From an uncultured virus (IMG/VR IMGVR_UViG_3300027779_000002) (taxonomy: Duplodnaviria > Heunggongvirae > Uroviricota > Caudoviricetes), in IMG/VR virus record IMGVR_UViG_3300027779_000002: DNA of 64,000 bases; one strand, written 5' to 3'. The notes beneath the pieces are model-generated. The model ran no database searches, was not told where the DNA came from, and was given only the letters and a program-made list of their open reading frames with translations. Of the stretch, positions 1 through 64,000 are shown one piece after another. Position numbers and translations under genes: made by a program. Positions within the stretch are counted from its first letter, which is position 1. Each line of letters starts with the position of its first letter.

Positions 1-107
1 TACTGAATCAAAAAAGAAAATCTTTAACGATTGGAGCAATATAGAAAAAAAATTAATAGATGGTCAATGGTGGGTTAAATCCAAAGATGCATTAAAATAA
101 ACAAACT

Positions 108-512
108 ATGAATATATTAAATCAAGATGTGCTTAATGAGAAGCTACAAAAGAAACCAAACAAATCTTACATACAGAAGGTTCAACAATTTAATTGTGCA
201 ACTAAGCCAATGTCGTTTTCTAAATTTAAAGAAACAGGCAGAAAAATAAAAACATCTGTATACCTTAAAAATTATTATAAATCTGACATATCAATAATTG
301 ATATGGGATTGTCAATTGAAAAAGATGCGTCATCTGTACATAGATATGTAGGAGGTTTTTCAATTCAAGAATTAGGCAAACAATTTTATATAAGATATCA
401 TAATAACTTTAAATCTTACAAAACTAAAAATGAAGCTGAAAAAGATTTATATGCTTTTGCATCTGAATTGATTGTCTTTTCATATGCTAACGACCCAACT
501 AATCAATCATAA
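108..512 (+). CDS. hypothetical protein
   Basis: 134-aa ORF, co-oriented and tightly packed with neighbours. Confidence 0.6.
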   Translation: MNILNQDVLNEKLQKKPNKSYIQKVQQFNCATKPMSFSKFKETGRKIKTSVYLKNYYKSDISIIDMGLSIEKDASSVHRYVGGFSIQELGKQFYIRYHNNFKSYKTKNEAEKDLYAFASELIVFSYANDPTNQS

Positions 513-514
513 AT

Positions 515-796
515 ATGAAACAAAAAAATCCTAACGAAGAAAAAATTAAAGAAGTATCAGCAAAAGTATATCATATGTTATTAGAAAAAAATACTGCTTA
601 TGGTAATTCTGCATTAACTCCTGTCAACATATTTGCTAAAGGAAATGCTATAGAAGGAATCTCAGCTAGAATAGATGACAAATTATCTAGAATAAAAAAC
701 AGAGGATTGTCTGATGCTACAGAAGACACCTTATTTGATTTATGTGGATACTTAATTCTGTTAATTATTGCTAGAGAAAATTTGCACAAGAAATAA
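515..796 (+). CDS. DUF1599 / nucleotide-modification-associated domain 1 (Nmad1)-like protein
   Basis: KNTAYGNS...RIDDKLSRI...EDTLFDLCGY matches the KNxDYG / RxxDKxxR / DTxxDLxGY pattern of this helical family. Confidence 0.7.
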   Translation: MKQKNPNEEKIKEVSAKVYHMLLEKNTAYGNSALTPVNIFAKGNAIEGISARIDDKLSRIKNRGLSDATEDTLFDLCGYLILLIIARENLHKK

Positions 797-812
797 ACTA
801 TTATTATATTTG
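781..812 (+). promoter_or_regulatory. Bacteroidetes primary-sigma promoter (-33 TTTG, -7 TATATTTG)
   Basis: TTTG 781-784, 20-nt spacer, TATATTTG 805-812 upstream of the replication operon. Confidence 0.7.
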
Positions 813-824
813 TAGTTCATAATG

Positions 825-895
825 TTGGTTAGTAGAGGGGTAGCATTAAGGAGTCAATTATAGACTTAACTTAAAATACCCCTTACTAATTCCAA
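825..895 (+). other. long imperfect RNA hairpin in 5' leader
   Basis: nested pairings TTGG/CCAA, TTAGTA/TACTAA, AGGGGTA/TACCCCT, TTAAG/CTTAA, AGTC/GACT. Confidence 0.65.
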
Positions 896-909
896 TACAA
901 TCAAATTCA

Positions 910-1218
910 ATGAATTATAAAAAAACTATATTTAATCAATATGCAGACAGGGTCTGTATTGCACACAATATTTCTACAAAACAATTATTCACTAAAGACA
1001 AAACTAAACATATAGCTGATGCAAGGCATATGCTTTATTATCTATGTATAGAAAGACCAATGCGTATAGCATACATAGAAACTTTTATGAAAGAAAGTGG
1101 ATATAATATTACTCATTCATCTATTATATATGGGTTTAAAAAAATACAACAAAACAAATTAAAGGATAACGATTTTAAAGCTATCGTTAAACAAATAAAA
1201 GAATGTGTTACTCTTTAG
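910..1218 (+). CDS. DnaA C-terminal (domain IV)-like HTH protein
   Basis: ADARHMLYYLC...THSSIIYG resembles DnaA domain IV (RQxAMYL...DHxTVxHA). Confidence 0.6.
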   Translation: MNYKKTIFNQYADRVCIAHNISTKQLFTKDKTKHIADARHMLYYLCIERPMRIAYIETFMKESGYNITHSSIIYGFKKIQQNKLKDNDFKAIVKQIKECVTL

Positions 1219-1607
1219 AAGAAATATTTGAACAAGCTAAAAATGACCACTATACAGCTTCATTAGATGGAGATGGAAGTGAAGCTAAAATATTGTATGG
1301 AATCAGGATTGAAAGAATATACCTGTCAGGACAAATTTCTATTCATAATACAACTAAAGGAGGAGACTATTATACTCTAGTTGAAAGCGATGCAATAAAA
1401 ATTTTTAAAGAAAAAGGATGGAGATATGGAGTTTTTTCATTAGCTTTGTCTAATTATCGTTCAAAACTAGATATAATAGAACGTAAAATACGAGAGGAAG
1501 TGAATACTCGTAAGAACGCAAAACATATTCAAAGTTTAAAATCAAATAGACAGAGAATATTAAATCGTTTTTCAAAAGTTTCACATAAGTTAAATTCAAT
1601 TAAATAA
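1203..1607 (+). CDS. hypothetical protein
   Basis: 134-aa ORF with C-terminal coiled-coil character, overlaps upstream stop. Confidence 0.6.
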   Translation: MCYSLEEIFEQAKNDHYTASLDGDGSEAKILYGIRIERIYLSGQISIHNTTKGGDYYTLVESDAIKIFKEKGWRYGVFSLALSNYRSKLDIIERKIREEVNTRKNAKHIQSLKSNRQRILNRFSKVSHKLNSIK

Positions 1608-1612
1608 ATATT

Positions 1613-2149
1613 ATGAAATTAAAAACAATTAAGATTCAAGGTAAAGATTACGTTGAAGTACATGAAAGAATAAAGTATTTCAGAAACACTTACAAAGACT
1701 TTTCATTAGTCACAGAGATAATTGACAAAACAGAAAAAAGCATATTACTAAAAGCAATTATTACTAATGAAGCAGGTAAAATTATTGCAACAGGTTTAGC
1801 TGAAGAAATCAAAGGTGTAGGTTTTATAAATAAAACATCGCACATTGAAAATTGTGAAACCTCAGCATGGGGTAGAGCTTTGGCTAACTTTGGAATCGGA
1901 ATAGATTCAGGAATAGCTTCTGTTCAAGAAGTTAAAAATGCAAAAAACCAACAAGATTATTTAGCAACTGCTCCTAAAGTAAAACCTGTAGTTAATAAAG
2001 AAAAAAGAGATATAGATATTCCTATGTTTTTAAAATGGATAGCTTCATTAAGTGAAGAAGATAAGAACATGAAGTTTGTAGTTAAATATTTAGATGATAA
2101 TTATTATAACTACACACAGGAGCAGGTAAAATCTTTAATAAAAAGCTAA
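1613..2149 (+). CDS. single-strand annealing protein (Rad52/Sak/ERF-like)
   Basis: GKDYVEVHER...ENCETSAWGRAL..GIG motif; adjacent to exonuclease and SSB. Confidence 0.6.
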   Translation: MKLKTIKIQGKDYVEVHERIKYFRNTYKDFSLVTEIIDKTEKSILLKAIITNEAGKIIATGLAEEIKGVGFINKTSHIENCETSAWGRALANFGIGIDSGIASVQEVKNAKNQQDYLATAPKVKPVVNKEKRDIDIPMFLKWIASLSEEDKNMKFVVKYLDDNYYNYTQEQVKSLIKS

Positions 2150-2871
2150 TGGATATACTAGAACAACTTAAAGATGACCATGAATATTACAATGGTATTG
2201 GTAAAAAGTATTTATCTAATTCTAATATTGGTCAGCTATTAAAACACCCTGCTCTATTTCAAAAAAATGAAGGAGATAATAAAAATTTTCTTGCAGGTAG
2301 ATATTTTCATCAATTAATATTAGAACCTCAAAAAGCAAAAGAGTTTCCAATCATTGATGTATCATCTAGAACAACTAAAGCATACAAAGAAGCAAGTATT
2401 GATGGTAATATGTTATTACTACAGCGAGAAGCTAACGAGATAAAATCATGGGTTGAGACAATAGATTCAAATAAACACTTTGCTTCTTTAATATATGACC
2501 CTGCTAATGAGTATGAAGTTCCTGCTGTAGCTGAATTACATGGTAATTTATGGAAAGGCAAAGCTGATATAATTACTAAAGATTATGTTATAGATTTAAA
2601 AACATCTAGTGATAGTTTTAAATTTAAACGTAATAGTTTTTATTATAACTATGATAGCCAAGCATATATATACCAACAGCTGTTTGGTAAACCTGTAAAG
2701 TTTTTAGTGATTGACAAGAATTACAAAGTTTTATCATGGTGGGATGTTAGTGCTGAAGCATTAGTAAACGGAGAAGAGAAAGTAAAAAGAGCAACTGAAA
2801 TTTATAACAAATATTATTCTGATGACGCAACTGAAAAAATTAGTGAGTTTTTTGTGGAAGATTTTATCTAA
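2149..2871 (+). CDS. PD-(D/E)XK exonuclease (RecE/exonuclease VIII, DUF3799-like)
   Basis: LSNS, GRYFH..ILEP, KGKADI...IDLKT, Y..QAYIY motifs. Confidence 0.75.
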   Translation: MDILEQLKDDHEYYNGIGKKYLSNSNIGQLLKHPALFQKNEGDNKNFLAGRYFHQLILEPQKAKEFPIIDVSSRTTKAYKEASIDGNMLLLQREANEIKSWVETIDSNKHFASLIYDPANEYEVPAVAELHGNLWKGKADIITKDYVIDLKTSSDSFKFKRNSFYYNYDSQAYIYQQLFGKPVKFLVIDKNYKVLSWWDVSAEALVNGEEKVKRATEIYNKYYSDDATEKISEFFVEDFI

Positions 2872-3013
2872 ACACATACCTAAAAAAACTTCAAAAAATA
2901 CTATTATGTGGATGGAAGTTCCAATGTCTTGTAATAGTGTAGAGCATAAAAATGATATTATGATATCTACAATTAATCACATGGAACAAAATATAAAAAT
3001 AAAAAAATTATGA
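2822..3013 (+). CDS. small hypothetical protein (start uncertain)
   Basis: fills the gap; stop overlaps next ATG (ATGA). Confidence 0.4.
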   Translation: MTQLKKLVSFLWKILSKHIPKKTSKNTIMWMEVPMSCNSVEHKNDIMISTINHMEQNIKIKKL

Positions 3014-3279
3014 GCAAAGAAAAGTATGTACACAAGGCAGGTTCAGGAAGTTTGTTTAAGAATCAATACAAAGATTCTTCTTCAAAACCTGACATGGTAG
3101 GTTCTGCTACAACATTAGATGGTAAGGTTGTAGAATTAGCAGGATGGACTTCAACAACACAAGCAGGAGAAAAATACGTTAGTATTAAAATGTCTCCTCC
3201 TTATGTAAAAGAAGAAGGAGCATCAGCTAATTTAAAGAAAGAAGAAACATCAAATGTAAATACAGATTTACCTTTTTAA
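3010..3279 (+). CDS. single-stranded DNA-binding protein
   Basis: GSLFKN...PDMVG OB-fold-type N-terminus and C-terminal DLPF tail typical of SSBs. Confidence 0.65.
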   Translation: MSKEKYVHKAGSGSLFKNQYKDSSSKPDMVGSATTLDGKVVELAGWTSTTQAGEKYVSIKMSPPYVKEEGASANLKKEETSNVNTDLPF

Positions 3280-3301
3280 ATTTGTTTATATTCATTGAAA
3301 T

Positions 3302-3324
3302 AGGAGGAGAAATCCTCCTTTTTT
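3302..3324 (+). terminator. intrinsic terminator
   Basis: AGGAGGA-GAAA-TCCTCCT followed by a T tract after the SSB gene. Confidence 0.8.
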
Positions 3325-3335
3325 CAGCTTTTTTC

Positions 3336-3495
3336 TGTGTTGAAATGCTAGAAATTTAGCTTTCTATAGAGCTATAAGGGATATATATAAATATATATTA
3401 TTTTTTTGTTCTTATATGAATATAAATATAACATTTTCAACACTATGACTGATAATCAACCAATTATACAAATTAAATCAACACAAAATCAACAT
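3336..3495. other. origin-like AT-rich element with inverted and direct repeats
   Basis: GTGTTGAAA/TTTCAACAC inverted repeat around an AT-rich core plus three AATCAAC repeats, immediately upstream of the primase-helicase. Confidence 0.45.
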
Positions 3496-3499
3496 AATT

Positions 3500-5920
3500 A
3501 TGACACATAAAGTAACAATCTTCAAAAATATTAAAGAAACCATTGCTCCTTACCATGTAGAAATAGATATTATACTTAACAGAATAAGGGAAGGCTCTGA
3601 TTCTAAGGCACTTGTACAACAAATTAGAAAACTTAAAAAAAAATCCGAAAGGAATGAAATAAAAAAACTTTTACCTGCTATTTGTTTTTCAGGTGTATTC
3701 AACAAACGTACAGACTCATCTATTGTTCAACATAGTGGGTTTATTTGTCTAGATTTTGATGGTTACCCTAACTTTAAGACACTAATGCAGGATAAAGAAA
3801 GTTTATCTAACAACAAATTTGTTTATGCTGTATTCATATCTCCATCAGGAAATGGATTAAAAGTTTTAATAAAAATTCCTGCTGATGCAGAAAACCACAC
3901 TAAATATTTTAATTCATTAGATAAATATTTTAGTTCTGAATACTTTGACAAGACTTGTAAAAATATTTCAAGAGTTTGTTATGAATCTTATGACCCTATA
4001 ATTTTTATAAATAAAAACTCAAAACTTTGGGATAAAATTGAAGAAGAGGAATATTTAGAGCTTAATGTAAATAAAGACCCTCTAACAATTCCTATTACAG
4101 ATGAAAATAAAATAGTAGATATACTATTAAAGTGGTGGACTAAAAAATATCCAATGTCATCAGGACAAAGAAATCAAAACACTTTTGTTCTAGCTTCTGC
4201 TTTGAATGATTTTGGAATTAATAAAAGTTTAGCATCATATGTTCTTGGACAATTTAGTACAAAAGATTTTACAACTAGAGAGATAGAAAGAACAATAGAT
4301 TCTGCGTATTCTAATACAGCTAATTTTGGAACTAAAATTTACATGGATGAAGACAAAGTAAATTCTGTAAAAGCAAAATTAAGAAGAGGTGTATCAAAAA
4401 AAGAAATAAGAAACCAACTAGAAGAATCAAATTTAGATTCTAAAATTATAGATTCAGTATTAAACAAAGCAGAAGAATCTAATAATAATCAAACTTTTTG
4501 GGTTAAAAACGATAAGGGAACTATAAAAATAATACATGTTTTATTTAAAGAATACTTAGAAGATAATGGGTTCTATAAATTTTGTCCTGAAGGTAGTAAA
4601 AATTACGTTTTTGTTCGAGTACAGAACAACCTTATAGACCATACTACTGAAAAAGAAATTAAAGATTTTATATTAAGTGGACTAATTGAGTTAGATGATT
4701 TATCTATATATAATTATTTTGCAGACCAAACAAGATTCTTCAAAGATGAATTTCTTACACTTTTATCTTCTGTAAATATATATTTTATAGCTGATAGTAA
4801 AGATACCTCGTATTTGTATTACAAAAATTGTGCTGTTAAGATAACTAAAAGTTCATTGACTATGATAGACTATATTGATTTAGGTGGTTTTGTTTGGAAA
4901 GACCATGTTATTGATAGAGACTTTAATGAATGTTTAATTGATAATTGTGATTATAAAAAATTTATAGAAAACATATGTGCAAAAAATGAAAGCAGAATAA
5001 AATCTATGGAATCTACAATTGGATTTCTAATGCATGGATATAAAAATTTATCATTTTGTCCTGCTGTAATTCTTAACGATGAAGTTATTAGTGACAATCC
5101 TGAAGGAGGAACAGGTAAAGGATTGTTTATGAATGCGTTATCACATATGAAAAAATTAGTAACTATTGATGGTAAGAGTTTTGCATTTGAACGTTCTTTC
5201 GCATATCAGTTAGTTTCAGCTGATACACAAATTTTGTGTTTTGATGATGTAAAAAAATATTTTGACTTTGAGAGGTTGTTTAGTTTAATTACTGAAGGTC
5301 TTACGCTTGAAAAGAAAAACAAAGATGCAATAAAAATTCCTTTCAGTAAATCTCCTAAAATTGCTATTACAACTAACTATGCTATAAAGGGAGCAGGTAA
5401 TTCATTTGCAAGAAGAAAGTGGGAATTAGAACTACATCAGTATTATACAAAGTCATTTACTCCTCTTGATGAATTCGGAAAATTAATGTTTGGTGATTGG
5501 GATGAAGATATGTGGTGTGAATTTGACAACTATATGATTAAATGTTTACAGCTGTATTTAGAAAACGGATTAATGCAATCTGTATTTGTAAACTTAAAAG
5601 TTAGACAGCTTTCAGCTGAAACTTCGCATGACTTTATTGAATGGTGTGGATTAATTACAGGGCATGAACCTAACGATTTACTAAGAACACATGTATCTAT
5701 TCGTAAACAAGATTTATATTTTAATTTTATAGAAGAGAATCCTGATTATGGACCTAAAGCTAAAATGACCATATCAAGAACTAGATTTTACAAATGGCTG
5801 ACAGCTTATGCGATTTTTAAACAAGGTGTTCCTCCTGAAGAAGGAAGAGATGCGGCAGGAAAATGGATAAGATTCAGAACTAAACATGAACTAGAATACA
5901 ATTCTAAAATTGATATATAA
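3500..5920 (+). CDS. primase-helicase (VirE-N/BT4734-like + PriCT + P-loop helicase)
   Basis: LPAICFSG, ICLDFD, SPSGNGLK, RVCYESYDP; GQRN PriCT motif; Walker A GGTGKG and Walker B CFDD. Confidence 0.85.
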   Translation: MTHKVTIFKNIKETIAPYHVEIDIILNRIREGSDSKALVQQIRKLKKKSERNEIKKLLPAICFSGVFNKRTDSSIVQHSGFICLDFDGYPNFKTLMQDKESLSNNKFVYAVFISPSGNGLKVLIKIPADAENHTKYFNSLDKYFSSEYFDKTCKNISRVCYESYDPIIFINKNSKLWDKIEEEEYLELNVNKDPLTIPITDENKIVDILLKWWTKKYPMSSGQRNQNTFVLASALNDFGINKSLASYVLGQFSTKDFTTREIERTIDSAYSNTANFGTKIYMDEDKVNSVKAKLRRGVSKKEIRNQLEESNLDSKIIDSVLNKAEESNNNQTFWVKNDKGTIKIIHVLFKEYLEDNGFYKFCPEGSKNYVFVRVQNNLIDHTTEKEIKDFILSGLIELDDLSIYNYFADQTRFFKDEFLTLLSSVNIYFIADSKDTSYLYYKNCAVKITKSSLTMIDYIDLGGFVWKDHVIDRDFNECLIDNCDYKKFIENICAKNESRIKSMESTIGFLMHGYKNLSFCPAVILNDEVISDNPEGGTGKGLFMNALSHMKKLVTIDGKSFAFERSFAYQLVSADTQILCFDDVKKYFDFERLFSLITEGLTLEKKNKDAIKIPFSKSPKIAITTNYAIKGAGNSFARRKWELELHQYYTKSFTPLDEFGKLMFGDWDEDMWCEFDNYMIKCLQLYLENGLMQSVFVNLKVRQLSAETSHDFIEWCGLITGHEPNDLLRTHVSIRKQDLYFNFIEENPDYGPKAKMTISRTRFYKWLTAYAIFKQGVPPEEGRDAAGKWIRFRTKHELEYNSKIDI

Positions 5921-6168
5921 TGGATGAAGATGAAATGGTACACCAAGCCATGATAAATTCATATAATTTAATTATTAAAGATATCTATATAGATGTTAAA
6001 AAAATAGCAACAGATGGATGGTTTGCACATGATGTCAATAATCCATTAAAAAAAGAAGTATTACAAAATTTGTTAGAATACTTTATGGAAGTAGAAGATT
6101 ATAATAAATGTCAAGACATAAAAATTGTGTTAGACAATTGGACAAAAAACAAATATAGAAAAATTTGA
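5920..6168 (+). CDS. hypothetical protein (YF..EDY.KC, UVR-like motif)
   Basis: 82-aa translationally coupled ORF. Confidence 0.55.
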   Translation: MDEDEMVHQAMINSYNLIIKDIYIDVKKIATDGWFAHDVNNPLKKEVLQNLLEYFMEVEDYNKCQDIKIVLDNWTKNKYRKI

Positions 6169-7401
6169 ATGCTAGAGCTTAGACCTTATCAAAAAACCAT
6201 TATAAAAATTGGTAAGCAAACCCTTCTAACAAGGGGTTTTGTTTATCTTGCTATGGAGGTAAGGACAGGGAAAACATTAACAAGTTTAGGTATTGCTAGT
6301 AAAGTAAATCCAAAAAATGTTTTGTTTGTTACTAAAAAAAAAGCTATTTCAAGTATTGAAAGTGATTATAAACTTTTAAATCCCGGTTATAAATTATTAG
6401 TAATTAATTATGAAAGTCTTCACAAAATTCCAAATACTAAATGGGATGTAATTGTTTGTGATGAAGCTCATTCTATGGGAGCTTTCCCTAAACCAAGTAA
6501 AAGAGCAAAGCAAGTAAGCCAATTAATAAAGAAGTCAAAACCAATGGTGATTTTATTATCAGGAACACCAACACCTGAGTCTTTTAGTCAGATGTATCAT
6601 CAAGTCTATGGAATACCAAACAATCCATTTTCTAAATATAAAAACTTTTACAGATTTTCTGATGACTATGTAAGGGTAGTAGTAAAACCAATAGGAGGTT
6701 TGCAAATTAGAGATTATTCCAAAGGTCATGAAAATATAATTCATAAAATGCAACCTTACACAATAAATTTTTCTCAAAAAAACGCAGGATTTAAAGTAGA
6801 AACAATCGAAGAAATTTTGTATGTTAGCTTAAAAGAATCAACTTACGAGTTAGCAAACAAATTAAAAAAACATTTAGTGATAGAAGGAAAAACAGAAATC
6901 TTGATGGGTGATACCCCTGTAAAGCTTATGTCAAAACTTCATCAAATTTATTCAGGAACAGTTAAATTTGAAAGCGGCAACTCAATGGTTCTAGACTTAT
7001 CTAAAGCAAAATTTATTAAAAACAAATTTGCGAATAAAAAGATTGCTATCTTTTATAAGTTTAAGGAAGAACTAAATGCTATTAAGGAAGTTTATGGGGA
7101 AACCATTTCAACGGAATTAAGCGTCTTCAAAGAGACAAATAAAAGTATAGCATTACAGATTGTTAGTGGGAGGGAAGGTATTAGTCTAAAGGAAGCCGAT
7201 GCGTTAGTTTACTATAACATTGATTTTTCTGCCACCTCCTATTGGCAATCGAGAGATAGAATGACAACTAAAAATAGATTAAAAAATAATGTTTATTGGA
7301 TATTTTCTGACAAAGGAATAGAAAATAAAATATACAAGGCAGTAACTCGTAAGAAGGATTATACTTTAAAACATTTTAAAAGAGATTTCTTAAATTTGTA
7401 A
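6169..7401 (+). CDS. SF2 (SNF2-like) helicase
   Basis: LRPYQ, RTGKT, DEAH, LSGTP, GREGISL and QSRDR motifs. Confidence 0.85.
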   Translation: MLELRPYQKTIIKIGKQTLLTRGFVYLAMEVRTGKTLTSLGIASKVNPKNVLFVTKKKAISSIESDYKLLNPGYKLLVINYESLHKIPNTKWDVIVCDEAHSMGAFPKPSKRAKQVSQLIKKSKPMVILLSGTPTPESFSQMYHQVYGIPNNPFSKYKNFYRFSDDYVRVVVKPIGGLQIRDYSKGHENIIHKMQPYTINFSQKNAGFKVETIEEILYVSLKESTYELANKLKKHLVIEGKTEILMGDTPVKLMSKLHQIYSGTVKFESGNSMVLDLSKAKFIKNKFANKKIAIFYKFKEELNAIKEVYGETISTELSVFKETNKSIALQIVSGREGISLKEADALVYYNIDFSATSYWQSRDRMTTKNRLKNNVYWIFSDKGIENKIYKAVTRKKDYTLKHFKRDFLNL

Positions 7402-7599
7402 ATGGAATACAGGGTTATGAAATTCATTAGATTTTTAGTTACATGGATAAGTCAAAACCTTGCAATACCTTTTTGGGTAGTAGGACACATACACTTATCA
7501 ATCCATAACTACCATGATTTACTAGAAATTATATCATCGGTTAGTATGAATGTTATAGTTTTTATTGGATTTTTAGAAGACTATAGAAAAAACGGATGA
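7402..7599 (+). CDS. small membrane protein
   Basis: two hydrophobic segments. Confidence 0.5.
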   Translation: MEYRVMKFIRFLVTWISQNLAIPFWVVGHIHLSIHNYHDLLEIISSVSMNVIVFIGFLEDYRKNG

Positions 7600-7838
7600 C
7601 TGAACAGCAAATACAAAGTAAAAGAATAAAAGAATTAGAAGCAAAAGGATATTATGTTCTAAAATTAGTTAAGACTAATAAAAATGGAATACCGGATTTA
7701 GTAGCAATACCTCCTAACTCTCAAGTTTTGTTTAGCGAGGTAAAGACAGCAAAGGGAAGGCTGTCAACATTACAAAAATATCGATTAAAAGAATTAGAAG
7801 AACATGGATGCATCACAGAGGTTTTTAGAGGAGATTGA
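7596..7838 (+). CDS. VRR-NUC nuclease / resolvase-like protein
   Basis: TEQQIQ, GIPDL, FSEVK, GRLS.LQ motifs. Confidence 0.8.
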   Translation: MTEQQIQSKRIKELEAKGYYVLKLVKTNKNGIPDLVAIPPNSQVLFSEVKTAKGRLSTLQKYRLKELEEHGCITEVFRGD

Positions 7839-8178
7839 AGATTTAATTCAAGATGATGTAAGTCATTATGAATATGAAGATGAAGTAGCAGAAGCGTTGA
7901 GAGATATGCCGCAAGATTATAGCATACCTATAATAGTTTTATTAGAAGGTAATTTACATCTTCTTCCAAAAGTAGAAGGATATACACAAATGATTTCCGG
8001 AGTATTACGATACGAAGAACCATATTTTTTTGAAATTGAATATATAAATCAACCAAATGAATTTCCTATATTTATAGATATTAATCCTATTAAAGTTGAT
8101 ACATACTTAGATTATATTAATTCAAATCAAATTTTAAAACCAAATGAATCAATACTACAAAGAATCTACAAAAGTTAG
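7804..8178 (+). CDS. hypothetical acidic protein (start uncertain)
   Basis: 124-aa ORF within operon. Confidence 0.5.
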   Translation: MDASQRFLEEIEDLIQDDVSHYEYEDEVAEALRDMPQDYSIPIIVLLEGNLHLLPKVEGYTQMISGVLRYEEPYFFEIEYINQPNEFPIFIDINPIKVDTYLDYINSNQILKPNESILQRIYKS

Positions 8179-8680
8179 CATATATAAAAGAATTATAAAA
8201 CAAGTTTTTAACATTAGTCTAGACACAAAAGGAAGAGTTAGAAATTTAGTAGATGCTCGCATGGTTTTTACAAAATTAATGAGAGATAAAAAAGCAACCT
8301 ATCAATCTATTGCATTGCATTTAAACCTAAAGAGTCATGCATCTGTCATGCATTACTATAAGTCAATACAATTTTTAATGTTACATGATAAAGAACTTAA
8401 AAAAAAGTACGATATGTGTGTGAAATTGTATAATTTAACTGACCCTGCACCTAATATATTGAAGCCTGACGAGTTAAAAAACAGATGTTTGAATTTGGAA
8501 GATAAAAATAAATTGTTATCTTTAGAGATAGAGACTCTTAAAAAGCAATTACAAAAAACTTCAAGTCAAGAAGAAAGATTTAAAACTATTTTTGACATAA
8601 TAAGAACTCGAACAAAACTTAATACAGAAAAGGTAATAGAAAAAAAATTAAATACTATATTCAATGGGATATATGATTAG
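8144..8680 (+). CDS. DnaA domain IV-like HTH protein with coiled coil
   Basis: VDARMVF...QSIA.HL...HASVMHY. Confidence 0.6.
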   Translation: MNQYYKESTKVSIYKRIIKQVFNISLDTKGRVRNLVDARMVFTKLMRDKKATYQSIALHLNLKSHASVMHYYKSIQFLMLHDKELKKKYDMCVKLYNLTDPAPNILKPDELKNRCLNLEDKNKLLSLEIETLKKQLQKTSSQEERFKTIFDIIRTRTKLNTEKVIEKKLNTIFNGIYD

Positions 8681-8696
8681 AAATATGGATTAAATT

Positions 8697-8885
8697 ATGC
8701 CTGAAAAAGGAGTAGAGTATGAACGAATGAAACACATCAATTTTGTGATGAACGAAATTCATGACTCTAACAATGAAATATATGAACTCCTTGTTGACCA
8801 ACAGTATCCCGAATTAAAAACAGAAGTTTTACATAACATTAGAATGTTACGTTCTATATTAGAAAATATGGAAGATGAAATTTAA
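8697..8885 (+). CDS. hypothetical protein
   Basis: 62-aa ORF in operon. Confidence 0.5.
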   Translation: MPEKGVEYERMKHINFVMNEIHDSNNEIYELLVDQQYPELKTEVLHNIRMLRSILENMEDEI

Positions 8886-9624
8886 CGAACTTACAGGAGA
8901 TAAAAGCAATATAGATGAAATCAGACCTCGTCTAAGTGGAAACAAAAGAATTGCATTTGAAAATTTAAACAGAGACGAAAGAAGAATTTTAGTTATAGGA
9001 GATTTACATGCTCCCTTTGTTTTAGATGGATATCTAGAGTTTTGTCAAAAAGTGTATGCAAAATTCAATTGCAACCAAGTAATTTATATTGGAGATATTT
9101 TGGATAATCATGCATTTTCATATCATGAGCCTGACCCGAACGGTTATTCAGCAGGCAATGAATTGGAATTAGCAATAAAAATTGTAAAGAAATGGTACAA
9201 AGCCTTCCCTGTGGCTGATGTATGTATCGGAAACCACGATAGAATGGCTGCAAGGAAGGCAATGTCAGGGGGTATACCTTCGGCATGGATTAAGTCTTAT
9301 AACGCAGTACTAGGTACTCCTAATTGGAATTGGGTAGAATCTATTGTCTATGACAATGTACTTTTTGAGCATGGAGAAGGAGGGCAAGCGGCTGCAAAAG
9401 CAAAAAATAACATGATGTCAAGCGTATGCGGTCACACACATGTCTCTGCATATGTGCAATGGTTCGTTGGAAAAAACTTTAGGGTGTTTGCAATGCAAAC
9501 CGGGTGTGGTGTGGACTCTAAAAGTTACGCTGCAGCCTATGCTAGAAATTTTAAAAAACAAGCAATCGGTTGTGGAGTTGTACTCGGTGGTCATACAGCT
9601 ATAAATAAAATGATGGAATTATGA
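8875..9624 (+). CDS. calcineurin-like metallophosphoesterase
   Basis: GDLH, GDILD, GNHD, HG and GHTH motifs. Confidence 0.85.
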   Translation: MKFNELTGDKSNIDEIRPRLSGNKRIAFENLNRDERRILVIGDLHAPFVLDGYLEFCQKVYAKFNCNQVIYIGDILDNHAFSYHEPDPNGYSAGNELELAIKIVKKWYKAFPVADVCIGNHDRMAARKAMSGGIPSAWIKSYNAVLGTPNWNWVESIVYDNVLFEHGEGGQAAAKAKNNMMSSVCGHTHVSAYVQWFVGKNFRVFAMQTGCGVDSKSYAAAYARNFKKQAIGCGVVLGGHTAINKMMEL

Positions 9625-9785
9625 TATGTCCTAAATGTAAACAACAACTATTGTGGGGTGGTGGACACGACTCTAACTATGATGATGATGCAGGTGGTAT
9701 TGTAGGTAACTATACCTGTACAAATGAAGAATGTGATGTAGATAGTGTATACATATACACTAAATCAGATATAGATGAGGTTTGA
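9621..9785 (+). CDS. small zinc-ribbon protein (54 aa, not in ORF track)
   Basis: MICPKC...LLWGG.HD...NYTC..EEC; ATGA overlap with upstream stop. Confidence 0.6.
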   Translation: MICPKCKQQLLWGGGHDSNYDDDAGGIVGNYTCTNEECDVDSVYIYTKSDIDEV

Positions 9786-10188
9786 AAATGAAAAAGATTT
9801 AGAAAGAGAAAAGAAAGCTATCAAGACATTTGTAACAAAATTTAACGGTAGCTTTAAAAAACTTGACCGAAACGATATAGACTTTAAAATTTTTGATAGT
9901 AAAGGAAATCATATATCTTATGCAGAAGTAAAAGGTAAATTAGCTAGCATTAAAGATGCTTTTCCTCTTCCTGTTGCAGCTAGAAAACTTGTAAAACTTG
10001 CTGATAAAAGATTAAACCCTGTTATGATATGGAGTTGTTTTGATGGTATAATATACTGTCAAGTAAAACATATGAGAGGATTAGTTACATGGGGTGGTAG
10101 AAAACCAAGAACTCATTCATACAACGACCAAGAATTAATGATTTACTTTAATAAAAAAGATTCTCCTTTTAAAATTATTTATTTTTAA
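9775..10188 (+). CDS. PD-(D/E)XK-type nuclease-like protein
   Basis: DIDF...YAEVKG motif. Confidence 0.55.
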   Translation: MRFENEKDLEREKKAIKTFVTKFNGSFKKLDRNDIDFKIFDSKGNHISYAEVKGKLASIKDAFPLPVAARKLVKLADKRLNPVMIWSCFDGIIYCQVKHMRGLVTWGGRKPRTHSYNDQELMIYFNKKDSPFKIIYF

Positions 10189-13100
10189 GTTTTTTTCTCT
10201 TTCTTTCGTACTCTAATAATTTTTGGTAAAGTTTAGGATTATATTTTTTCAAGAGTGTTTTGTCTATTTTTTGCACCTTCTTTTCTCCTCCTGATTTTCT
10301 TTTTCCTGATTCAGGTCTTTGTGATTGCGGCACACCTAACATATCATAAATATATGTTTCGGTTTCATCTCCATTCATTATTATATTATATAAACCTTCA
10401 AAGAAATCAAATTGAAATCCTACTCCAAATTCTGTTGCAGGTTTTAAACCGTTTAAAATCTCACCATTTTCAAATTCACGCATTATTTCTCGAACTATTC
10501 TTTCAACAGGTTCAACAGTAGTTTGATTTCTTTCAAAAGCTGTCATTTTTCTTCCATTTACAAGTTCAAAAATAAATGCATTTATTGTACCACCTAGTAC
10601 AGGAATTTGTTCTATTTGTGTTGAACCATACTGAGCTAATTTTATTTTGTCATAAACTTTTTCTTTCTCTTCATCACTACCTCTCATTAAAATAACCATT
10701 CCTGATGCCGCAGCAAATAACATATTTGCTATAGCTCCTGATAATAATAATCCTCTGACATCTTCTTGTTTTACTTTATTTTCATTAGAAAAAGCTTCTT
10801 TAAAATTACCTTTTAGAATTTGTTCTCCCTGATTAGCAAGACTTCTACTGATGTTTCTAGCTCTCATTGCACTTTCATTCAATTGTAAAAGCATTGTACT
10901 TCCAAATGTAGTAAACAATCTTAATAAGCCACCTTCCATTTGAAGACCACCTTTATCCATATCTCTTCTAGACTGTTGTGTCATGTTGTATTCAATAAAT
11001 TTCATGGTAGCATCTACTTCAGTCATTCCATTTGCTATGTCTTGATTATATGTAGCTAAATAACCAAGCACACCTAATATATCTCCTATTGTAGTACCTG
11101 CTCCTAAAAAAGCATTTAATTTTTCACTTAATTGTCTTGGTGTAAGTTCTGTTTTATTCAATCCCGGCAATTTCATTAGAAAAGACAATCCTTTTTCACC
11201 AATAGCTACTTGTGTATTCAATCCTAATTTTTGACCTGACTCTAATTCTGCTATACTAGCTCCTTTGAGAGCATCATTCATTCTTTTTTCAAACCCTGCT
11301 GATATTCGTTTAGCTGTTTTAATTCCACCTTCTTTTCCTAAAGATGTCATAGCTAAAACTTGAGCATATCTAAACACAAACATTAATCCATCTAAAGGAA
11401 GTGAAGGTATGCTTGCTGCTAAACCTGTTATTCCACCTTTTTTTCTAGCTCTTCCTAATGCACCTAGAATTCCGGGTTGTTCTGTAGAAAAATTAGTAAA
11501 CGCCATAATAGATGATGTCGCTTGTTTAGGTATTTGCATCAATTTTAAATTAAGTGTATAAGAGATAAACCCTCCCATTAAATAATTTATTAAACCATTC
11601 ATTTTTGTAGAATTACCAAGCGTACCATTAATAGAATAATTTAATAATTTATTAACAAGGTCTGTACTTCCTGTTGCATCTAATAAATTAGCTATAGATG
11701 GAACTTTCAAAAGTTTATTAAATAAAGAAACAGTATCGGCATAAGCCTTATACCTTTCCATCTCTTGAATATGATTGTTTAATTTATTTGTAAAACTAGA
11801 ATTTAAATCAAGAGGTCCTTTGTTTCCTCTTGTTTTTACACTACCCGGTGAGTTACCTTTAAATGCTGAACCGTAGTTACTAGGGTTTTGTAAATCTGCT
11901 TGTTGACTTTTTCTTGAATCAAACTGTACAGCTACAGGAAAATACTCTTGTATTTTTTCAAGAGATACATCATTATTTTTTATATACACATCATTAACAC
12001 CTTCAAAATAAGTGTTAGTTAACCATTCTACAACACCGTCTACATATGCAACTAATTTATTTCCTAAATGTTTTTGTATTTTTTCTATAATTTCGTCTGT
12101 TATGCCTTGTTCTATCTGACGTTTTCTTGTGTCATTATTTTTACTATAAGCATACATACTCATTAACATGTCAGCATTAAAAAGTTTTATTTGACCTTCA
12201 ATTATTAATTCTAAATTTGGTTTACTGTATATTTCTTGTGGTACTCCTTTGACTCTGCCTTTAGTTATACCGGCATTTTTTGCTATGTTATCTAATTCAG
12301 TATTACTATTTCTTATACCTTCTTCTCTATTAAAATCAGAAGTTGTTAATCTTTTTTGAAACACTTTAGTAAAGAACTTTCCTTTACGACCATCAAGCAT
12401 ATTAAATACTGTTCCTGTATGAGATAATAAACCGTCAAAAAATTGTCTTAACGTTGTAACAGGATTCACACTTGCACCTACATTTTTATATCCACTAAAA
12501 AATTGTTGTGCATATTCTCTTGCAGTTTTTACAAATCCATTATCTTTTAAAGAAGTTAATATATTTTTTCTATTATTATTAATTTCTTCAGGAGTTAATG
12601 GTCTACCATCTTTATCGAATAAAAAAGAATTGTCTGCAAAAATAGCTTTATCGGCTTGTTTTTCATATGCTGCAGCTTCTTTTCTTCTGTTATCAATTCT
12701 ATCTAAAAGTTTTTTTCTAGATTCTTTTGTCTCTTCTTTTAAAGCTTGAAACATGTCTTCGAGTTCAGCTAAGGACATTTCATTTATATTCCCCATTCTT
12801 GAAAAAGCTTCTACTTCAGCTAAAAGCGTAACTTGGTCTGAATTTAAAATATTTTTAGAATTTAAATCGTCAGCCAAAGCTTCATCGATTTCTGATTCTT
12901 TTTTAGCAAGTTCCTCTTGTTTAGAAATTAATTCATCAGGTGACATCTGCATCAATCTATCTACAGCTTTAAAAAACTCCATACCTCTGTACTCAACAGT
13001 TCCTGCTTTAGGTTTCTTATTACTTTTTTTAGCTGTACTTTTGGATTTAACGTAATCTGAAATTTTATTTCTTAAATCTTTAATATCTTTTGCTATAATT

Positions 13101-16100
13101 ACATCTGCTATATCTTGAACTTCTAATACAGTTGCTCTAAAGTTATCTTCATTTACCTTAGCCATCTTTTTTATTAATCTATCTAACTTAGCTTTATTAA
13201 TATTATCTGACTTAGGAATTAGTGCTTGTATTACGTTTTGTAATTTATTTCTAGTAGCTAAATTAACTTTGTCTTGTTTTTTACGACCTCTTAATTCAGA
13301 AAGAATTTCATTTATTTCTCTTTGTGTTTGCACACCTGCCTTGCTTCCTAACATCTTATCATAAGCAATAATTAAATTTTGTCTATCTAATTCAGGTAAA
13401 CTTTTAAATTTTTTATTATTTTCAATTTCTTTTTTTCTTGCTTCTCTTTCTGATTTATTATTAGTACGTTTACCTTCAGCTTTTTCTTTTGCTTGTCTAG
13501 CTTCACGAACTTGGTCTAGTTCTTGCAGGATTTCTCTACCAACATTTATACCACCCTCTATATTAGCAAACGCAGGAGGTACTTTTATGTTTATAGCCAT
13601 ATCCTCTACTGCTTTTTTAGCGTCTGTTTTAGATAATTTATTTCTTCTAACTAATACTTCAATTATTTGATTTTGTGTAAATCCTGATTGTCTACCTCGA
13701 TAGATAATGTCTTCTGTTGATAAACCTTTTTTAAATGCTAATTCAGGATTTTTTAAAGCTTTCTTTTGTATATCAGTTAAAGCTATTTCTTTACCACTAA
13801 ATATATCTGCTAGTGCAGTTCCAATAAACTTATCAAGATTCATGTCTTGAATCTCTTGTTCAGTTAAATCTTTAGACATTTTAAATTGACTCTTGATATA
13901 CTTCCACATACCAAATAGCCATTCTTTAAATTTAGAAAGTAATGTTGAATTAGCAATAGTTTCTCCCTCGTTACCTATTAAAATAGCCATAGTTTCGTCA
14001 GCTGCTTTTTTAGAATCGCCATCAAACTTTTTTAATTGTTTTTTATATTCATCTGTTTTGCTAATTAACTCTACACCTCTTGCATATATACGTTTACCTT
14101 TACGAGTTGTTTGTAAATAGTCAGTCCAAATGTGACCCATCTCATGTATTGCTGTATTATATAAAGAGCTTTCAGTATTATGTACATCAGGATTTATATA
14201 TATATCTCCATTTTTAGTAACACCATATATTATTTCATTACCTTTTAAATACTTTTGAGTACCGGGTTCATTTATAACTTGCTGAAACACTTCACTATCT
14301 ACACTCATCATTACACTAGGGAAAGATTTGTTAATGAAGTTTACAAGTTTATTTATATTACTTTGGTCGTAGTTAGCTAATGCACCTATATAATCTTTAG
14401 AAGCTATACCAATACCAATTCCTGTTTGATTAGTTCTTAATTGTTTACCTGTAACTTTTGTGCTAGGTTTTTTAACTTTTTTGCCTTTTACTTTCTTTTC
14501 AGAAGGTTTTTGTTCTTTTTCTATTAAACTTCCTAAAGCTTTTTCATATGCTATAGGATAAGCTTTCTCCATTGCAACCGGATTAGATAAAACTCCTATT
14601 GATTTTCCTTTAGGTGCAAACGGATAGTTAAGATGATTAGATTTAAGAACTTCAGGATTTAAAACATCTACACCTACAACACCAATTATACTTAACTCAG
14701 ACACATTTTTTAATTGTGGGTCTGTAATAATTTCTGCAATGCTTCCAATGTTAACTAATTTGTTATTAGATTTATCTTGATTCTCCATTAAAGCTCTAGT
14801 AACTGTAGAATTTTCACTAATTGTACCTGCATTTTTAGTTTCACCCGGTTTATTAGGCTTTCCGTACCCTATTATATTCATAAGATTAACCCTTGCACCT
14901 AACGAAAGTTTATTAATAAATTCAGGAGCTACCACATTATCAATTGATTGAATGTTGTCAGCTTCTAACAATGCTATTATATCATTAAAGGGTTTCTTTT
15001 TCTCTGCCTTGTCTCTTCTACTAATAATTTCTTCTTTTAAAGTTTTTAATGCTTTAACTCTATTTTCTTCAGGTAACTTAGTAAGATTGTCAGCTAACAC
15101 TCTAAACATAGCTTCATTAGAAACAATACCATCTTCAGCCATTTTAACTACATTGACCATAACTAAGCCATTGTATTCAGGGTTTTCGTTCCAAAAATTA
15201 TCATAAACTTTTTTATTGTTATTATATACAGTTTGAGCTTTATTAATCATTCCTTGAGCATTCTTTTCTGTAGTACTTGCCCAAGCAGCGTTTTCATTTC
15301 CTACCGTACCATTAAACCCTATAGCTCCTTTTAAATTATCTATTGTGTTTCCTGTATTTGGATTTGTAGCGTTTCCTGTTGTAAGTTGGTCAGATATAGT
15401 AAATGAAGTTGGTAAATTATTTACAACATCAAAAGATATTTCATTTAATTTGTTATCTGTTCTATTATTTAATTCATTAACATCTATAGATACACTTTCT
15501 TCATCTCTTTCAATTTTAACATTTACGTTATCACTTTCAAGTTCATTAATTTTTTGTGTAATAGATTCAACTTTTTCTCTACTTGGTTCAGTTACAGCAT
15601 CATCTTTCAATCTAAAATTAACTGATTCTTCTGCATCTAGTTGTTGTTCAAATCTTTCTACAGCTTCTATGTCTACATCTTCAGTTGTTTCTGATTCATA
15701 AACAATTTCAAAAGTTCCGTCAGGATTAATTTTTTCTATAACAGACACATCTGCTAGTGTATAACCTCCTTGTATATGACCATCAACATCATTTTTCATA
15801 CGAAGCTTATTGTCAGGTAAAGCAGAATCTATTACATCTCCTTTATAAGTTACTCTATATTCAGCATCTGTAGCTGTCGTAACTTCTTCTGAGTTTGTAA
15901 CATCTACACCAACAGATTTATTTTTACCTTCAATAGTTTCATTATTATTAAGAGCATCAAGTTCAGATTTTCCTACAAATCTATAAGTAGGTTTAAACTT
16001 CCATTCAATTCCATACTTCTCAAACTTTTTTTGTGCTTCTACATCACCATTTCTTGCTTTTTGTAAATCAGTTATTTCTTCTTGGTTACTTTCTCCGGGA

Positions 16101-19100
16101 GATTCTTGATTTTCACCGGATACTTGTTCTTCCATTTGTTGAAAATTGTACGTTTGTTGGCTGCTAACCACCTCGCCTGTCTCTTGCTTTGTATCGGCAT
16201 CTGTTTCTATTTTAATTAATTCAGATGGGTCAAGGTCTATCCCTAACATATCTGCTTCTTTCTTTTTTAAATAATTTATTTTTTGAGCTACTATAGTTGA
16301 CAATTCCTTTCCTAAACTTTCATTATCAAAAACTTGTATACCAACAGCTGTACGCCAATCGGTCATTTTATTTATAGCTTTTTTAAATACATTTTCATCT
16401 TCAGTTGCCATGTTACCAACTCTAAATGTAGGAGGTCGTCTATTAAAAGTATTAATTTTAGCAACATCATTACCTGCTAGACCGCTAGTTAAATCTGTTG
16501 TTTTATTAGAGACTTCTCCCATAACAACAGTACTAGCTATTTCTAAATTTATTTCTTTTAGTTTGTCTTTATATATTTCTCTTCTATTTACATCAGAACT
16601 TAGTATTTCTTTAGCATTTATTAACTGCATCAATCTTGATATTACAGGTGGAGCTGCATCCGGTGCTAACTCTACAGCATTTCTTTTAATACCAACATTT
16701 TTCTTAACATTTTGACCTTGAGCTTCATCAATTCTTCCTGTTTTAATCATTTTATTAATATAATCCACTATTTGTTCGTCTGTAGCTTCAGTATAATTAG
16801 CTATAAAATCAGGATTAGTAAGATTTTGATAAAATTGTTTTTGTTTTGATTCTCTATTTATTAGCATCATATTTACAGCACCATTAGAAGTTTGAGTTCC
16901 GAAACTTCCTCCCATTTCTGCAACTATTTCTTTACCATCAAATGTAGTTCTTCCTGTTTGAAACATAATTTCACTTGCTTGTGCAGAAACTTCACTTAAT
17001 GCTTCACCACCTACTCCTATAGCTGCTTCTCCAAATAATGCTGCTCCTACATTTACAGCTCCTCTAGCTGAAATAACAGGATTAGTTGCACTTAAAAGTT
17101 TGCCTGCTAAACCTGCTGTAAAATAACTAACAGTAGCAATTGGTATACCTCTTGCATGACCTTGTGCACTAGCTTTTTTCCACATCGCCCCATCCATCAA
17201 AGCTGTTTCTACATCCATAGGATTAGTCAGGTCATAACCCATATTAGTCATGGTTTCCATTACTGCATTGGTATATTCCATTGCGTAAGCTGTTGCAGCA
17301 AAACCTGTTCTTAAACCATATCCAAAACCTGTTAAAGCACCTCCTCCAACTGTTAGGGGATTACCACCTAAAAGACCATAACCCGCTCCTGTTCCTGCTC
17401 CTGCTGCTCCTGAAACTGTAACTATTTGCGTTCCGTATTCTAACATTTGTCCTATACTATTAGCCGACAATTGCAACGCCCACTCTGCAGGGTCGTTTTG
17501 TATAACATTGAATATCTCTTCCCATGAGTTAGCATTGTTCCATGCTAACATAGTTCTTGTATCGCCTTTAGACGCTTTATTTCTTACTCCCTCTACAATA
17601 GCTCTCGCTACAGACTTAACATCATTAGGGTCAACCGTAGCACTTCCAAAGTCTAAGAAATCCATTCCCAAACTATATTGTAAAATAGCATTTAATGAAT
17701 TACCCTGTTCAATACCTTTGCTACCTTCTAGAAAAAACCCTTTAAATTCGTTATCTTCATAGCCGGACGCTTGTACATTTTTGTTTTCCATTCTATTGAA
17801 ATACAAATAAGCATTCTCATATTTTGCTCTAGCCATTTTTTTCTCCATTTGAAGATTTAAATAACCTGTATAAAGATTAACAGCGTTTTGTTGTTGACTT
17901 GGTAATGTTATTGTAGATGCTATTTTAGGAATATTATAAACCTTAGATTGAAATTCTAATAAAGATTCTTTATCTAGTGCTTTTTCTTGTTCAACAATTT
18001 CAATAACTCTGTTTTTAGCTACTGTTGATTTTTCATCAAATGCTTTTCTTAATACAACATCAAAATCTTCTCTTGTTCTTCTAATATTTTCTCTATCTAA
18101 AGTTCCATTTAATACAGTTCTTTTTGCAATTAAATCTTTTTGATATTGTTGTAAATCATCTATTATAACTCCACCACTAAATAAATGAGCATATTTTTTT
18201 TGATTTGCTTTATTTAAATCAGTTAGTTGCATTGTTAAACCTGCAGTATTTTCTTTTGGTACATTACTTCGACCAAAAGTTTCAAGTGGTTGGTCTTCAA
18301 TTATAGTATTAATAAAATTAATTTCATCATTAAGTTTATCGTATTCATTTTCTGCATCGTGAAGAGGAAAATAATTTAATCCTCTTTCTTTGTAAAAAGT
18401 ATTTGCTTCTAAATCAATTAAACTTACTTCCTTCCATGAACCTCTTGCAAAATTATCAGCTTCTTCTTCTGTGTCAAACTCAAACACTTCACCTCTTTTT
18501 TTAGCTAAATTTAATGCTTCAAGTCCTTTTAATTCAACCCATGAAGAAGAATATTTAGATTGATTGTTATCATCTTTAGGAAATAAAGTAGGAGCTACAA
18601 TATACTTACCGTCTTCTTCAAATGTAGCCATTAAATGAGATGATTGAGTACCATCATTATTTGTTCTAGCACCTTTTCTCATTTCTTGTGCACGCTGAGA
18701 TTGAGATAAAAACTCTTCTTCTTCTTTAAAATCTTTATTTTCAGGGTTTGCATTTAATAAAACAAAATCTTTTAAATCATTTGCTTCAGATATATCGGAA
18801 AAATTTGAATCTATATCTATTTTTATTGTAGCGTTTCCATTAGCTGTAGTCACATGCATACCACCCCCGAAATATGATTTAGTAAATATTAATCCATACT
18901 CACTAAACTCTTGATTCATTTTTTCTATTGTAGCTGTATTGTCACTTTGACCAACAAAATCAGGAGTTATTATAGATGAAATTTTATTTTTTAATTCTAA
19001 CTCATCTTCTTCATCAAACATTTGGTCAAGTGTTCTTATCCCTTTATTTTGTAAATCTGATTTTAAATTAAGTTTATAATCGCTTTTTTCTTTTGTTTCA

Positions 19101-19885
19101 ATTTTCTTTTTTACACCTTCATATATTTTAACACCTTCTTTCTTTCCATATTCTTCTATGTAGAAATTTTCTGTTTTATACTTCTCAGACTCATTTTGGT
19201 ATTGGTCATAAAAATTATCTGATAGGGTTTGATATTTATCGGCTTTATTTAATAAATAATCTTTAAATAGGTTATTAATTGTAAATTCTGTTTCTTCTTT
19301 AGTAAGCACAGGCATATCGTCAGGAGTGCTAACTTCTGTCAGCGCAGACTCCTCCTCTGTTAAAGGATACCCATCCCTTTGGTATATAGCAGATTGTGCT
19401 CCCTCTATATCTTCATATAGTTCTTTATCCTTGTCAGATAAGTCTTCATATTTTTCAGGTAATTGATTTAGTAATTTAGTTGTTTCTGCATTCCAAAGGT
19501 TTAGTTTGTTTCTTGCTTCTGTAGTTTTTTTATCGTCACCCTCTACAGCAGGATTATAGCCTAATGAGTTTGGTCCAAACTTTTTTAAGGAATCCGCAGG
19601 GTCTCCAATTGACAAATCTGCATTTTCTTCCACCACCGGTTCTTCTGTAGTATCTTTTTCCACCACCGGTTCTTCTGATACTTTTTTTTTTAATGGGTCG
19701 TTAACACCTACTAAATTAGCAAACGCAGTTCTATCTCCTGCATATCCTGTAGATGTAAAAGCGTCATAACCTTGTGTAAAAGCTTCTTCATTAGATGACA
19801 TTAAGTCTATAAACATTTGTCTATCTCCTTCATATCCTGTATTAACAAAACTTTCGTAAAGTTGTTTAAAAGCTTCTTCGTTCAT
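10175..19885 (-). CDS. giant virion/ejection (polyvalent-type) protein with zincin motif
   Basis: 3236 aa at the end of the structural operon; HEMGH at 14132-14146; Gly/Ala-rich hydrophobic region. Confidence 0.7.
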   Translation of the reverse strand: MNEEAFKQLYESFVNTGYEGDRQMFIDLMSSNEEAFTQGYDAFTSTGYAGDRTAFANLVGVNDPLKKKVSEEPVVEKDTTEEPVVEENADLSIGDPADSLKKFGPNSLGYNPAVEGDDKKTTEARNKLNLWNAETTKLLNQLPEKYEDLSDKDKELYEDIEGAQSAIYQRDGYPLTEEESALTEVSTPDDMPVLTKEETEFTINNLFKDYLLNKADKYQTLSDNFYDQYQNESEKYKTENFYIEEYGKKEGVKIYEGVKKKIETKEKSDYKLNLKSDLQNKGIRTLDQMFDEEDELELKNKISSIITPDFVGQSDNTATIEKMNQEFSEYGLIFTKSYFGGGMHVTTANGNATIKIDIDSNFSDISEANDLKDFVLLNANPENKDFKEEEEFLSQSQRAQEMRKGARTNNDGTQSSHLMATFEEDGKYIVAPTLFPKDDNNQSKYSSSWVELKGLEALNLAKKRGEVFEFDTEEEADNFARGSWKEVSLIDLEANTFYKERGLNYFPLHDAENEYDKLNDEINFINTIIEDQPLETFGRSNVPKENTAGLTMQLTDLNKANQKKYAHLFSGGVIIDDLQQYQKDLIAKRTVLNGTLDRENIRRTREDFDVVLRKAFDEKSTVAKNRVIEIVEQEKALDKESLLEFQSKVYNIPKIASTITLPSQQQNAVNLYTGYLNLQMEKKMARAKYENAYLYFNRMENKNVQASGYEDNEFKGFFLEGSKGIEQGNSLNAILQYSLGMDFLDFGSATVDPNDVKSVARAIVEGVRNKASKGDTRTMLAWNNANSWEEIFNVIQNDPAEWALQLSANSIGQMLEYGTQIVTVSGAAGAGTGAGYGLLGGNPLTVGGGALTGFGYGLRTGFAATAYAMEYTNAVMETMTNMGYDLTNPMDVETALMDGAMWKKASAQGHARGIPIATVSYFTAGLAGKLLSATNPVISARGAVNVGAALFGEAAIGVGGEALSEVSAQASEIMFQTGRTTFDGKEIVAEMGGSFGTQTSNGAVNMMLINRESKQKQFYQNLTNPDFIANYTEATDEQIVDYINKMIKTGRIDEAQGQNVKKNVGIKRNAVELAPDAAPPVISRLMQLINAKEILSSDVNRREIYKDKLKEINLEIASTVVMGEVSNKTTDLTSGLAGNDVAKINTFNRRPPTFRVGNMATEDENVFKKAINKMTDWRTAVGIQVFDNESLGKELSTIVAQKINYLKKKEADMLGIDLDPSELIKIETDADTKQETGEVVSSQQTYNFQQMEEQVSGENQESPGESNQEEITDLQKARNGDVEAQKKFEKYGIEWKFKPTYRFVGKSELDALNNNETIEGKNKSVGVDVTNSEEVTTATDAEYRVTYKGDVIDSALPDNKLRMKNDVDGHIQGGYTLADVSVIEKINPDGTFEIVYESETTEDVDIEAVERFEQQLDAEESVNFRLKDDAVTEPSREKVESITQKINELESDNVNVKIERDEESVSIDVNELNNRTDNKLNEISFDVVNNLPTSFTISDQLTTGNATNPNTGNTIDNLKGAIGFNGTVGNENAAWASTTEKNAQGMINKAQTVYNNNKKVYDNFWNENPEYNGLVMVNVVKMAEDGIVSNEAMFRVLADNLTKLPEENRVKALKTLKEEIISRRDKAEKKKPFNDIIALLEADNIQSIDNVVAPEFINKLSLGARVNLMNIIGYGKPNKPGETKNAGTISENSTVTRALMENQDKSNNKLVNIGSIAEIITDPQLKNVSELSIIGVVGVDVLNPEVLKSNHLNYPFAPKGKSIGVLSNPVAMEKAYPIAYEKALGSLIEKEQKPSEKKVKGKKVKKPSTKVTGKQLRTNQTGIGIGIASKDYIGALANYDQSNINKLVNFINKSFPSVMMSVDSEVFQQVINEPGTQKYLKGNEIIYGVTKNGDIYINPDVHNTESSLYNTAIHEMGHIWTDYLQTTRKGKRIYARGVELISKTDEYKKQLKKFDGDSKKAADETMAILIGNEGETIANSTLLSKFKEWLFGMWKYIKSQFKMSKDLTEQEIQDMNLDKFIGTALADIFSGKEIALTDIQKKALKNPELAFKKGLSTEDIIYRGRQSGFTQNQIIEVLVRRNKLSKTDAKKAVEDMAINIKVPPAFANIEGGINVGREILQELDQVREARQAKEKAEGKRTNNKSEREARKKEIENNKKFKSLPELDRQNLIIAYDKMLGSKAGVQTQREINEILSELRGRKKQDKVNLATRNKLQNVIQALIPKSDNINKAKLDRLIKKMAKVNEDNFRATVLEVQDIADVIIAKDIKDLRNKISDYVKSKSTAKKSNKKPKAGTVEYRGMEFFKAVDRLMQMSPDELISKQEELAKKESEIDEALADDLNSKNILNSDQVTLLAEVEAFSRMGNINEMSLAELEDMFQALKEETKESRKKLLDRIDNRRKEAAAYEKQADKAIFADNSFLFDKDGRPLTPEEINNNRKNILTSLKDNGFVKTAREYAQQFFSGYKNVGASVNPVTTLRQFFDGLLSHTGTVFNMLDGRKGKFFTKVFQKRLTTSDFNREEGIRNSNTELDNIAKNAGITKGRVKGVPQEIYSKPNLELIIEGQIKLFNADMLMSMYAYSKNNDTRKRQIEQGITDEIIEKIQKHLGNKLVAYVDGVVEWLTNTYFEGVNDVYIKNNDVSLEKIQEYFPVAVQFDSRKSQQADLQNPSNYGSAFKGNSPGSVKTRGNKGPLDLNSSFTNKLNNHIQEMERYKAYADTVSLFNKLLKVPSIANLLDATGSTDLVNKLLNYSINGTLGNSTKMNGLINYLMGGFISYTLNLKLMQIPKQATSSIMAFTNFSTEQPGILGALGRARKKGGITGLAASIPSLPLDGLMFVFRYAQVLAMTSLGKEGGIKTAKRISAGFEKRMNDALKGASIAELESGQKLGLNTQVAIGEKGLSFLMKLPGLNKTELTPRQLSEKLNAFLGAGTTIGDILGVLGYLATYNQDIANGMTEVDATMKFIEYNMTQQSRRDMDKGGLQMEGGLLRLFTTFGSTMLLQLNESAMRARNISRSLANQGEQILKGNFKEAFSNENKVKQEDVRGLLLSGAIANMLFAAASGMVILMRGSDEEKEKVYDKIKLAQYGSTQIEQIPVLGGTINAFIFELVNGRKMTAFERNQTTVEPVERIVREIMREFENGEILNGLKPATEFGVGFQFDFFEGLYNIIMNGDETETYIYDMLGVPQSQRPESGKRKSGGEKKVQKIDKTLLKKYNPKLYQKLLEYERKRKKLKNK

Positions 19886-19903
19886 AACTTTATTTAAAAA
19901 TTA

Positions 19904-21793
19904 TTAATTAAACTGACTACCATTGACACGGCTGTTCTCATATCCTCCTGCTGACTCCTCAGGGTTACCTTTTCCACCATTCCAAGCATCATCTAGATTA
20001 AATTTAACTTTATCTATATTTAAAGCAGCGACAAATTCCTCTTTAGTAACACCTGACATTTCAGGAGTATATCTTTTCCCATTTTGTCGAGCTTGTTGTA
20101 TGTCACTAATTATTTTTGAAACAGGTTTTCCTCCTTGACTGTTTTTAATTACAATAGGTCCTGTAGTAGTACCATCTATCTCTATATATAGATATCCATC
20201 ACTACCTTGCTCAACTTGAGCATTTTCTATCTTTGATTCTAAGAATTCTTGTGAAATAATAGATACTTTATCGCCCAAAGGTGTATCCTTATCATATGCT
20301 TTATTAAAACTATCTAGTGCAGATACAACCGTAGTGCCATCTTCATTTAAGCCTTCTCTAGTAAGAAGATTCTCAACCTCTGTAGCTGCTTCGGTATAAG
20401 CTCCCGAGAAGCTTGTGGTTTTAGGTAGATTAGTATAGTTTCCATCATTTCTTTGACTCCAAGAATCATATGCTTTTGTACCTCTTAATTGAGCTAAATC
20501 ATATGTACCAATTTGTTTGCTCATTTGAGTTAAGAAATTTTCAGGTCCAAAGTTTCTGTCTAATGTTCTTGTAACCTTTCCACCATTTTCTGTGTTAACA
20601 TCATATGAAAACTTACTACCATCATCACTAACTTCTAAATTTGTAATTTTACTCTCTTTCCCTTCAAAATAAACTAATGCAGATTTTAGCTCTTGTACAT
20701 CCCCATTATATATATCACCTATTAACTTAGCTGTAGTTTCTATATTATCTTTTTCGTCACCTATTTCTCCATATCCTTTTAACTCACTCGGTGAATAAGG
20801 AGTTTCCTTTTTAGACATTCCTCCTCTAGTCATTTCTGTTAACTTAGTAACTGACTCGTCAACAAGTTTTTTACCTTGCTTACTGTCAGCATCAAAGGTC
20901 CAACGTCCATTAATTTGAACTAAAGGAATTTGATTAGCATTAGCTTTACTATCTCCTTTTAAAAACGCATATTCATAACCTTGTAAATACTGACCTGCAA
21001 ATCCTGACGCAAAATCAGGGTTAGTTAAATCAGCTCTAATTTCAGCTTCAATTAATTTTCTAAAGTTTTCGTTTTGCCATGCGTCATCTACAGTTTTAAA
21101 CTGACCTCCTGCTTCCACCCAAGTTTTTCCTGCTAACCCTACATAACCTTGTACATTTTTAGTAAAATCTTGTTGTTTTAATATTTGACCCATGTTTGCT
21201 CTTGCACCTTTTATACTGTATATATCATTAGGGTCGGTAGAAAAAGTTTCATTAATTACACCTGTCTCCTCATCTTTTATTTTAATTCTTTTAGCTAAAT
21301 ATGGACTTCCAAATTCATCTAACTGAATACCAAAATTGTTTAGGTTTTCAAATTGTTCATTGTATGCTCTTACAGCAACTGATTGTGGATTTATTGTTCC
21401 GGCTTGAACTAATGCTTGAAACTCAGTATCTATTTTTATTTTAGATTTATTCATTTCGCTAATATTAGCGACACCTTGTTTAAGGTTATTTCTTTGAATA
21501 GTGTAGTCTTTAAGGCTTAAAGAACCGTTTTTTAGATTCTTATCTTGACGTAATCTAGTTTCTGAAGTTAAATTAGCAACACTTAACATTTCAGACGCAA
21601 GGTCTGCATTATCAGAATCAATGTTTTCATATATTTGTGTGTCTAACGCATTAGAATCTGCATCTATATCAGCTTTAATAGTTTCTCTTCTATCAATTTC
21701 AGCTTGTATAGTATCACTAGCGTTTTTACCAACCTCTTGCCAATTTACTCTAGCGTCTTGGTCTTTTCTTATATATCCAAAATTAGTTGCCAT
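19904..21793 (-). CDS. putative internal virion/ejection protein
   Basis: 629-aa helical protein between tail genes and the giant protein. Confidence 0.55.
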   Translation of the reverse strand: MATNFGYIRKDQDARVNWQEVGKNASDTIQAEIDRRETIKADIDADSNALDTQIYENIDSDNADLASEMLSVANLTSETRLRQDKNLKNGSLSLKDYTIQRNNLKQGVANISEMNKSKIKIDTEFQALVQAGTINPQSVAVRAYNEQFENLNNFGIQLDEFGSPYLAKRIKIKDEETGVINETFSTDPNDIYSIKGARANMGQILKQQDFTKNVQGYVGLAGKTWVEAGGQFKTVDDAWQNENFRKLIEAEIRADLTNPDFASGFAGQYLQGYEYAFLKGDSKANANQIPLVQINGRWTFDADSKQGKKLVDESVTKLTEMTRGGMSKKETPYSPSELKGYGEIGDEKDNIETTAKLIGDIYNGDVQELKSALVYFEGKESKITNLEVSDDGSKFSYDVNTENGGKVTRTLDRNFGPENFLTQMSKQIGTYDLAQLRGTKAYDSWSQRNDGNYTNLPKTTSFSGAYTEAATEVENLLTREGLNEDGTTVVSALDSFNKAYDKDTPLGDKVSIISQEFLESKIENAQVEQGSDGYLYIEIDGTTTGPIVIKNSQGGKPVSKIISDIQQARQNGKRYTPEMSGVTKEEFVAALNIDKVKFNLDDAWNGGKGNPEESAGGYENSRVNGSQFN

Positions 21794-21794
21794 A

Positions 21795-22730
21795 TTATCC
21801 TTTCTTTAGTTTTGCTAATGCAGCTTCTAACTCTGCTATTTTGTCAGAATTTGTCATTACACCACTATTTAACCCTGCATCTTTAAAAGTTTGGCTATAT
21901 TGTTTACTTGTAGTTGGTGTAAAAGGATTAGCATTACCTGTTTGATTATCCATTAAATATTTTAAATTTCCACCTGATAAATTATTTCTTACATAATCAT
22001 CTAAAGCATTAGACTTTAACTTACCTATGTCCTTTAAATTTTCAAATGGTATAGAACCAAACCCTTTACCATCTAAAGATTTTATAAAATCATCGTCACC
22101 AAACTTAGCTTGTATTCCTTCAAGACCTGTTTTACCTCCAAACTCAAAACCTTCTATTCCTTTTGTTTGAGCATTTTTACCAAAAACAGGAGCAAGTGTA
22201 GAAACTGCAGCCATTGCTGTTTGAGGAAGTTGAGTCAGAAAATCTGATTTATATTTTTGTGCTAATTCTCCTGCATCAGCTGCGGCTTTTTGTGCACCTT
22301 GAACTTCGCCTAAATCTAATTGTATGCCTATATCACTTTTTCTTGTAGCTTCTTCAGCTTGAACTAAATCTAAATCTTGTAATTCGTTTACTTCTTTTTC
22401 AGTTATAGATGTATTGGCTTTGTTGACTGCATCAACAATAGATTGAGCACCCATATTTGGTCTGTCTGATTGTTGTGCATTTTCTATAAGTGCTGCACCA
22501 ACCTTAGAAAGCTCTTCTCTTTGATTGTCATAAACTAAACTGTTAATACTTAACTCGTCATATTCGTTTACTTCAAGCTTATCTCTTGCATCTTTCATAA
22601 ATCTGTTTGCATCTTCTTCAGCACCTGCTTGAATTCTTCGTTGTTTTGCTGCTTGTGCACCTGATGCCACAGTAGTTCCTATAGACATTGCTAATGCACT
22701 TGCTGCTAAAATTGTGGTTGCTAACGCCAT
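21795..22730 (-). CDS. putative ejection/pilot protein
   Basis: Ala-rich hydrophobic N-terminus followed by Q/E/A-rich coiled coil, as in podovirus ejection proteins. Confidence 0.55.
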   Translation of the reverse strand: MALATTILAASALAMSIGTTVASGAQAAKQRRIQAGAEEDANRFMKDARDKLEVNEYDELSINSLVYDNQREELSKVGAALIENAQQSDRPNMGAQSIVDAVNKANTSITEKEVNELQDLDLVQAEEATRKSDIGIQLDLGEVQGAQKAAADAGELAQKYKSDFLTQLPQTAMAAVSTLAPVFGKNAQTKGIEGFEFGGKTGLEGIQAKFGDDDFIKSLDGKGFGSIPFENLKDIGKLKSNALDDYVRNNLSGGNLKYLMDNQTGNANPFTPTTSKQYSQTFKDAGLNSGVMTNSDKIAELEAALAKLKKG

Positions 22731-22731
22731 A

Positions 22732-23142
22732 TTATAATTTTTTTATCATCTCGTTTATATTTTGTTCTTCTCCTAAATAACCATTATTTTTGTATGTGTT
22801 TATTAAAGAAGGACTTTTAAGTATTGTATACGCATATGTACTACCTGTTTTTTTAGCTACATCAGTTAATGTTTGTACCAATAAATTTAAAGCATCTTTT
22901 CTATGAAGCTTTTCTTTAAAATTTTTATTAGATACAATCCATTCTATCCATGCTACTTTACTATTAGTTTGAATAATAAAACCCGCACAAACAGGTATAT
23001 CATTCCACTCTACCATAATACCACCCAAGCCATTAAGAGGTAAAAAATCTTTTACAGGAGGAATCCATTTCCAATCTTTCCACCATCCGACTAATATATC
23101 TTCATAGTCGTTTTCCTTAAGTACCCTTATATTAAATTTCAT
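22732..23142 (-). CDS. GNAT-like protein preceding ejection genes
   Basis: PVCAGF...AWIEWIVSN...YKNNGY; position equivalent to T7 gp13-like genes. Confidence 0.55.
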   Translation of the reverse strand: MKFNIRVLKENDYEDILVGWWKDWKWIPPVKDFLPLNGLGGIMVEWNDIPVCAGFIIQTNSKVAWIEWIVSNKNFKEKLHRKDALNLLVQTLTDVAKKTGSTYAYTILKSPSLINTYKNNGYLGEEQNINEMIKKL

Positions 23143-23148
23143 TTAACA

Positions 23149-23156
23149 CAAAGATA
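23149..23156 (-). promoter_or_regulatory. -7 element TATCTTTG
   Basis: exact TAnnTTTG match 6 nt before the ATG. Confidence 0.6.
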
Positions 23157-23162
23157 CTAATT

Positions 23163-23993
23163 TTAAGGATAACTTTTCATAACATCTGACTCTACAGCAA
23201 ATAACTCTGTAGCTGTAATATCACTATTAGTTAATTTAAATTTACCATAGTGTCCTAATATACCATATGATTCTGCAATTTGGTCTTTTACAGCTGCAAA
23301 ATATAATGTTCCCGCAGGTATAACAACCGCACCGGCAGCGTCAATTGTAATACTTACAACACCATTAATAGGTGAGTAAGCTATAGATTGTATTTTTCCT
23401 GCATATGTTAATTCGTTATTTCCCGTTAAATCACTCCAATAAATAAAATCATTTATATTTATTTGTGGATTTATATAAGACGCTAAACTAGAATTTATAC
23501 CAATACTAAACTGTATAATAGGATTAGCTATAGTACCACCTCTAGCTGTACTGTTCATTATACCCATAATAGAACGTAAAGGATATTGTTGGCTGTCAAT
23601 AGGTGTTCCTATTCCTGCAACAGAACCTTCAGTTCTTAAATACGCAAACCACGCACCTTCTTTTTTAACAAACGATGTGCTATTTATATATCCTGTAAAT
23701 TGGATATCACTTGTAAAATCTACAGACCATGAAGCGTCAGACTCTAAATTAATAGTTTTAAATAATTTATTCTCTAAAGGTGATTCATTAAATACACTTG
23801 TAATAGTAGAACTATAATCTACACCATAATAACTGTTTCTTCTATCGTTACTGTTATGACGGTAAAGATTACCCTTGTCAAATGAATAGAAGTAATTATT
23901 CATGCCTATCATATAGTTAGGATGATAGGAGTAAAAAGAAGGAAACCCTTTTACGCCATCGCTATAACTTACTGTTTGATTTGTACAACTCAT
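23163..23993 (-). CDS. tail protein resembling the C-terminal part of muzzle/stabilisation proteins
   Basis: KGFPSFYSY.P...N.YYG...KLFKTINLES. Confidence 0.55.
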   Translation of the reverse strand: MSCTNQTVSYSDGVKGFPSFYSYHPNYMIGMNNYFYSFDKGNLYRHNSNDRRNSYYGVDYSSTITSVFNESPLENKLFKTINLESDASWSVDFTSDIQFTGYINSTSFVKKEGAWFAYLRTEGSVAGIGTPIDSQQYPLRSIMGIMNSTARGGTIANPIIQFSIGINSSLASYINPQININDFIYWSDLTGNNELTYAGKIQSIAYSPINGVVSITIDAAGAVVIPAGTLYFAAVKDQIAESYGILGHYGKFKLTNSDITATELFAVESDVMKSYP

Positions 23994-24003
23994 ATTTTAA
24001 ATT

Positions 24004-24960
24004 TTAAGGAGGACAACTGCCTACATCGATTACTACTCCATTACTATCTACTTGCATATATCCTTGACTTGTTTTATAATATCCTACACCAACTGCAGTA
24101 GTTCCAAATGTATTTGTAAATGCATAAGAATATTTAACAGGTATTATATCTGTAGATATATTTCCTGATGTAGCGTTAGCAATAAAAACACTATCAGTTG
24201 TTCCTGTAGCATTACATGCATCAGCAGGATTAGGATAAGATGTAGCATTATAAGGTGTTGCAATTAATAATGCAGAACATACAGGAGAAAATAAAACATT
24301 TGTATTAACTCCTGAACTTGAAAAAGGAGGAATAAAAACTGTAATTTGTACTGTTGTATTTACAGCTGTAGTTTTTGAAAATACTGCTAGATTATATAGG
24401 TCTTGTGTTGTTGTAAAATTTGTTGTGCTATTAACTGTATAACCTACATTAGTAGAAGACTGTACCCAAGATGTTCCATTCCATGTAAACGATGGTTGAT
24501 TAGTATACACAGTTCCTGCTGCTACAGTAGTATCTCCCATCCATATTGCATCACTATTTCCCGGTGATTCATATCCTTCACCTGTAATCCAATTGTTAAC
24601 TACAGCAGAGTCATGTACTATTTGAATACCATAACAATCACTAGCATTTCGACCAAGAAACATTCTATTAATTCCTGCCGCAGAACCTGTATCAATTGTT
24701 AAATTGTAAACACCCGCACCTTCAGTATTACTTCCCATAAAATAAGAATAAGCAGATAAAAAAGGTGATGAAGAACATGCTTGATTACAAGATGGACATA
24801 CCCCAACAGAACCTAAAACACCACTTGTTTGTTTTCGCCATCTATTACTATAAGAATACCATCCATCAGGAGCTAATACAGTCAAAGCATTGTCTGTATA
24901 AACAGCTGTGGCTGTTTGAAAATCGTTTGTATCTAAATAATAATTTACTGTTATTCCCAT
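24004..24960 (-). CDS. tail-associated beta-rich protein
   Basis: T/S/G/N-rich, Cys pairs, APDGWYS motif, in tail module. Confidence 0.5.
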   Translation of the reverse strand: MGITVNYYLDTNDFQTATAVYTDNALTVLAPDGWYSYSNRWRKQTSGVLGSVGVCPSCNQACSSSPFLSAYSYFMGSNTEGAGVYNLTIDTGSAAGINRMFLGRNASDCYGIQIVHDSAVVNNWITGEGYESPGNSDAIWMGDTTVAAGTVYTNQPSFTWNGTSWVQSSTNVGYTVNSTTNFTTTQDLYNLAVFSKTTAVNTTVQITVFIPPFSSSGVNTNVLFSPVCSALLIATPYNATSYPNPADACNATGTTDSVFIANATSGNISTDIIPVKYSYAFTNTFGTTAVGVGYYKTSQGYMQVDSNGVVIDVGSCPP

Positions 24961-24971
24961 TTTATTTTAAT

Positions 24972-27900
24972 TTATACACATCCACAACAAGCGTCTTGTT
25001 CCCCTGTAGGTGAAAAACACATTTGTAATTGAAAAGTTGACCTTAAATCATATACCAAATATAAAAAATCTAAGTCATTATTTGGCATTGTAAATTCACC
25101 AAAATATTTTGACGGTGCTAATGTAGTATTTGTAGTTAGCCAATTTGACGCACTATCAATAGATGTTAATAGACTTGTAATATCTGATGAATTGTTATTG
25201 TAATTTGTTGCACTTCTCAAATATCCAAATCTATCTGATGTAGTGTCAAACAAATAATCATCTGAAGGTTTGAAAAGTGTACCTAACTGTACTGTAGAAC
25301 TGTCTGTTGGTATTGTGTTAAGTCCTTGACCTCCTGTAACTTCTACAAAACTAGAAACTATTGGATTTACACCATTTCCAAACTGAACAAATTGACTTGT
25401 TAGTAATGTCGAAAAAGCTGCATCACTATATCCATAATATGTGTGTATTAAAGCACCTGAACTTGTGTCACTTGTTATAACAATAGTTTTTACTGTGATT
25501 TGGTCAGCCTGTGGACAGCTAACAGACATTCCTAAGTTTTGTGCATTACCTCCTACAACAACTACATTTACTGTAGCTGTATTAATAAGCAAATTATTTT
25601 TATCAAAAGTTACTGTACCTCCACTTGTTATATCACCTGTATTAACAACCTCAGCTCCATTGTAATCTACTGTAATTTTAAAAGTAGTATTATTATCAAG
25701 AACGGGTGTTGTATACACTATTGAAACTTGACCTATTTGCTGTCCAAGTCTTACTATAAATGTTTGTGGAGTTGATGGAGATAGAATTCCATAGTTAAAA
25801 GATATTCCACAATTTTCTTCTTGTACAGAAGCAGGTAATAAAATACAATTATTTGACAATACATACTCATTCATGTAAGGGTCATATCCGCCAAGTTTTT
25901 GTGTGTCAAAAGAATTAATAAATAAATCTCTAAAAAATCCACGCATCCCCATTTCGGATATTACAGACAGTTGTTCATTTTGCATACTTGTACCACGCAT
26001 TTGTAACACAGCACCTCTTTTAGCATCTGTAAAATATTTATCAGCTCCATAGCAAACAAAACTTTCAGGATTGTTACTAATCCCATATACTTCTTTTCTA
26101 GCTATTTGCGTTCCTAAAACTTCAGGAACTGATGCTATAGCACCTCCTCCTGTAGAATCTGATAATAAATTTTTACCTGCTAATACATATGAGATTTTAT
26201 CTTCTTGTAAAACTAAAACATCTGTTTCTCTTCCATATAATTTTGCTACAGGACCAAAAGAATCTTCTAATATTTTATAATTTGCTAAACTAAAATTAAA
26301 TTCATTTAGTTTATTAATATTTGAAAAATCACTATATCTACCGCTATAAGTTAAGTCGGCAAATCTATGTGCTTCTTGGTATTCTTGATTAGCTGTTGTT
26401 GTAACTCTATTACCAACTTGTAATTCTTGCCCTCCAATAGAATCTAATATTTTAAAACTTTCTACTCCGTTACCAAATGCATAACAATTAAATAATGTTG
26501 TTTGTATTTTACCTGAAGTTGCTGAGGTTTGTGTTCTGTTTCCTGCAAGAATTTGTGCATTTGTTCCACCACCATGCAAACCTGTAGTTGAAATAATAGG
26601 ATAACTTTGGTCTCCTTCATAAAACACATCAGGCAAACTTTCTTGTGGTTCGCTTTCAAAAACTATAGTATCCTCACTTCTAAATACAGTTACTTCAATT
26701 TTAGAACACGAACGTCTTCTACTTTGTTGTCCAATACCTGAACAACTTTCTGTACCTGTAGCACATAACCATAATCCATTGTCTGTAACGCTTCTTACAA
26801 ATCTAAAAAAGTTTGTTGTTATACTATTATTATAACTCATGCCCGCTTCAATTTCTGTTGGTCTACCATTAAAAGCGGAGTTAAGATTACCTAATAAAGT
26901 GTTTGTTGGAGGGTTTCCTGCTGATGTGCTTCCCCCTGTCCATGTACCATCATCAAGTCTTAATTCAATATTGTCACCAATAAACCATTCTTGAAAATTA
27001 TTATAGTTTGCTGAAGAAACTAAATCTAAATCTAATTCATAAATTCTTCTTTCACATTTCTTGTTACCGTCACCTGTTCCTAAACGTCTAAATCTAAAAT
27101 ATAGTTTTATACGACTACCTTCAGGAATAGTATAATCACTATATAAATAACCGGAAGGTTGAGATGATGAACTATCCAATCGATTGATTAAACATGCAGC
27201 CATAGGAGAGTCTCCTGAAATATCTGTACACTGTTCAGCTTGTTTAAATTCAACAGCTCCTTCATCTAACACTACATTAAAATCATTAGGAACTATACGC
27301 ATATAAGTTGCTGCCGGAGCATCTACTTGAGTAGAAGAAAAAGAAGAATCAAACTTTATAAATCCTGCAGGCTGAGATACTTTTTCTAAAACTGTAGCAA
27401 CAGCACAATTATTAATCGCACCTGACGTATCAGATTTAACTTGAAGTCTTTGTCCTTCTGATATTTTTTCTACATTTTCTCCTTCTAATAAAAACCAATA
27501 TCCTGAAGCATTAGGGTCATTTATAAACAAATTACTATATATGGTTTCGTATCTAGTTTCAGATGGTTTTATAACAAACTTATATCTTTTTGCCCAAAAA
27601 GGAGGGAGCATATTTGTTGGTATTTCTATATCAATATTATTTTTAAAATCTGAAACTGAACATGGCACATGAACTGATGAATTAGGAGCTAGTAAAGCTG
27701 TAGATGAACGATTAAAATCATCCATGTATACTATACCAACTGCATAATCTCTATTACTATGTAAACTTTCTGTATTGCTTATTTTTTGAAATGTTGCTTC
27801 GCTAGTTTGAATACTAAAATATTCTGTTATTGTTACGGTTGGTGCTGCTGTATTATCCACCCATTGCATAGCAGGAATTTGTACAATAATACTATTTCCT

Positions 27901-29480
27901 GAAACAGTAGCTGTCATTGCGCCAACTGCAGGATAAGTAACTGAACCTATTCCTGAAGTATAAGCTGTTAATGAACTTAAAGTGTTAGGCATTAAACAGT
28001 TATATTCATCTGTCCAAGTTGTTCCTAAACTACATGATGTTGCTATTGGCTGACCCGGACCTACTGCTGATTGAAATTCTGTTGAATTTACTAATGAAGT
28101 AAGCGTATTGTAATTTGTTGGTAATGTAAATGAAAATGATAAGTCTAATTGTGCTACTGTTTCACTTGGAACAGGAGTTCCTGTAAATGAAGCATGTACA
28201 AGTCTTATATCAAACGTTATTTGAGCTCCAACAACTAAATCAAAATCAGTTAAATCTAAACTAACAATTGAATCGGTTATTGTTTGTGTTCCTGCTGTGG
28301 TGTCAATTGTATACGTTCCGTTTGATAATGTAGTAGTTACATCACTTAATCCAATTGCTTTGCTTACAAGTGTTGTTGTGTAGTCTAAATTAATAGGTTC
28401 TCCATTAGATGAAGTTAAATTATATCCCTCAATATAATTACCATAAATTAATCTGTTGCCCATTAAAGTTTGTGTTTTTGCTTTTAAAGGTACAGCATCA
28501 TATAATCTTCCAAGTTGGTCAGAATTTAAAATTGTAAAAATTTGATTGCTATCAAACTCAAACGTTACATCTTGATTATCTACAAAACCATTTTCTTCTT
28601 TACTAAATTTATCTATTATGTTTATAGTATTTTTATTTGACTCTTTAAATAAAACTTCAATAGATTTTACTAAAGAACTACCGGTATTGTAAGTTACAGA
28701 AACGCCATTTCTAGCATTTTCCATACCATTATTTAATTTATCATCAATACCTATAGAAAAGGTTTTAGGTAAAAACGCAGGTTTTGACCATTGTGATGTA
28801 GCTGAATAATCATCATCCTGATATTCATATCGATATGCAAAACAAACAAGTTTGTTTTCTAAATAATTATTTTCTTGAGGTGAAGTAAACAAAGAAAATT
28901 CAGGACTTGCTGCAGGTGGTTTTTTTATAACTAATAAAGACTCTGCTGTAATTACATCTATGTTACTAAAAGGTTCTTGATAATTTCTTTTAACATTAAT
29001 AAAACGAGGTTGATTTAGATTGTCTGTAAAAAACAATAAATCTTCAACTTTATTTATAGAATGAATTAAAAATTTAGAATCAAAATTTAAAGTAGTATTT
29101 GTACCACTTGCTCCCTCTTTCATTGAAACAACATGATAAGTAGTTACATCGTTTTGTTCATCAAACGAAACTATCATATCAAGTTTACCTGTCGTTCCTA
29201 CAGTAAAAGAAGGGTCATGTACAAAAAAATAAATAGTTTCATTAGAACCATCCTCATAAGCACCTATACACCTAGCATTTGCACTTAATTCAGTTCCACT
29301 AAAAGTAAGTGTTGTAATTTTTGTATTACCTTTAGAGTTTTCTACTGAACCAATTTCTGATGCTTCGGTAGAACCTAATCTAACATTTAAAGCATCTATA
29401 TATTGACCATTAGGAATTAAGCGTTCATCAACGCTTTTATTCATTTTACCTTGTATAAAATTCTTTTGTATATTTGCCAT
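24972..29480 (-). CDS. tail muzzle/stabilisation protein (P22 gp10 / crAss-like muzzle type)
   Basis: F..GKMNK..DER..P.GQYIDALNVR N-terminus; FAYRY.Y.D, GNRLIYGNY, YGIS.NPESF, YFTD.KRG.V. Confidence 0.7.
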   Translation of the reverse strand: MANIQKNFIQGKMNKSVDERLIPNGQYIDALNVRLGSTEASEIGSVENSKGNTKITTLTFSGTELSANARCIGAYEDGSNETIYFFVHDPSFTVGTTGKLDMIVSFDEQNDVTTYHVVSMKEGASGTNTTLNFDSKFLIHSINKVEDLLFFTDNLNQPRFINVKRNYQEPFSNIDVITAESLLVIKKPPAASPEFSLFTSPQENNYLENKLVCFAYRYEYQDDDYSATSQWSKPAFLPKTFSIGIDDKLNNGMENARNGVSVTYNTGSSLVKSIEVLFKESNKNTINIIDKFSKEENGFVDNQDVTFEFDSNQIFTILNSDQLGRLYDAVPLKAKTQTLMGNRLIYGNYIEGYNLTSSNGEPINLDYTTTLVSKAIGLSDVTTTLSNGTYTIDTTAGTQTITDSIVSLDLTDFDLVVGAQITFDIRLVHASFTGTPVPSETVAQLDLSFSFTLPTNYNTLTSLVNSTEFQSAVGPGQPIATSCSLGTTWTDEYNCLMPNTLSSLTAYTSGIGSVTYPAVGAMTATVSGNSIIVQIPAMQWVDNTAAPTVTITEYFSIQTSEATFQKISNTESLHSNRDYAVGIVYMDDFNRSSTALLAPNSSVHVPCSVSDFKNNIDIEIPTNMLPPFWAKRYKFVIKPSETRYETIYSNLFINDPNASGYWFLLEGENVEKISEGQRLQVKSDTSGAINNCAVATVLEKVSQPAGFIKFDSSFSSTQVDAPAATYMRIVPNDFNVVLDEGAVEFKQAEQCTDISGDSPMAACLINRLDSSSSQPSGYLYSDYTIPEGSRIKLYFRFRRLGTGDGNKKCERRIYELDLDLVSSANYNNFQEWFIGDNIELRLDDGTWTGGSTSAGNPPTNTLLGNLNSAFNGRPTEIEAGMSYNNSITTNFFRFVRSVTDNGLWLCATGTESCSGIGQQSRRRSCSKIEVTVFRSEDTIVFESEPQESLPDVFYEGDQSYPIISTTGLHGGGTNAQILAGNRTQTSATSGKIQTTLFNCYAFGNGVESFKILDSIGGQELQVGNRVTTTANQEYQEAHRFADLTYSGRYSDFSNINKLNEFNFSLANYKILEDSFGPVAKLYGRETDVLVLQEDKISYVLAGKNLLSDSTGGGAIASVPEVLGTQIARKEVYGISNNPESFVCYGADKYFTDAKRGAVLQMRGTSMQNEQLSVISEMGMRGFFRDLFINSFDTQKLGGYDPYMNEYVLSNNCILLPASVQEENCGISFNYGILSPSTPQTFIVRLGQQIGQVSIVYTTPVLDNNTTFKITVDYNGAEVVNTGDITSGGTVTFDKNNLLINTATVNVVVVGGNAQNLGMSVSCPQADQITVKTIVITSDTSSGALIHTYYGYSDAAFSTLLTSQFVQFGNGVNPIVSSFVEVTGGQGLNTIPTDSSTVQLGTLFKPSDDYLFDTTSDRFGYLRSATNYNNNSSDITSLLTSIDSASNWLTTNTTLAPSKYFGEFTMPNNDLDFLYLVYDLRSTFQLQMCFSPTGEQDACCGCV

Positions 29481-29481
29481 A

Positions 29482-30405
29482 TTATTTTATCCATTTATCT
29501 TGACCTCTCATATTTTGGATAAGGCGACCCGGATGAATATTACTTACTCTAATCTTGGCATTTCTTAATAGTGATGATTTTCTTTTTTGAGCTCTTTTAA
29601 TTACATACTCTTGAACACCAAGTTTACTATTTAATATAGCATATTCTATATATGCATACATATAATCTTCAAACATTTTATTTACAGTAATTTGTGAATC
29701 ATCACCATTTTCCATACCATCAGATATATATTCTAATATAGCTAATTTGTCATTCATAGCAGAACTAAAATTTATTACTCCTGCTTTTTTGTCTATACGA
29801 AATGTAGGATTAGCGTTAGCTGTTTCTGTGTTTAATCCCCATGACGTTCCTATAGCCATATCAAAAAACCATGCTCCATCAACTTCCCATCCCCAATATC
29901 CATTGTAAGGAGCGTTTTGATTTAAATATTGTGTTCTTTGGTGGTTTTGTAATCTTTCTTTTGTAAACTCTGAATTTTCAGGTTTTAAAATATTTCCATT
30001 TTGGTCAAACAATATATTACCTGAATTATCTTGTAAATAAGCACTAGCACTATTTATCTGTACGTTTTCAACTAATGGTCTTAATAAACCATTGTAAGAC
30101 AAAGAGATACGAACCCAATTAACATAATCAGATGGTAATACATAACGTAAGGTATCACTAATTTGAAGCTCTAATACTTTAACTTCTTTAAATGCATCGT
30201 AGTTTAATTCTTGTATTGCTCTTTTTGCATGAAACAATACTTTATATCTTTCTTCATTATTAACCAAAGAATGATTACCATTATACATTAATAAAAAATT
30301 AGTAATTATATCTTCTAAACTAATATATTGATATGACCCCCAATTTTCATCTTGTGGAGTAGTCTCATTATTTGTATAATATTGATATTGATTTATATAA
30401 GCCAT
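29482..30405 (-). CDS. tail ring/tubular protein
   Basis: LPSDYVNWVRIS...LEYISDG; position between adaptor and muzzle. Confidence 0.6.
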   Translation of the reverse strand: MAYINQYQYYTNNETTPQDENWGSYQYISLEDIITNFLLMYNGNHSLVNNEERYKVLFHAKRAIQELNYDAFKEVKVLELQISDTLRYVLPSDYVNWVRISLSYNGLLRPLVENVQINSASAYLQDNSGNILFDQNGNILKPENSEFTKERLQNHQRTQYLNQNAPYNGYWGWEVDGAWFFDMAIGTSWGLNTETANANPTFRIDKKAGVINFSSAMNDKLAILEYISDGMENGDDSQITVNKMFEDYMYAYIEYAILNSKLGVQEYVIKRAQKRKSSLLRNAKIRVSNIHPGRLIQNMRGQDKWIK

Positions 30406-31142
30406 TATTGTTCGTCTTGAGTTTCTTTTTGGTCTTGTCCTATAGCATATTGTACAACTTCAATTTCTCTTATTTCCATTCCTGCAAATTGTAAAATTTT
30501 ATTTACTAAATCTTGAAAGTAATCTAAAGGTAATTCAAAGTCTTGATAACTTGCTGTAATACTAAATTGCGGTTGTTGTGCTGCACCTAATGATACATAT
30601 GTCCAAATAGGTGTTTCAGGATATCTAATGTATTGTGCCTGAACTTGATTTGCCGCTACAATTGATGTAGGAAATACTGTTAATATACTTCCTTCTGTAG
30701 TGTAAGCAGGGTATGTTGTAGTAGGTGCAGTATATAAAGAATTGTTTAGTAATGTTATTTTACCCTGACTAACTCTTTCTGCTTCACCTGTATACGTTAC
30801 TCCATCAGCTTTAAAACATAATATTTTGTTTATAAAATAAAAATCAGAACCTGTTGTTATTACAGATGGCATTTGATAAGTGTTGTTAGCAGCTGTAGTT
30901 AAAGGCTTGGTAACTGAAAACATATCTATTACTTCTACTAATCCTTTTTTAATATCCGCATATCCTGTGCCTGACTGTCTTATATTTTCTTTGTTAAGTT
31001 GATAATTGAATTGATAAAAAATATCTTCAAATAAATCTAACTGAGCTTGTTGAGCATATAAATTAAAATCAGCAGGAGATAAATACCCGTAATTATTTTT
31101 ATTTAAAATAGCAAGAACAGCTTCATAAACTTGTTGTATCAT
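30405..31142 (-). CDS. head-tail adaptor/ring protein
   Basis: LNK...GYLSP.DFN..A..AQ and YIRYP..P motifs. Confidence 0.6.
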   Translation of the reverse strand: MIQQVYEAVLAILNKNNYGYLSPADFNLYAQQAQLDLFEDIFYQFNYQLNKENIRQSGTGYADIKKGLVEVIDMFSVTKPLTTAANNTYQMPSVITTGSDFYFINKILCFKADGVTYTGEAERVSQGKITLLNNSLYTAPTTTYPAYTTEGSILTVFPTSIVAANQVQAQYIRYPETPIWTYVSLGAAQQPQFSITASYQDFELPLDYFQDLVNKILQFAGMEIREIEVVQYAIGQDQKETQDEQ

Positions 31143-31157
31143 CTGTATTCTTTTCTA

Positions 31158-31165
31158 CAAAGATA
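31158..31165 (-). promoter_or_regulatory. -7 element TATCTTTG
   Basis: consensus match upstream of the adaptor gene. Confidence 0.6.
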
Positions 31166-31168
31166 AGC

Positions 31169-31201
31169 AAAAAAAAAAGAGGTTAATTTTTTTAACCCCT
31201 T
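31169..31201 (-). terminator. intrinsic terminator
   Basis: GGTTAA/TTAACC hairpin followed by long U tract on - strand. Confidence 0.65.
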
Positions 31202-31210
31202 TCTAATTTC

Positions 31211-31957
31211 TTATTTTTCTAAACGTTTTTCTAGCAATTTTAATGCTTCTACGCCTTCATCTGATTGAAGATAAGAAGATACAATATATAATGGGTCTTC
31301 ACCATATGGTATTGTAACCATTCGTTTTTTATTAGATGACGTATTAAAATGCACATCTCTTTTGTTGTTTTTGTAAATCAATAATTTATTATCAAAAAAC
31401 ATTTGAACTTTAGACTGTAATTTTAACATAGGGTCATTAACTATATTAATTAAATCTGCAGGATTATTTCTTGCAAAAACTAACATATCTCTTTTTAATT
31501 CTGCTGTAGTCATTTTATTAACATCTCCAAACAATACTCTACCAATCATTTCTAATTGAGAAATTGTCATTTGTCTAGCTAAAATTAAAGCATCTACCTC
31601 TGCATACATTATTTCAACATCATCAGCTGCTTCTTTTCCTTTATTAACTTCTTCAAACAAACCTCCATTTTGAGGATGTAAAGATAAAAACTTTTGTAAC
31701 ACTTGATTTTCTTTAACTACACTTAACATACCATCTTCAAAGATTATAGGTTCAAGTATAACGTTACCATCTTGTTCGTCTACGAAAGGAGACTTTTGGT
31801 TTTTTGCATAACGTAAAGGTTTATTAAGACCTTCGTTATTATCAAAATGCATTAAGGGAAATCTTTTACTATGTTGAGAAGCCAACATAAAAGCTAAAGG
31901 AGCTTTATCTCCTTTTAGTCTGTAGACTTTGTCTACGAATTCTATTTTTGTTTTCAT
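31211..31957 (-). CDS. hypothetical virion-module protein
   Basis: 248 aa directly downstream of the capsid gene. Confidence 0.55.
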   Translation of the reverse strand: MKTKIEFVDKVYRLKGDKAPLAFMLASQHSKRFPLMHFDNNEGLNKPLRYAKNQKSPFVDEQDGNVILEPIIFEDGMLSVVKENQVLQKFLSLHPQNGGLFEEVNKGKEAADDVEIMYAEVDALILARQMTISQLEMIGRVLFGDVNKMTTAELKRDMLVFARNNPADLINIVNDPMLKLQSKVQMFFDNKLLIYKNNKRDVHFNTSSNKKRMVTIPYGEDPLYIVSSYLQSDEGVEALKLLEKRLEK

Positions 31958-31978
31958 TTTATTATAATTTAATTTGAT

Positions 31979-32008
31979 TAAAAAAAAAGGGAGGAGGTTA
32001 ATCCTCCC
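31979..32008 (-). terminator. intrinsic terminator after major capsid gene
   Basis: GGGAGGA-TTAACC-TCCTCCC then about 10 U on - strand. Confidence 0.8.
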
Positions 32009-32026
32009 TCTTAATATATACTCTTA

Positions 32027-33481
32027 TTATGATTTAAATAAGAAGAAGTTGTTAGCTCCTAGAGTACAAACACATCTTTCAGATAGGAAGTTAACTTCCA
32101 TTGCATCTAAATCTTTGTTGCTTGCTCCACCTGCAGAACCTGTAATCCAAGACTTATAACGTCTGTCTTCAGCTTCTGATGCTCTATATCTAACATGTAA
32201 GAAAGGTCTCTTAGCGTTTTTACCAAGTATTTGGTCATAAACAGTAGTTGAGCCTGCAGGAACTAAAAGTCCGTTGATTGCTCCACCAATTAATCCACCT
32301 CTCATTGTTGGGTCATTTAAGTATTTCCACTCAGACTTGTAGAAGTCGTAACCTCTTCTGAATCCTGTGAAACCTAAATTTAACGCCATCTCCTCATCGT
32401 TATCAAATAGTCCATAAGATGAACCACCTGCTCCATAAGAATTTTGAGCTGCTAACATATCATCAATATCAAAAGAGAAGTTTCTGTTTACGAAAATTAC
32501 ATTTTCTTCAATAGAACCTTGCTTATCTAATCTTGAGATAATGCTATCAAACCCTGCTAAATCAGTAGGATTACCTGCACCCCAAACATTTCCTCTAGCT
32601 TCTACTACATAGAATACACCTTCAGAACCTTTGTTACCTGCATCTGCATAAACTGCTTGAGTAGCAACACCTGAACCTGCTTCTGCCGGTACAGCTTCTA
32701 CCATAGCTGTTTCTAAGTAATCATCGAAACGTAATCTAGTTTCGTGCTCTGATTTAAGATACCATAAATATCCATTCGCTCCATCTTCAGTTTGAATTTC
32801 AATCCATCCAATTTGTGCCATATCAGAACCTGATACTTGGTACTTATCTTTTAAGATAATTGGAGAGTTTTCGAAAATGAAATCGTTAGAAGTTAATCCA
32901 CCTTCCATTCCATTAACTCCTTTTTTGAATTCAGAACCATAAATAAATACAGATACTGTTCCTGCGTAAGCTGCTAATCCTGCTGCTTCGTAGAAACTAA
33001 CAGTAAATGTAGTAGCTGTTACAGCTGTTACGATACCTTTATTATTTAATGCAGAACCTACTGTATCATCAGAGACCATTACTGTTTGACCTTTTCTGAT
33101 ACCGATTTGTCCTGCTGCACCTGCGGGTGCTACTGAACCTGATGGTTGTCTTGCGGGGTCGATTTGAGCTGCGGGAACTGTAAACACTTCCGAAGCTGCA
33201 CCTGCACCTGCACCACCTAATACACAATTTACATATTTAATATGTAACCTTCCTTGCTCTGCCCATTTGATAAGGTCTGAGTTAGAAGGCATTTCAGCAC
33301 CAACCATTCTTAGGAATGATGATACTGTTCTATTACCATATCTCTCAAACTCTTTTTCATAAGTATCCGGTAGATACTGATTCAAAAAGTTAAATTGAGT
33401 ATTGGTAATATAATTTGACGACAACGCTACTTGCTGAGCACTTGGCTGCAATTGAAACGTTGGAGCTGCTAATACTGCCAT
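32027..33481 (-). CDS. major capsid protein
   Basis: 484 aa after portal and scaffold, followed by a strong terminator; W.EQGRLH and RPFLHVRYR motifs. Confidence 0.75.
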   Translation of the reverse strand: MAVLAAPTFQLQPSAQQVALSSNYITNTQFNFLNQYLPDTYEKEFERYGNRTVSSFLRMVGAEMPSNSDLIKWAEQGRLHIKYVNCVLGGAGAGAASEVFTVPAAQIDPARQPSGSVAPAGAAGQIGIRKGQTVMVSDDTVGSALNNKGIVTAVTATTFTVSFYEAAGLAAYAGTVSVFIYGSEFKKGVNGMEGGLTSNDFIFENSPIILKDKYQVSGSDMAQIGWIEIQTEDGANGYLWYLKSEHETRLRFDDYLETAMVEAVPAEAGSGVATQAVYADAGNKGSEGVFYVVEARGNVWGAGNPTDLAGFDSIISRLDKQGSIEENVIFVNRNFSFDIDDMLAAQNSYGAGGSSYGLFDNDEEMALNLGFTGFRRGYDFYKSEWKYLNDPTMRGGLIGGAINGLLVPAGSTTVYDQILGKNAKRPFLHVRYRASEAEDRRYKSWITGSAGGASNKDLDAMEVNFLSERCVCTLGANNFFLFKS

Positions 33482-33507
33482 AATTTTAATTTTTTTTTGT
33501 TAGACTA

Positions 33508-34596
33508 TTATTTTCTTTTCGCACTTTTAATCTTCAAACCTCGACCTGAATCGGTGTTTAAAGCTCTTACTCTCATTCCTCCTTGAGTAGTTCCTACTTC
33601 GGGTGTGTTTCTGACTCTCATATTTATATTTTTAGTTTTACGAACTACGTCAGTAACACCATCCGATTGACCTTGTTCATAAAAGAACTTGGCAAACTTT
33701 TCAGGATTCATGGCAAGTGATAAAGCTCTGTGGTATCCGTATGCGTCATCAATTTGACCTGAACTATCCATGAATTTATTTATAAAATTCAAAACATTAG
33801 ATTGTTTAGACATTAACTCTGATGCATCTCCCGGACTATAAGTGACATCTTTATCACCTAATTTAAACTCAAAACCTTTGAACTCATTTGAAAAAACTTC
33901 TTTGGTTTTTTGTTCAAATACCTCAGAATTTTTTCTAGCCGTTTCCTCTTTGCTTTTTGCACTCTTTGCAAATTGTTTATACTGTTCAAGTTCTTCACTA
34001 TTTTCAGAACCAACAACCGGTCTTGACTCAAGGGGTTGTTTATATTGTTCTTTCTGTTCGTTAAAATACTTTCTAGCTTTAACAACTGCTCTTTTTTTTG
34101 CTAGCTTTTTTTTATTTATCACTTGAGAATCATCTACATCTTCATCAAATCTGTAGTCATCTAATAATGCATCTACATCTTCTGAGTCAATAGCTTCGTC
34201 AGTTTCTAAAAAATATTCAGCTAACAAATTATCAGGTTGCATGTCATCAAAATCTCTGTTTAATTTAACATAGTCATTGATTCCTCTACCTGTTTCTTTT
34301 TTATATTTTAAAAAGGAAGATACATCTTCCGGCAAATCCGGCTGTTCTTCTCTTTCTTTTAATAAGTCTTCAAATGAATCGATAGACTTATTGTATCTTT
34401 TTTCTAAATAATCTTTTACTGAACTATCTGTCAGCTCAACATTATTTTCTTTTTTTTCTTCAACTTCTTGTGATTTTACACTTTCAGTTTTAGGTTGTTG
34501 TTGTAGAGCACTCTTATCCAAAAGCTCTTGCTCAATTTCAGCTCTTCCCTTTTCAGGTGCAGAAACTTCTCTTACTTTAATGTTTTCTAAATTCAT
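33508..34596 (-). CDS. putative capsid scaffolding protein
   Basis: acidic, helical, between portal and capsid. Confidence 0.6.
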   Translation of the reverse strand: MNLENIKVREVSAPEKGRAEIEQELLDKSALQQQPKTESVKSQEVEEKKENNVELTDSSVKDYLEKRYNKSIDSFEDLLKEREEQPDLPEDVSSFLKYKKETGRGINDYVKLNRDFDDMQPDNLLAEYFLETDEAIDSEDVDALLDDYRFDEDVDDSQVINKKKLAKKRAVVKARKYFNEQKEQYKQPLESRPVVGSENSEELEQYKQFAKSAKSKEETARKNSEVFEQKTKEVFSNEFKGFEFKLGDKDVTYSPGDASELMSKQSNVLNFINKFMDSSGQIDDAYGYHRALSLAMNPEKFAKFFYEQGQSDGVTDVVRKTKNINMRVRNTPEVGTTQGGMRVRALNTDSGRGLKIKSAKRK

Positions 34597-34618
34597 TTGA
34601 TTTAATTTTAATTTATTA

Positions 34619-34626
34619 CAAAGTTA
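34619..34626 (-). promoter_or_regulatory. -7 element TAACTTTG
   Basis: consensus match upstream of scaffold-capsid. Confidence 0.6.
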
Positions 34627-34654
34627 CACATTTACTTTCACTTTTTTTAATCTA

Positions 34655-37090
34655 TTATCTAGGGTCAAATTCAGCTAAATTAAAACCATCTAAACTATCC
34701 TCGTTAGATTCAAATGATTGCGGAGGTAGATTATTTTTCTTTTGATTTATTAAATTTGACTGTTGAGTATTTTGTTGACTAATCCTTGATGCTTTTGCTG
34801 ATTCTCTTTCTTTTTCTCTACTGCCTAAAGCTTCAGATTCTTGACCTTTTATTTGCATATTATACTGAAACTCTTTATCCATTAATTGAGCTTTTAACTC
34901 AGCTTCTATTTTCATTTTGTCAATTTCAAAAGCAATGTCAGCTTGACGATATTGCATTTTAGCTTGAGATTCAGCTTGTATTTTTTGCATAGATATTGCG
35001 GCTGCCATCTCTTGAGATTTCATATTAACATTAGCTTGCATTTGCATTTTCATTGCTTCTTTCTTTTGGTCTTCTTCAGCTTTTTGTCTACGCTTTAATT
35101 TTAACAATTGATTAGCTAATTTAATATTTCTTAACTCTCTAATATCAATAGCATCTTCAAGATTAATATCTGACTTAGATAAAGCCATTTGTATGTTTTG
35201 TTCTAACATAGCTTTTTGTTCTTCATCAGGAGAAACTTCAATAAAAATTCCAAAGTCATAAATATATAAATCAGATATTTCTTTTAATATAGAAGTATTG
35301 TATTTACCTATTTGATTTATAAGCTCTTCTTTAAAATCTGAATATTCTAAAACATCAGCAACTCTATAAGATAATGCTTCAGCTAAAGTTCTATAAACAT
35401 ATAATGCACCTTCTAAAATGTGTCTAGTTGCTACATTAGAATTTAATGCTGCTAATTTTTGTACACCAACCAATGCGTCAGGACTTGGAGTAGAACCATC
35501 TCTAGCTTCATTTAATCCCGTTACAGTTCTAATCATATCCATATAATGATTATAATTAGTAATTAACATTTGAGTTTTACTAGCTCCACTATTAGAAGTT
35601 AGTTGTTGAATAGGAACTCTAGCATTATTAAACTCACCATCTTGAGTATAACTTCTTCCTACTACACTACCTGTTTGGAAGTATAGTCTTAAAGCATCTT
35701 CAGGATTGTATGCATTTCCTGTGCCTAAATCAACTTCACTTAATCCATCAGCGTCTATAAAAACACCATCAGGAACTACTCTTGCAATTACTTGTTGTAA
35801 TTTTAAATGTGTAATTTGAATTAAATCTGCAAAGGGAATCATTCTTCTAGTTAATGATTCTATGTTTCCTTTATACATTCTAGGTGCTACTGCTACATAA
35901 TTAGAAATAGCATGCTGAGATGCAGACTTTGGTCTAACCATATTTTCAGCTAACTTCCATTTTAATATAAAGTTTGTTCCCATAACCATAACTCCTTCAT
36001 ACCAAACATCAATTCTTTTACTTACTTTTTCAAAGTTTCCTTCTTCCATTACATCAGCAGGAGGATTAAATTGGTCATCTTTTTCTATTACTCTTGAACC
36101 GCCGCCTTCTAATATTTTTTTCTTGTATACATATTCTTTAGTGGTTTTATAATTAAAATACATTAAAGTTGCTGTATCTCTATAAAATATACTGTTTTGA
36201 TAATACTGTGCTGTATTAAAATAATCATACCAAGATTGCCCGTATTTACTTATTTCTTCTAAATCTTCATTAGTTAAACTAGGGTCAATTTTAATTAATT
36301 CTGTAATAGCTACAGTTTTAATTTCTCCCCAATAAAAACAATCTTTAAAATGTTTGTCTTCAGTATAACTATAAACTAAATTTGCAGGGTCTACATAAGA
36401 AACCTCTACGCCTGAACCTTCTAAAAATTCATGTTTAGCACACCCAATACCAATAGTTGTAATATCATAATCAATTCTTTTACGAGTATCTTGATAATGG
36501 TTTTCTGCAAATAAAGTATTAATAGCTTCTTCTTCAGCAATTTCTACTGCAGGCTTATAATTTAAATTCATGTATAATGAAAGTTCTTCATCATTTTCAG
36601 GAAGACTATCAGCTTCAGTAATAAAAGGGTCAACACCAAAGTCTTTTTGTATATCCAATAGGATATCTTTACCTGCCATTTGTCCTTGAATTACATCTTG
36701 ATATTTACTTCTATTTTGTTGTGACAATGCGTCTTGAGCATAAGCTTCAACTTTAAAAAGTCTATCTGACATACCATTAACTACAATGTCTACAAATTTT
36801 GGAATAATAGGAACTATAGACCAATCTAAATTTAAATAACTTAAATCACCATCTACAGCTAATTCATTTTTATACTTACCAATGTTTTGCTCTCCTCTTG
36901 CGTATAGCCTAAGTCGATTAAAGTTTTCCCATTGGCTATAATATCTACTACCAACGCCATCTCTTCTAAACCATTCATATTGAATAGCCTGTCCTATTTG
37001 TAAACCAAACTCAACAGTTGCTTTTTCTGCATCAGAAACAAACTGACTCGGGAATCCTGTGGACGTTATATCTATCTTAATATCTTTCAT
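34655..37090 (-). CDS. portal protein
   Basis: 811 aa after terminase; PIIPKFVDIVVNG, TGLNEARDG, long C-terminal Q/M-rich coiled coil. Confidence 0.75.
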   Translation of the reverse strand: MKDIKIDITSTGFPSQFVSDAEKATVEFGLQIGQAIQYEWFRRDGVGSRYYSQWENFNRLRLYARGEQNIGKYKNELAVDGDLSYLNLDWSIVPIIPKFVDIVVNGMSDRLFKVEAYAQDALSQQNRSKYQDVIQGQMAGKDILLDIQKDFGVDPFITEADSLPENDEELSLYMNLNYKPAVEIAEEEAINTLFAENHYQDTRKRIDYDITTIGIGCAKHEFLEGSGVEVSYVDPANLVYSYTEDKHFKDCFYWGEIKTVAITELIKIDPSLTNEDLEEISKYGQSWYDYFNTAQYYQNSIFYRDTATLMYFNYKTTKEYVYKKKILEGGGSRVIEKDDQFNPPADVMEEGNFEKVSKRIDVWYEGVMVMGTNFILKWKLAENMVRPKSASQHAISNYVAVAPRMYKGNIESLTRRMIPFADLIQITHLKLQQVIARVVPDGVFIDADGLSEVDLGTGNAYNPEDALRLYFQTGSVVGRSYTQDGEFNNARVPIQQLTSNSGASKTQMLITNYNHYMDMIRTVTGLNEARDGSTPSPDALVGVQKLAALNSNVATRHILEGALYVYRTLAEALSYRVADVLEYSDFKEELINQIGKYNTSILKEISDLYIYDFGIFIEVSPDEEQKAMLEQNIQMALSKSDINLEDAIDIRELRNIKLANQLLKLKRRQKAEEDQKKEAMKMQMQANVNMKSQEMAAAISMQKIQAESQAKMQYRQADIAFEIDKMKIEAELKAQLMDKEFQYNMQIKGQESEALGSREKERESAKASRISQQNTQQSNLINQKKNNLPPQSFESNEDSLDGFNLAEFDPR

Positions 37091-39334
37091 TTATAAAATT
37101 TTGCTTAAAGTTCCTGTGTTAGTGTATGTTGCAAAGTTAATGCTTATTTTTGACTCTTTTTTGGTAGGTAAATAAAGGTGTTTTTGATTAGCCATAATAG
37201 CTAATCCTGAACTAATTGTAGCATCAAATTTAGTTCTATTTGATATGTCAAATTTTGCCCAATCTTCTAGTGTACGAATAAAAGGCATTATACCCATATC
37301 TTCACTATCTCTAAACGTTCCTTCAAAATCTAATCCAACATGTTTTTCAATATAAGACTCAATAGCAGATGCATGAGATTGTTTTACATCCTCACTTGAG
37401 TTAGGTATTCCACCTAATTCTCTTTCTGTTTTTGATAACTTATTAAATACTTTGTCAGGTCTATTCATACTAAAACCTCTGTATCCTCTGTTTTTAAAAT
37501 GATACAAAAGACGAGGTTTGTTATTTTCACATAATAAAGGCATACCATAAAAAACACATGCCATTAAAACATCTTCAAAAAATATCTCAGCTGTTTGTGG
37601 TCTAGCAACATATTCTAAAAAAAATTCGTTAGATGGTGCATCGTCCATATTAAATTTAGTCATACCATGTAAAGCTCCATTAGAACCTCCTCCTCCTACA
37701 ACTCCTGAGATATCATAACTATCACAACCAAAAGAACCTATATGTTCGTTAGAAGGATATTTTTTTCCATTCTTTATATAATACCTGTTTTGTAAAGATT
37801 TTTTCGGTGTCCATCCTACCATAAATCTTCCATTTCTATCAGGTCTAAACATTACTATAGAATCTTTAATACCATCTTTCCAATAAAAACTTCCTTTAGT
37901 AACATGATGTTCTATAATTAAAGAATCATTGTAATCAATTTGTTGATATATTTTTGTTAAATTAAATAATGACTGTTTGCTTTCATCACGAAAAGCATGA
38001 GACTCAGTTCTAGGAAATTGTCTGTAATATTCGTTTAATGCATCAGGGTCTGATTTTAATGAATCAACTTCATTTTGCCAATATTCAATAGCTCCAATTT
38101 TAATCATTGAATTATCTATTCCCAACAAAGGTGTCTTGGGTGTATATAAAACAGGCATTCCATATTTATCGATAAAACCTTCCATATTCCATTCCATAGG
38201 AATAAATAAATTATATAACCCTGATTTTGTTTGACCATTGGCATTTCTTTTTGTAGGGTCAGAATCTTCATAAAGATTTTTAAAATTTGCACCACCTTTT
38301 GATAACGCATTAGAAGTAGAACCCATCATGCATTTACCAATTATTTTACTACCTAATCGTAAACAAGTTTTAGTAACTCGCCAATTATTTAAAATATTAT
38401 TAGGCTTTAACCATTTACCGCTTTCATCATGAACTAATAATAATAATTTTTCACCATCATAAGAGTTATCATCTGTATTTTTCCAATCTATTGTAGTGTC
38501 TAATCCATCTAGTTCTTCAGCATCAACATTATACATATTTTTTTTTGTAATCTTAGATGCAGGAACTCTAAACGCTAATTCAGTTTTAGGTTTATCCATA
38601 CCATCTTGAATAGGTTTGAAAAAGAAAGGTAAATTAGTTCCTATTGGAACTACTTTGTCTGTAAACATTTTTTTTGCATCAGAACCTGTTTTAGATAATA
38701 TTCCAACTCTAGCATCTTTAGCTAATGTTCCTGTGTTTATACATTCAGAAGAACCCATAAAAGAAAATCCGGAACGTCTAATTTTTAAATAACATAATCC
38801 AAAACTTCTTATATCAGCCTTACAGGCTTCCCAATAAATAAAAAACCATCTATTAGCTTCTCTGTAATCAGGATAACCAATATCAATTTTAGTCCATTGT
38901 AAATAAACGTAATGCGAACCTGTAATATAAGTTGGCTTGCCATTATTATAGAACCAATGTCCATCTTCTCTACTATCAAATTCTTTTTCAATGTAATCTA
39001 TCCATTGATTTTTAAATATAGAAGGCATATCATTCCATTGAAATATAGATGAAATCCTTTTTAATACTTTTGGATATTCTTGTCTTTCCCAATATTGTTG
39101 AGATTTATCAGTATGTCTTTTAGTAATAATTTGAGGTTGTAATGGCAAAGCTATATCCACACCATTAATTTGTATAATATCTCCTATTTGACCTGTGCGA
39201 GAAATTATAACTATACCATACTTTTCATTAAATCCGTACTCCCAAGTTTTTGCTCTGTTTTTATTTGTCAAAACAGATTTAGGAATAATATCTACAAGTG
39301 TAGTGTATATTTTATTTAGACCTTCGTTCTGCAA
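37091..39334 (-). CDS. terminase large subunit
   Basis: KIRRSGFS Walker A variant, LVHDESGK Walker B, GCDSYD RNase H-like nuclease motif, FDATISSG. Confidence 0.85.
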   Translation of the reverse strand: MQNEGLNKIYTTLVDIIPKSVLTNKNRAKTWEYGFNEKYGIVIISRTGQIGDIIQINGVDIALPLQPQIITKRHTDKSQQYWERQEYPKVLKRISSIFQWNDMPSIFKNQWIDYIEKEFDSREDGHWFYNNGKPTYITGSHYVYLQWTKIDIGYPDYREANRWFFIYWEACKADIRSFGLCYLKIRRSGFSFMGSSECINTGTLAKDARVGILSKTGSDAKKMFTDKVVPIGTNLPFFFKPIQDGMDKPKTELAFRVPASKITKKNMYNVDAEELDGLDTTIDWKNTDDNSYDGEKLLLLVHDESGKWLKPNNILNNWRVTKTCLRLGSKIIGKCMMGSTSNALSKGGANFKNLYEDSDPTKRNANGQTKSGLYNLFIPMEWNMEGFIDKYGMPVLYTPKTPLLGIDNSMIKIGAIEYWQNEVDSLKSDPDALNEYYRQFPRTESHAFRDESKQSLFNLTKIYQQIDYNDSLIIEHHVTKGSFYWKDGIKDSIVMFRPDRNGRFMVGWTPKKSLQNRYYIKNGKKYPSNEHIGSFGCDSYDISGVVGGGGSNGALHGMTKFNMDDAPSNEFFLEYVARPQTAEIFFEDVLMACVFYGMPLLCENNKPRLLYHFKNRGYRGFSMNRPDKVFNKLSKTERELGGIPNSSEDVKQSHASAIESYIEKHVGLDFEGTFRDSEDMGIMPFIRTLEDWAKFDISNRTKFDATISSGLAIMANQKHLYLPTKKESKISINFATYTNTGTLSKIL

Positions 39335-39587
39335 ATCCTTGATTAGTGTTTATTTTTGTTTTTATTCCTTCAGTTTCTAATGCGTCTCTTTCTATTTCTA
39401 TTCTATTTAATATTTCAAAAGCATCAAATATTGCTAATTTTTTTGTAGCTGCTGCATTTTTTAATCTATCTGCAGATACATCATCTTCAGTTCCTGTAAC
39501 TATTTTTTCTTTTGCAACATTAATTAATTCTTCTACAGCTTTTTCAGCTGCATCAATTATTTTTAATTTAACTTCTTTGTTGCTCAT
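39312..39587 (-). CDS. helical protein upstream of TerL (terminase small subunit candidate)
   Basis: position and size only. Confidence 0.4.
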   Translation of the reverse strand: MSNKEVKLKIIDAAEKAVEELINVAKEKIVTGTEDDVSADRLKNAAATKKLAIFDAFEILNRIEIERDALETEGIKTKINTNQGFAERRSK

Positions 39588-40147
39588 AATTTAACTGTTA
39601 TAAATTTAGACATTATTCTATAAAGAAGAACACCATCTACAGTAAATTCATATTCACTATCAGGTTGAAAAGCAACTTCATCACCAACTTTAACTCCATA
39701 ATTTATAAGTTCTTGATTTGGATATTTAATTTTTCCAACTAAAGGTTCGTATTTTACTACTTTATCTAAATAATAATCTTTAGATTTTACCGGTTCTACA
39801 AAACAATATTTATCATGAGCAAACCACTCATCTCCTGATTTATATAAAAAAAATTGGTCGTTATCTATTAAAAATAAATTATCTTTAAAATAACTTTTAC
39901 CACTTTTTTCATATCCTTTCATATCGTAATATATTTTAAATACATTATGATGTACTAACAAAAGGTCGTTTATTTTTATAGGACCACAATAATTTAAAGG
40001 TAAAGAATTTACTTTAGCGAAACGATTTGAAAACTTATGGTCTTCTTGAGAAGTGCTTATTATAAAATCTACCTCTCCTAATTTTTTAGTATTATCGTAA
40101 CGCTTTCCTTTTAATGGTTCTACTATAAAGCTGTGAGGTGATTGCAT
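39584..40147 (-). CDS. protein with two GroES-like segments
   Basis: FIVEP...IKINDLLLV and CFVEP...GVKVGDEVAF..SEYEFTVDG..LYRI. Confidence 0.5.
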   Translation of the reverse strand: MQSPHSFIVEPLKGKRYDNTKKLGEVDFIISTSQEDHKFSNRFAKVNSLPLNYCGPIKINDLLLVHHNVFKIYYDMKGYEKSGKSYFKDNLFLIDNDQFFLYKSGDEWFAHDKYCFVEPVKSKDYYLDKVVKYEPLVGKIKYPNQELINYGVKVGDEVAFQPDSEYEFTVDGVLLYRIMSKFITVKL

Positions 40148-40162
40148 GTGATTTCATTAGAT

Positions 40163-40387
40163 TTAAAAATTTATATTATATTCGATTGATATTGGCATAG
40201 TGTGATTGAAAGACTTCCAAAGCTTTATTTCTTCTTTTTGAATTATGTAAATAGAAAAAGTTTGATTTTTTAAATCATGCTTAATTAAATGAATAACATA
40301 GTTACCACCTAAAACATCTTGACCTACTAAATAATGCATAGCTCCTGACTTATAATCAGGACCTACAGAAATCTTTCTTATGTCCAT
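40163..40387 (-). CDS. hypothetical protein
   Basis: 74-aa ORF in late operon. Confidence 0.55.
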   Translation of the reverse strand: MDIRKISVGPDYKSGAMHYLVGQDVLGGNYVIHLIKHDLKNQTFSIYIIQKEEIKLWKSFNHTMPISIEYNINF

Positions 40388-40399
40388 TATATTAAATTA

Positions 40400-43399
40400 C
40401 TAGAATGCGTCTTCTACTCTATATTTAACTTTAAAAGTTAAACTACCACCACCTTGTGATGGATTTTGTGTTGCTGTAATAAACAATCCATTGTTTATTA
40501 ATATTTGACCATTAGCATTTCCTTGACTTTGAACCGGTGGTACAGCTTGATAAAAATCAACAGATGCATTTACAATTCCGTTATCAAAAGCTCCAAAAGG
40601 TCTATACTGAGTATTGCTTCCACCTGAATCATATCTTATAAAAGGGTCAGCCACAAAATCAAATGCAGGAGCTACATAGTCTAATTTCCATAAACATTCT
40701 ACTACAGCGATTAATTTACCTGCACCCGGAGCAGGAGCTACTTGAATAGGTGTTGTTTCAATAGCTAACATTTGAGCATTGGTTATTGTTGTAGTAACTT
40801 CTAATATATCGTAATTGCTATCTTTCCATTCTAACCCTGTATTACCTGCATTCTTAGCTAATATTTGATTAGCTGTTCCAAAATTGTCGGCTTCATCAGC
40901 TATGTTTTCAGTAAAGAAGTTTTGCCATCTATTAGCTGTAGCACCTAGATTTGTGGTTTTATTACCAACCGGTATAATTATACCTGTACTATTTAATATT
41001 CCTTTAGTTGTTATATCTGTTGGAAAAGCAATTGTTAAAGATTGGTCAACACCAACAGTTACAATTTCATTAGCAGTTCCAAGAATTGATAAACTTTCTG
41101 AGTTTAAATCTACTGTCGGAGTTAAAGTATTAGTATCACCTAAAAACTCTAAACTAGGAGCTAACGTAGGTTGATTAACCCATTCCAATCCTGTGTTAGC
41201 TACATCTTTAGCTAAAACTTGTCCTGCAGTTCCACCTGTAGTCCATGTTAATTTAGTTCCTGCTGTATCGTTTGTTAAAATTTGAGCCGCTCCACCTGTC
41301 AAATCATCTTTATCAACTATTTGACTTGCAAATAAATTTAGCCATCTTTTAGTTGTCGAGCCTAAGTTAGTATCTAAATCTGTAACAGGAATTATTGTTC
41401 CTGTACTAGCTAATCGACCCGGTGTTGTTATATCTGTTGGAAAACTAAAAGTTAATGTTCCTGAATTTTCAATTACACTTAATTGATTTGTTGTACCCGC
41501 AAAAGTAACAGTATCTGTATTATTTATTACTGTTACGTTTGGAGGAGTTTCAGAATCTGAAACTTTAAAACTTGATATAACAGGTGTAATCCAATCTAAC
41601 ACATTACTTGAATCTTTTCCAAGATATTGACCTACAGCTCCTGTTCCATCATCTGCAGCTGCAATCTCTGTTGGAAAAAATGTTGCCCACTTGTTAGATA
41701 TTCCTCCTAAATTGTTAACTCCATCTGCTACCGGTAATATTGCACCTCCACTATTAAGTTGACCCGGTGTTGTTATATCTGTTGGAAAAGCAAATGTTAT
41801 AGTTTGGTTAGCAACTACAGCGTTTATTTGATTTACTGTTCCTAATAAAGAAAAAGTTTCAGTTGGTAAATCTATACTTCCTGCAGTACCATCTAAATCA
41901 ACTATATTTAATGTTTTATCATTAACTTCATTACGCCATCTTAACCCTGCATTTGTATTACTTTTAGCAAGAACTTGGTTAGCTGTTCCAAAATCATCGT
42001 TTGCATCAGCAATGTCTTGTGTAAAAAAGCTTAGCCATCTTTTAGTTGCACTACCAAGTTTTTCAACTGCATCTGTAACAGGAACTATTGCTCCTAAAGA
42101 ATTTAACTGACCTCTTGTAGTTATATCTACCGGTAACTGAAATGCTATAGTTTGAGCTACAGGATTTACAATTTCAATTTGATTACTTGTACCTAATAAA
42201 GAAAGCTTTTGTGTAGGTAAATCAACAGAAGTTGCTAAAGTACCAATTGAATCTATACTTATATTTAATGTGTCAGATGCTCCATTAGTAATCCACTCTA
42301 ATCCTGTGTTAGCTGCATTCTTAGCAAGAACTTGAGCAGCTACACCTAAGTTGTTACCTGCATCAACAATGTCTTTTGTAAAAAAGCTTTGCCATCTTTT
42401 AGTTGTCGAGCCTAAATTAGTATCTGCATCTGTAAGAGGAATTATTGTTCCTAAAGAATTTAACTGACCTCTTGTAGTTATATCTACCGGTAACCTTAAA
42501 GCTGCTGTGTTACCTCCTGCGTCTACGACTTCAATTTCATCTTCTGTACCTATTATTCCTAAACTTTCAGTTCCTAAATCAACTGTAAATGTAATAGCAG
42601 CAGCACTAGTTAGTCTTACTCTTAAATCTTCATCAGGAACTTCTTTCCACTCTAAAGCTGTGTTAAGGTCATTTTTACCTAAAAAATGTTTAGCTAATCC
42701 AAATGAATCAGTCTCATCAGCTATGTTTTCAGTAAAGAAGTTTTGCCACCTGCTTCCTACTTGACCTAAATTAATGTTTTTGTCTGTAACAGGAAAAATT
42801 TCTCCTGTACTAGCTAATCGACCCGGTGTTGTAATGTTTGTTGGAAAAGAAAGCTGCATTGTTTGTGCATCATCACCTGTTGTTATGATTTGATTACCTG
42901 TTCCTAATATTCTTAATATTTGTGTTGGTATGTTTACTGATGTAGTTCCTATATCATAAGTTCCTGATAAATCATCAACCGTTGCTATAGCTGTATCTAC
43001 ATAAGTTTTAATAGCAAGTGTACTTGCTATGTTTGAATTTGAAGCTCCTGATAATGTAGTAGCTGTTATTAGTGATGAACCACTAACTGCTCCGCTAAGC
43101 ACAAAACTTGTTGGAACAGTTAGTGTTATTATTTCTCCTACATCAGCTCGTAAATCATCTATACGAGCAACACCATCGATATATAAATCTCTCCACTCTT
43201 TTGAAGCAGAACCGATATCATATGAATCATCAAGTGCAGGTATTAGCGAACCGGGTATATTTCCAAACAAATATAAACCAAGATCTTCTACAGTAACTGT
43301 TTTAGTAGCTAACGAAGAATCTTTATCTGTTAATATTAAATAATCGTCACCAACCGGTGCGATATTGGGATAACTCGTAGTGTCGCTAATTTTTGCCAT
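40400..43399 (-). CDS. repeat-containing tail fibre-like protein
   Basis: about six repeats of FPTDITT.G.L.S.G.I.P..D...NLG....RW. Confidence 0.6.
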   Translation of the reverse strand: MAKISDTTSYPNIAPVGDDYLILTDKDSSLATKTVTVEDLGLYLFGNIPGSLIPALDDSYDIGSASKEWRDLYIDGVARIDDLRADVGEIITLTVPTSFVLSGAVSGSSLITATTLSGASNSNIASTLAIKTYVDTAIATVDDLSGTYDIGTTSVNIPTQILRILGTGNQIITTGDDAQTMQLSFPTNITTPGRLASTGEIFPVTDKNINLGQVGSRWQNFFTENIADETDSFGLAKHFLGKNDLNTALEWKEVPDEDLRVRLTSAAAITFTVDLGTESLGIIGTEDEIEVVDAGGNTAALRLPVDITTRGQLNSLGTIIPLTDADTNLGSTTKRWQSFFTKDIVDAGNNLGVAAQVLAKNAANTGLEWITNGASDTLNISIDSIGTLATSVDLPTQKLSLLGTSNQIEIVNPVAQTIAFQLPVDITTRGQLNSLGAIVPVTDAVEKLGSATKRWLSFFTQDIADANDDFGTANQVLAKSNTNAGLRWRNEVNDKTLNIVDLDGTAGSIDLPTETFSLLGTVNQINAVVANQTITFAFPTDITTPGQLNSGGAILPVADGVNNLGGISNKWATFFPTEIAAADDGTGAVGQYLGKDSSNVLDWITPVISSFKVSDSETPPNVTVINNTDTVTFAGTTNQLSVIENSGTLTFSFPTDITTPGRLASTGTIIPVTDLDTNLGSTTKRWLNLFASQIVDKDDLTGGAAQILTNDTAGTKLTWTTGGTAGQVLAKDVANTGLEWVNQPTLAPSLEFLGDTNTLTPTVDLNSESLSILGTANEIVTVGVDQSLTIAFPTDITTKGILNSTGIIIPVGNKTTNLGATANRWQNFFTENIADEADNFGTANQILAKNAGNTGLEWKDSNYDILEVTTTITNAQMLAIETTPIQVAPAPGAGKLIAVVECLWKLDYVAPAFDFVADPFIRYDSGGSNTQYRPFGAFDNGIVNASVDFYQAVPPVQSQGNANGQILINNGLFITATQNPSQGGGSLTFKVKYRVEDAF

Positions 43400-43686
43400 T
43401 ATTCTACTTTTTCTAGTGGTTTACTATTTTCTTTTGCTTTTTCATCAGCCTTTACTTCATCACCACTTTTTACCTCACCGGTTTCCATGTTGATACTGCT
43501 ATCTTGTCCGTACTTCTTAATTAAATCTTGTTCTAATACTGCGAAATTAGATTTAATTTCATCAATTTCTTTTATAATAGCTTGTTGCTGCAAAGCGTTG
43601 TCAGCTAATTGCATTTTGCTTTTATTAAAGTTAAGTTGTGCGTCTTGAATTGATTTTAATTCTTGTTTTTCTAATTGTTTTGCCAT
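43399..43686 (-). CDS. coiled-coil protein (possible fibre chaperone)
   Basis: heptads ending L.KKYG...INMETGE. Confidence 0.5.
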   Translation of the reverse strand: MAKQLEKQELKSIQDAQLNFNKSKMQLADNALQQQAIIKEIDEIKSNFAVLEQDLIKKYGQDSSINMETGEVKSGDEVKADEKAKENSKPLEKVE

Positions 43687-43725
43687 TTGATTGAATTTTA
43701 ATTGTTTAACATTATTTATATTCTA

Positions 43726-43733
43726 CAAATATA
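43726..43733 (-). promoter_or_regulatory. -7 element TATATTTG
   Basis: consensus match in intergenic gap. Confidence 0.55.
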
Positions 43734-43749
43734 ATACTTTTTAAATTAA

Positions 43750-43766
43750 ACACCCTAGCAGGGTGT
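43750..43766 (-). terminator. possible terminator hairpin
   Basis: ACACCCT-AGC-AGGGTGT with AT-rich flanks. Confidence 0.45.
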
Positions 43767-43801
43767 ATTTGTATTATCACTTGTTTTAGGTTATTTTTAC
43801 T

Positions 43802-44275
43802 TTAATTAAGTAGCAACGGTTCTTTGCTATATGTTCTACCTTTTGCGTCAAATTTTTCTGTCATCCAAAACAAACCATCCATTTTCCATTTTCCGTGTAA
43901 TCTTGAACCGGGTATTACCATGTCTCTACACTTTGCAAATTCCCAAATTCTATGCTTGTTACCTTTTATTTTTTCTAAAGATTCTACATAAAATATATCA
44001 ATTGGACCTAATTGATGTGCTTGCTCCATTAAACCTGATAAGTCATCACCTATAGTTCCTGTTACACAGATATCAATATCAGTTGTTTTCCAACCTTCTA
44101 ATATTCCTCCTACTAAATACAATTTATAGTCACCCCATTTTAAATCCATTACATGATTTATGTATTCCATATATTTTTCATCTTCTGTACCTTGCATGTA
44201 AGGAACAAATTCCATTCCTCCATTGACATATCTTACTTGTCCGTCTGTTTCTATATTATAAGTATCTAATTGCAT
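43802..44275 (-). CDS. Pol-beta-superfamily nucleotidyltransferase-like protein
   Basis: LYLVGG...TDIDICV matches hG[GS]x(7-13)DhD; later PIDIF third Asp. Confidence 0.6.
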   Translation of the reverse strand: MQLDTYNIETDGQVRYVNGGMEFVPYMQGTEDEKYMEYINHVMDLKWGDYKLYLVGGILEGWKTTDIDICVTGTIGDDLSGLMEQAHQLGPIDIFYVESLEKIKGNKHRIWEFAKCRDMVIPGSRLHGKWKMDGLFWMTEKFDAKGRTYSKEPLLLN

Positions 44276-44287
44276 AATTTATTTGAT

Positions 44288-47200
44288 TTAATATTCATAA
44301 TCTTCATATTGAATTACAAGTGTTAGATTAAACTTTTCCCAATCAGTATTAGAGTTAGAACCTTGAAAAGCAAGTTGAATTCTATCGTATTGGCTAAAAT
44401 CGTGATTTATATCGTCAAAATCAACATACCAACCTACTGCATTTGTTGATGTTCCTGTTGCGTAACTACTTGTGTAAGTGTTAGCTCCGTTTTTGTATAA
44501 TTTTATTCTTGTACTATGGCTAGTTGGTGTAGTTCCTACATTTCTTAAAACAACTTGTTTAATTCTTCCCGCTTGCGGTGCTACATAATAAGCACCTGTT
44601 GGCGGTGATGAAACACTTGAAGTTGCACTATTTCCACCTGATAAACTCAGTAATTTTATAGACGACCCCGGCTGCGTTCCAAAAGGGTTATCGTTGTAAC
44701 CGACAGAAATTTGTACCGGTGTATAAGCTATACTATCTGCGGTAAATTTTCCGGATATACTTTGATTACCTGATGTTCTTACAACTGTACTGTCTACCGC
44801 TATATCGTTAGAGTTTGCAGTTATACCATCACCACCGATAACATTTAATGTAACACTACCGGATGTTCCACCACCTGTCATACCTGTTCCTGCAGTAACT
44901 GCTGTTATATCTCCCGTATTAGTAGTGTATCCGCTATTATTAGTCCATTGTGATATATTACCTGATTTATTAGTGAATGTTTGTGTATTACTTGCAGTAG
45001 TTGTACCCGTATTAGTAGTGTATCCTGAACCGTTTGTTAATTGATTGTTATTGGTAATGTAATTAGCATTAGTTGCACCTGTATAGCCCAAGTTAGCTAA
45101 TGTCATTGTTCTAGTAGTAAACGCAGTTATAACACCTTGTGTTAAACTTACAGTAGATAGAACTGCACCGCCTGCACTAATACCAATGTTAGTTGATGTT
45201 CCTATAGTGGTATTACCTGAACTAGTTACATAACCTGCACCATTAGTAAGTTGATTATTATTAGTAATAGTACAATTCAATGTAACAGTACCTGAAGTAC
45301 CGCCTCCACTCATTCCTGTCCCCGCAGTAACACCTGTAATATCACCTACATTAGTAGTATAACCTGCTCCGTTAGTTAACTGATTGTTATTGGTAATTGT
45401 ATTACTAAATACTGTTCCTGTTAAAAGAAGTCCTGTCCCTGCTGTGTATGTGGTATTCACATACGAGGTGATGTATCCTGCACCGTTAGATAATTGATTG
45501 TTATTAGTTGGAAATCCTGTAGCAGTTAATGTACTTAATCCATTTCTTGTTAACGTAAGTGTACCTGAAGCATAAGAAGCTCCTGAAACGTAATAATTAC
45601 TATTGTCGTCATTTGGATTAAAAGTAATTGTATCTGTGGTAGCATTAGTAGTAATAGTCATACCGCCGGCAGCAACAAAAGTTAAAGTATCATTATTACT
45701 ATCAGCAACAACAGTAGATTGACCGCTTACTGCAATATTTTTAAATATAGCCTGTGATGAACCTTTATCTGCATTAGTTAAAGTTACTGTTCCACTTGTC
45801 CCTCCACCTGACATACCACTTCCTGCGGTAACTCCTGTAATATCACCTACATTTGTAGTATAACCTGCCCCATTAGTAAGTTGATTGTTATTAGTAATAG
45901 TACAATTTAACGTAACTGTTCCACTTGTTCCTCCCCCCGACATACCTGTTCCGGCTGTTACACCTGTAATATCACCTACACTTGTAGTATATCCTGAGTC
46001 ATTAGTCCATTGAGAAATGTTACCACCTTTATTTGTAAACGTCTGTGAGTTAGATGCTGTAGTAGTACCCGTATTAGTAGTATAACCTGCACCGTTTGTT
46101 AATTGGTTGTTGTTAGTTACATTTGTTGCACCATTAGCTACATTAAGACTTGACCTAAGTTGTGCCATTGTAGAAGGTCTAACATAGTTGTTAGTTGCAG
46201 TATCTACCTGAGTCATTACATATCCAATAGATGCATTAGTAGAGTCATACTCACTTCTAAGTAACCTAACATTAATATCACCACTACTATCTCTTGCCAC
46301 AACAGTACTTACCGTTGATGCTGTAACAGCATTAACATTTAACGTAACTGTTCCACTTGTTCCTCCTCCTGTCAAATAACTTCCCGCAGTAACACCTGTA
46401 ATATCACCTACACTTGTAGTATAACCTGCACCGTTTGTTAATTGGTTGTTATTAGTAATAGTACAATTTAATGTAACTGTTCCACTTGTCCCACCGCCTG
46501 ACATACCTGTTCCTGCGGTAACTCCTGTAATATCACCTACACTTGTAGTATATCCTGAGTCATTAGTCCATTGAGAAATGTTACCTGATTTATTAGTAAA
46601 GGTTTGAGAATTACTAGCTGTTGTTGTACCTGTATTGGTTGTATAGCCTGAACCGTTAGTTAATTGATTATTGTTGGTTATACTATTATTAAAAGTAACT
46701 GTTTCATTACTAGCTTGATTCAGCGTAATTGTTCCTCCACCCGTTAACCCTGTCCCCGCAGTAAGTGTAATAGTTGCATTGTTAACTGTAGGTAATGAGC
46801 CTGAAGTTATATATCCTGAATTATTAGTCCATTGTGATATATTACCTGATTTGTTTGTAAAAGTTTGAGTATTGGTTGCATTAGTAAAACCTGTAGCAGT
46901 TAATGTACTTAATCCATTTCTTGTTAATGTTAATGTACCACCTGATTGTGATGCACCTGAAACGTAATAATTACTATTATCATCATTTGGATTAAAAGTA
47001 ATAGTATCTGTAGTAGCATTTGTAGTAATAGTCATACCACCTGCAGCAACCAAAGTTAAAGTATCATTATTACTATCAGCAACAACACTAGATTGACCAC
47101 TTACTGCTATATTCTTAAATATAGCTTGTGATGAACCTTTGTCTGCGTTAGTTAAAGTTACCGTTCCGCTTGTACCACCACCTGACATACCACTTCCTGC

Positions 47201-48850
47201 AGTAACACCTGTGATATCACCTACACTTGTAGTATATCCTGAATCATTAGTCCATTGAGATATATTGCCTGACTTATTAGTAAAGGTTTGTGAGTTAGAA
47301 GCTGTAGTAGTTCCTGTATTTGTAGTGTAACCTGCTCCGTTAGTTAACTGATTATTATTAGTTATTGTATTATTTAATGTTACACTTCCTGATGTACCTC
47401 CACCGCTTAATCCTGTGCCTGCCACAACAGCTGTTATATCACCTTGTGGTAATGTTGATAAAAGTATTAAATCACCTTCACCATTTATATAATCATCTGT
47501 ATCCCCTTGAAAAGTTATAGCTAATGTTCCACTAGTTGTTACAGGAGTACTTATAATAGATATTGCATCTCCTTGAGAGGATAATCCTACACTTGTTACA
47601 GTTCCTGTATTTGTAGTGTAACCTGCTCCGTTAGTTAACTGATTATTGTTAGTAATAGTATTATTAAAAGTAACAGTTTCGTTAGAAGCTTGATTTAAAG
47701 TAATAACACCACCCCCTGACAATCCTGTTCCGGCTGATAGTGTTATTGTTGCATTATTAACTGTAGGTAAACTACCTGCTGTTATATATCCTGCACCATT
47801 ACTTAACTGATTATTGTTAGTTGGAAAACCCGTTGCTGTTAAGGTGCTTAATCCATTTCTTGTTAACGTAAGTGTGCCTGAAGCATAAGAAGCTCCTGAA
47901 ACATAATAGTTTTCGTTGTCATCAGTTCCTGTAATAGTAAGCACATCTCCTACAACAGCTGTTGACACACTACCTGCGCCAACAATAGATAAAGTATCAT
48001 TATTAGTGTCAGCTACAGCTGTACCTGAATCAGATGCTACATTTTTAAATATATTTTGTGACGAACCTTTATCACTATTTGTAACTGTAACAGTACCTGA
48101 AGTACCCCCTCCACTTATACCTGAACCTGCTGTTACGCCTGTGATATCACCTACACTTGTAGTGTATCCGCTATCATTAGTCCATTGTGATATATTGCCT
48201 GACTTATTAGTAAAGGTTTGAGAATTACTAGCTGTTGTAGTACCTGTGTTAGTAGTGTATCCACTATTGTTTGTCCATTGAGAAATGTTCCCTGACTTAT
48301 TAGTAAAAGTTTGACTATTACTAGCTGTTGTTGTACCTGTGCTAGTTGTGTATCCTGCTCCGTTAGTTAATTGATTGTTATTAGTAATAACAATTGTAGT
48401 ATTAGGTACATTTAATTCAGCTCTCATTTCAGAAGCAGTTAATGCTCCTAAATCTGATGAGGTTTTCCATTGTGGAAATTCATTAGCATTTATTGTTCCT
48501 GATTTAGTTACTGTACCTACATTAGTAGTGTATCCTGCTCCGTTAGTTAACTGATTATTGTTAGTTATAGAGTTATTGAATGTAACCGTTTCAGCACTAG
48601 ATTGATTCAGCGTAATTGTTCCTCCTCCGGTTAACCCTGTTCCCGCTGTAAAAGTAATTGTTGAATTATTAACTGTGGGTAAAGAAGCCGATGTTATATA
48701 GTTTTGACTTTTTACCCATGCAGTTGATGGAATTCTTGTTGAATTATCTGATGTTGAAGGAGCGGTTACAATACCCGCTGCAAGAGTCGTTGTGTCACTA
48801 ACAGATAAAGTACCCGTTATTGCTTGTCCTCTTAAAAATCTTATTGCCAT
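44288..48850 (-). CDS. long tail fibre with modular repeats
   Basis: many TNNNQLTNGAGYTT, GDITGVTAGxGxSGGGTSG and SQTFTNKSGNISQW repeats; distinct C-terminal domain. Confidence 0.8.
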   Translation of the reverse strand: MAIRFLRGQAITGTLSVSDTTTLAAGIVTAPSTSDNSTRIPSTAWVKSQNYITSASLPTVNNSTITFTAGTGLTGGGTITLNQSSAETVTFNNSITNNNQLTNGAGYTTNVGTVTKSGTINANEFPQWKTSSDLGALTASEMRAELNVPNTTIVITNNNQLTNGAGYTTSTGTTTASNSQTFTNKSGNISQWTNNSGYTTNTGTTTASNSQTFTNKSGNISQWTNDSGYTTSVGDITGVTAGSGISGGGTSGTVTVTNSDKGSSQNIFKNVASDSGTAVADTNNDTLSIVGAGSVSTAVVGDVLTITGTDDNENYYVSGASYASGTLTLTRNGLSTLTATGFPTNNNQLSNGAGYITAGSLPTVNNATITLSAGTGLSGGGVITLNQASNETVTFNNTITNNNQLTNGAGYTTNTGTVTSVGLSSQGDAISIISTPVTTSGTLAITFQGDTDDYINGEGDLILLSTLPQGDITAVVAGTGLSGGGTSGSVTLNNTITNNNQLTNGAGYTTNTGTTTASNSQTFTNKSGNISQWTNDSGYTTSVGDITGVTAGSGMSGGGTSGTVTLTNADKGSSQAIFKNIAVSGQSSVVADSNNDTLTLVAAGGMTITTNATTDTITFNPNDDNSNYYVSGASQSGGTLTLTRNGLSTLTATGFTNATNTQTFTNKSGNISQWTNNSGYITSGSLPTVNNATITLTAGTGLTGGGTITLNQASNETVTFNNSITNNNQLTNGSGYTTNTGTTTASNSQTFTNKSGNISQWTNDSGYTTSVGDITGVTAGTGMSGGGTSGTVTLNCTITNNNQLTNGAGYTTSVGDITGVTAGSYLTGGGTSGTVTLNVNAVTASTVSTVVARDSSGDINVRLLRSEYDSTNASIGYVMTQVDTATNNYVRPSTMAQLRSSLNVANGATNVTNNNQLTNGAGYTTNTGTTTASNSQTFTNKGGNISQWTNDSGYTTSVGDITGVTAGTGMSGGGTSGTVTLNCTITNNNQLTNGAGYTTNVGDITGVTAGSGMSGGGTSGTVTLTNADKGSSQAIFKNIAVSGQSTVVADSNNDTLTFVAAGGMTITTNATTDTITFNPNDDNSNYYVSGASYASGTLTLTRNGLSTLTATGFPTNNNQLSNGAGYITSYVNTTYTAGTGLLLTGTVFSNTITNNNQLTNGAGYTTNVGDITGVTAGTGMSGGGTSGTVTLNCTITNNNQLTNGAGYVTSSGNTTIGTSTNIGISAGGAVLSTVSLTQGVITAFTTRTMTLANLGYTGATNANYITNNNQLTNGSGYTTNTGTTTASNTQTFTNKSGNISQWTNNSGYTTNTGDITAVTAGTGMTGGGTSGSVTLNVIGGDGITANSNDIAVDSTVVRTSGNQSISGKFTADSIAYTPVQISVGYNDNPFGTQPGSSIKLLSLSGGNSATSSVSSPPTGAYYVAPQAGRIKQVVLRNVGTTPTSHSTRIKLYKNGANTYTSSYATGTSTNAVGWYVDFDDINHDFSQYDRIQLAFQGSNSNTDWEKFNLTLVIQYEDYEY

Positions 48851-48870
48851 AAGGTGTTAAATTAAATTAT

Positions 48871-50976
48871 TTACGCCACCTTAGTCACTAAACATCTTGC
48901 TCCGCCTGTTGCAATTGCTGATGTGCTTAATAATGTTAAGGCATTTGTACTTGTTCTTTGAACTTCTAAAAATAAAGTATCGTAAGGTGATGCAGTATCA
49001 TATACCTGTACTATTACATCTCTTGTTCCAAAGTTATGTGATACAGTATAAGATGTAGCAGAATTATTACCAATGTCCTGTGCATACTGATGGCTTGAAC
49101 CAATACATGATTCAACCGCTGTACAGAAGTCAGATACTTGTGATGCAGTAATACTTATTGCTGTAGCTGCCATTGCAGTTACAAGACCTTTAGCATTTAC
49201 TGTAGCTGTTAAAGTATTAGATGCACTTCCGAAACTTCCTACAGTACTATTAACAGTTGCAAGAGTTAAACCTGAGGTTACGTCAGCTGAACCATCAAAA
49301 GTTACCGACCATGCAGCATCTCCTGTTGCTGAAATACTTCTTGCAGTAATAAGTTTTGTTGCTGTAGCAGCATTACCTGTAATCTCTCCTTCTACGTTTG
49401 CTATTAATGTTCCTACGTTTGCTATTGTAGCTGTAGTAGTTGGTTTAGATGTAGCATTACCTAATCTAAATTTAGGAGCTGATGCTGTAGATGATGATGA
49501 AGCGTCATAAAATAAAGTAGGGTAATAATCTGTTGCTGATATTACATAGTTACCAAAGAACCCTATATCAACTGAGTTAGCACCTCCGCCTGCAACGTCA
49601 TTGCCATTGGCGTACTCCATCATGTTATCTTCAATAGATACTGTTGTACTATTTATAGTAGTTGTAGTTCCATTAACCGTTAAGTTACCTGCGATAGTTA
49701 CTGTTGAACCATCATCAGTAACAGACGAGTCAGTTAACTGATTGTTACCATTATCCCATTTCATTAATGCATTTGCACTTAATGAACCTGAATTTTTAAG
49801 ACTTAAACTTCCTGTAGTAGTTATTGTACCTCCTGTTAAACCACCTGTTGCAGGTGTTGCTATTGAAGTAACTGTACCACCTGAAGAATCAAAAGGTAAA
49901 TCTGAAACTAATCCTTTCTTAATTTCATCATCATCAATATCACTATACCATATAACATCTGTTGTTTCAATAGCTGTACCTTTTAAATTGGTAGCCGCTT
50001 CAATGGCATTATTTGTACTTGTATATAAAATTCCTAAATCACTTATTGCAACTGCACCATTATAAGATGTCATGGTTAAACCTGTAGATGCTGTAAGAGT
50101 CTTTAAAATTCCTCCTAATGCTATACCACTTATTGTGCTGTTAGCTAATCTGTCATTTTGTATTCCACCTGCAGAAATTCCAAACGCTAGTGTTCCTGAT
50201 GTTGTAATAGGAGAACCTGAAACAGTTAATCCGTTAGCTCCCGAAGCAGCTACACTTGTAACTGACCCTGAAGTAACTGTTTGTAATGCACCTGTACCGT
50301 CAATAAATTGACTTGTACTACCTGCTCCTGCTAATGTTAAAGTTCCTGAACTTGTTACAGGACTATTAGTTACTGTAAATGCTGACGGTGCTGCTAAGCC
50401 TACACTTGTTACACTTCCTGAAGGAATAGTAGGGAAAGTTTCTAAAGTACCATCTCCTCTTATATATTGGCTTGTACTACCTGCTCCTGTTATTGCAATA
50501 GTACCTGCTCCTGTTATCGGTGAATTAGCTACACTAAATGCTGCCGGCATAGAAACTCCAACACTTGTTACAGTTCCACCACCAATAGCTGCACTTAATT
50601 GAGATAAGTTTACAAATTTTACATCATTATCACTCTCATCAGATATCATTACTCTATCTGTTGTTGCTAAAGTTAATAATGTACCATCACCTGCTGCTAA
50701 TATAATATTGTCAGTACCTGCATAATCAACAGCAACTGTAACGTTGCCTGAAGTTCCTCCTCCGGAAAGACCTGTTCCTGCAGTAACACCTGAAATATCT
50801 CCTGTACCATCTAATGAAATCCAAGCTGTACCATTATAGTATTTAAATGTGTTGGATGTTGTGTTATAGATAAATTGCCCTTCATATCCTGCAGGGTCAG
50901 ATGCGAGGTTTTGAGCTTTTACATTTTGTAACTCATTTGTCGTTAAATCTAGGTTGTTTAAAAATCTAATTGCCAT
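48871..50976 (-). CDS. tail fibre protein
   Basis: GTVTSV repeats, GNLTVNGTTTTINST, C-terminal HNFGTRDV.VQVYD; shares the MAIRFL start with the adjacent fibre. Confidence 0.75.
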   Translation of the reverse strand: MAIRFLNNLDLTTNELQNVKAQNLASDPAGYEGQFIYNTTSNTFKYYNGTAWISLDGTGDISGVTAGTGLSGGGTSGNVTVAVDYAGTDNIILAAGDGTLLTLATTDRVMISDESDNDVKFVNLSQLSAAIGGGTVTSVGVSMPAAFSVANSPITGAGTIAITGAGSTSQYIRGDGTLETFPTIPSGSVTSVGLAAPSAFTVTNSPVTSSGTLTLAGAGSTSQFIDGTGALQTVTSGSVTSVAASGANGLTVSGSPITTSGTLAFGISAGGIQNDRLANSTISGIALGGILKTLTASTGLTMTSYNGAVAISDLGILYTSTNNAIEAATNLKGTAIETTDVIWYSDIDDDEIKKGLVSDLPFDSSGGTVTSIATPATGGLTGGTITTTGSLSLKNSGSLSANALMKWDNGNNQLTDSSVTDDGSTVTIAGNLTVNGTTTTINSTTVSIEDNMMEYANGNDVAGGGANSVDIGFFGNYVISATDYYPTLFYDASSSSTASAPKFRLGNATSKPTTTATIANVGTLIANVEGEITGNAATATKLITARSISATGDAAWSVTFDGSADVTSGLTLATVNSTVGSFGSASNTLTATVNAKGLVTAMAATAISITASQVSDFCTAVESCIGSSHQYAQDIGNNSATSYTVSHNFGTRDVIVQVYDTASPYDTLFLEVQRTSTNALTLLSTSAIATGGARCLVTKVA

Positions 50977-50989
50977 AATTTTTTATTTA

Positions 50990-51709
50990 TTAATTTAAAA
51001 ATGCTTTGCCTGAAAATGCAGCTGAAAACACTATTGTTAACTGATTTGCATTATTATATGTTACTGAACCAAATCCTACCGCATACGGTGTGTTAGCTGA
51101 ATCAGTAACAGTAACCGAAGGAAACGAATTTAAATTGTGTGTTATTATCCATGTAGCTGAAGCTACGTTTTGTGGATGAATATACGTTGTCGCCGGGTCA
51201 CCTTTATATGTTAGCAAAGATATGAAATAATCTTGACTATCTTCAAGACTCCCAAAACCTGTAGCATAGGTAACATCTATGTTCCAAAAATTAGTTTCTG
51301 CAACACTTTGAACTGCCGCATCCCATTCAAATAATCCGAAAGTAGAAGGGTCAGAACACTTAGATATTAATACCGTTGACTGTAGTAAAGGGTTAGTATA
51401 ATATGTACTAACATTTATTGCGTTATTAATTTGTTGTTTGCTTAATTTAAATTGTGTTAAACTACTAAAAGGAACTGTTCCTGTATTTAATGCATCAAAA
51501 GTTATTGTGCCGGCTAATCTTACATCACCCGCTTCCATGTCTTTATATTTATATCTTAAAGATTGACTTTGAATCTTATTATATTCATTAATAAAAATTG
51601 AAACTGCATTAGCAGAAAAGTTTTTAGTTGCCTGTTGTGCATCTGAACCAATCCATTTATCAGACGGTACTATAGGTGTTGATAAAGGATATGTACTAAT
51701 TTTTGCCAT
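50990..51709 (-). CDS. tail-associated protein
   Basis: MAKISTY N-terminus; C-terminal W.I.HNL..FPSVTV.D...FSGKAFLN. Confidence 0.6.
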   Translation of the reverse strand: MAKISTYPLSTPIVPSDKWIGSDAQQATKNFSANAVSIFINEYNKIQSQSLRYKYKDMEAGDVRLAGTITFDALNTGTVPFSSLTQFKLSKQQINNAINVSTYYTNPLLQSTVLISKCSDPSTFGLFEWDAAVQSVAETNFWNIDVTYATGFGSLEDSQDYFISLLTYKGDPATTYIHPQNVASATWIITHNLNSFPSVTVTDSANTPYAVGFGSVTYNNANQLTIVFSAAFSGKAFLN

Positions 51710-52112
51710 TTTGTTTTATTTTATTAGCTTTTTCGTATGACCTTCCCCCAAAATATGCTGCAGTAATTGTAATAAGCAACATTTTTAAAAGTTCTTTCCA
51801 TTCATCGTCAACTGCAAAGTTAATAAATCCTGAGTCAATAAAAATAAGCAATACAGTAGATACAAATAAAAACATTAATGTTATCGGACGAACTGATTTT
51901 GAAAGTTTGTTATCGCTTGTCATGTCCGCTTTCCAACGTTCTGTTACATTTTTTTGTTGTTCAGATTCTGCATTAATAAATATTTCTGTCATTTCTTTTT
52001 CAAATGCAGCTTTTTCGTCTTTTGTTCTTATAAATTTATCGGCTATTCCTGTAAGAGAGCCTGCAATATCTTTTGCTCCACCCCCAAAAAGTTTTGTTAA
52101 TATTTGTATCAT
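51696..52112 (-). CDS. holin (GTA 3TM-like)
   Basis: RW.ADM.SD..LSK.VRP, TM helices, AYFGGRSYEK; adjacent to endolysin. Confidence 0.75.
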   Translation of the reverse strand: MIQILTKLFGGGAKDIAGSLTGIADKFIRTKDEKAAFEKEMTEIFINAESEQQKNVTERWKADMTSDNKLSKSVRPITLMFLFVSTVLLIFIDSGFINFAVDDEWKELLKMLLITITAAYFGGRSYEKANKIKQNGKN

Positions 52113-52567
52113 ATTATTTTATATTTAGTTTTACGATTTTCTTTGTAAGCTTTTAAACATTTGTTTCTATTTTCTTCATCACTAACGTATGAAACATGTA
52201 TCCAATTAGGGTTTGTGTCTGTTCCAAACTCCCATATTAATTGGTCAAAATTTAAATTTTCTTTTATCCAATAATACATTTCTGCATTACTTTTATAACC
52301 ATATACATCATCAAGGTCAATTGCTTGACCCTTGCAATGCTGTGAGGTACTTACACCTCCAATAGCTTCATTTAAAGAAATAGACCTAAAAAAAGAATTT
52401 ACTTTTATAGGTCCTCCTCCCCATTCTCTTAATGGTTCAAATATTTTTTCAGCTGTTAACTTCATTGTGTCAACCTGTGTTGGGTTTGGAGTATTGTCTA
52501 TTAATTTTCTTTTAGCGGTATTAGAATGTATAGCTTCTGCATATGTTATATGTTTGCTTATTTTCAT
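52109..52567 (-). CDS. endolysin, peptidase M15A
   Basis: S.FR...LN.AIGG..SQH..GQAID...WIHVSY. Confidence 0.85.
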   Translation of the reverse strand: MKISKHITYAEAIHSNTAKRKLIDNTPNPTQVDTMKLTAEKIFEPLREWGGGPIKVNSFFRSISLNEAIGGVSTSQHCKGQAIDLDDVYGYKSNAEMYYWIKENLNFDQLIWEFGTDTNPNWIHVSYVSDEENRNKCLKAYKENRKTKYKII

Positions 52568-53832
52568 AATCTAAAATTAAATCCTATTGTTGAGTTAAAA
52601 ATTTCTGTATTCCAAAATTTAGTATATTCACCTTCTACAAATATACCTAATTTAGAAGTAAGATTCCATCCCATAATTAATCCAAATTGATAATCTTCCC
52701 ATTGTTCTAATTCTGAATCTTCTTTTAATCCACCTACTCCCCAATTGTTTCTATTTAAATAACTAAAAGCTTCATCACCTTTAAAATATTTATGATAAGG
52801 AAGTATGTAATTTGCATAAGCATGCATCCACATTTTTTCATTATAAGTATAAAAATCAGCTCCTACGATTGGAGCTATCTCAGCAAAATCATCTAGTAAA
52901 TCCCATTGCTCTCTATTAAATCTATTCATTAAATCAGCAAAAACTGTTTCACGAAATTCTAAATCTGTATTAGCTACAATATTTCCTTCAGAGTCAACCC
53001 ATTGCCAATCTTGCGTTTGATTTCCTGATTCATCTGTTAATGTATAAAACACATCATCATATCCATATTGAAATCCTAAACTGTACCAAACGTTTGCAGC
53101 ATACTCATATGAATTTCCTTCAGGGTCAATATATTGTGTTGTTTCATTTAACCAAATTTCTACAGGATTATATCCAAAAGCTTGTTCATGTGTACGAGCA
53201 ATAACTCCTGCAGATATACTAAACTTTTTACCAATAGGTAAACGAGCTCTTATCTCTGCCGAACTGTATTTAAATCCTACGTTACCCTCTTCTCTTGATT
53301 CTATTTTAGCAATGTGATGCTTACCTGTATGCCTAAGAAAGTAACGATGGTTTGTAAATACCTCACCTCTCTCTCTTTCTTTTTCCCAATGAAACATATA
53401 TTCAAATCCACTAAATGCAGCAGTAGGAGCTGACAATGCTACGTTTTTTTCTGTGCCATCATAATAAGCTTTCTCTTTATTCTCATAATCAAAACGAGCA
53501 ATACGTCTTAAACCAAAACCATATCGATAATCAAAAGGGTCATAAGTAGTTGCGTCTTCAACAACAGGTACATCATATAAACTTCCGCTAGGATTTGTTC
53601 TTACAACGTAATCTATACTTTGTTTTTGATAAGGATTGTTTATATTTCCTGCAACATAAAAAGTTCCATATTGTAAAAAATCATCATATACTTTTTTAAA
53701 CAATTTTTGTTTTCCTAAAGCTTGAGGTTCTTGCGCTTGTAAATTAAATGTAAATATTGATAATATTGATACTATAATTATATACATAATTGCATTAAGT
53801 GAAAATTTTTCTGTTTTTTGTTTTCTATTCAT
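52564..53832 (-). CDS. exported protein, possible outer-membrane beta-barrel
   Basis: signal-peptide-like N-terminus (..LQAQ), aromatic-rich strands, C-terminal GFNFRL. Confidence 0.5.
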   Translation of the reverse strand: MNRKQKTEKFSLNAIMYIIIVSILSIFTFNLQAQEPQALGKQKLFKKVYDDFLQYGTFYVAGNINNPYQKQSIDYVVRTNPSGSLYDVPVVEDATTYDPFDYRYGFGLRRIARFDYENKEKAYYDGTEKNVALSAPTAAFSGFEYMFHWEKERERGEVFTNHRYFLRHTGKHHIAKIESREEGNVGFKYSSAEIRARLPIGKKFSISAGVIARTHEQAFGYNPVEIWLNETTQYIDPEGNSYEYAANVWYSLGFQYGYDDVFYTLTDESGNQTQDWQWVDSEGNIVANTDLEFRETVFADLMNRFNREQWDLLDDFAEIAPIVGADFYTYNEKMWMHAYANYILPYHKYFKGDEAFSYLNRNNWGVGGLKEDSELEQWEDYQFGLIMGWNLTSKLGIFVEGEYTKFWNTEIFNSTIGFNFRL

Positions 53833-53835
53833 AAC

Positions 53836-54171
53836 TTAAAATTTACTTTTTATTATTTTATTTATATGTAACTGTATGGTGTCAAGTGTATTTTCCGGTA
53901 ATTGTAATGTAATATCACTTTCTATTCGTATAATAGTTTTTCTATTATGATACAAGATAACAGTTGGTAGATAAACTATGTTATCTTTTTTAAATAATTC
54001 GGGATGGTCAGTTAAATATAGACAAATTTGGTCAGTTCCTTCAAGCTCATCAAGATTTATTTCTGCGGCTTTTACAAAACTAGCTGTGTATTGTATTACT
54101 ACAATTCCATCTTTATATTGTGCATGTGCGGTAGAAGTAAATAGAATTAATAAGAATATCCATAGTTTCAT
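53836..54171 (-). CDS. exported thioredoxin-fold-like protein lacking CxxC
   Basis: signal peptide AHA/Q; VIQYTASF and YLPTVILY cis-Pro-like motif. Confidence 0.45.
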   Translation of the reverse strand: MKLWIFLLILFTSTAHAQYKDGIVVIQYTASFVKAAEINLDELEGTDQICLYLTDHPELFKKDNIVYLPTVILYHNRKTIIRIESDITLQLPENTLDTIQLHINKIIKSKF

Positions 54172-54470
54172 TTCTTGCTGATTTCATATAGACGAGCATC
54201 CATTTTGTCTAATTGAGATTTTATTTCGCTAACGTCTTCTTTAATAGAAGACATATCAGACTCCACTTTTTCAATGGTTGCTCTGATTATTTGGTCTTTA
54301 TAAGAAAATTCTATCTTGGTTATTTCAGGTTCAGGCAGTTGTGCTGCATGAGCTATATCAGCTTTTAATGTAAAATACATAGTAGCAAGTGAGACGGTGA
54401 AGCCAACAATCATTGCAATTGTTTTTAAATCTAATGTTACGTTAGTTCCTTCACCAATTTTAGTTGCCAT
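54168..54470 (-). CDS. single-TM coiled-coil protein
   Basis: one TM helix then heptads. Confidence 0.55.
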   Translation of the reverse strand: MATKIGEGTNVTLDLKTIAMIVGFTVSLATMYFTLKADIAHAAQLPEPEITKIEFSYKDQIIRATIEKVESDMSSIKEDVSEIKSQLDKMDARLYEISKK

Positions 54471-54555
54471 TAATTACATGCTTTTATAAACGTAACTAAA
54501 AGTTACATCGTTTGACCAAGTATTTGATTGTGTGTATATCATTTTATTTATTTTT

Positions 54556-55401
54556 TTACCAAAGAGCTATAAGTCTTTGATTAACTATTGCAGGAGTAGC
54601 ATATACTTGTACAATTTGTACAGGTAATACTTCACCTACAGGAAAATTATTAAATATTATATCTTGACCTCCAACAGTTTTTACTTTTATATTAACATAT
54701 CTTGGGTCATCTGTTCCTGCCGCTGATTGGTCAACATCCTGTTTTATTGATGTAGTTGTTCCCACATACAACAAGCATCCTTGAGCTTGTGATGGGTCTG
54801 CACCTCCGCCTTGTGGAGGATTAGCTGCATATATTTCATAGTCTTCATTAGCAGTTAAAAAGATGTCATCTGATAATCCAACATTTTGGTCATTTAATAC
54901 TGACGATACTGTTGTTATTTTTAAAGTATTTCTATTAATTACAATGTCTCCAATTGAAACATTGTATTTAGATACAAATCCTTCACCATAAATATCATAT
55001 GCTTTAGCTGTACCTACTGCAGGAGCAACTAATAATGCATCAGAAATAGAAGCGTTAGGACTTTTTACACCACTAACAACATGGTCTGACAAATCTGTCA
55101 CATTAATAATAAAGTTTCCTTTTTTAACAAACTTACCTGAACCTACTATTCCTCCTGCTTGAGCTTGAGTAGAGTTTAAAATAAAATTCTCTGAAGAATC
55201 TATTAACTCTCCTGCTGCTGCACCATCTGTAGTTCCTTGCCATATCTTAGGCGTTAAAACAGAATCCACTAACTTATTTGTCGCAGCTGCTGTTTGTGCA
55301 CCTTTAACAATTAAATGAGCCGGCTTAGGAATGTATATAGTATCACTTGGAACTATTTCTAAAGCAGTCATCCCGCTAATCATGTTTTTTAAATACGACA
55401 T
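54556..55401 (-). CDS. putative structural protein
   Basis: A.EIVPSDT N-terminus, LYVG...G.VLPVQ..QV C-terminus. Confidence 0.5.
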   Translation of the reverse strand: MSYLKNMISGMTALEIVPSDTIYIPKPAHLIVKGAQTAAATNKLVDSVLTPKIWQGTTDGAAAGELIDSSENFILNSTQAQAGGIVGSGKFVKKGNFIINVTDLSDHVVSGVKSPNASISDALLVAPAVGTAKAYDIYGEGFVSKYNVSIGDIVINRNTLKITTVSSVLNDQNVGLSDDIFLTANEDYEIYAANPPQGGGADPSQAQGCLLYVGTTTSIKQDVDQSAAGTDDPRYVNIKVKTVGGQDIIFNNFPVGEVLPVQIVQVYATPAIVNQRLIALW

Positions 55402-55418
55402 TTTATATTATTTATTTA

Positions 55419-55505
55419 TTAATAACTTTTAGACTTGACTTTCAACCCTTTTTTCTTAGCAACTTTTTTCTTAGATGCTTTTCCTTTTGGTGCTGCTCTA
55501 CGCAT
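55419..55505 (-). CDS. 28-aa Lys-rich micropeptide
   Basis: MRRAAPKGKASKKKVAKKKGLKVKSKSY; fills intergenic gap with an AT-rich leader. Confidence 0.5.
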   Translation of the reverse strand: MRRAAPKGKASKKKVAKKKGLKVKSKSY

Positions 55506-55523
55506 AATTATTTTATTTAGTTA

Positions 55524-56501
55524 TTAAAATGTTGCTATATCTGCTTTCTTCCAAGTGTTTGTTGCTACACATACATAAATTGCATCTGATGCAAATCTAA
55601 TGTCTCCTGTTACTCCTGCTGCTGTAGCTGAAGCCGGTGCAGTTTCTATTGCCGAAACACCAAATGTAGGTGACTTAACTGCTGTACTAAATACTGCTCC
55701 ATCAGCGTCTAATGACATTTCATCATTAACGCCTAAGTTGCCACTTCTTGAAATTTTAAATTTATTTGAATCTCCTCTGTCAATTCCAATAGAAATATCT
55801 GCTTGTCCTTGAGTTTCAAATGAAATTTTTGCATCTGCGTCAGCTCCTGTATTTTGATTGTGAATTAATAATCCGATTGCTACGTTTCCTTTATCTTGTT
55901 GTAAGTTGATACCTAATGGGTTTTCTCCTGTACTATCTCCTACTAGAAGGTTTCCTGATGCTACCATATCTACTGCTGATACATTTCCACTAAATGCTCC
56001 ACCTACGCCTGATACGTCTCCACTAAATGCTCCACCTACACCTGCTACGTCTCCACTAAATGTTCCATCTACACCTGATACATTTCCACTAAATGCTCCA
56101 CCTACACCTGATACGTCTCCACTAAATGCTCCACCTACACCTGATATATTTCCTGAAGCAGCTACATCTACAGCTGATACGTTTCCACTTATAGTACAGT
56201 CACCTGAACTTGTAAGAGCAGCACATTGTACTTCTCCGGTTAAGTTCATATCACCTGTTACAGTAATTAATGCTCCTGCTTCTGCCATAATAGAATCAGT
56301 CAAGGTATTAGAATCTACCCATTTGGATATTTTCCCTGCTGTTCCTGAACCGTCAACCCCACCACCAACTACGACAGTATCTAGGATATCTTGCATTGTA
56401 AATATTGTTCTTTGTGCATTCAATGATGCTGAACCTCTGTTTTCTGTATCAACAGTAGATTTTACTGTATGAAATTTTTGACTGCTTGGTATTGTTGCCA
56501 T
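55524..56501 (-). CDS. fibre/spike-like protein with 11-aa tandem repeats
   Basis: SGDVSGVGGAF repeats; C-terminal G..GDIRF...IYVC...NTWK. Confidence 0.6.
   Translation of the reverse strand: MATIPSSQKFHTVKSTVDTENRGSASLNAQRTIFTMQDILDTVVVGGGVDGSGTAGKISKWVDSNTLTDSIMAEAGALITVTGDMNLTGEVQCAALTSSGDCTISGNVSAVDVAASGNISGVGGAFSGDVSGVGGAFSGNVSGVDGTFSGDVAGVGGAFSGDVSGVGGAFSGNVSAVDMVASGNLLVGDSTGENPLGINLQQDKGNVAIGLLIHNQNTGADADAKISFETQGQADISIGIDRGDSNKFKISRSGNLGVNDEMSLDADGAVFSTAVKSPTFGVSAIETAPASATAAGVTGDIRFASDAIYVCVATNTWKKADIATF
55976..56150. repeat. 33-bp coding tandem repeat (about 5 units)
   Basis: CCACTAAATGCTCCACCTACACCTGATACGTCT-like units. Confidence 0.75.
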
Positions 56502-56522
56502 TTTTTTTACTTTTATTGTTAG

Positions 56523-56696
56523 TTATAAATTTTTTTTATAAGGAAAAACTCTATTTAAGCTATCCTTTTTTTTTGTACATCCACAGTCGGTTCCTGTTGC
56601 TTGTGAAATTTTATCCACAACCTTTTTAATTCCGGTAGCTGTTGTAACTTTTTCTATTGTATCTCCCAATCCTCTTGAGGGTTCATTCCATTTCAT
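56523..56696 (-). CDS. 57-aa phage protein (GLGDT..K.T...GIK...DCGC...LN..FPY)
   Basis: intact ORF below the track cutoff, with a promoter immediately upstream. Confidence 0.65.
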   Translation of the reverse strand: MKWNEPSRGLGDTIEKVTTATGIKKVVDKISQATGTDCGCTKKKDSLNRVFPYKKNL

Positions 56697-56700
56697 ACTA

Positions 56701-56708
56701 CAAAGATA
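56701..56708 (-). promoter_or_regulatory. -7 element TATCTTTG
   Basis: 4 nt upstream of the ATG at 56696. Confidence 0.6.
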
Positions 56709-56782
56709 AACAATTTTTTTTATTGCTCTCGTTAGTTTATTGTGTGTATCTTTTGACCATTTGGTATTATTGCCATATTTTT

Positions 56783-56923
56783 TTATTTTTTACAAGTACA
56801 TAATTTATTTGGACAACTTTCAACATTAAATGATATTTTTAATAATAAAAAATTCCAAAAACATTGAAAATTACACCATAAAAAACTAATTTTATTTCCT
56901 AACCAAACTAAAGCTTTTCCCAT
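56783..56923 (-). CDS. 46-aa Cys/Trp-rich small protein
   Basis: MGKALVWLG...CPNKLCTCKK; start overlaps upstream stop. Confidence 0.5.
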   Translation of the reverse strand: MGKALVWLGNKISFLWCNFQCFWNFLLLKISFNVESCPNKLCTCKK

Positions 56924-57117
56924 TACTTTTTAATTATTCTTGAATTAGAACCTAAATGTTTTTCATATTTCATAGAATGGTCTCCACCGTAAGCATGTCC
57001 TCCTTTTTTAGACATTCCTTTGGATTCATCTCTTCTACTTTTCATACTTTGTTTGTGAGAACCTTTATGTCTCATACCTAAAGACTCATCTAATCTTGAA
57101 TTATAACCTTGTGCCAT
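56923..57117 (-). CDS. small basic protein
   Basis: 64 aa, K/R/H-rich. Confidence 0.6.
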   Translation of the reverse strand: MAQGYNSRLDESLGMRHKGSHKQSMKSRRDESKGMSKKGGHAYGGDHSMKYEKHLGSNSRIIKK

Positions 57118-57139
57118 GTTTTCTTTTTTATATTATTAA

Positions 57140-57295
57140 TTAAGCATTTCTGTTTCTTCTTCCTGCTTGAGCTTTTCTTTGCATTCCTTTTTTACCGTAT
57201 TTATTTACGCCAATAGAATAAGCAATTCTTTTAGCTGCTATCTCAGACTTTCCTTGAGACACTAATTTTTTTACTAATTCTTTAAACTTGCTCAT
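57140..57295 (-). CDS. 51-aa basic protein
   Basis: MSKFKELVKKL...KYGKKGMQRKAQAGRRNRNA; TATCTTTG at 57313-57320 upstream. Confidence 0.6.
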   Translation of the reverse strand: MSKFKELVKKLVSQGKSEIAAKRIAYSIGVNKYGKKGMQRKAQAGRRNRNA

Positions 57296-57341
57296 TGCAA
57301 TAATTTATTTTACAAAGATACTATTATTTTTCTATATTGTT

Positions 57342-57623
57342 TTAACACTTCCATCTACGTCTTGCTTGCCTAATTCTAGAATTAGGGTCATTTCTTGTTT
57401 CAGCACTACTCTTCTTTAATTGACCTAAACTTCTTGCACAATAAGACTTTCTTCTCTTCGCTGACTTACTACCTGCTTTTACTTTTCCTGTAACAGCTGT
57501 CTTTAATTTAGAACCGGGATTTGCTTTACGATAAGCAGCAACCCCTTTCTTTGTCATTCCTGCTCCTTTTTTTGTAGGTCTATAGTTTGCGCCTTTACCT
57601 TTCGTGGTCTTTCTTATAGCCAT
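57342..57623 (-). CDS. basic protein, DUF6321-like
   Basis: GM.KKG...Y...NPGS.LK...RRKSYCAR...W.C. Confidence 0.6.
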   Translation of the reverse strand: MAIRKTTKGKGANYRPTKKGAGMTKKGVAAYRKANPGSKLKTAVTGKVKAGSKSAKRRKSYCARSLGQLKKSSAETRNDPNSRIRQARRRWKC

Positions 57624-57742
57624 TACTTTTTGTTATGCGTATATCCTTTTTTCTTTAAAGCTAAATGTTGTTTCATTGTAGAAGCTTTTTTAACTATACC
57701 TGTTTTACTGTACATATTATGTACTTTAAATTTTTTTGCCAT
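57623..57742 (-). CDS. 39-aa basic micropeptide
   Basis: MAKKFKVHNMY...HLALKKKGYTH; stop/start overlaps on both sides. Confidence 0.55.
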   Translation of the reverse strand: MAKKFKVHNMYSKTGIVKKASTMKQHLALKKKGYTHNKK

Positions 57743-57855
57743 TATTTTTTTTTCTTTGGTACACAGTTAGGTACAGACTTTCCGCCCTTTTTTTTCATTC
57801 CGTAGGCAACGAATCCTTTCCAACAGGGATTCTTCATTTTTTTTGTTCTTGCCAT
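57742..57855 (-). CDS. 37-aa basic micropeptide (PCWKG...GMKKKGG..VPNCV)
   Basis: intact coupled ORF. Confidence 0.6.
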   Translation of the reverse strand: MARTKKMKNPCWKGFVAYGMKKKGGKSVPNCVPKKKK

Positions 57856-57857
57856 AA

Positions 57858-58136
57858 TTATGCTTTTCTAGTTCTTGCACTTCTATTTCTTATTGAACCT
57901 CTTACTCTTGATTTTGTATCTCCTATACTTCTAAGACCTGATACTCTTTGTTTAGTATTTTTGTTTTGATTAAGAGATGACAAATTTATTGGTTTAGTTG
58001 ATTTATCATTAACAGTATTATCTTTGTCTTTGTCTTTGTCTATTTGTTGTGATTTTAAATAATTAGCAATAAGTTCTGAAAAATTATTATCGTTATTATC
58101 GTTACTTGTTTTAGTGTTTTCAGTTTTATCTGACAT
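57858..58136 (-). CDS. low-complexity protein with basic tail
   Basis: probable start MSDKTEN at 58136, downstream of the promoter. Confidence 0.45.
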   Translation of the reverse strand: MSDKTENTKTSNDNNDNNFSELIANYLKSQQIDKDKDKDNTVNDKSTKPINLSSLNQNKNTKQRVSGLRSIGDTKSRVRGSIRNRSARTRKA

Positions 58137-58153
58137 AGTATAGTTTTTATTGT

Positions 58154-58171
58154 TACTTTTGAACAAAGATA
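58154..58171. promoter_or_regulatory. opposed -7 elements (TACTTTTG on +, TATCTTTG on -)
   Basis: + at 58154-58161 and - at 58164-58171. Confidence 0.55.
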
Positions 58172-58184
58172 CAAATTTAATTAA

Positions 58185-58619
58185 ATGCAAAAAGACTATT
58201 TAAAATATTGGAGGGTTGTTCGTTATTTTGTAAAATCAAAATATAAAATATCTACCGGCGAATTAGACATGCTTTTATTTTTATATTCAGAAAAATATTT
58301 TGGTAAAGATAAATTTAAAGAGTATGATGAATTATTAAGTTGGAATGTAAATCGTTTTGACCAACTGCTCAAACGAGGTTGGATAGAAGTCTTTCGCAAA
58401 AGAGTAGGTAAAAATAAAACGCTTTACAGTTTAAGTTTTAAAGCAAACAGAATGATACATTCTATTTATGAAAAATTAGAAGGCGGAGCTATTCCTGAAT
58501 CTCCTACATCAAATCCTATGTTTAAAGGTAATGTGACTTATACAGACAAGATATATCGTAATCAAATAAAAGAGATGAACAAGGTTATACAACAACAACA
58601 ACGTCTTGCTCCCGAATAA
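58185..58619 (+). CDS. winged-helix (MarR-like) DNA-binding protein
   Basis: STGELDMLLFLY...QLLKRGWIE...LYSLS.KA. Confidence 0.5.
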   Translation: MQKDYLKYWRVVRYFVKSKYKISTGELDMLLFLYSEKYFGKDKFKEYDELLSWNVNRFDQLLKRGWIEVFRKRVGKNKTLYSLSFKANRMIHSIYEKLEGGAIPESPTSNPMFKGNVTYTDKIYRNQIKEMNKVIQQQQRLAPE

Positions 58620-58851
58620 TAGTACAAGCTGTGCCTTCAAGCACCATTTGATATCCTGCACGCTTGTCATAGTATATTATATCATTACTATTAATTGACT
58701 TTACTTCTGTGCCGGGAGTTATAACTTTAGCTTTTTTATATCTAAATTGGTCAGCGTCATGTTCAGACAATAATAATCCTGACTCTGTCTTTAGTTCTTC
58801 TTTAATGTTTTCTACTATAAGGTATTTATTAATTGCTATCATTTGATTCAT
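58585..58851 (-). CDS. groES: co-chaperonin GroES
   Basis: KTESGLLL mobile loop, V..PG, DIIYY, IIREQDVV; adjacent to GroEL. Confidence 0.8.
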   Translation of the reverse strand: MNQMIAINKYLIVENIKEELKTESGLLLSEHDADQFRYKKAKVITPGTEVKSINSNDIIYYDKRAGYQMVLEGTACTIIREQDVVVVV

Positions 58852-60448
58852 ATGTTCTTGCCATTGTTATAATAGCGTTAGTAGATAATATAGTTATTGC
58901 TACAGAAACTGCATTTTGTAAAGCGTTCTTAGTTACTTTCATTGGGTCAATGATTCCCATGTCAATCATATTTCCATGTACTTCGTTCTTAACATCATAG
59001 CCTACTCCATTATGTTTATTAATTGGATATTTTTCTTCTATGGTTGCTCCTGCGTTTTCTAGTATTTGTGAAAGTGGTGCAGATAATGCACCATATAAAA
59101 TTGCGTCAGCAATTTTATGTGAATTTTTTTCTTTTTTTGATATGTATGCAGAACCAATATCATACAATGCTACTCCACCACCCGGTAAGATACCTTCTAA
59201 TAGTGCGGAACGTACAGCACAGACTGCATCATCTACCCTGTCATAGAGTTCTTTTTGTTCAATGTCGGTTTGACCTCCTACATATATAACTCCAATACCA
59301 CCGCTTAATGATGCTATACGAGATAGTATAAAATCTTTGTCATTTTTATTTGAAGCATTTTCATGTGCTTGCCACAATTGTAAAACTCTCTTTCCTACTT
59401 TAGCAACAGACTCAGTTGATTTAATTAATATACTAGACTCTTTACCAATTATACATTTATCAGCATGACCTAAGTCACTAAACGAAATTAATGATAAGTC
59501 ATCACCTGTTTTTTCAGAAAAGTAATTTGCTCCAACCGATACTGCAATATCTTGCATAAGCTCATGTTGTTTGTATCCAAACTGTGGAGGACCTATAACA
59601 CAAACTTGTAAACCATTCTTGACTACGTTTGCTGCTAAAGTATTTACAACATTAATAGACATAGGTGCAATAATTAATAATTTCTTTTGCTCATTAATAA
59701 TTGGCTTTAGTATATTCTCTATTGATAATACGTTTGATATCTCTGCATCACTTACTAAGACATGTACGTTATCTAATATACACTCGTCTTTCTTTTGATT
59801 ATTAATAAATAAAGGCGATGTCCACCCTCTCTCAATTTTAATTCCGTTTGTGGTCTCGCTATAAGTGGTACTTGAATCCGATTTCTCTACAGTAACTATT
59901 CCGTTTTTACCAACCTCCTTATATGTATCAGCAATAACTTTACCAATTACTTTGTCATTGTTCGCAGATATAACAGCTACATCAAGTAATCTTTTATTAG
60001 TAATTTTTTTTGAAACCTTTTTTAAATTGTCTATTACTACCTCAGTTTCTTTTAATACCTCTTTTAATACCTCCGCTCTGTTTGTGGTATCATCCATTAA
60101 GGCATCGCCTTGCTTAACTAATGCTTCAGTAAGAACAATAGCAGTAGTTGTGCCATCACCCGCAGAGGTTGCAGTATTATCCGCAGCCTGCTTCATCATA
60201 CGAACCGCAAGGTTCTCAACAGGGTCTAATAAATCTACAGCTTTAGCTACGGTTACTCCGTCTTTAGTTACGGTTAACCCGCCTGTTACATATTGTGATT
60301 CGATGAGGACTGTATTCCCTCTAGGACCTAATGTGCTTTTAACTGCGTTTGCGATTTGTGTAATTCCGGAAATAAGCTTTGCTCTTCCGTTTTCACCAAA
60401 GGATAATTCTTTGGGATTAAAGCCTGATGGCATGTTGATTTGATTCAT
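58829..60448 (-). CDS. groEL: chaperonin GroEL
   Basis: AVKSTLGPRG, TKDGVTVAK, AGDGTTTA, GILPGGG, GIIDP.KV. Confidence 0.95.
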   Translation of the reverse strand: MNQINMPSGFNPKELSFGENGRAKLISGITQIANAVKSTLGPRGNTVLIESQYVTGGLTVTKDGVTVAKAVDLLDPVENLAVRMMKQAADNTATSAGDGTTTAIVLTEALVKQGDALMDDTTNRAEVLKEVLKETEVVIDNLKKVSKKITNKRLLDVAVISANNDKVIGKVIADTYKEVGKNGIVTVEKSDSSTTYSETTNGIKIERGWTSPLFINNQKKDECILDNVHVLVSDAEISNVLSIENILKPIINEQKKLLIIAPMSINVVNTLAANVVKNGLQVCVIGPPQFGYKQHELMQDIAVSVGANYFSEKTGDDLSLISFSDLGHADKCIIGKESSILIKSTESVAKVGKRVLQLWQAHENASNKNDKDFILSRIASLSGGIGVIYVGGQTDIEQKELYDRVDDAVCAVRSALLEGILPGGGVALYDIGSAYISKKEKNSHKIADAILYGALSAPLSQILENAGATIEEKYPINKHNGVGYDVKNEVHGNMIDMGIIDPMKVTKNALQNAVSVAITILSTNAIITMARTYESNDSN

Positions 60449-60470
60449 AGTAGATTGTATTAAATTTAAA

Positions 60471-60478
60471 CAAAGATA
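60471..60478 (-). promoter_or_regulatory. -7 element TATCTTTG for groEL-groES
   Basis: consensus match 22 nt upstream of the ATG. Confidence 0.6.
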
Positions 60479-60496
60479 AAAAAAAGAATTAAGACT

Positions 60497-60690
60497 TGTG
60501 TCGTTATGTTGTTTTTTGTTTTACTCTACTCTCTCTCTCTATTTTTATTAAACGCATATATTAATTTTTTATTGCAGTTGCTTTTTCAAATTAACATTTC
60601 AACATTTATTTTTATAACTTATTGATTTATAATTATTTATCAATTTAATAATCAACATTAAATTAACACAGTATTGTTATTATATAACAT
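60497..60690. other. second origin-like AT-rich element
   Basis: TGTGTCG..ATGTTG left arm; AACATTTCAACA, AATCAACAT and AATTAACAC right arm; same architecture as 3336-3495. Confidence 0.4.
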
Positions 60691-60720
60691 AAAAAAAGAG
60701 GATTAATTAAAATCCCCTCT
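60691..60720 (-). terminator. intrinsic terminator
   Basis: AGAG/CTCT + GATT/AATC hairpin followed by U tract on - strand. Confidence 0.6.
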
Positions 60721-60755
60721 CTTCATCAACACACTTACTAATCAATCACTATACT

Positions 60756-60992
60756 TTAATACTCATAAATGTTTCTGTCTCCATCCATTCTCATCTTAGC
60801 TCTTTCAATTCCGTCAGCTATACAATCTATTTTGTATTGTTTTTTCATTTGCTGTCTATACATTGCAGCTTGAGCAATTCCTGTAACTCCGTCAGGTCTT
60901 GCATTTATCTCACGACCATTTTTTATATATAGTCCTTCAACATTATTTGAGATTTTATTATCTCTACTCATTTGTTTGTAAGGTTTTCTCAT
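60756..60992 (-). CDS. hypothetical protein (start MRKPY)
   Basis: first late-strand ORF; TATCTTTA promoter-like element at 61009-61016. Confidence 0.55.
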   Translation of the reverse strand: MRKPYKQMSRDNKISNNVEGLYIKNGREINARPDGVTGIAQAAMYRQQMKKQYKIDCIADGIERAKMRMDGDRNIYEY

Positions 60993-61050
60993 CACATTTT
61001 GTTTTCTGTAAAGATACAAAAAAAATTGTAAGATATGTGTAGTATTTAGA

Positions 61051-61271
61051 CTCCCCCCCCTCACACGCAATCACCCGACAAAAGAAAACTCAAAAAAAAA
61101 GTTGACCCCCCCTGAAGATTTAAATGTTTACGTTCAGATTTTTTAGGAAAACGCCTGACCCCTGTCACCCTCTACCCCTCCCCCCCCTGTACACCTACTG
61201 CTCTACGTTTGTCGTACCACATACCCACACACACACACGCATACACGCCTACCTTCCCCCTATTATATCCC
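61051..61271. other. C-rich non-coding junction (candidate genome end/packaging region)
   Basis: multiple C4-C9 runs and a (CA)n tract at the strand switch in an otherwise AT-rich genome. Confidence 0.45.
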
Positions 61272-61330
61272 TATATGAATCTTATAATATCATAACAAGC
61301 TAAGAGATATAAGAGTGCATCCCCTCAACG

Positions 61331-61338
61331 TATCTTTG
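61331..61338 (+). promoter_or_regulatory. -7 element TATCTTTG (candidate early promoter)
   Basis: consensus match upstream of + strand early genes. Confidence 0.45.
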
Positions 61339-61512
61339 ACATAAATAAATCGTAGTGAAATGTACTAAGCTAACACGCTAGTTATCAATGAGTTACAATA
61401 TCAATTAATAAATAGACAATAAATTATACTAAAATTGTACGATAATTCAAATAATTGTTGTAGTATTGCATTATATTACTAATTAAGGTAGTATAAACCA
61501 AAACTATATAAT

Positions 61513-61752
61513 ATGAAAAACAATAAAATAATAGCAGAGTTTATGGGTGTTGGTAAGCACTACGAGGCACAGAGCAGTAATCCATTTAACCAATACCACC
61601 AATCTTGGGATTGGCTAATGCCTGTAATAGCAAAGTTAGTGCAGAATTTTGGAAGTGGTTGGAAATTTGAGCAAGGATACGACTTAAATGTCAGATACAA
61701 AGAAGTAGTAAAGTTTATTAAACAAGAAAACGAAGATAAATTAAATAAATAA
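61513..61752 (+). CDS. early hypothetical protein (YH.SWDWLMPV motif)
   Basis: 79-aa ORF, first gene after the junction. Confidence 0.6.
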   Translation: MKNNKIIAEFMGVGKHYEAQSSNPFNQYHQSWDWLMPVIAKLVQNFGSGWKFEQGYDLNVRYKEVVKFIKQENEDKLNK

Positions 61753-61760
61753 AAAACATT

Positions 61761-62693
61761 ATGAAAAAATTCAAAAAAATCAACGTCTTTGAAGCTGTCA
61801 ACAAACAGGTTACAGATGGGTTAAAAAAATCAGGGATGTCTTGGTTCAAGGCTTGGACAGACTCAAACGGAAACATTCAAGACCCTATTAACAGATGTAC
61901 TAAGAGAGGTTACAACGGAGTAAACATCTTTATCTTAAACGCTACAGCATCTATAGAAGGTTATCCATCTAACGAGTGGGTTAGCTTTGCTGAAGCTAAG
62001 AAATTAGGCAGTAACGTTAAGAAGGGAGAAAAGTCAACTATGATAGTATATTGGAACATCGCTTACAGAGTAGAAGACAAGTGGTTTCCTAATCTAACTG
62101 CACTAAACAAGGCAGGTTATACGGAAGAAGATGCTAAAAAATTATTTACATTAAAACAATTCAGAGTATTTAATATTGCACAATGTGATAATTTAGAAGC
62201 GTGTAGAGAAATACCAACAGAGAGTGAAGATAACCTTGACATTCAACCAATAGAGTCTGCTGAAGCTATTGTAAACGGATACAAGAACGCTCCTAAAATT
62301 GTAGAGAGACCACAAGATTCTGCTTACTATACACCTTCAAGAGATACCATCACAATGCCGACTAAAGAGCAGTTTGTTGAGCGTACCTCGATAGATGATT
62401 TCTATAAGGTTTTATTTCATGAGATGATTCATTCAACAGGACATTCATCTAGATTAGATAGAAAACTTGTAGGTGTTACAGCTGACAAAGTTTCTTATTC
62501 AAAAGAAGAATTGGTTGCTGAGATTGGTGCAATGTATTTAACTTCGATTGCCCACCTGAATCCTAAAGACCATGAGAGACAGAGTCAAGCGTATATCAAC
62601 GGATGGATTAAGTTCATTAAATCTAGTCATGAAAAAGCATTGATATCAGCAATGACCAAAGCAAGACAGGGTGTTGATTTAATCCTTAAATAG
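61761..62693 (+). CDS. ardC: ArdC-like antirestriction/ssDNA-binding protein (DUF1738 + zincin-like domain)
   Basis: YNGVN..L, W.SF..A...G..V.KGEK, F.VFN..Q; AYY.P..D.I.MP, HEMIHSTGH..RLDR, YSKEELVAE. Confidence 0.85.
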   Translation: MKKFKKINVFEAVNKQVTDGLKKSGMSWFKAWTDSNGNIQDPINRCTKRGYNGVNIFILNATASIEGYPSNEWVSFAEAKKLGSNVKKGEKSTMIVYWNIAYRVEDKWFPNLTALNKAGYTEEDAKKLFTLKQFRVFNIAQCDNLEACREIPTESEDNLDIQPIESAEAIVNGYKNAPKIVERPQDSAYYTPSRDTITMPTKEQFVERTSIDDFYKVLFHEMIHSTGHSSRLDRKLVGVTADKVSYSKEELVAEIGAMYLTSIAHLNPKDHERQSQAYINGWIKFIKSSHEKALISAMTKARQGVDLILK

Positions 62694-62698
62694 CAGAC

Positions 62699-62725
62699 TA
62701 TCCTGAGCATGATACCAAACTGCTC
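62699..62725 (+). ncRNA. H-type pseudoknot, copy 1
   Basis: P1 TATC(62699-702)/GATA(62711-14); P2 GAGCA(62705-09)/TGCTC(62721-25). Confidence 0.7.
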
Positions 62726-62774
62726 CTGTCCACAAGTGAGTGCTTGTGCTGATGAGTTCAAAAGAACGAAACAG
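62726..62774 (+). ncRNA. type III hammerhead ribozyme, copy 1
   Basis: CTGTC^ - stem I CACAAG/CTTGTG - CTGATGA - stem II GTTC/GAAC - GAAA - CAG; canonical core with GUC site, predicted cut after 62730. Confidence 0.9.
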
Positions 62775-62799
62775 AAATATTAAATTAATAAATAACATT

Positions 62800-63189
62800 A
62801 TGTACACAAGAGAACAATTAAGTAAAATGACAACTGAAGAATTTTTAACAGCTATGGGTTTTGAGATTCAAATCGGCAATATTTGGAATCGGTCAGCAGA
62901 CAAATACGCATGGACAGAGACTTCAAAAGATGGTTATGATTTGTATGTACTATCAGACAATAATTCTAATCCTAGCATCTGTGATGACATTCATTATGAT
63001 GAATACGGATTCATTGATAGCTTCAAAGAATACATTCAACACTCCTGTTATTGTGAAGAAACAATCGCTATTGAAGAACACCTTTTAGAAGATGTAGATG
63101 CATTATTCGATGAAGATGAAATGTTTGATATTGCAGTTAAATTAGACAAAGCAGAGGAAGAAGAATTTGAAGAGGAAGTTACAGAGTGA
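62800..63189 (+). CDS. highly acidic 129-aa early protein (DNA-mimic candidate)
   Basis: ATG after TAAATAACATT leader; about 36 D/E versus 8 K/R by hand count. Confidence 0.65.
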   Translation: MYTREQLSKMTTEEFLTAMGFEIQIGNIWNRSADKYAWTETSKDGYDLYVLSDNNSNPSICDDIHYDEYGFIDSFKEYIQHSCYCEETIAIEEHLLEDVDALFDEDEMFDIAVKLDKAEEEEFEEEVTE

Positions 63190-63223
63190 TTTGGTAGTTT
63201 CGTTTATTTTTCGTACATTGCAA

Positions 63224-63250
63224 TATCCTGAGTAAGATACTAAACTACTC
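63224..63250 (+). ncRNA. H-type pseudoknot, copy 2
   Basis: TATC/GATA and GAGTA/TACTC (compensatory change relative to copy 1). Confidence 0.7.
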
Positions 63251-63299
63251 CTGTTTCGAGATGAGTGTCTCGACTGATGATTCCAAAAGGATGAAACGG
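63251..63299 (+). ncRNA. type III hammerhead ribozyme, copy 2
   Basis: CTGTT^ - stem I TCGAGA/TCTCGA - CTGATGA - T-TCC-AAAA-GGA-T - GAAA - CGG; predicted cut after 63255. Confidence 0.8.
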
Positions 63300-63320
63300 A
63301 AACTTAAATTAAATAACATT

Positions 63321-63551
63321 ATGAAAAAATTACACATTTATTTTATGAACGGATTTACATTCTTAATTGCTTTAGGAGTGTTGGTTATGGTAGCCAATGT
63401 ATTAGTACACATACTAAAAACAGACTTGATTTTTCTAGGAGACTTCCTAGCGTGGATGATTGGAGTAGGTGTCTTTGTTGGTTCTAGCTTTTTAGTATTA
63501 GGATTATTAATAGAAAACCACAAACAAGATTTAAAAGAACTTAAAAACTAA
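63321..63551 (+). CDS. two-TM early membrane protein
   Basis: ATG after the same TAAATAACATT leader; two hydrophobic helices. Confidence 0.6.
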   Translation: MKKLHIYFMNGFTFLIALGVLVMVANVLVHILKTDLIFLGDFLAWMIGVGVFVGSSFLVLGLLIENHKQDLKELKN

Positions 63552-63554
63552 ACA

Positions 63555-63701
63555 ATGGCTAAAACACAATTAGATGATTTAAACGACAAGATAAAAAACT
63601 TAAACTCTTTAAGGATACTTGCAGAGGGAGATGAAAAACTTCTTGCTCAAATACAAAACCTCATCGACAAAACAATATCAACCAAACTTTGGATAACTTA
63701 A
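63555..63701 (+). CDS. 48-aa hypothetical protein
   Basis: MAKTQLDDLNDKIKNL...; fills gap between neighbours. Confidence 0.5.
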   Translation: MAKTQLDDLNDKIKNLNSLRILAEGDEKLLAQIQNLIDKTISTKLWIT

Positions 63702-63713
63702 AAATAAATAACT

Positions 63714-63941
63714 ATGGAAAATATATTGCAAAATTTACAGAAATTAAAAGACAACACAAAACAATCTAGAACACATTCAATTGTTGATGAGATTAATGAA
63801 AAACTAACACATTTAAAAAACCTTAACAAATCTAAACTTGAATGGTACAATAATTTTGTCGATTTCGTTGAGGAATATGATGATGGAATTTATAACGATG
63901 CGTGTGAATACGCTGATAAAATCAAAGAAGATGAAAATTAA
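63714..63941 (+). CDS. hypothetical protein
   Basis: 75-aa ORF. Confidence 0.55.
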   Translation: MENILQNLQKLKDNTKQSRTHSIVDEINEKLTHLKNLNKSKLEWYNNFVDFVEEYDDGIYNDACEYADKIKEDEN

Positions 63942-64000
63942 AATACAACAACGAAGTGTCTACCACAAATTTGCTGAGGTAGAAATAGAGATTCCGAATG
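63931..64000 (+). CDS. partial ORF running off the window
   Basis: MKIKIQQRSVYHKFAEVEIEIP... Confidence 0.45.
   Translation, partial: MKIKIQQRSVYHKFAEVEIEIPN

Follow-up and report, generated by a model that had tools for sequence, protein, structure and literature searches.

The 64,000-nt stretch analyzed here (the window) belongs to an uncultured virus of the Caudoviricetes (IMG/VR record IMGVR_UViG_3300027779_000002) and carries two copies of a module in which a 27-nt pseudoknot is followed, with no spacer, by a type III hammerhead ribozyme (Table 1). Both knots lie inside one 93-nt direct repeat of 73% identity and differ from each other at 4 of 27 positions, namely two loop positions and the P2 pair 10-24 (C-G versus U-A). 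The TAG of an ArdC-family gene, in which Pfam recognizes ArdcN and MPTase-PolyVal domains, lies 5 nt ahead of copy 1; the loops of this knot are L1 (CU), an L2 of 1 nt and L3 (62715-62720), which has AAAC at its end. Stem III of the first hammerhead adjoins this knot, and cleavage is predicted after 62730 (GUC). For the second hammerhead, whose stem III contains a U.G and whose stem II has a U.U at its base, cleavage is predicted after 63255 (GUU); in both copies the predicted cut sits 5 nt past the knot. The core (CUGANGA and GAAA), three stems and an NUH site with an open stem III were parsed in both ribozymes. Both score under the Rfam gathering cut-off, the second matching Hammerhead_3 (RF00008) at 63248-63302 with 28.4 bits (E 0.006). 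The initial annotation had placed both knots directly 5' of hammerheads with a cleavage site 5 nt away, had put the start of copy 1 5 nt past the ardC stop codon and had regarded the knot as lying outside the hammerhead consensus, all of which was confirmed.

Table 1. Features of the window at and near the two knot-hammerhead cassettes
Feature	Position	Strand	Remarks
Phage GroEL (Pfam Cpn60) and adjacent GroES-like small gene	58585-58851 and 58829-60448	-	
ArdC-family anti-restriction gene, 310 aa	61761-62693	+	Pfam PF08401 E 5.8e-23; PF18818 E 4.5e-28
Knot copy 1	62699-62725	+	P1 62699-62702/62711-62714; P2 62705-62709/62721-62725
Type III hammerhead 1	62726-62774	+	CUGAUGA 62749-62755; GAAA 62768-62771; HH9 partial match E 0.11
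Hypothetical gene, 129 aa	62800-63189	+	A/U-rich leader without Shine-Dalgarno
Candidate flavobacterial promoter	63190-63221	+	TTTG 63190-63193; TAnnTTGY 63214-63221
Knot copy 2	63224-63250	+	P2 pair 10-24 is U-A; upstream stop codon 34 nt before
Type III hammerhead 2	63251-63299	+	CUGAUGA 63274-63280; GAAA 63293-63296
Hydrophobic hypothetical gene, 76 aa	63321-63551	+	A/U-rich leader, same type as that of the 129-aa gene

The 129-aa and 76-aa genes gave no match in a Pfam search. Cleavage would release the former as a single cistron that starts with a 5'-OH and carries the knot at its 3' end. The RNA between the two predicted cuts (62731-63255) would bear the termini that circularization requires, a 5'-OH and a cyclic phosphate. 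No further copies of the cassette were found in the window, and the same two are the only ones in a close relative (G002, 99% complete). In addition, a low-complexity non-coding stretch with C runs and CA repeats lies at 61050-61300, where genes switch from the minus to the plus strand, and may represent a genome end or packaging region; a TAnnTTTG box is located just past it, at 61331.

The knot is a compact H-type pseudoknot with a P1 of 4 bp, L1 of CU, a P2 of 5 bp and an L3 ending in AAAC, and it is probably held by loop-helix triples. The geometry of a 4-bp plus a 5-bp stem alone is not rare (about 50 occurrences on the plus strand of the window), and proof of the fold was therefore taken from homologues, each stem being left free in turn in pattern searches. 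When P1 was left free in a scan of viral sequences (at least 121 loci), 122 of the 124 matches listed paired at three or more of the four P1 positions, with all four paired in 101 and three in 21. When two P2 pairs were left free and forced off the consensus, both were Watson-Crick in 61 of 65 unique matches, and at least two of the three free P1 positions were also paired in 64 of these 65. Similarly, three or more of the four P1 positions were paired in 69 of 74 matches in species genomes. Across 100 distinct sequences, which were pre-filtered for pairing so that the P1-free and P2-free searches are the cleaner tests, 97.3% of cells pair, compared with 77.7% after shuffling (none of 500 shuffles was as high) and 22-42% in slid controls on the same sequences. 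Moreover, the five top pairs by corrected mutual information among 198 distinct 28-mers are all predicted ones (3-14, 2-15, 8-26, 1-16 and 9-25). Of the pairs of the family, 10-24 shows the weakest covariation (MIp 0.045), with U.G in 42 of 198 sequences and C.A in 7. The compensatory swap reported earlier for P2 is thus genuine but falls on the most tolerant and weakest covarying pair, while the wider set of homologues establishes covariation of P2 through the 61 of 65 matches given above. The excess of U.G over C.A at this pair (49 versus 13) points to the plus strand as the RNA.

Further examination of the instances, from which matches with fewer than three P1 or four P2 pairs were excluded, revealed a closing C-G pair in 468 of the 472 listed, which was also recovered by a search leaving that pair free. 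The loop reads C-U-G-R-R-Y-A-N, with position 2 being U in 470 and C in 2 of the 472 listed, a position that was largely fixed by the search patterns. In L3 the first two bases vary widely, AAAC-U is kept and R-C follows, with insertions tolerated; AAAC-U was fixed in the search patterns, and its invariance is no independent measure.

Pooled searches yielded at least 472 instances representing at least 351 distinct motifs and at least 280 flank clusters. The knot is mostly a stand-alone element, very widespread in phages and mobile DNA of many phyla, which the initial annotation had missed. The exact pattern of the window occurs without a hammerhead at 10 of 11 loci, and in searches not selecting for hammerheads, only 1 of 175 representatives has a hammerhead behind the knot. 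Matches in species genomes come mainly from Saccharibacteria and other Patescibacteria, prophages of Lactobacillales, Actinomycetota, Cyanobacteria and Chloroflexota. Among 12 cultured phages inspected, clear copies are present in SIO1, S-H35, Labelle, Edson, Amigo, ParMal1, phig1e and Vibrio D456; the crAss-like phage cr7_1 has a good copy with the outer pair unpaired, StB12 and the Pasteurella phage have a knot with a single mismatch, and the E. coli phage flopper has one with an imperfect P1. Searches with the Rfam 15 models (including RAGATH, pistol, twister, HDV-like and preQ1) gave no match over the knot on short pieces with E values up to 10, and no Rfam family fell on the knot at 40 loci. 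No account of the motif in phages or bacteria was found in the literature searched; the only virus match to an 11-mer of the motif in the literature is due to chance. The knot is hence a real RNA family uncatalogued in Rfam 15, in line with the initial annotation, which could not assign it to a named family.

With regard to gene context, 199 of 269 representatives have a co-directional ORF ending at most 40 nt upstream of the knot. The stop-to-knot distance in these 199 has a sharp onset: none at 0-2 nt, 1 at 3, 8 at 4, 39 at 5, 31 at 6 and 19 at 7 nt, followed by a tail. Likewise, 113 of 211 knots lie 5-9 nt past a stop codon and none at 0-2 nt. By a crude ORF tiling of 127 representatives, made after three loci (L154, L183 and L262) had been dropped as chance matches, 70 are flanked by co-directional genes on both sides, 19 lie at convergent ends, 9 at divergent starts and 16 inside a called ORF. 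At least six U residues occur in the 8 nt directly past the knot in 22 of 175 representatives (0-2 in control windows); such a tract is absent from both window copies. The first base past P2 is A in 61%, and no conserved base was found flanking the knot on its 5' side. In 11 of 280 representatives a sense tRNA gene starts no more than 20 nt past the knot, in 3 of 280 one ends no more than 20 nt ahead of it, and two of 280 knots are bracketed by tRNAs on both sides. The knot fills the spacer between two tRNA genes at L505 (419-770), and also at L472 and L098. At L505 it lies 5 nt after the first tRNA and 4 nt before the next, and would therefore be cut out during tRNA processing. Among the upstream genes that could be named are ArdA, ArdC, RadC, DUF932, DUF7249 and Hsp20 (Pfam named 21 of 85 upstream proteins), and no shared function was found among the downstream genes. 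A ligand-binding role, one of the options raised initially, is unlikely given this lack of a common downstream function.

Several recurrent settings were also observed. In five Saccharibacteria loci (L223, L245, L256, L271 and L282) from five flank clusters, the knot lies 5-7 nt past a DUF7249 gene with differing downstream DNA. In Lactobacillus and Staphylococcus prophages the knot stands at the head of the scaffold/capsid leader, and in Firmicute prophages L225, L249, L280, L406 and L409 it forms the beginning of a long leader that precedes the capsid scaffold gene. The homology among phig1e-like prophages starts exactly at the knot (with a loose end at 996). The prophage locus L054 matched 22 RNA-seq runs, as contigs; the four examined span the knot, and the contigs give no ends, strand or level. 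Among 64 multi-member clusters, 30 contain pairs sharing only the downstream flank and 16 pairs sharing only the upstream flank, a result inflated by hammerhead-selected searches. Close knot pairs occur at 8 loci. L532 (1-570) holds a tandem array of about ten degenerate knot copies with a period of about 55-60 nt and A-rich linkers; no toxin gene was seen in its 813 nt. A hairpin-like element with a GTAGCCCA-type core lies about 20-50 nt 5' of the knot in unrelated genomes (L228, L274, L290 and L295). At L090, L501 and L516 a conserved stretch 15-60 nt past the knot, with a short hairpin and a CUGAUGA-like run and no GAAA, is possibly another small RNA; the L501 stretch has no Rfam match. Stop-codon recoding, read-through and frameshifting were rejected, as reading-frame extensions (frames 0, -1 and +1) tended to be short and to disagree among the 116 representatives. 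An enrichment of amber stops at 5-7 nt in the first set (19 of 34) faded in a larger one (37 of 89 versus 34 of 110). General promoter-proximal placement was also rejected (exact TAnnTTTG in 3 cases versus 3 in the control; no -10 peak).

The association with hammerheads was analyzed in searches selected for it. A metagenome scan for the knot plus CUGANGA gave 109 unique matches, of which 107 are valid knots and 46 have a strictly parsed type III hammerhead; a looser parser found fusions in 90 of the 472 instances, with 47 distinct hammerhead types, counts that stem from hammerhead-selected searches. The cut lies 5-8 nt past the knot in 39 of the 47 types, stem III follows without a spacer in 33 of 47, and a spacer of at least 3 nt is present in 7 of 47. 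This recurrent placement before 47 distinct hammerhead types is new. As an unbiased control sample, the same hammerhead subfamily was fetched by its ribozyme core only (87 upstream clusters). By script the slot 5' of the hammerhead contains a strong hairpin in 63 clusters (25 expected from shuffles), a knot in 4, a weak structure in 5 and none in 15. By eye, two of the scripted hairpins (L628 and L655) and one scripted as empty (L624) are knot variants, which leaves about 61 of 87 with a strong hairpin and 7 of 87 with a knot. These hairpins (-8 to -25 kcal/mol) begin 5-9 nt past a stop codon in 38 of 56 cases, and in 49 of 64 they are separated from the cut by 5-7 nt. Because they occupy the same slot as the knot, with matching spacing to stop and cut, hairpin and knot are interchangeable parts of one module composed of stop codon, structure, hammerhead, leader and next gene. 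Three of four instances of G-C-closed knot variants precede hammerheads, a small and search-biased set.

Among described RNAs, the close named look-alike, which the initial annotation had not mentioned, is the coremin motif (xrRNA-C) reported from plant, fungal and other RNA viruses (PMC6546385, PMC10520033 and PMC10321173). Coremin is described as a short C-G-closed hairpin with a spacer ending in AAACUAC (PMC10520033), and a Watson-Crick variant, xrRNA-WCC, with a 3-bp loop-spacer stem has been reported (PMC10321173). The knot shares with it a first hairpin of 3-4 bp closed by C-G, a pyrimidine as the first and an A as the second-last loop base, a spacer with two free bases followed by AAAC-U-R-C, a proposed loop-spacer pseudoknot of the luteoviral type, and a placement that is often just past a stop codon. 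However, coremin needs G at loop position 2 (consensus YG(n)AD), where the 8-nt loop of the knot has U, and coremin loops CCGAA and CCGAAA reportedly did not stall Xrn1. The knot further differs in its full 5-bp covarying P2, in its occurrence in DNA phages and bacterial mobile DNA, and, in the window, in its position 5' of a ribozyme cut, from which it cannot shield downstream RNA. A second hairpin after the spacer, which can be as short as 2 bp in coremin according to PMC10520033 and PMC10321173, is present in 15 of 153 knots at -4 kcal/mol or better (shuffled mean 6.4), a threshold that would miss 2-bp hairpins; in the window, stem III of the hammerhead stands at this place. The knot thus does not match coremin in two defining features, the G at loop position 2 and the second hairpin; it may still act in the manner of coremin in RNase J hosts.

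The plain stem-loops 5' of phage type III hammerheads share the slot and the distances to stop codon and cut, with a U-tract behind a subset; they are long G-C-rich stems, whereas the knot is a pseudoknot with an invariant loop sequence and weak nearest-neighbour stability. It differs from an intrinsic terminator in that the base past P2 is mostly A. Stem-loops of the terminator and REP types are 3'-protective structures of a related kind. Type III hammerheads of prophages (RF00008) are described as having the same canonical core and as occurring in several copies flanking single genes and near anti-restriction genes (Perreault 2011, PMC3088659). The pseudoknots reported there join stems I and II and speed catalysis, unlike that of the window, a self-contained fold located 5' of stem III and not within the ribozyme. 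Ribosome termination structures (Chemla 2020, PMC7518266) are likewise stable folds at the edge of the terminating-ribosome footprint, occurring in longer intergenic gaps and at convergent ends, and are described as a statistical folding signal without sequence consensus, in contrast to the defined 27-nt family analyzed here.

The phage is probably flavobacterial, judging from its GroEL relatives, promoter boxes and leader type. Its GroEL has its best match (61%) in an uncultured spring phage, and the nearest cultured relatives are Flavobacterium phages (37-38% identity). The flavobacterial promoter box has been placed at positions -12 to -5 (PMC9723704), and the predicted start site of the candidate promoter (about 63225-63226) coincides with the first bases of knot 2. 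Copy 2 thus likely lies at a promoter start site and, with the cut predicted 5 nt past it, a 30-nt knot RNA would be freed. A TAnnTTTG box is also intact 3 nt before the knot at three other loci (L210, L574 and L589). None of 81 Flavobacteriales genomes passed the cut-off for RNase J (TIGR00649), which is present in all four non-Bacteroidota host genomes tested; in a flavobacterial-looking phage, a block to 5' exonucleases would therefore be without an obvious target. A restriction of the knot to RNase J hosts is ruled out by its distribution, which includes crAss-like and Vibrio phages, and by the 0 of 81 Flavobacteriales.

We consider it about an even chance that the knot is a 3'-end cap or insulator interchangeable with a hairpin. 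As it occupies the slot that a plain hairpin fills in related phages, it most likely protects the fresh end of the upstream message, and this interchange makes the 3' exonuclease barrier proposed in the initial annotation the best reading for the hammerhead-linked slot. A long early message would be cut by each hammerhead, with the knot staying on the upstream piece 5 nt from the new 3' end; there it would leave 3'-to-5' exonucleases almost no single-stranded tail, as the hairpin would in related phages, and would also prevent upstream RNA and ribozyme from misfolding together. Both the message of ArdC and that of the single gene behind it would terminate in a knot followed by 5 nt and a cyclic phosphate, and the downstream pieces would start with a 5'-OH and a stem. 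The distance of 5 nt from the stop codon fits the ribosome entry channel. It also agrees with the distance at which ribosome termination structures are reported to peak (PMC7518266), and it would be the nearest position at which a structure stays folded beneath a terminating ribosome. The knot would thus be a portable cistron-end structure of phage early transcripts.

Protection of mRNA ends by 3' secondary structure is documented (PMC3997798), and hammerheads flanking phage genes have been proposed to cut transcripts into gene-length mRNAs (PMC3088659). The excess of tRNAs after the knot, the U tracts and the convergent ends are other 3'-end signs in favour of a cap. On the other side, most copies have no recognizable cut site behind them (a hammerhead in 1 of 175), and co-directional genes on both sides (70 of 127) fit any model. 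Sharing of the downstream flank only exceeds that of the upstream flank only (30 versus 16 clusters), prophage copies stand in scaffold/capsid leaders, and a pure 3' cap does not explain copy 2 at its probable start site. P2 alone has a predicted stability of -3.9 and -1.9 kcal/mol, compared with -8 to -25 kcal/mol for the hairpins, and a plain cap would need no invariant loop bases. Five added A residues were reported to suffice for stimulating decay of a stem-loop end in E. coli (PMC3997798), so the 5-nt tail may be enough for attack. The host assignment, moreover, is drawn from GroEL identity of 37-38% and motifs.

A different emphasis, which we hold only tentatively, is that the knot halts the ribosome after termination, so that it neither re-initiates nor runs into the next leader, a tRNA or the ribozyme, and aids folding by stacking on the short stem III, with stability of the RNA end being secondary. 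Such a roadblock is favoured by the sharp 5' edge that the knots show 4-5 nt past a stop codon whatever the context (39 of 199 at 5 nt, none at 0-2 nt). It is also favoured by reports that ribosome termination structures have their maximum close to the edge of a terminating ribosome and act as insulators against re-initiation (PMC7518266), and that coremin halts ribosomes during scanning and promotes frameshifting, in an E. coli screen as well (PMC10520033 and PMC10321173). However, plain hairpins have the same spacing, compact genomes together with the ribosome footprint explain it without contact, no read-through or frameshift frame is conserved, and knots between tRNAs (L505) have no ribosome nearby. 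As for the folding aid, stem III abuts the knot in 33 of 47 hammerhead types, but a spacer of 3 nt or more separates them in 7 of 47; the knot may stack on stem III, a version of the initially suggested modulation of ribozyme folding. A 5'-to-3' shield like the coremin xrRNA, which would block RNase J or RNase E scanning and protect the downstream message, appears rather unlikely. The conservation of the knot follows the coremin mutational map (PMC6546385), the RnHV2 7-nt loop reported to stall Xrn1 is one U off the knot loop, RNase J is present in the 4 of 4 non-Bacteroidota hosts tested, and the downstream linkage (30 versus 16 clusters) and copy 2 at a start site point in the same direction. 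In a hammerhead fusion, though, the shield would act only until the cut, after which the knot is on the wrong fragment; because the cut detaches it from the downstream RNA and RNase J was found in 0 of 81 Flavobacteriales, this role is doubtful in the window. The copies in crAss-like and Vibrio phages, the imperfect one in an E. coli phage and the 19 knots at convergent ends also stand against it, as do U at loop position 2, where coremin needs G, and the second hairpin in only 15 of 153. G-C closure, which abolishes Xrn1 resistance of coremin, does occur before hammerheads (3 of 4 instances, small and search-biased).

It seems less likely still that a knot with a start or processing site on each side becomes a separate 30-35-nt RNA and acts in trans as a decoy, binding a nuclease or defence protein. 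Copy 2, with a promoter directly before it and a cut 5 nt after it, the knots in tRNA spacers (2 of 280 bracketed on both sides), the L532 array, the close pairs at 8 loci, the invariant loop bases and the neighbouring ArdA, ArdC, RadC and DUF932 genes would all suit a released RNA, yet few copies are bracketed in this way, the majority being solitary and part of an mRNA, and neither a co-occurring partner gene nor a toxin gene in the 813 nt of L532 was seen. The array and the released knot presumably resemble pseudoknotted type III antitoxin repeats. That the knot itself is a new small self-cleaving ribozyme or a ligand sensor is very improbable: it is replaced in the slot by plain hairpins and not by ribozymes, a second cutter 5 nt from the hammerhead site would be redundant, there is no conserved 5' flanking base, the downstream genes have no common function, and coremin offers a structural explanation of the invariant bases. 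HDV-like and pistol ribozymes were rejected by inspection against their helix architectures, as the required helices are absent. What remains in favour of a ribozyme or sensor is that a range of many phyla, a pseudoknot and invariant bases are said to flag biochemically demanding RNAs (PMC5737381) and that the gene neighbourhoods are typical of ribozymes. Finally, as a speculative combination to which we give limited weight, the coremin fold, which stops Xrn1 in eukaryotic RNA viruses, could be a cross-domain roadblock that DNA phages and bacterial mobile DNA of many phyla use against decay from both directions: in RNase J hosts it would shield the 5' side, and ahead of ribozyme or RNase P cuts it would cap the 3' end. 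Where bracketed (copy 2, tRNA spacers and tandem arrays), it would be released as a 30-nt RNA, which might sequester nucleases of the host or defence proteins.

What self-cleaving ribozymes do for phages is described as still open (PMC6765202). The module of stop codon, cap (a hairpin or the conserved knot), hammerhead and leader makes the idea of cutting a message into separately stabilized cistrons testable with a construct of 60-80 nt. Moreover, the fully Watson-Crick, covarying P2 provides a natural model for the unsolved coremin structure. Should the knot also stop nucleases that arrive from the 3' side, it would represent a very small RNA stabilizer acting in both directions, useful in synthetic biology.

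Follow-up and report, generated by a model that had tools for sequence, protein, structure and literature searches.

The early RNA of phage T7 is processed by RNase III into gene-sized mRNAs with structured 3' ends. For hammerhead ribozymes of prophages, which occur in clusters that flank genes including the anti-restriction gene ardA and cleave both in vitro and in E. coli, processing of the transcript into gene-length mRNAs was proposed (PMC3088659; statements on published work here and below refer to excerpts of the papers cited). The same work reports a U10.1-U11.1 variant and places a "type3 HH at end of genome" among the active variants of its Fig. S6, the text of which is garbled but leaves the U-U pair visible. 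Circularization was raised as well, but spliced or circular products could not be detected (PMC3088659).

The purpose of bacterial and phage self-cleaving ribozymes was described as still undefined (PMC6765202). RiboJ-type cleavage raises stability in E. coli (PMC7536230), and ribozyme-dependent translation in eukaryotic RNA viruses offers a looser parallel (PMC13725137). A different kind of element, the coremin xrRNA of plant, fungal and marine RNA viruses (xrRNA-C and xrRNA-WCC), adopts a fold that blocks 5'-3' enzymes and ribosomes, not 3'-5' enzymes; coremin motifs were also found to stall scanning ribosomes and to stimulate frameshifting in vitro (PMC10520033, PMC10321173).

Genomic context and architecture of the two cassettes

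The stretch of DNA analyzed here (the window, 64,000 nt) stems from an uncultured, aquatic virus, and its terminase, portal, GroEL/GroES and primase/helicase genes mark it as part of a phage genome. The terminase matches 87 phage records, headed by MW202828 (74%) and followed by Flavobacterium elemo phages (45%), with Cellulophaga, Tenacibaculum and Maribacter phages also among the matches. Given these relatives and the scarcity of Shine-Dalgarno (SD)-like words, which occur in just 2 of 45 long window ORFs, the host probably belongs to the Flavobacteriia. Phage-encoded GroEL and two GroES-like genes, located at 58585-60448 and 39584-40147, are shared with the elemo phages and MW202828.

Both cassettes sit among the first plus-strand genes past a divergent non-coding region, right after an ArdC-like gene, and the region is called early because of this gene order. 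The non-coding stretch between the divergent gene blocks (61070-61290) is of low complexity, with C runs and a CA repeat; it is possibly an origin or packaging region, and spurious short RNA contigs gather at 61217-61248. RNA contigs from four of five listed runs, all with small shares, do not cover 62336-63666, from which nothing follows for or against cleavage. The features of the locus are:

61761..62693, plus strand: ArdC-like anti-restriction gene (ardC), 310 aa, the cistron upstream of cassette 1 (Pfam and PHROG matches)
62699..62725, plus strand: pseudoknot 1, 27-nt H-type; S1 62699-62702/62711-62714, S2 62705-62709/62721-62725 (sequence; covariation in homologues)
62726..62774, plus strand: predicted type III hammerhead 1; stem III 62726-62729/62771-62774, stem I 62731-62736/62743-62748, stem II 62756-62759/62764-62767, core 62749-62755, GAAA 62768-62771, pair 10.1-11.1 G-C (descriptor match, Rfam Hammerhead_3 alignment, custom model)
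62775..62799, plus strand: leader 1, A/U-rich, SD-less (profile of 118 cassette leaders and window genes)
62800..63189, plus strand: acidic 129-aa ORF, function not assigned by any family match (homologues in contigs L352 and L353)
63224..63250, plus strand: pseudoknot 2 (sequence)
63251..63299, plus strand: predicted type III hammerhead 2; stem I 63256-63261/63268-63273, core 63274-63280, GAAA 63293-63296 (descriptor, Hammerhead_3 E=0.0036, custom model)
63300..63320, plus strand: leader 2, A/U-rich
63321..63551, plus strand: hydrophobic 76-aa ORF that would open the third RNA unit (homologues in L352 and L353)

An earlier note on this DNA had described two cassettes, each a pseudoknot followed by a type III hammerhead, and both their positions and their architecture are borne out by the sequence and by a type III descriptor. 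When applied to both strands of the window, this generic descriptor returned exactly these two cores, compared with a chance expectation of 0.02 per window (one match in 2 of 100 order-3 Markov simulations). A custom model, whose training set included both window copies, scored them at 74.5 and 71.4 bits, with 14.7 bits for the next best match, and revealed no further copies within the 64-kb window.

Pseudoknot 1 begins 5 nt downstream of the TAG stop codon of ardC and has loops of 2 nt (L1), 1 nt (L2) and 6 nt (L3, with an AAAC end). Pseudoknot 2 starts 34 nt past the upstream stop at 63189, and in its S2 a C-G pair of copy 1 is replaced by U-A, a compensatory change. The cleavage triplets are GUC in hammerhead 1, with the cut predicted after 62730, and GUU in hammerhead 2, with the cut predicted after 63255 and a stem II that begins with U10.1-U11.1. 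Stem I is fully paired in both copies (6 bp) in spite of its different sequence, as had been claimed. The further claim that the core and both loops are invariant stands for loops I and II, which are identical, but not for the core, in which the copies differ at pair 10.1-11.1 (G-C versus U-U) and at N17 (C versus U). Stem III of copy 2 contains a U-G wobble, and with its combination of GUU, U-U and wobble this copy may be slow to cleave. The two copies are only ~76% identical over 104 nt and stems covary in the family, which suggests selection on RNA structure. In copy 1, bases 62692-62696, at or just past the ardC stop, can pair with 62720-62724 of the 3' strand of pseudoknot S2; this pairing, which resembles the MFE fold, may constitute an alternative structure that depends on translation.

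The ardC product matches the Pfam families ArdcN (E=5.8e-23) and MPTase-PolyVal (E=4.5e-28) as well as the anti-restriction protein phrog_7245 (E=1.2e-60). For the protein of ORF 62800, a family search gave no family match; homologues of ORF 63321 stand directly 3' of a hammerhead in both L352 and L353. A longer version of ORF 62800 in the ORF-tool listing starts at a GTG (62740) that falls within the ribozyme and is an unlikely start codon.

Assignment and conservation of the hammerheads

The core (CUGANGA plus GAAA), the U16.1-A15.1 pair and an NUH site are present in both copies and invariant in 103 of 103 aligned copies. Stems I and II are closed by loops and stem III is open, all three being paired with covariation, which is the type III layout; the one common exception to pairing across the family is pair 10.1-11.1. 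Tertiary contacts between loops I and II follow a rule of a 5' U in loop I and a 3' A in loop II. At the level of sequence, this signature is carried by both window copies, and it recurs in 39 of 39 copies that had escaped both search patterns, so that the assignment to the hammerhead consensus holds for the core, the NUH site, the three stems and the loop signature. In the comparison with Rfam proposed in the earlier note, no match in the window reached the gathering score; Hammerhead_3 (RF00008), with which the core and three stems align, was the best Rfam match for both copies, at 28.4 and 18.1 bits versus a gathering score of 48.5. Standard annotation therefore misses both copies, and the sub-threshold score restricts the Rfam label, not the type III class assignment.

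A family pattern in which loops and core were fixed and no pairing was imposed identified 59 viral loci, corresponding to 52 distinct matches. Stems I and III are paired in 51-52 of the 52 at each position; within stem II, the three inner pairs form in all 52 and pair 10.1-11.1 in 41; the triplet is GUC or GUA in all 52, though this was not demanded by the pattern. A 103-row alignment has 96.9% paired cells (69.8% when shuffled) and a covariation of 0.796 (0.241 when shuffled). As this larger set was partly selected for pairing, the 52 pattern-only matches constitute the fair test, and they confirm that pairing is conserved in homologous cassettes. N17 is linked to pair 10.1-11.1 (alignment A1 and the cassette set): C17 goes with G-C in 48 of 48 copies, and U-U, A-A or G-U are confined to copies with A17 or U17 (47 of 67; Fisher p about 1e-16, with descent ignored), an association which may reflect structural coupling in the core or block inheritance.

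The search for more copies, none of which were found elsewhere in the window, yielded about 130 related hammerhead cassettes in viral contigs (130 of an initial 132, after removal of L072:5063, a descriptor match scoring <12, and of the false match L049:5584). Three near-complete contigs carry 2, 3 and 3 copies, every one of them in the variable region that opens the plus-strand gene run, and the 99%-complete relative G002 has two. One hammerhead of the same kind, without the pseudoknot, is present in the cultured phage elemoF (Flavobacterium sp. BAL314). The closest terminase relative MW202828 has no cassette and the cassette is, consequently, dispensable in this group; no match was obtained in G001 (55% complete) and in one Chryseobacterium genome. 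A blastn search with copy 1 found nothing beyond weak similarity to the leader. For copy 2, matches extend to 72 records of Pseudomonas phages. Five contigs of 107-186 kb (L069, L070, L081, L085, L094) contain pseudoknot-hammerhead cassettes in which an extra U follows A9, stem II has 5 bp and the tails are rich in U, and the fusion is thus not confined to ~60-kb podophages.

PaP3 harbors a member of the subtype at its genome end (66 bits to custom model R1), in agreement with the primers and the Fig. S6 panel for the "type3 HH at end of genome" (PMC3088659). It shares with the present hammerheads a 6-bp stem I, a 6-nt UG(A/U)GUG loop, a short stem II with a 4-nt loop, the U10.1-U11.1 variant and a 4-bp stem III. 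The likeness to the PaP3 and prophage hammerheads extends to the position in the early region, to clusters flanking genes that include an anti-restriction gene, and to the processing proposed for them. The host, here probably a member of the Flavobacteriia, is different, as is the fixed order of stop codon, cap, cut, SD-less leader and ATG; a cap module is not mentioned in the sections of PMC3088659 considered. In the pseudoknot-stabilized hammerheads of that work, the knot connects stem I or its loop to stem II or the tail of the latter, whereas the cassette pseudoknot lies wholly 5' of stem III and also occurs without a hammerhead. Judged from its sequence, the ribozyme belongs to an ordinary class, to a subtype already reported active and to a known kind of context; what is new is the modular build and the way it is joined to an uncatalogued pseudoknot of coremin-like form.

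A second, different type III hammerhead-like element is found in the early region of Bruynoghevirus genomes (L355:2396-2449, L060:2424-2477, L356:44072-44123). Nucleotides 1-3500 of LUZ24 lack the cassette hammerhead subtype, and their sole hammerhead-like element is this second one, at 2396-2449. Ends with a cyclic phosphate are probably not captured by long-read data such as those for LUZ24. None of the first five listed 3' ends coincides with the cut of the 2396-2449 element, which is uninformative (PMC10914365).

Three separable modules

A structure was found just 5' of the cut in 128 of 130 cassettes, namely a pseudoknot in 27, a share inflated by the targeted search, and a hairpin of -8 kcal/mol or stronger in 101; two cassettes have neither. 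On the hairpin side, the median MFE is -18.7, compared with -8.7 for shuffled sequences. Ninety-two of the 101 hairpins end 4-6 nt from the cut, with the 4-nt minimum set by the folding window, and the pseudoknot-to-cut gap of 5-6 nt is partly imposed by the search pattern. An ORF ends upstream of the cap in 27 of 27 pseudoknot cassettes and 95 of 101 hairpin cassettes, and several cassettes sit 26-108 nt from the upstream stop.

A pattern that specified only the 3' strand of the knot and the hammerhead gave 29 distinct matches, of which 28 contain the full knot (shuffled mean 0.026) and 29 the full core; pair counts were not taken from alignment A2, in which a gap is misplaced in S2. Among the 59 loci of the pairing-free pattern, only L009, L014 and L033 show the pseudoknot, and knot-type and hairpin-type cassettes occur side by side in L353 and L354. 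Since a hairpin replaces the pseudoknot in 101 of 130 cassettes and the knot exists alone, it is a separate module. The view of pseudoknot, hammerhead and leader as one unit has to be given up: cap, hammerhead and leader are three separable modules.

The leaders of 118 cassettes have A at frequencies of 0.67 at -3, 0.66 at -6, 0.84 at -12 and 0.67 at -13, and an SD-like word in 10 cases; A at -3 and the lack of an SD agree with PMC6847099. The same kind of leader precedes ardC (61761) and 63714, both without a hammerhead, and the leader was hence rejected as a cassette-specific element; it is a generic start region of the Bacteroidota type. In the fold predicted after the cut, the stem I hairpin stands at the 5' end and the leader is open.

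Comparison of the pseudoknot with coremin motifs

The phage pseudoknot shares with coremin xrRNAs (xrRNA-C and xrRNA-WCC) a 4-bp first hairpin, an A-rich spacer (CUAAACUAC in copy 2, UUAAACUAC in coremin), a loop-to-spacer pseudoknot and a location near 3' UTRs, and the loop of copy 2 equals the heptaloop of the Xrn1-resistant RnHV2 with one inserted U (PMC10520033, PMC10321173). The 4-bp hairpin 1 and the conserved 8-10-nt spacer that define xrRNA-C are present, the phage spacer being CUAAACUAC or CCAAACUGC. The loop consensus YGAD or YGNNAD, however, requires a G at position 2, where the phage loops CUGAGCAU and CUGAGUAA have a U. The definition of xrRNA-WCC does not apply either, as it calls for G as the first loop base and a 3-bp Watson-Crick S2, and the phage knot has C and an S2 of 5-6 bp. 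An 8-nt loop and a Watson-Crick S2 of 5-6 bp versus 3 bp also set the knot apart from coremin, as do its occurrence in DNA phages and bacteria and its position 5' of the cut, where a 5'-3' block protects almost nothing. Coremin xrRNA-C further has a second hairpin right behind its spacer; at this place in the phage RNAs, hammerhead stems abut the knot only before cleavage, and the sequence is A/U-rich in many of the stand-alone copies listed. The knot thus resembles coremin in its build and is not assigned to the coremin family.

The pseudoknot outside the cassettes

A knot-only pattern matched at least 133 viral loci and at least 121 loci in prokaryotic genomes; Enterococcus, Clostridium and Paenibacillus are among the genomes with matches listed. 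A hammerhead was flagged after the knot in 3 of 135 listed viral matches, of which L098 alone looks real by eye, and in 0 of 123 listed genomic matches. The third S1 pair, which was left free by the pattern, is Watson-Crick in 128 of 128 listed viral knots (34.6 when shuffled) and in 119 of 123 listed genomic knots, and both free S2 positions covary in the listed viral and genomic knots. At E values up to 10, Rfam contained no family for the knot at 20 of 133 stand-alone loci. Literature searches by full-text words retrieved only unrelated papers, and searches by title or abstract start none on the knot; the supplements of PMC5737381 and PMC10690425 could hold it.

In 118 of 139 listed stand-alone knots an ORF ends within 90 nt upstream, 38 of these on the opposite strand, all these counts taking no account of relatedness. 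Twenty-eight of the 139 are followed at 4-14 nt by a tRNA, and 27 of them also lie behind a stop codon; 21 of the 28 are tRNA-Asp cases, probably from related phages. No tRNA ends upstream of a knot (0 of 139), and none lies downstream in 111 of 139. The knot is therefore found 5' of two different cut sites, that of the hammerhead and, presumably, that of RNase P. Several bacterial copies are followed by sequence resembling intrinsic terminators.

Other roles for the knot were considered. Stop-codon readthrough was rejected, as the median length of open frame is 8 codons. Likewise, there is no plus-strand terminator-like site to suggest an intrinsic terminator, and promoter-like counts are at chance level.

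At L116:285-445, the DUF2800 RNA of Rfam (RF02960, 159.9 bits) begins 1-2 nt past a stand-alone pseudoknot, and similar sequence follows the knot in L245 and L324; this RNA may be a third partner element. In some bacterial genomes (L234, L333 and similar loci, namely L242, L274, L282, L289, L304 and L326), the loop of the pseudoknot contains a TGA that shares its frame with a short ORF whose product ends in C-x-x-G-C-x-x-x-S. A terminator-like hairpin often lies downstream of knots of this type, and the loop TGA would be either a stop codon or a recoded UGA.

Proposed function

The PaP3 homologue argues strongly for self-cleavage of the cassette hammerheads, and both ribozymes of the window very probably cut. 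Self-cleaving processing of the early transcript, as suggested in the earlier note, is the most likely function, though not a novel one, as it was already proposed beside ardA (PMC3088659). The structures, their conservation, their placement and the order of the parts, all of them observed, suggest that the cassettes separate cistrons by means of RNA alone. Each would combine three modules, namely a compact cap that follows the stop codon within a few bases (a coremin-like H-type pseudoknot here, a strong hairpin in most relatives), a fast type III hammerhead whose cut falls 5 nt past this cap, and an unstructured, SD-less leader. The early transcript would be cut co-transcriptionally into an ardC-containing RNA, a 525-nt RNA (62731-63255) that carries ORF 62800 alone, and an RNA from 63256 on. 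The upstream piece would end in the pseudoknot, 5 nt and a 2',3'-cyclic phosphate, and this tail would give 3'-5' exonucleases too little RNA on which to load. The downstream piece would begin with a 5'-OH and the stem I hairpin, akin to a natural RiboJ insulator, and such an end slows RNase E-type decay. The pseudoknot would serve as a 3'-end guard of the upstream mRNA and have no part in catalysis. Unlike the RNase III processing of T7 RNA, this cleavage would be protein-free and leave 5'-OH and cyclic phosphate ends instead of 5'-P and 3'-OH. In RiboJ insulators, the cut similarly provides the downstream gene with a uniform structured 5' end; the cassette differs in being natural and in its extra structure 5' of the cut, the added 23-nt hairpin of RiboJ being described as a folding aid (PMC7536230).

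The whole reading of a cassette as stop codon, 3'-end guard, self-cut and 5'-hairpin mRNA is assigned a probability of roughly 0.6. If the ribozymes cleave, the guard role of the pseudoknot is probable, since the cap, whether knot or hairpin, would be left on the upstream product with 4-6 nt behind it, an arrangement also seen in front of tRNAs, and protection of that end is the simplest role for it. Points against this role are that most listed knots are without a tRNA (111 of 139) and without a hammerhead, that the terminator-like sequences behind several bacterial copies would already guard the end, and that the coremin fold is known to block 5'-3' enzymes and ribosomes, not 3'-5' enzymes (PMC10520033, PMC10321173). 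A broader version of the guard reading is put forward tentatively and is rather doubtful: the knot may be the prokaryotic counterpart of coremin, widely distributed in phages and among bacterial phyla but put to the opposite use, as a cap that works without protein against 3'-5' exonucleases. Placed before any endonucleolytic cut (hammerhead or RNase P), it would complete an RNA-only punctuation, composed of stop codon, cap, self-cut and ribosome landing site, that makes separately stabilized mRNAs from a polycistronic early transcript.

The main rival, unlikely as it is and compatible with a guard role, likewise has the hammerheads cut but lets the knot or hairpin act on the ribosome: sitting at the channel through which mRNA enters the terminating ribosome, it would block post-termination scanning and re-initiation and keep ribosomes off the folding ribozyme. 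In 115 of 117 listed viral copies, 5 nt or more separate the stop codon from the knot, and in 70 of 117 the distance is 5-9 nt, with the same peak among the matches listed from bacterial genomes and exactly 5 nt in copy 1. This hard lower limit fits action on a terminating ribosome equally well, and coremin motifs do stall scanning ribosomes and stimulate frameshifting in vitro (PMC10520033, PMC10321173). The same spacing, however, would be needed by any structure to escape melting by the ribosome; copy 2 is 34 nt away from its stop and several cassettes 26-108 nt, and where the knot precedes a tRNA, there is no further cistron to insulate.

It is very improbable that the knot is a true xrRNA which blocks 5'-3' decay by RNase J and protects the downstream RNA, with a functionally independent hammerhead added later. 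The motif does occur in genomes of Enterococcus, Clostridium and Paenibacillus, groups that have RNase J. Such a role would also suit the first hairpin of 4 bp and the spacer, which hardly differs from the coremin spacer, but the loop deviates from the YG..AD consensus (PMC10520033, PMC10321173), just 5 nt remain 3' of the knot after cleavage, and a plain hairpin substitutes for it in 101 of 130 cassettes. In the order of a Chryseobacterium genome, the likely host order, not one of 61 genomes contained RNase J above the cut-off (8 of 14 controls passed), which disfavors a 5'-3' block in the likely host.

There is a similarly slight chance that the cassettes are chiefly module boundaries for the shuffling of accessory genes, either as recombination sites or as the ends of an excised RNA that is ligated or mobilized, with a secondary effect on mRNA. 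They bracket variable early genes, homologues of ORFs 62800 and 63321 stand in swapped order in L353, and circularization was raised as a possibility in PMC3088659; on the other hand, that work could not detect spliced or circular products, the two copies are only ~76% identical with covarying stems, and no reverse transcriptase was found among 44 ORFs scanned in the window. Finally, cleavage as a down-regulating timer that destabilizes early messages such as ardC, for which the decay triggered by glmS ribozyme cleavage and the suggested differing stabilities of processed pieces (PMC6765202) could be cited, is most improbable, as the strong structure just 5' of the cut in 128 of 130 cassettes is unexpected if decay is the aim and RiboJ-type cleavage increases stability in E. 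coli (PMC7536230).

Implications

What self-cleaving ribozymes do for bacteria and phages has been named as an open question (PMC6765202). With about 130 natural variants of fixed anatomy and two interchangeable upstream modules, the processing hypothesis becomes testable part by part, and elemoF, growing on Flavobacterium sp. BAL314, is a cultured phage with one such hammerhead. Among the positional clues found, the fusion is also the best one to what this uncatalogued pseudoknot, very common in phages, does. If its role as a 3'-end guard is true, the knot would provide synthetic biology with a 27-nt mRNA-stabilizing part and would form a structural link between phage RNAs and the xrRNAs of eukaryotic viruses.
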